From IMG/VR virus record IMGVR_UViG_2651869780_000012: a stretch of 8,872 nucleotides of DNA, one strand, 5' to 3'. The notes under the pieces are model-generated. The model saw only the letters and a program-made list of their open reading frames with translations. It searched no databases and had not been told where the DNA came from. Shown piece by piece: positions 1 through 8,872 of the stretch (its first letter is position 1; the number at the start of each line of letters is the position of its first letter). This stretch comes from a virus (taxonomy: Duplodnaviria; Heunggongvirae; Uroviricota; Caudoviricetes). The position numbers were made by a program, and so were the translations under genes.

Positions 1-2
1 AG

Positions 3-65
3 GACTGGCCGGCAAACCGGGTACGCGATCTGTTGCCCTGGAAAGTTGATCTGAGCTCTCAGTAA
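3..65 (+). CDS. Possible 3' end of upstream gene (small terminase subunit, Nu1-like), partial; reading frame not established
   Basis: Synteny only: in lambda-like phages the small terminase gene lies immediately upstream of A. All three + frames close before position 66 (stops at 47-49, 52-54, 63-65); frame 3 is shown arbitrarily as the longest. Too short to recognise by sequence. Confidence 0.2.
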   Translation, partial: DWPANRVRDLLPWKVDLSSQ

Positions 66-97
66 ATATCAATACGGTTCTGACGAGTCGCTTACCG

Positions 98-2026
98 ATG
101 AATATATCAGAGCAACAACTGAATAATATGGTGGCCGCCGTTTCGGTTGCGCTGCAGCCTCTGGTCAGGGTTGTACCGATGACGGCAGTTGAATGGGCTG
201 ACCAGTATTATTATCTGCCGAAAGAATCCTCATACGGTGACGGCGAATGGAAAACGCTGCCGTTCCAGATCGCCATCATGAACAGTATGGGGAATGATCA
301 GATCCGCACTGTTAATCTGATTAAATCTGCCCGTGTTGGCTATACAAAGATGTTGCTGGGAGTCGCCGGGTATTTTATTGAGCATAAATCCCGAAACAGT
401 CTGCTTTTTCAGCCCACGGATTCTGCCGCTGAAGATTTTATGAAGTCTCACGTGGAGGCGACGATTCGGAACGTGCCATGCCTGAAAGACCTTTCCCCAT
501 GGCTGGGTCGTAAACATCGTGACAATACTCTCACGCTGAAACGCTTTTCATCGGGCGGCGGCTTCTGGTGCCTGGGCGGCGCTGCCGCCAAAAACTACCG
601 TGAAAAATCCGTGGACGTGGTCTGCTATGACGAACTTTCCTCGTTCGAGCCGGATGTCGAAAAAGAGGGCTCGCCAACCCTGCTGGGGGATAAGCGTATT
701 GAGGGCTCGGTATGGCCAAAATCCATTCGCGGCTCGACGCCTAAAATAAAAGGCACCTGCCAGATCGAAAAAGCCGCCAACGAGTCGGCGCATTTCATGC
801 GTTTTTATGTGCCCTGCCCGCACTGTGGGGAGGAGCAGTATCTGAAATTTGGCGATGAGTCCACGCCTTTTGGCCTTAAATGGGAGAAGGACAGCCCCGA
901 AAGCGTTTTCTACCTCTGTGAACATCATGGCTGCGTGATCCATCAGTCTGAGCTTGACCAGAGCAACGGGCGGTGGATCTGCGAAAACACGGGCATGTGG
1001 ACCCGCGACGGTCTGACGTTTTTCAGCGCCCCGGATAATGAAATTCCGCCGCCGCGCTCCATCACATTCCATATCTGGACGGCGTACAGTCCGTTCACCA
1101 CCTGGGTACAGATTGTCTATGACTGGCTGGATGCACTGAAAGATCCCAACGGCCTGAAAACCTTTGTGAACACCACGCTGGGCGAGACCTGGGAAGAGGC
1201 CGTGGGCGAAAAACTCGATCACCAGGTACTGATGGATAAGGTGGTGCGTTACACGGCGGCGGTGCCTGCCCGGGTGGTTTATCTGACGGCGGGCATTGAC
1301 TCGCAGCGAAACCGTTTTGAGATGTATGTCTGGGGATGGGCTCCGGGAGAGGAAGCCTTTCTGGTGGATAAAATCATCATTATGGGGCGTCCCGATGAGG
1401 AAGAGACGCTGTTACGTGTGGATGCGGCGATCAACAAAAAATACCGCCATGCAGACGGAACCGAAATGACCATTTCCCGTGTCTGCTGGGACACCGGGGG
1501 GATCGATGGCGAAATTGTCTATCAGAGATCAAAAAAACACGGTGTTTTCCGGGTGCTGCCGGTAAAAGGCGCATCTGTCTATGGCAAGCCGGTGATCACC
1601 ATGCCAAAAACCCGCAATCAGCGGGGCGTGTATCTGTGTGAAGTGGGAACGGACACCGCAAAAGAAATTCTCTATGCCCGTATGAAAGCCGATCCCACGC
1701 CTGCGGATGAAGCCACGTCGTATGCCATCCGTTTTCCTGATGATCCGGAGATTTTTTCGCAGACAGAGGCGCAGCAACTGGTGGCGGAAGAGCTGGTGGA
1801 GAAGTGGGAAAAAGGAAAGATGCGTCTGCTGTGGGATAACAAAAAGCGGCGTAACGAAGCGCTGGACTGCCTGGTGTATGCCTACGCGGCATTACGTGTG
1901 TCCGTGCAACGCTGGCAGCTTGATCTGGCTGTACTGGCAAAATCCCGGGAAGAAGAGACGACCCGGCCAACCCTGAAAGAACTGGCAGCGAAGCTGTCCG
2001 GAGGAGTGAATGGTTACAGTCGCTGA
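98..2026 (+). CDS. A: Terminase large subunit (lambda gpA-like), 642 aa
   Basis: 642-aa ORF, N-terminus MNISEQQLNN...TAVEWADQYYYLPKES closely resembles lambda gpA (641 aa) as recalled. Conserved deviant Walker-A-like segment IKSARVGYTK (K76 equivalent, nt ~323-352). Cys/His cluster CPHCG...CEHHGC. C-terminal nuclease region motifs (WDTGGID, KKRRNEALDC). Position is first in the packaging/head operon. Confidence 0.95.
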   Translation: MNISEQQLNNMVAAVSVALQPLVRVVPMTAVEWADQYYYLPKESSYGDGEWKTLPFQIAIMNSMGNDQIRTVNLIKSARVGYTKMLLGVAGYFIEHKSRNSLLFQPTDSAAEDFMKSHVEATIRNVPCLKDLSPWLGRKHRDNTLTLKRFSSGGGFWCLGGAAAKNYREKSVDVVCYDELSSFEPDVEKEGSPTLLGDKRIEGSVWPKSIRGSTPKIKGTCQIEKAANESAHFMRFYVPCPHCGEEQYLKFGDESTPFGLKWEKDSPESVFYLCEHHGCVIHQSELDQSNGRWICENTGMWTRDGLTFFSAPDNEIPPPRSITFHIWTAYSPFTTWVQIVYDWLDALKDPNGLKTFVNTTLGETWEEAVGEKLDHQVLMDKVVRYTAAVPARVVYLTAGIDSQRNRFEMYVWGWAPGEEAFLVDKIIIMGRPDEEETLLRVDAAINKKYRHADGTEMTISRVCWDTGGIDGEIVYQRSKKHGVFRVLPVKGASVYGKPVITMPKTRNQRGVYLCEVGTDTAKEILYARMKADPTPADEATSYAIRFPDDPEIFSQTEAQQLVAEELVEKWEKGKMRLLWDNKKRRNEALDCLVYAYAALRVSVQRWQLDLAVLAKSREEETTRPTLKELAAKLSGGVNGYSR

Positions 2027-2216
2027 ACTGCAGGCGCTGCGTCAGGCGCGCCTTGATTTATTAACCGGTAAACGGGTGGTGTCTGTCCAGAAAGATGGTC
2101 GCAGAATTGAATATACGGCGGCTTCTCTGGATGAGCTTAACCGGGCGATCAATGATGCGGAGTCGGTACTGGGGACAACCCGCCGTCGCCGTCGTCCGCT
2201 GGGAGTGAGGTTATGA
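2010..2216 (+). CDS. W: Head completion / head-tail joining protein (lambda gpW-like), 68 aa
   Basis: 68 aa, same length as lambda gpW; LLTGKRVVSVQKDGRRIEYTAAS matches the lambda W core ([24 protein letters not shown] as recalled). GGAGG at 2000-2004, 5 nt before the ATG; overlaps the A 3' end by 17 nt. Confidence 0.9.
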   Translation: MVTVAELQALRQARLDLLTGKRVVSVQKDGRRIEYTAASLDELNRAINDAESVLGTTRRRRRPLGVRL

Positions 2217-3805
2217 AACGAACGCCTGTCCTGATTGATGTGAACGGCGTTCCGCTTCGGGAGAGCCTCAGCTACAACGGGGGCGGTGCAGGATTTGGCG
2301 GGCAAATGGCGGAGTGGTTGCCACCGGCGCAGAGTGCCGATGCGGCCCTGCTGCCCGCGTTGCGTCTGGGGAATGCCCGGGCAGATGATCTGGTGCGCAA
2401 TAACGGGATAGCGGCCAATGCGGTGGCCCTGCATAAGGATCATATTGTCGGGCATATGTTTCTGATCAGCTACCGTCCGAACTGGCGCTGGCTGGGGATG
2501 CGGGAGACTGCAGCAAAAAGTTTTGTCGATGAGGTGGAGGCGGCCTGGTCGGAATACGCCGAAGGGATGTCTGGCGAGATCGACGTGGAAGGGAAACGCA
2601 CGTTTACGGAATTTATCCGTGAAGGTGTGGGCGTTCATGCGTTTAACGGCGAAATCTTTGTGCAGCCGGTCTGGGATACGGAGAGCACGCAACTGTTTCG
2701 TACGCGTTTTAAAGCCGTGAGTCCGAAACGGGTGGACACGCCAGGACACGGTATGGGGAACCGTTTTCTGCGGGCCGGGGTGGAGGTCGATCGATATGGC
2801 CGTGCCGTTGCGTACCATATCTGTGAGGATGATTTTCCGCGCTCCGGGAGTGGACGATGGGAACGGATCCCGCGTGAACTTCCCACCGGGCGTCCGGCCA
2901 TGCTGCATATTTTCGAGCCGGTGGAGGACGGGCAGACCCGTGGGGCCAATCAGTTTTACAGCGTCATGGAACGGCTGAAGATGCTCGATTCCCTGCAGGC
3001 AACACAGCTTCAGTCGGCCATTGTGAAAGCCATGTATGCAGCGACGATTGAAAGTGAACTTGATACCGAAAAGGCCTTTGAATATATCGCCGGCGCGCCA
3101 CAGGAGCAGAAGGATAATCCGCTTATTAATATTCTGGAGAAGTTCTCCAGCTGGTATGACACGAATAACGTGACACTGGGCGGTGTCAAAATTCCGCACC
3201 TTTTCCCCGGTGATGATCTGAAACTACAGACTGCGCAGGATTCAGACAATGGATTTTCGGCGCTTGAACAGGCGCTGCTGCGGTATATCGCCGCCGGTCT
3301 TGGCGTTTCCTACGAACAGTTGTCCCGGGATTACTCGAAGGTCAGTTATTCAAGTGCCAGCGCCTCCGCCAATGAGTCGTGGCGCTATTTTATGGGACGA
3401 CGAAAATTTATTGCGGCCCGGCTGGCCACGCAGATGTTTTCCTGCTGGCTGGAAGAGGCACTTCTTCGGGGGATTATCCGTCCGCCACGGGCGCGTTTTG
3501 ATTTTTATCAGGCGCGATCAGCCTGGTCACGGGCAGAGTGGATTGGAGCCGGAAGAATGGCCATTGACGGGCTCAAGGAAGTCCAGGAATCAGTGATGCG
3601 CATTGAGGCCGGACTGAGCACGTATGAGAAAGAGCTGGCGCTGATGGGCGAGGATTATCAGGACATTTTCCGCCAGCAGGTCAGGGAATCTGCAGAGCGG
3701 CAAAAAGCCGGACTCTCACGTCCGGTGTGGATAGCGCAGGCGTATCAGCAGCAGATAGCGGAGAGTCGCAGGCCGGAAGAGGAGACAACACCACGTGAGA
3801 CGTAA
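2213..3805 (+). CDS. B: Portal protein (lambda gpB-like), 530 aa
   Basis: 530-aa ORF (lambda gpB is 533 aa) in the conserved position between W and C. Start ATG overlaps the W stop (ATGA at 2213-2216). Confidence 0.93.
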   Translation: MKRTPVLIDVNGVPLRESLSYNGGGAGFGGQMAEWLPPAQSADAALLPALRLGNARADDLVRNNGIAANAVALHKDHIVGHMFLISYRPNWRWLGMRETAAKSFVDEVEAAWSEYAEGMSGEIDVEGKRTFTEFIREGVGVHAFNGEIFVQPVWDTESTQLFRTRFKAVSPKRVDTPGHGMGNRFLRAGVEVDRYGRAVAYHICEDDFPRSGSGRWERIPRELPTGRPAMLHIFEPVEDGQTRGANQFYSVMERLKMLDSLQATQLQSAIVKAMYAATIESELDTEKAFEYIAGAPQEQKDNPLINILEKFSSWYDTNNVTLGGVKIPHLFPGDDLKLQTAQDSDNGFSALEQALLRYIAAGLGVSYEQLSRDYSKVSYSSASASANESWRYFMGRRKFIAARLATQMFSCWLEEALLRGIIRPPRARFDFYQARSAWSRAEWIGAGRMAIDGLKEVQESVMRIEAGLSTYEKELALMGEDYQDIFRQQVRESAERQKAGLSRPVWIAQAYQQQIAESRRPEEETTPRET

Positions 3806-5300
3806 TCTTTCACACATTATTGCCGCAGCATTCAATGAACCGCTGCTTCTGGAGCCCGCCTATGCGCGGGTTTTCTTTTGCGCGCTCGGGCGCGAGATGG
3901 GGGCAGCAAGTCTTTCGGTACCACAACAGCAGGTACAGTTTGATGCTCCCGGAATGCTGGCTGAAACGGACGAGTACATGGCCGGAGGTAAACGACCGGC
4001 CCGTGTTTACCGGGTGGTGAACGGTATTGCTGTACTGCCGGTGACCGGCACGCTGGTGCACCGGCTGGGGGGTATGCGGCCATTTTCCGGAATGACAGGC
4101 TATGACGGCATTGTCGCCTGTCTTCAGCAGGCAATGGCGGATAGCCAGGTGCGGGGCGTACTGCTGGACATTGACAGTCCGGGCGGGCAGGCCGCCGGCG
4201 CGTTTGACTGCGCTGACATGATTTACCGCCTCCGTCAGCAGAAGCCGGTCTGGGCACTGTGCAATGACACGGCCTGTTCTGCAGCCATGCTGCTGGCGTC
4301 GGCCTGCTCCCGACGGCTGGTTACCCAGACATCCCGTATCGGCTCCATTGGCGTGATGATGAGCCATGTCAGCTATGCCGGTCATCTGGCGCAGGCCGGT
4401 GTGGATATCACGCTGATTTACTCAGGGGCGCACAAGGTGGATGGCAATCAGTTTGAAGCCTTACCGGCAGAGGTTCGCCAGGACATGCAGCAGCGCATTG
4501 ATGCGGCGCGCCGGATGTTTGCCGAAAAAGTGGCGATGTTTACCGGTCTGTCTGTTGATGCCGTCACGGGAACAGAGGCCGCCGTTTTTGAAGGTCAGTC
4601 CGGCATTGATGCCGGGCTGGCGGATGAATTAGTCAATGCGTCGGATGCCATCAGTGTGATGGCCACGGCGCTGAACAGTAATGTCAGAGGAGGCACTATG
4701 CCGCAATTAACTGCAACGGAAGCCGCCGCGCAGGAGAACCAGCGAGTGATGGGGATCCTGACATGCCAGGAAGCGAAAGGACGTGAACAGCTTGCCACGA
4801 TGCTGGCAGGACAACAGGGCATGAGCGTTGAACAGGCCCGGGCGATTCTGGCCGCGGCGGCACCGCAGCAGCCGGTGGCATCCACGCAGAGTGAAGCCGA
4901 TCGCATTATGGCGTGTGAAGAAGCGAACGGTCGTGAACAACTGGCGGCAACGCTGGCGGCGATGCCGGAGATGACGGTGGAAAAAGCCCGCCCGATCCTG
5001 GCTGCTTCACCGCAGGCGGATGCCGGACCCTCACTCCGTGATCAGATCATGGCACTGGATGAGGCAAAAGGGGATGAGGCGCAGGCTGAACAGCTGGCTG
5101 CCTGCCCGGGAATGACTGTGGAGAGCGCCCGGGCTGTGCTGGCTGCGGGATCAGGTAAGGCAGAACCGGTCTCTGCATCCACAACCGCCCTGTTTGAACG
5201 CATCATGGCGAACCATTCACCGGCAGCGGTACAGGGTGGCGTGCCACAGACGTCAGCAGACGGTGATGCGGACGTGAAAATGCTCATGGCCATGCCATGA
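3795..5300 (+). CDS. C: Prohead protease / scaffold (lambda gpC-like, S49/ClpP-like peptidase family), 501 aa; GTG start
   Basis: N-terminus RRNLSHIIAAAFNEPLLLEPAYARVFFCAL matches lambda gpC (ELRNLPHIASMAFNEPLMLEPAYARVFFCAL). Conserved protease core (NGIAVLPVTGTLV..., PVWALCNDTACSAAMLLASACSRRLVTQTSRIGSIGVMMSH, ITLIYSGAHKVDGN). The frame opens with GTG at 3795, overlapping the B stop by 11 nt; GAGGAG lies ~11 nt upstream. About 60 aa longer than lambda gpC owing to C-terminal repeats. Confidence 0.88.
   Translation: MRRNLSHIIAAAFNEPLLLEPAYARVFFCALGREMGAASLSVPQQQVQFDAPGMLAETDEYMAGGKRPARVYRVVNGIAVLPVTGTLVHRLGGMRPFSGMTGYDGIVACLQQAMADSQVRGVLLDIDSPGGQAAGAFDCADMIYRLRQQKPVWALCNDTACSAAMLLASACSRRLVTQTSRIGSIGVMMSHVSYAGHLAQAGVDITLIYSGAHKVDGNQFEALPAEVRQDMQQRIDAARRMFAEKVAMFTGLSVDAVTGTEAAVFEGQSGIDAGLADELVNASDAISVMATALNSNVRGGTMPQLTATEAAAQENQRVMGILTCQEAKGREQLATMLAGQQGMSVEQARAILAAAAPQQPVASTQSEADRIMACEEANGREQLAATLAAMPEMTVEKARPILAASPQADAGPSLRDQIMALDEAKGDEAQAEQLAACPGMTVESARAVLAAGSGKAEPVSASTTALFERIMANHSPAAVQGGVPQTSADGDADVKMLMAMP
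4686..4693 (+). promoter_or_regulatory. Internal Shine-Dalgarno (AGAGGAGG) for the nested Nu3-like start
   Basis: Strong purine-rich SD core GGAGG at 4689-4693, 4 nt upstream of the in-frame ATG at 4698, inside the C reading frame. Confidence 0.55.
4698..5300 (+). CDS. Nu3: Nu3-like scaffolding protein, translated from an internal in-frame start within C (200 aa)
   Basis: In-frame ATG at 4698 (4698-3795 = 903 = 3 x 301), preceded by AGAGGAGG at 4686-4693. Product begins MPQLTATEAAAQENQRVMGILTCQEAKGRE, matching the lambda Nu3/C C-terminal motif (AAENSRIMGILNCEEAHGREE). In lambda, Nu3 is likewise nested in-frame in the 3' part of C. Confidence 0.6.
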   Translation: MPQLTATEAAAQENQRVMGILTCQEAKGREQLATMLAGQQGMSVEQARAILAAAAPQQPVASTQSEADRIMACEEANGREQLAATLAAMPEMTVEKARPILAASPQADAGPSLRDQIMALDEAKGDEAQAEQLAACPGMTVESARAVLAAGSGKAEPVSASTTALFERIMANHSPAAVQGGVPQTSADGDADVKMLMAMP

Positions 5301-5336
5301 AGTCAGTGCTGACCATCAACAGGAGGTTTTTACAAT

Positions 5337-5684
5337 ATGGTAACGAAAACCATCACTGAACAGCGTGCGGAAGTACGTATTTTTGCCGGTAATGATCCGG
5401 CTCATACCGCCACAGGCAGCAGCGGGATTTCCTCGGCAACACCGGCACTGACGCCCCTGATGCTGGATGAAGCCACCGGGAAACTGGTGGTCTGGGACGG
5501 ACAGAAAGCCGGTAGTGCAGTTGGCATACTGGTACTGCCGCTTGAAGGCACAGAGACGGTACTGACCTATTACAAGTCGGGGACCTTTGCGACGGAGGCA
5601 ATCCGCTGGCCTGAAAGTGTGGATGAACACAAAAAGGCAAATGCCTTTGCCGGCAGTGCCCTGAGTCACGCGGCGCTGCCGTAA
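5337..5684 (+). CDS. D: Head decoration protein (lambda gpD-like), 115 aa
   Basis: NDPAHTATGSSG...TPLMLDEATGKLVVWDG...AVGIL...YYKSGTF...WPE...KKANAFAGSA parallels lambda gpD (GNSDPAHTATAPGG...MTPLMLD...KLVAWDG...AVGIL...FYKSGTF...WPE...AFAGTA). AGGAGG at 5321-5326, 10 nt before the ATG. Confidence 0.92.
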   Translation: MVTKTITEQRAEVRIFAGNDPAHTATGSSGISSATPALTPLMLDEATGKLVVWDGQKAGSAVGILVLPLEGTETVLTYYKSGTFATEAIRWPESVDEHKKANAFAGSALSHAALP

Positions 5685-5691
5685 CACGTTA

Positions 5692-5713
5692 TCAGGCCAC
5701 CGCGGTGGCCTGA
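5692..5713. repeat. Perfect 22-bp palindrome (TCAGGCCACCGCGGTGGCCTGA) in the D-E intergenic region
   Basis: Read directly: positions 5692-5713 are exactly self-complementary (centre CCGCGG). Lies between the D stop (5684) and the E start (5742). Can form an RNA hairpin or be a dyad-symmetric protein binding site. Confidence 0.8.
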
Positions 5714-5741
5714 CTGATTTCTGAATGAAAGGAACTGATTT

Positions 5742-6770
5742 ATGGGATTGTTTACGACCCGCCAGTTACTCGGTTATACCGAACAAAAAGTGAAATTTCG
5801 TGCGCTGTTTCTGGAGCTGTTTTTCCGCCGTACGGTGAATTTCCATACCGAAGAGGTGATGCTGGACAAAATTACCGGAAAAACGCCGGTGGCGGCCTAT
5901 GTCTCCCCGGTTGTTGAAGGAAAAGTGCTGCGTCATCGTGGTGGTGAAACCCGCGTGTTACGTCCGGGCTACGTCAAGCCGAAACACGAATTTAATTACC
6001 AGCAGGCGGTTGAGCGTCTTCCCGGTGAAGATCCGGCTCAGCTGAACGACCCGGCCTACCGTCGTCTGCGTATCATCACTGATAACCTCAAACAGGAAGA
6101 GCACGCCATTGTCCAGGTGGAAGAAATGCAGGCGGTGAATGCCGTGCTGTATGGCAAATACACGATGGAAGGAGACCAGTTCGAGAAAATTGAGGTCGAT
6201 TTTGGCAGGTCGACGAAGAATAACATCACTCAGGGTAGTGGTAAGGAGTGGTCAAAACAGGATCGTGACACGTTCGATCCTACACATGATCTTGACCTCT
6301 ACTGCGACCAGGCCAGCGGTCTTGTGAATATTGCCATTATGGACGGTACCGTCTGGCGTCTGCTGAATGGCTTTAAATTGTTCCGCGAAAAACTGGATAC
6401 CCGTCGCGGCTCTAATTCGCAACTCGAAACAGCGGTGAAAGACCTGGGCGCGGTGGTGTCCTTCAAAGGGTATTACGGCGATCTGGCCATTGTGGTGGCA
6501 AAAACGTCTTATGTGGCAGAGGACGGTACCGAAAAACGTTATCTGCCTGAGGGCTCGCTGGTCCTGGGGAATACGGCAGCAGAGGGCATTCGTTGCTATG
6601 GTGCCATTCAGGATGCGCAGGCGTTGTCCGAAGGTGTGGTGGCCTCTTCCCGTTATCCGAAACACTGGCTGACGGTAGGGGATCCCGCCCGTGAATTTAC
6701 CATGACGCAGTCCGCGCCGCTGATGGTGTTGCCGGACCCGGATGAGTTTGTGGTGGTACAGGTGAAATAA
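5742..6770 (+). CDS. E: Major capsid protein (lambda gpE-like), 342 aa
   Basis: 342 aa (lambda gpE 341 aa) with extensive collinear similarity: PGYVKPKHE, DPAYRR.RII, AIVQVEEMQAVNAVLYGKYTM, DTRRGSNSQLETAVKDLG, GDPAREFTMTQSAPLMVLPDPDEFV. RBS AAAGGA 5728-5733. Confidence 0.95.
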   Translation: MGLFTTRQLLGYTEQKVKFRALFLELFFRRTVNFHTEEVMLDKITGKTPVAAYVSPVVEGKVLRHRGGETRVLRPGYVKPKHEFNYQQAVERLPGEDPAQLNDPAYRRLRIITDNLKQEEHAIVQVEEMQAVNAVLYGKYTMEGDQFEKIEVDFGRSTKNNITQGSGKEWSKQDRDTFDPTHDLDLYCDQASGLVNIAIMDGTVWRLLNGFKLFREKLDTRRGSNSQLETAVKDLGAVVSFKGYYGDLAIVVAKTSYVAEDGTEKRYLPEGSLVLGNTAAEGIRCYGAIQDAQALSEGVVASSRYPKHWLTVGDPAREFTMTQSAPLMVLPDPDEFVVVQVK

Positions 6771-6778
6771 TCCGTGAG

Positions 6779-6808
6779 CGGGGGCGAAATGCCCCCGTGT
6801 CTTTTTTC
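6779..6808 (+). terminator. Rho-independent-terminator-like hairpin plus U-tract immediately downstream of E
   Basis: GC stem 6779-6785 (CGGGGGC) pairs with 6791-6797 (GCCCCCG) around loop GAAAT, followed by TGTCTTTTTTC (T6 at 6802-6807). Located 9 nt after the E stop and before the FI start. Confidence 0.55.
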
Positions 6809-6821
6809 ACAGGGGGATGAT

Positions 6822-7196
6822 ATGGCAACGAAAGAGCAAAATCTGAAACGGCTTGATGAACTGGCCCTGATTCTGGGGCGTGAGCCGGATATATCCGGGA
6901 GTGCCGCAGAGATAGCGCAGCGGGTGGCAGAATGGGAAGAGGAAATGCAGTCATCCGGCGATGATGTACAGGTTATGAATATGGATATCCGGGAGAGGGA
7001 AAACGCGGCTCATGATGTTCGTGAGGATACATCCGGTGCGTTAACGCGCATCAGAGTTCTGACCTGCCTCCATCTCTGTGGCATTGATGGTGAAACAGGG
7101 GAATCCGTTGAGATTGCGGATGTTGGTCGGGTGATTCTGATTATGTCCTCAGATGCAAAAACACACGTTGATGGTGGAATGGCTGTTTATGCGTGA
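6822..7196 (+). CDS. FI: DNA packaging / head assembly protein FI-like, 124 aa
   Basis: Acidic ~125-aa protein in the lambda FI position. N-terminal region (KEQNLKRLDELALILG...AAEIAQRVAEWEEE) resembles lambda FI (KDELIARLRSLG...EELALRVAELKEE); the rest is divergent. Start chosen at ATG 6822 with AGGGGGA 6811-6817; the track's upstream ATG at 6774 would run through the terminator hairpin. Confidence 0.72.
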   Translation: MATKEQNLKRLDELALILGREPDISGSAAEIAQRVAEWEEEMQSSGDDVQVMNMDIRERENAAHDVREDTSGALTRIRVLTCLHLCGIDGETGESVEIADVGRVILIMSSDAKTHVDGGMAVYA

Positions 7197-7542
7197 TTTT
7201 CAGAATGCCTTTGATGCCGCCCTTGCCGGGGTGGACAGTACGATTGTTGAAGTGATGGGCATCAGTGCGCAGTTCACCTCCGGTGCACAGCGTGGCGGCG
7301 AAGTTCAGGGGGTTTTTGACGATCCGGAGTCGCTGGGGTTTGCCAGTAGCGGGATCCGTATTGAAGGAAGCAGCCCGTCATTATTTGTGCGGACGGATAC
7401 GGTTCGTGCCGTGCGGCGTGGTGACACGCTGACCATTAATGGTGAGACATTCTGGGTGGATCGTGTTTCTCCGGATGACGGGGGCAGTTGTTATCTCTGG
7501 CTCAACCGTGGGCAACCACCCGCAGTTAACCGGCGACGATAA
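7189..7542 (+). CDS. FII: Head-tail connector protein FII-like, 117 aa
   Basis: MRDFQNAFDAALAG...GVFDDPESLGFASSGIRIEGSSPSLFVRTDTVRAVRRGDTLTINGETFWVDRVSPDDGGSCYLWLNRGQPPAVNRRR closely matches lambda FII (MADFDNLFDAAIA...GVFDDPENISYAGQGVRVEGSSPSLFVRTDEVRQLRRGDTLTI...FWVDRVSPDDGGSCHLWLGRGVPPAVNRRR). Start at 7189 by homology; overlaps the FI stop by 8 nt. Confidence 0.9.
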   Translation: MRDFQNAFDAALAGVDSTIVEVMGISAQFTSGAQRGGEVQGVFDDPESLGFASSGIRIEGSSPSLFVRTDTVRAVRRGDTLTINGETFWVDRVSPDDGGSCYLWLNRGQPPAVNRRR

Positions 7543-7556
7543 ACGCAGGGTGAATT

Positions 7557-8132
7557 ATGGCGATAAAAGGGCTTGATCAGGCGATTGAAAATCTGAGCCG
7601 GGTTCGTAAAAACGCCATTCCGGCGGCTTCAGCAATGGCCATTAACCGCGTGGCCACAACGGCGATTAATCAGTCTTCGTCACAGGTTGCCCGGGAGACC
7701 AGGGTGAGCCGGAAACTGGTAAAGGAACGGTCCAGACTGAAACGGGCCACGGTCAGAAATCCGAATGCCAAAATTATCGTTAACCGCGGTGATCTCCCGG
7801 CTATTAAGCTGGGGATCAGGATGCTTGGTCATCGTCCGAACAGCATACTTAAAGCCGGTCAGCATCGTTATCAGCGGGCATTCATCCAGCGATTAAATAA
7901 TGGGCGCTGGCATGTTATGCAACGTTTGCCAGAAGCCCGGTATGCGAAGGGCAATGACGATAAAGGAAGGAAAAAGCGTAATCGTCTTCCCATTCAGGTG
8001 GTTAAAATTCCGATGGCGGCCCCACTGAAGCAGGCTTTTGATGAGAACGTTAACCGTATCCGGCGAGAACGTCTGCCAAAAGAACTGGCATCCGCGCTGA
8101 AACAACAACTGAGGATTGCAATAAAACGATGA
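7557..8132 (+). CDS. Z: Minor tail protein Z-like (tail completion), 191 aa
   Basis: MAIKGLDQAIENLSR...AMAINRVATTAINQSSSQVARETRVSRKLVKERSRLKRATVRNP...VNRGDLPAIKLG...AFIQRLNNGRWHVMQR...VVKIPMAAPL...[25 protein letters not shown] is near-collinear with lambda gpZ (192 aa). Confidence 0.95.
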   Translation: MAIKGLDQAIENLSRVRKNAIPAASAMAINRVATTAINQSSSQVARETRVSRKLVKERSRLKRATVRNPNAKIIVNRGDLPAIKLGIRMLGHRPNSILKAGQHRYQRAFIQRLNNGRWHVMQRLPEARYAKGNDDKGRKKRNRLPIQVVKIPMAAPLKQAFDENVNRIRRERLPKELASALKQQLRIAIKR

Positions 8133-8524
8133 AACACACTGACATTCGTGCCGCAGTGCTGGATGCACTCGAGCAGCATGAACACGGGGCGACGCTGTTT
8201 GATGGTCGCCCCGTTGTTTTTGACGAAGAGGATTTTCCTGCGATCGCGGTTTATCTGACGGATGCAGAGTATACCGGTGAAGAGCTGGATGCAGATACCT
8301 GGCGGGCCACGCTGCATATTGAGGTGTTTTTACCGGCACAGGTACCGGATTCAGAGCTTGATCAGTGGATGGAAAGCCGGATTTACCCGGCGATGACCGC
8401 GATCCCGGCACTGGCAGGACTGATTACCACGATGGTTACGCAGGGCTATGAGTATCGTCGTGATGACGATATGGCGTTATGGAGTTCTGCAGATCTGACT
8501 TATTCCATTACATACGAGATGTGA
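8129..8524 (+). CDS. U: Tail terminator protein U-like, 131 aa
   Basis: 131 aa, same length as lambda gpU, and highly similar throughout ([54 protein letters not shown]...[25 protein letters not shown]...YRRDDD...[14 protein letters not shown]). Start overlaps the Z stop (ATGA). Confidence 0.95.
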
Positions 8525-8531
8525 GGACGAT

Positions 8532-8872
8532 ATGGCAACACCAAATCCCCTTGAGCCGGTAAAAGGTGCCGGTACCACTCTGTGGGTTTACAACGGCAAG
8601 GGTGATGCTTATGCAAACCCGTTGTCAGACGATGACTGGCAGCGACTGGCTAAGGTGAAGGATCTGACGCCGGGCGAGATGACGGCAGAATCCTACGATG
8701 ATAACTACCTGGATGATGAAGACGCGGACTGGACCGCGACCGGGCAGGGGCAGAAATCTGCAGGTGATACCAGTTTTACGCTGGCCTGGAAACCGGGAGA
8801 GGAAGGCCAGAAAGGGCTTATAGGCTGGTTTGAAAGCGGCGATGTCCGGGCCTATAAAATCCGTTTTCCGAA
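8532..8872 (+). CDS. V: Major tail protein V-like, 5' partial (runs off the window end)
   Basis: Translation from ATG 8532 gives [86 protein letters not shown]..., very close to the lambda gpV N-terminus. RBS GAGGA 8523-8527. No stop before the window end. Confidence 0.9.

What the first reader, a model, noticed from the sequence alone, without database searches (positions are those of the whole stretch)
2010..8132. Start/stop overlaps at five gene junctions, including a GTG start for C
Junction overlaps are A/W 17 nt, W/B 4 nt (ATGA), B/C 11 nt with a GTG initiator, FI/FII 8 nt, and Z/U 4 nt (ATGA). This pattern implies translational coupling that fixes relative expression. The GTG start for C is inferred from where similarity to lambda gpC begins and is the least certain start in the window.
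Basis: seen in the sequence. Interest (0 to 1): 0.22.

Follow-up and report, generated by a model that had tools for sequence, protein, structure and literature searches.

The report
Ordinary gene overlaps in phage-21-type late operon
The five start/stop overlaps and the GTG start of the head protease gene are real, but they are the long-annotated, typical junctions of a phage 21/lambda-type head gene cluster, so the finding is correct and ordinary.

Summary
The window is the A-W-B-C/Nu3-D-E-FI-FII-Z-U part of a phage-21-type lambdoid late operon. The same starts are annotated in the original phage 21 record M81255 and in modern records. The GTG start of C is well supported. It is the only ATG/GTG/TTG between the upstream stop and the conserved N-terminus. 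It is kept, with the 11-nt overlap and a GGAGG-type ribosome-binding site, in relatives from Salmonella, Trabulsiella and Providencia. Lambda C also starts with GTG, three codons further upstream, while N15 uses ATG at that position. Overlaps are not enriched here: 5 of 10 junctions in the window against 44% genome-wide in a close relative. W/B, Z/U and B/C overlaps are conserved across lineages. A/W and FI/FII are not. Translational coupling is plausible, especially at the -4 and -8 junctions, but it is not implied by the sequence and was not tested. W, B and C have strong ribosome-binding sites of their own. The finding is already known and of low interest. In passing, an ISCro1 insertion ends 2 nt before A's ATG and has removed Nu1.

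The parts
1..95 (+). Right end of an IS66-family element (ISCro1), comprising the 3' end of its transposase gene and the terminal inverted repeat ...GTCGCTTAC. It has replaced the 3' part of Nu1 and the native upstream context of A.
   Evidence: 100% identity over 95 nt to the ISCro1 copy in NZ_CP106924 (L088 3501-3595). Homology to the phage resumes at 97.
98..2026 (+). Gene A (phage 21 gene 2), the large terminase subunit.
   Evidence: Pfam GpA_ATPase and GpA_nuclease. 66% identity to lambda gpA.
2010..2026 (+). A/W overlap of 17 nt. W's ATG is preceded by GGAGGAG.
   Evidence: The same overlap occurs in phage 21 and Gifsy-1. It is -4 in lambda, -1 in N15 and Trabulsiella, and +1 in Providencia.
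2010..2216 (+). Gene W (phage 21 gene 3), head completion / adaptor protein, 68 aa.
   Evidence: Pfam gpW. Same length as lambda gpW, 50% identity.
2213..2216 (+). W/B overlap, ATGA (-4).
   Evidence: -4 is kept in lambda, N15, Gifsy-1 (GTGA), Trabulsiella and Providencia (GTGA).
2213..3805 (+). Gene B (phage 21 gene 4), portal protein. Its acidic C-terminal tail codons (EEE) form the Shine-Dalgarno sequence of C.
   Evidence: Pfam Phage_portal_2..
3795..3805 (+). B/C overlap of 11 nt. The GTG start of C is at 3795-3797 and the TAA stop of B is at 3803-3805.
3795..5300 (+). Gene C (phage 21 gene 5), S49 prohead protease fused to a scaffold domain, with a GTG start.
   Evidence: Pfam Peptidase_S49. 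It is the only start candidate between the in-frame stop at 3756 and codon 35. The N-terminus aligns with lambda gpC from residue 3.
4698..5300 (+). Nested in-frame gene Nu3 (phage 21 gene 6), scaffold. Its ATG is preceded by the strongest Shine-Dalgarno sequence in the window (AGAGGAGG, -12 kcal/mol).
   Evidence: Annotated in phage 21 records.. Invariant in 80 of 82 loci.
5337..5684 (+). Gene D / shp, head decoration protein. It is not overlapped (36-nt gap before it).
   Evidence: Pfam HDPD.
5742..6770 (+). Gene E, major capsid protein. It is not overlapped (57-nt gap before it, containing a hairpin at 5692-5713).
   Evidence: Pfam Phage_cap_E..
6822..7196 (+). Gene FI, DNA packaging chaperone. 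Its start is ATG 6822, after a terminator-like hairpin at 6778-6798.
   Evidence: Pfam Packaging_FI from residue 3. Annotations..
7189..7196 (+). FI/FII overlap of 8 nt, ATGCGTGA (-8 class).
   Evidence: It is kept in phage 21, E. albertii and PhiR12, but there is a gap of 10-11 nt in lambda, N15, Gifsy-1 and E. coli L090.
7189..7542 (+). Gene FII, head closure / tail attachment protein.
   Evidence: Pfam Phage_attach. 69% identity to lambda gpFII from residue 1. In E. albertii only this ATG is available.
7557..8132 (+). Gene Z, tail completion protein.
   Evidence: Pfam Minor_tail_Z.
8129..8132 (+). Z/U overlap, ATGA (-4).
   Evidence: -4 is kept in lambda, N15, PhiR12, D2, E. coli L090 and E. 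albertii.
8129..8524 (+). Gene U, tail tube terminator.
   Evidence: Pfam Phage_tail_U, full length from residue 1. 80% identity to lambda gpU.

Best explanation
The window is the head and proximal-tail part of the late operon of a phage-21-type lambdoid prophage. That prophage has been disabled by an ISCro1 insertion in Nu1. The five overlaps are the normal, long-annotated junctions of this gene module.

Shown here:
- The start and stop positions.
- Their identity with the published phage 21 annotation.
- Conservation of the W/B (-4), Z/U (-4) and B/C (-11 or -20) overlaps across diverged lineages.
- Conservation of GTG at C in all six other 21-type sequences compared (about five distinct lineages) and in lambda.

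Inferred:
- At W/B, Z/U and FI/FII (-4, -4, -8) a ribosome terminating on the upstream gene probably reinitiates on the adjacent start. This matters most for FII and U, whose Shine-Dalgarno sequences are weak or badly spaced.
- At A/W and B/C the downstream start has a strong Shine-Dalgarno sequence embedded in the last codons of the upstream gene (GGA GGA in A, GAG GAG in the Glu-rich tail of B). These starts can probably initiate de novo as well as by coupling.
- At C, the GTG codon plus a 9-10 nt spacer would give a low yield of the full-length protease. The nested Nu3 scaffold would be made in excess from an internal ATG with the strongest Shine-Dalgarno sequence in the window.

The overlaps therefore contribute to, but do not by themselves fix, relative expression.
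For: - Coordinates and codons.
- Identical annotation in M81255, OL657228, NC_049948 and PV340551.
- Pfam identity of all ten proteins.
- N-terminal alignments with lambda proteins.
- GTG as the only candidate start for C.
- GTG, overlap and Shine-Dalgarno sequence kept in E. coli, E. albertii, Gifsy-1, Trabulsiella (71% aa) and Providencia (62% aa); lambda uses GTG at -20; N15 uses ATG at -20.
- Shine-Dalgarno energies: W -9.5, B -8.5, C -9.1, Nu3 -12.0, FII -4.9, U -5.9 kcal/mol.
- The C and U start regions are unusually unstructured in every lineage tested.
- Overlap nucleotides are depleted of polymorphism.
- -4, -1 and -8 are the enriched, coupling-associated spacings, and overlapping pairs often encode complex partners: PMC12548453, PMC6728339 and the abstract of PMC10666635.
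- W-B and B-C are known interacting pairs in lambda: PMC3224144.
Against: - No translation data (Ribo-seq, reporter fusions, polarity tests) for this phage or for lambda could be consulted, so coupling is inferred from geometry only.
- The overlap frequency is at the genome-wide base rate.
- The A/W and FI/FII geometries are not conserved.
- Strong Shine-Dalgarno sequences at W, B and C allow independent initiation.
- Opening-energy patterns for W, B and FII differ between the window, lambda and Gifsy-1.
- From my own recollection, not checked here, Sampson et al. 1988 (PNAS 85:5439) attributed lambda late-gene expression ratios to gene-specific translation initiation rates.
- In this copy the operon sits in an IS-disrupted prophage, so present-day function is moot.
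Confidence: 0.8

Rival explanations
1. The overlaps have no regulatory role. They are by-products of genome compaction and of drifting stop codons. Each gene's output is set by its own initiation site, independently of translation of the upstream gene.
For: - 44% of co-directional neighbouring pairs overlap genome-wide in ev017, so 5 of 10 is unremarkable.
- A/W changes between -17, -4, -1 and +1, and FI/FII between -8 and +10/+11, among functional relatives.
- The -17 A/W overlap looks like a frame change that put an ancestral TAATG/TGAATG stop out of frame.
- W, B and C have strong Shine-Dalgarno sequences, and the C and U start regions are open.
- The review notes that -4 is abundant partly because it evolves easily.
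Against: - W/B -4, Z/U -4 and the B/C overlap persist down to 41-62% protein identity, even when the start codon changes between ATG and GTG.
- FII and U lack a well-placed Shine-Dalgarno sequence.
- Tested overlapping pairs in E. coli are generally coupled (PMC6728339).
Confidence: 0.3
2. C does not start at GTG 3795 but at a downstream in-frame ATG. The first is at 3897, codon 35.
For: GTG is a less common initiator than ATG, and the GGAG-to-GTG spacer in the window is long at about 10 nt.
Against: - Starting at codon 35 would delete residues 3-34 (RNLSHI..AFNEPLLLEPAYARVFFCAL), which are conserved with lambda, Gifsy-1, Trabulsiella and Providencia.
- All relatives keep a GTG (ATG in N15) plus a GGAGG-type Shine-Dalgarno sequence just upstream of this block.
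- The original and the modern phage 21 annotations use the GTG.
Confidence: 0.03
3. FII starts at one of the upstream in-frame ATGs (7153 or 7171). The FI/FII overlap would then be 44 or 26 nt rather than 8.
For: The ORF is open from 7153 and contains ATGs at 7153 and 7171.
Against: - Similarity to lambda gpFII starts exactly at the 7189 Met.
- Lambda, N15 and Gifsy-1 FII start at the equivalent codon after a gap.
- In E. albertii the ORF offers only the equivalent ATG.
- PhiR12 has an unrelated sequence upstream of the same ATG.
Confidence: 0.04

Closest known systems
Phage 21 head gene operon (GenBank M81255, genes 2-3-4-5/6-shp-7-ORF1-8; complete genome OL657228; genus Jouyvirus)
   Same: The gene order, all five overlap lengths (17, 4, 11, 8, 4), the GTG start of gene 5 and the nested gene 6 are the same. 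Identity is about 94% in DNA and 98% for the C protein.
   Different: The window carries an ISCro1 end in place of the 3' part of gene 1 (Nu1). It also differs by point substitutions, and its best DNA matches are PhiR12-type phages.
Bacteriophage lambda late operon, Nu1-A-W-B-C/Nu3-D-E-FI-FII-Z-U (NC_001416)
   Same: The gene order is the same. W/B and Z/U are ATGA. B/C overlaps and C starts with GTG behind a GAGGAGG Shine-Dalgarno sequence in the Glu codons of B. The B stop lies inside the CGT AAT codons of C. D, E and FI are preceded by gaps.
   Different: A/W is -4 instead of -17. B/C is -20, with the start three codons further upstream. FI/FII has an 11-nt gap and FII starts with GTG. Protein identities are 24-80%.
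Translationally coupled overlapping gene pairs (termination-reinitiation; e.g. trpB/trpA and the pairs tested by Huber et al. 2019)
   Same: The genes are co-directional, with -4 (NTGA) and -8 (NTGNNTGA) spacings. A Shine-Dalgarno sequence lies in the 3' end of the upstream gene. The partners belong to one assembly (W-B, B-C).
   Different: Dependence of downstream translation on upstream translation has not been shown here. Two junctions (-11, -17) have overlaps in the range where reported coupling efficiency declines.

Membership tests
Lambda/phage 21-type head-tail gene module | Gene content and order A-W-B-C(Nu3)-D-E-FI-FII-Z-U on one strand. | tested here: met
   Pfam families for all ten proteins. 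Synteny with lambda, phage 21, N15 and Gifsy-1.
Lambda/phage 21-type head-tail gene module | Intact small terminase gene (Nu1 / gene 1) overlapping the start of A. | tested here: not met
   Window 1-95 is an ISCro1 end. Only the last codons of Nu1 (..DEYIRATTE*) remain, and there is an in-frame stop at 52-54. The module is a member, but this copy is disrupted.
Translationally coupled gene pair (termination-reinitiation) | Co-directional genes whose stop and start overlap or lie within a few nucleotides. | tested here: met
   Spacings of -17, -4, -11, -8 and -4.
Translationally coupled gene pair (termination-reinitiation) | Junction geometry conserved among diverged relatives. | tested here: inconclusive
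   Met for W/B, Z/U and B/C. Not met for A/W (-17/-4/-1/+1) or FI/FII (-8/+10/+11).
Translationally coupled gene pair (termination-reinitiation) | Translation of the downstream gene depends on translation of the upstream gene. | not testable with these tools
   This needs premature-stop or reporter experiments, or Ribo-seq. No such data for lambda or phage 21 late genes were found in the paper library.
Translationally coupled gene pair (RNA-unfolding type) | The downstream ribosome-binding site is sequestered in secondary structure that upstream ribosomes open. | tested here: inconclusive
   In the window the W, B and FII sites have average opening energies (33rd-66th percentile), while C and U are open. 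In lambda W and B are open, and in Gifsy-1 W is open while B is closed.
GUG-initiated gene | GTG is the only possible start upstream of the conserved N-terminal residues, and a Shine-Dalgarno sequence precedes it. | tested here: met
   No ATG/GTG/TTG lies between the stop at 3756 and 3795, and the next start is codon 35. GAGGAG lies 10 nt upstream, -9.1 kcal/mol.
GUG-initiated gene | The start codon and its position are conserved in orthologues. | tested here: met
   GTG at the same codon in six other 21-type sequences (about five distinct lineages) and invariant in 81 near-identical loci. Lambda has GTG and N15 has ATG three codons upstream.
GUG-initiated gene | The protein N-terminus has been determined experimentally. 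| not testable with these tools
   No N-terminal data for phage 21 gp5 or lambda gpC were retrieved.

The most novel reading that the evidence does not exclude
The B/C junction may be a conserved dosing device. It consists of a Shine-Dalgarno sequence written in the Glu codons of the portal's tail, a GTG start kept in two different registers (-11 and -20), and the portal's stop placed inside codons 3-4 or 6-7 of C. Ribosomes finishing the portal gene would back-scan 8-17 nt and reinitiate at a weak codon. This would tie protease-scaffold output to portal output at roughly one-to-one for the portal-centred initiator complex, while Nu3 is made independently in excess.
Probability: 0.25. Interest if true: 0.2.

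Novelty: already known. Interest (0 to 1): 0.06.

Why it matters
It matters little. The result confirms that the gene starts in this window are called correctly, including the non-ATG start of the prohead protease. It also shows that the junction architecture is the one annotated for phage 21 in the original GenBank record (M81255) and closely parallel to lambda. The only practical consequences are for annotation quality and for anyone re-engineering this operon. The W/B, B/C and Z/U junctions should be kept intact, because they are the evolutionarily conserved ones.

Tried and rejected
- IMG/VR relatives of C were all 98-99% identical, so they said little about conservation. They were used only for the polymorphism counts.
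- The GTDB genome scan gave only 5 loci. Two of them (Trabulsiella, Providencia) were usefully diverged.
- Attempts to read Liu et al. 2013 (lambda Ribo-seq), Sampson et al. 1988, Casjens & Hendrix 2015 and Medina et al. 2010 failed because they are not held.
- Literature searches for coupling in lambda late genes or for the gpC N-terminus found nothing specific.
- The RNA opening-energy analysis, meant to detect occluded start sites at overlapped junctions, gave a pattern in the window that did not replicate in lambda or Gifsy-1. It is reported as inconclusive.
- A downstream ATG start for C and upstream ATG starts for FII were considered and rejected on homology grounds.
- The 'Tri box' repeats annotated in phage 21 gene 6 were not detectable as DNA direct repeats of 20 nt or more.
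- Distant S49-protease phages do not share the junction in detail. PS6 has a portal/protease overlap of 8 nt with ATG, PPF1 has an extra gene between portal and protease, and Michonne has a gap.
Full report
**What the window is**

The ORF map and megablast against phage records show that the window is 94-96% identical to the late-operon left arm of phage-21-type lambdoid phages (PhiR12, ev017, phage 21). Pfam identifies each product:
- A: GpA_ATPase and GpA_nuclease
- W: gpW
- B: Phage_portal_2
- C: Peptidase_S49
- D: HDPD
- E: Phage_cap_E
- FI: Packaging_FI
- FII: Phage_attach
- Z: Minor_tail_Z
- U: Phage_tail_U

Global alignments with the lambda proteins give 24-80% identity, with matching N-termini.

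**Checking the observation**

Direct reading of the junctions confirms every number in the finding.

| Junction | Coordinates | Overlap | Detail |
|---|---|---|---|
| A/W | A 98-2026, W 2010-2216 | 17 nt | GGAGGAG precedes W's ATG |
| W/B | B starts at 2213 | 4 nt | ATGA |
| B/C | B ends 3805, C starts 3795 | 11 nt | GTG start; B stop TAA at 3803-3805 |
| FI/FII | FI ends 7196, FII starts 7189 | 8 nt | ATGCGTGA |
| Z/U | Z ends 8132, U starts 8129 | 4 nt | ATGA |

Four independent annotations of relatives give the same starts and overlaps:
- the original phage 21 head-operon record M81255
- the curated phage 21 genome OL657228, with ribosome-binding sites marked
- RefSeq ev017
- PhiR12

**Is it more than chance?**

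The number of overlaps is not. In the RefSeq annotation of ev017, 27 of 61 co-directional neighbouring gene pairs (44%) overlap, and 12 of 22 in the late operon do. The classes are -4 (14 pairs), -1 (4) and -8 (3). The window's 5 of 10 junctions is the base rate.

The review by Brown and Wade (PMC12548453) states that -4, -1 and -8 are the enriched spacings in prokaryotes generally. Huber et al. (PMC6728339) give about 15% overlapping pairs across prokaryotic groups.

What does exceed chance is the conservation of the overlap nucleotides. Among 80 near-identical IMG/VR loci, 17% of window positions vary. Only 1 of the 44 overlap nucleotides does, against 7.5 expected. This is what dual coding plus start and stop signals would produce. 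The loci are not phylogenetically independent.

**The GTG start of C**

The C frame opens after a TAG at 3756. The first ATG/GTG/TTG is the GTG at 3795, and the next is an ATG at codon 35. Residues 3-34 (RNLSHIIAAAFNEPLLLEPAYARVFFCAL...) align with lambda gpC, so a downstream start would delete a conserved segment.

Comparison of diverged relatives settles the matter:
- E. coli L090, E. albertii, Salmonella Gifsy-1 (about 64% aa), Trabulsiella guamensis (71%) and Providencia alcalifaciens (62%) all have GTG at the same codon.
- All have an 11-nt overlap.
- In all, the portal's TAA lies inside C codons CGT AAT.
- All have a GGAGG-type Shine-Dalgarno sequence written in the Glu codons of the portal's acidic tail.

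Lambda's own C also starts with GTG, three codons further upstream, with a 20-nt overlap. N15 uses ATG at that lambda position. The GTG is invariant in 81 close relatives. No experimental N-terminus was found.

**The other starts**

- FII: the ORF is open from 7153, but similarity to lambda FII begins at the 7189 Met. The E. albertii homologue offers only the equivalent ATG.
- W, B and U: these begin at the same residues as their lambda homologues.
- FI: it begins at ATG 6822, after a terminator-like hairpin.

**How conserved is each junction?**

- W/B is -4 in lambda, N15, Gifsy-1, Trabulsiella and Providencia, even where the start is GTG (GTGA).
- Z/U is -4 in lambda, N15, D2, PhiR12, E. coli L090 and E. 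albertii. In Gifsy-1 an IS lies between Z and U.
- B/C always overlaps, at -11 or -20.
- A/W varies: -17 (phage 21, Gifsy-1), -4 (lambda), -1 (N15, Trabulsiella), +1 (Providencia).
- FI/FII varies: -8 (21-type) against +10/+11 (lambda, N15, Gifsy-1, L090).

An out-of-frame TGA sits directly before W's ATG in the window, and Gifsy-1 carries an out-of-frame TAATG. The -17 overlap therefore probably arose from a frame change in A's tail.

**Mechanism**

Anti-Shine-Dalgarno pairing energies and spacers are as follows.

| Gene | Energy (kcal/mol) | Spacer (nt) |
|---|---|---|
| W | -9.5 | 4 |
| B | -8.5 | not noted |
| C | -9.1 | 9-10 |
| Nu3 | -12.0 | 3 |
| D | -11.0 | not noted |
| FII | -4.9 | 10 |
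| U | -5.9 | 12 |

FII and U are thus the genes most likely to depend on reinitiation by ribosomes terminating 1-5 nt away. W, B and C could initiate on their own.

Predicted opening energies of the ribosome-binding regions show that C and U are unusually open in every lineage tested. The values for W, B and FII are not consistent between the window, lambda and Gifsy-1. An RNA-unfolding form of coupling is therefore neither supported nor excluded.

The review reports that coupling efficiency falls as the overlap grows from -4 to -25. That argues for weaker coupling at B/C (-11) and A/W (-17).

W-B and B-C are interacting partners in the portal-centred initiator of lambda head assembly (PMC3224144). 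This fits the general observation that overlapping pairs often encode complex partners (abstract of PMC10666635).

My reading has three parts:
- Coupling is probable at W/B, Z/U and FI/FII.
- Coupling is possible but partial at B/C and A/W.
- The GTG plus a long spacer at C serves to keep the full-length protease scarce relative to Nu3.

None of this is shown. From memory only, Sampson et al. 1988 attributed lambda late-gene ratios to gene-specific initiation rates.

**Context noticed**

Window 1-95 is 100% identical to the right end of an ISCro1 (IS66-family) copy. The IS ends 2 nt before A's ATG. Nu1, and with it the family's sixth overlap (Nu1/A, 29 nt), is gone, so this copy of the operon belongs to a defective prophage.

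The two long gaps contain terminator-like hairpins, at 5692-5713 and at 6778-6798 followed by a T-run. The N15 record annotates the equivalent structures as putative terminators.

**Verdict**

The feature is already known and ordinary.

Noticed in passing
window 1-97: The first 95 bases are 100% identical to the right end of an IS66-family ISCro1 element, comprising the transposase 3' end and the terminal repeat ...GTCGCTTAC. The IS ends 2 nt before A's ATG, so Nu1 (small terminase) is cut off and A has lost its native upstream context. The prophage is probably defective. Another E. coli genome (NZ_CP106924) has ISCro1 in the same Nu1 gene at a different site.
   Followed up: yes
window 5692-5713 and 6778-6808: Terminator-like G+C-rich hairpins lie in the D/E and E/FI gaps. 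The second is followed by TTTTTT. The N15 record annotates the equivalent stem-loops as putative rho-independent terminators. They may explain why these junctions are gaps rather than overlaps.
   Followed up: partly
window 4683-4700: The nested Nu3 start (ATG 4698, in frame within C) has the strongest Shine-Dalgarno sequence in the window (AGAGGAGG, -12 kcal/mol, 3-nt spacer). This contrasts with the GTG and long spacer at the C start. It was invariant in 80 of 82 related loci.
   Followed up: partly
window 2000-2026; L086 3221-3247; L093 2703-2715; L095 2479-2491: An out-of-frame TGA sits directly before W's ATG in the window, and Gifsy-1 has an out-of-frame TAATG. N15 and Trabulsiella use TAATG in frame (-1), and lambda uses ATGA. 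The 17-nt overlap looks like the result of a frame change in the last codons of A.
   Followed up: partly
L084 (lambda) 711, 4418, 7612; L086 (Gifsy-1) 3431; L094 (Providencia) 1014; L095 (N15) 4265: Start-codon choice drifts among relatives. Lambda A, C and FII are GTG. Gifsy-1 and Providencia B are GTG (GTGA with W's stop). N15 gene 5 is ATG where lambda C is GTG.
   Followed up: partly
window 4765-5159 (equivalent of M81255 5542-5936): The original phage 21 record annotates three 'Tri box' repeats of unknown function inside gene 6/Nu3. The window's C is 62 aa longer than lambda's. No DNA direct repeats of 20 nt or more were detected there, so any repeats must be weak or at the protein level.
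   Followed up: partly
window 7557-8132; L001 7977-8510: Z is the most polymorphic gene among close relatives, with 33% variable sites. PhiR12 and E. albertii carry a shorter Z (534 nt against 576 nt), which suggests mosaic exchange in the Z region.
   Followed up: no
L086 (Gifsy-1) 9406-10536: Gifsy-1 has an IS transposase gene inserted between Z and U on the opposite strand, which breaks the otherwise conserved Z/U ATGA junction.
   Followed up: no
window 4703-4716 and 4937-4950 (from L002 4961-4974, 5195-5208): The curated phage 21 record marks two minus-strand TTGYN6TTGY 'CII binding site' pattern matches inside C/Nu3. These are pattern matches only and were not examined.
   Followed up: no

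Follow-up and report, generated by a model that had tools for sequence, protein, structure and literature searches.

The C-terminal region of a phage-21-type head protease and scaffolding protein was identified to contain an ancient tandem triplication of a helical scaffold-core module of about 45 residues, which is likely to be an interaction module; we put the probability of this reading at roughly three in four. The module is present in a gpC-like protein of 501 amino acids encoded in a stretch of viral DNA of 8,872 nucleotides (IMGVR_UViG_2651869780_000012), referred to as the window in the following. Among the sampled representatives of gpC-like protease-scaffold proteins, about 80% have this unit as the core of their scaffold region. 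Since the window is a near-identical copy of the phage 21 head operon, which is common in E. coli, the finding is correct but ordinary; few prophage modules of E. coli are as common as the phage-21-type head module, and the observation has little value as a discovery.

The Head Operon in the Window

By ORF calling, the window was assigned to a lambda-type head operon, of which it represents the left end. The genes for the terminase large subunit (98-2026), a W-like protein (2010-2216), the portal (2213-3805), the gpC-like protein of 501 amino acids (3795-5300), a D/shp-like decoration protein (5337-5684) and an E-like major capsid protein (5742-6770) are followed at the 3' side by head-completion and tail genes. 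The order terL, W-like, portal, gpC-like, shp/D-like and E-like is collinear with the phage 21 record M81255, which places the window among the lambda-like head operons.

Most of the 7.3 kb shared with phage 21 beyond the first ~600 nucleotides is 95-100% identical. Positions 1-600, comprising the upstream region and the part coding for the N-terminus of the terminase large subunit, show 37-79% identity to phage 21 in bins of 200 nucleotides and are a mosaic joint; the affected portion of the large subunit is the one pairing with the small subunit. Because these first ~600 nucleotides are unlike phage 21, the source of the window is a related prophage or phage and not phage 21 itself. Two patches of the capsid gene, 6001-6200 and 6401-6600, are 92% and 87% identical to phage 21, compared to 97-99.5% for the remainder of the gene, and may have arisen by local recombination. 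The gene at 6822-7196, flanked by those for the major capsid protein and the FII-like protein, corresponds to "ORF1" of M81255 (7599-7973), to which the record assigns neither a homologue nor a function.

The Protease Domain and the Nested Scaffold Gene

The gpC-like gene (3795..5300, plus strand) is the homologue of phage 21 gene 5 and combines an N-terminal head maturation protease with a C-terminal scaffold region. It matches phrog_53, "head maturation protease", with an E value of 6e-228. An S49 (SppA/ClpP-like) protease domain was delimited by Pfam and AlphaFold to residues 1-298 (3795..4688, plus strand), and the score for Peptidase_S49 (PF01343) of 120.7 bits over residues 146-293, against a cut-off of 24.9, assigns the protein to this family. 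S162 and K214 are invariant across the 102-sequence family alignment and presumably form the catalytic dyad, a candidate assignment made from prior knowledge of S49 enzymes and lambda gpC. On this basis, the 501-residue protein is a putative S49 head protease.

A second gene, the homologue of phage 21 gene 6, is nested in frame within the first. An internal ribosome-binding site, GGAGG, is located at 4687..4691 (plus strand), coinciding with the gene 6 ribosome-binding site of M81255 (5464-5468, an offset of 777), and is followed by the ATG of a reading frame at 4698..5300 (plus strand), which codes for a Nu3-like scaffolding protein of 200 amino acids consisting almost wholly of the three units and the tail. 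This start, taken from the phage 21 records, is putative; it corresponds to Met302 and lies within a linker, residues 298-306, that is disordered in the AlphaFold model. Gene 6 is annotated in M81255 and, as a scaffolding protein of 200 amino acids, also in the complete phage 21 genome OL657228 of 2022. The record OL657228 additionally contains two "CII binding site" features within gene 6, on the minus strand at loci 2409-2422 and 2643-2656 (about 4703-4716 and 4937-4950 of the window), which are based on the pattern ttgynnnnnnttgy alone; no sign of a function was seen for either.

In lambda, the counterpart of the gene 6 start signals is AGGAGG with an ATG (AGGAGGgcgaATG) at gpC Met309, which would give a product of 131 amino acids. 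This site, at lambda 5332-5344 (NC_001416; locus 2533-2545), matches positions 4687-4700 of the window. Lambda records place the start of Nu3 elsewhere, at 5132 (201 amino acids, RefSeq) or at 5035 (233 amino acids, OM418626). The Nu3 start commonly annotated for lambda may thus far have been given incorrectly or inconsistently.

Three Units in the Scaffold Region

The first-pass annotation of the window described three diverged tandem copies of one motif in the C/Nu3-like C-terminal region, at residues 317-355 (4743-4859), 370-405 (4902-5009) and 417-452 (5043-5150). Its region coordinates and sequences were found to be exact, with R317 starting at nucleotide 4743 and H472 ending at nucleotide 5216, and the similarity between the copies proved to be highly significant. 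In pairwise comparisons, the units gave BLOSUM62 local scores of 100, 81 and 90, whereas shuffled sequences scored about 22 +/- 4.5; the resulting z values are 12.5-18.8, and the observed scores were not attained in any of 5000 shuffles. A family profile, constructed from about 100 family units, matched the 501-residue protein exactly three times, at residues 313-358, 367-408 and 417-452. Unit 1 was assigned to residues 313-358 (4731..4868, plus strand; profile E 5.8e-22), unit 2 to residues 367-408 (4893..5018, plus strand; E 2e-17) and unit 3 to residues 414-455 (5034..5159, plus strand; E 5.6e-15). Unit 1 is the counterpart of the single unit of lambda, with which it aligns in the full-length alignment. 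Units 2 and 3 retain the family consensus (EAxG.E, LA, MTxExA, LAA), and the net charges of units 1, 2 and 3 are 0, -3 and -3.

Downstream of the units, a short motif helix (TTALFERIMANH) is present at residues 461-472 (TALFERIMANH; 5175..5210, plus strand), which was modelled by AlphaFold as a separate helix with moderate confidence. The segment ERIMANH had been taken for a degenerate fourth start of the repeat. This reading was not borne out, since the family unit profile gave no match in the ERIMANH segment, and the segment represents instead a family-wide motif following the unit, which is also present in single-copy proteins including that of lambda. In most single-copy family members the motif xLDxxM...P..G is located about 8-15 residues downstream of the unit; the lambda version is TALDRLMQGAPAP, and in the lambda gpC sequence, which was fetched and aligned, one unit is followed by TALDRLMQG. 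In both linkers between the units, SEADRIMA and SLRDQIMA, this motif seems to run directly into the beginning of the next unit. The protein ends with an acidic C-terminal tail, residues 473-501 (5211..5297, plus strand; ending ...DADVKMLMAMP), which has a pLDDT of 41-59 and occupies the position at which other family members have a variable acidic stretch and a short amphipathic terminus.

The repeat had also been proposed to account for about 60 extra residues relative to lambda. The figure itself holds, with a net difference of 62 residues, but it does not reflect a simple gain of units. The two extra units with their linkers and the longer tail add roughly 100 amino acids compared to lambda, and a lambda-specific segment offsets part of this gain. 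This segment of 36 amino acids, rich in Ser, Thr, Ala and acidic residues (STTVSATASQADVTDVVPATEGENASAAQPDVNAQI; lambda locus about 2560-2670, alignment columns 317-352), is located directly before the unit in lambda gpC/Nu3 and is absent from the phage-21-type protein.

Previous Annotation in Phage 21

The gpC-like gene is 98.9% identical in nucleotides to phage 21 gene 5 (M81255 4572-6077; OL657228) and to its counterparts in several recently isolated E. coli phages. The encoded protein differs from phage 21 gp5 in 9 of the 501 residues, and two of these substitutions, A373V and D427A, are located inside the units. In M81255, gene 6 holds three repeat_region features, each with the comment "function unknown; putative": the Tri1 box (5542-5645, corresponding to 4765-4868 of the window), the Tri box (5682-5792; window 4905-5015) and the Tri3 box (5823-5936; window 5046-5159). 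They coincide with the three units of the first-pass annotation and correspond to units 1, 2 and 3, respectively. Judging from the GenBank feature table of M81255, the repeats are already known as the Tri1, Tri and Tri3 boxes. In the accessible literature on the phage 21 head genes and on the structure of Nu3, no mention of the Tri boxes was found.

Age of the Duplication and Selection on the Units

Between the units, DNA identity is 58-67%, and synonymous sites are saturated (pS 0.65-0.75), with pN values of 0.21-0.34 and dN/dS ratios of 0.06-0.28. Saturation together with these low ratios implied that the duplication is old and that every copy has been kept as a protein, which agrees with the earlier proposal of an old duplication with copies diverged in DNA. 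Tandem Repeats Finder did not detect a DNA-level array in the window, as expected given the divergence. An origin by slippage or by an assembly artefact, which had already been doubted, was rejected, because the synonymous sites are saturated and the array is present in both phage 21 records and in 1870 complete E. coli genomes. The phage 21 sequence was assembled identically from Illumina and dideoxy data, according to its authors (PMC9119081).

A lower limit for the age of the triplication was obtained from Salmonella phage Gifsy-1, which also contains the three-unit array. Units in the same position of Gifsy-1 and the window are 71%, 80% and 63% identical, whereas units in different positions are 49-60% identical. 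This position-by-position correspondence implied that the triplication is older than the split between phage 21 and Gifsy-1. Unit 1 is the best conserved, with the highest profile score and identities of 80% to its counterpart in P0144, a homologue, and of 71% to that in Gifsy-1. As a protein, the unit motif is conserved in homologues of just 33-40% identity.

Copy Number in the Family and in E. coli Prophages

When 1.84 billion cluster representatives were searched exhaustively with HMMER, 150 diverse gpC-like proteins were obtained. Among the 123 representatives of at least 400 amino acids, one unit was identified in 98, no detectable unit in 24, and three units in a single protein, P0144, which is 61% identical to the protein of the window. 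One copy is the rule at the family level. The statement of the first-pass annotation that the motif occurs essentially once in lambda gpC/Nu3 was confirmed by the single unit in the alignment. In a search of a 5.8-billion-protein collection with a profile of the 45-residue unit alignment, the only matches were short partial sequences belonging to the same E. coli proteins.

Though rare among family representatives, the three-copy form is commonplace by abundance. The 603-nucleotide scaffold gene is present in 1870 of 5426 complete E. coli genomes, in up to 5 places per genome and with up to 99.8% identity. Among phage records, the three-unit array was found in about 20 of the 119 that matched, and all matches in the phage collection that span the whole gene have the three-copy length of about 1506 nucleotides.

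Variants in copy number were drawn from the 120 closest database proteins, all of which are from E. coli or Shigella prophages. Two units are present in a form of 451 amino acids (a unit 1/2 hybrid and unit 3) and in one of 452 amino acids (units 1 and 3). About 2.5 units remain in forms of 482 amino acids, in which the second half of unit 2 is deleted and which is present on at least 1000 contigs, and of 472 amino acids, in which the first half of unit 2 is deleted. Besides the three-unit form of 501 amino acids, a form of 551 amino acids with four units, including a unit 3/2 hybrid, and a single protein of 657 amino acids (P0001) with six profile matches, five full and one truncated, were identified. 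The variants with 2, ~2.5, 4 or 6 units are otherwise 88-99% identical proteins, and the occurrence of hybrids suggests that units have recombined unequally. These natural variants suggest that the exact number of units is tolerated rather than critical and that three copies are not strictly required.

The protein P0001, encoded on a 5.59-Mb E. coli contig, carries an internal duplication of 156 amino acids, which comprises the end of the protease domain, the internal start region, units 1 and 2 and half of unit 3, with the junction EAKGAEA|RLTDELVNASD; it could be real and recent, or an assembly error. Two further proteins, P0080 (721 amino acids) and P0085 (577 amino acids), are gp5-like through the end of unit 3 (...AAGSG) and continue, on inspection, with unrelated tail-fibre-like sequence. 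They probably represent prophage deletions or rearrangements by which the head protease gene was fused to tail genes.

Predicted Structure of the Units

The 501-residue protein was modelled with AlphaFold using the 102-sequence alignment. The protease domain (residues 1-298) was predicted with a pLDDT mostly above 90, and the units with a pLDDT of 90-94 (unit 1, residues 307-355), 58-72 (unit 2, residues 367-403) and 76-84 (unit 3, residues 414-452). For the linkers (residues 298-306, 360-365, 406-411 and 457-459) the pLDDT was below 50. With an overall pTM of 0.53, the units appear to be strung together like beads. When unit 3 and the tail were modelled separately with 51 family sequences, a three-helix module with a pLDDT of about 91 was obtained, the helices of which comprise residues 414-419, 428-435 and 442-452 in this fragment model. 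Each unit is predicted to be an independent small three-helix module, with disordered linkers between the modules. A search of the PDB sequences with the 200-residue scaffold gave nothing meaningful, the best match being a ribosomal protein with an E value of 0.54.

Possible Function and Origin of the Repeat

The scaffold region would be translated twice, as part of the 501-residue protein and alone, from the internal ribosome-binding site and ATG, as the 200-residue gene 6 product. By this nested translation of the shared region, protease and scaffold have the three modules in common. The unit probably serves as a protein-protein interaction module of the scaffold, acting in self-association and/or in contacts to the capsid protein or the portal, and the protease would be co-targeted into the procapsid via the same unit. 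With three units in a row, a multivalent chain would result. Lambda Nu3 was shown by two-hybrid analysis to interact with itself, C and E, and it is required for portal incorporation (PMC3224144).

Other scaffolds usually have their capsid-binding element at the very C-terminus, which in the present protein is formed by the tail and not by the units; by analogy, this speaks against the units as binders of the capsid protein.

Similar (D/E)R(I/L)M sequences are present both where the unit begins and in the motif downstream of it, and unequal recombination between them is the probable origin of the triplication. The same kind of exchange would account for the alleles with 2, ~2.5, 4 and 6 copies in E. 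coli prophages.

It was further considered whether the number of units per chain sets the valency of scaffold and protease, and thereby the scaffold:capsid stoichiometry or the fidelity of assembly, as the first-pass annotation had proposed in part. The one observation that points in this direction is the purifying selection on every copy, and we regard this extension as possible but doubtful. If it were true, the copy series of 1 (lambda), 2, ~2.5, 3 (phage 21, Gifsy-1), 4 and 6 would represent functional tuning and not neutral length variation. The natural alleles with 1-6 copies could be used to test scaffold valency against procapsid assembly in the lambda system.

The opposite possibility is that the extra two units are a neutral spacer lengthening the scaffold, while unit 1 alone does the work. 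Such a division would be in line with the better conservation and higher profile score of unit 1, with the abundance in E. coli prophages of variants lacking half or all of unit 2 (the 482-residue form on at least 1000 contigs), and with the absence of lambda's 36-residue segment from phage 21 gp6, the length of which the extra units could make up. However, a mere spacer is difficult to reconcile with the maintenance of the family consensus in units 2 and 3, with dN/dS values of 0.06-0.28 between units despite saturated synonymous sites, and with the uniform three-copy length of about 1506 nucleotides in the whole-gene matches of the phage collection. Gifsy-1, with a DNA identity of only about 71%, has also kept units 2 and 3 in their positions. 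A neutral spacer is considered unlikely.

Unit 3 (LAACPGMTVESARAVLAAG) gave a weak match to the Pfam HHH family (E 0.03-0.19, 12.1-14.5 bits), which suggested a role of the units as helix-hairpin-helix-like modules that would give scaffold or protease an affinity for DNA. This score is far under the Pfam cut-off of 24 bits for HHH (PF00633), the units are neutral to acidic, and scaffolds exit the procapsid before or during DNA entry, which makes a DNA-binding function very improbable. Hardly credible at all is a selection of the repeat as nucleic acid, for protein-binding sites or RNA structure in the late transcript with the protein repeat as a by-product, since against the two pattern-matched CII features in gene 6 of OL657228 stand the low DNA identity among units (58-67%), the failure of Tandem Repeats Finder to detect an array, the concentration of differences at synonymous sites (pS 0.65-0.75 versus pN 0.21-0.34), which indicates constraint at the protein level, and the conservation of the motif as protein down to 33-40% identity. 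An old triplication of a helical module that serves in protein interactions remains the preferred reading.

Comparison to Known Systems

Nested genes for a protease and a scaffold that share their C-terminus are present in several other systems, like UL26/UL26.5 of herpesviruses, gpO of phage P2 and I/Z of phage Mu. In these systems, the protease and an abundant scaffold have a common C-terminal region, and both are built into the procapsid. To our knowledge, none of them has a sequence or fold relationship to the gpC-like protein, and we know of no tandemly triplicated module in any of them.

The coat-binding helix-turn-helix of the P22 scaffolding protein is likewise a small helical scaffold module and a candidate analogue for a capsid contact. 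In P22, however, this domain is formed by a basic hairpin of two helices at the very C-terminus, whereas the phage-21-type units are predicted three-helix modules, which are repeated, lie internally and have a neutral to acidic character. Neither in sequence nor in structure was a match of the units to the P22-type coat-binding helix-turn-helix found, and the units are not assigned to this type.

Among the relatives of the gpC-like protein, lambda gpC/Nu3 is 58% identical overall and is encoded in an operon with the same order of portal, C/Nu3, D and E. It shares the protease domain, the unit, the following motif and the internal ribosome-binding site with an ATG before the unit, but differs by the single unit, the extra 36-residue segment before it and the shorter tail. 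The gpC homologue of Gifsy-1 (STM2605.Gifsy1, 498 amino acids) has three units in the same positions, but its DNA is about 71% identical over the matched part of the gene and its tail sequence is distinct. The closest system is gene 5/6 of phage 21, coding for the head-tail preconnector gp5 and the scaffold gp6, which is the same gene with the same nested gene 6 and the same ribosome-binding site, and from which the window differs by the nine amino acid substitutions and by the first ~600 nucleotides.
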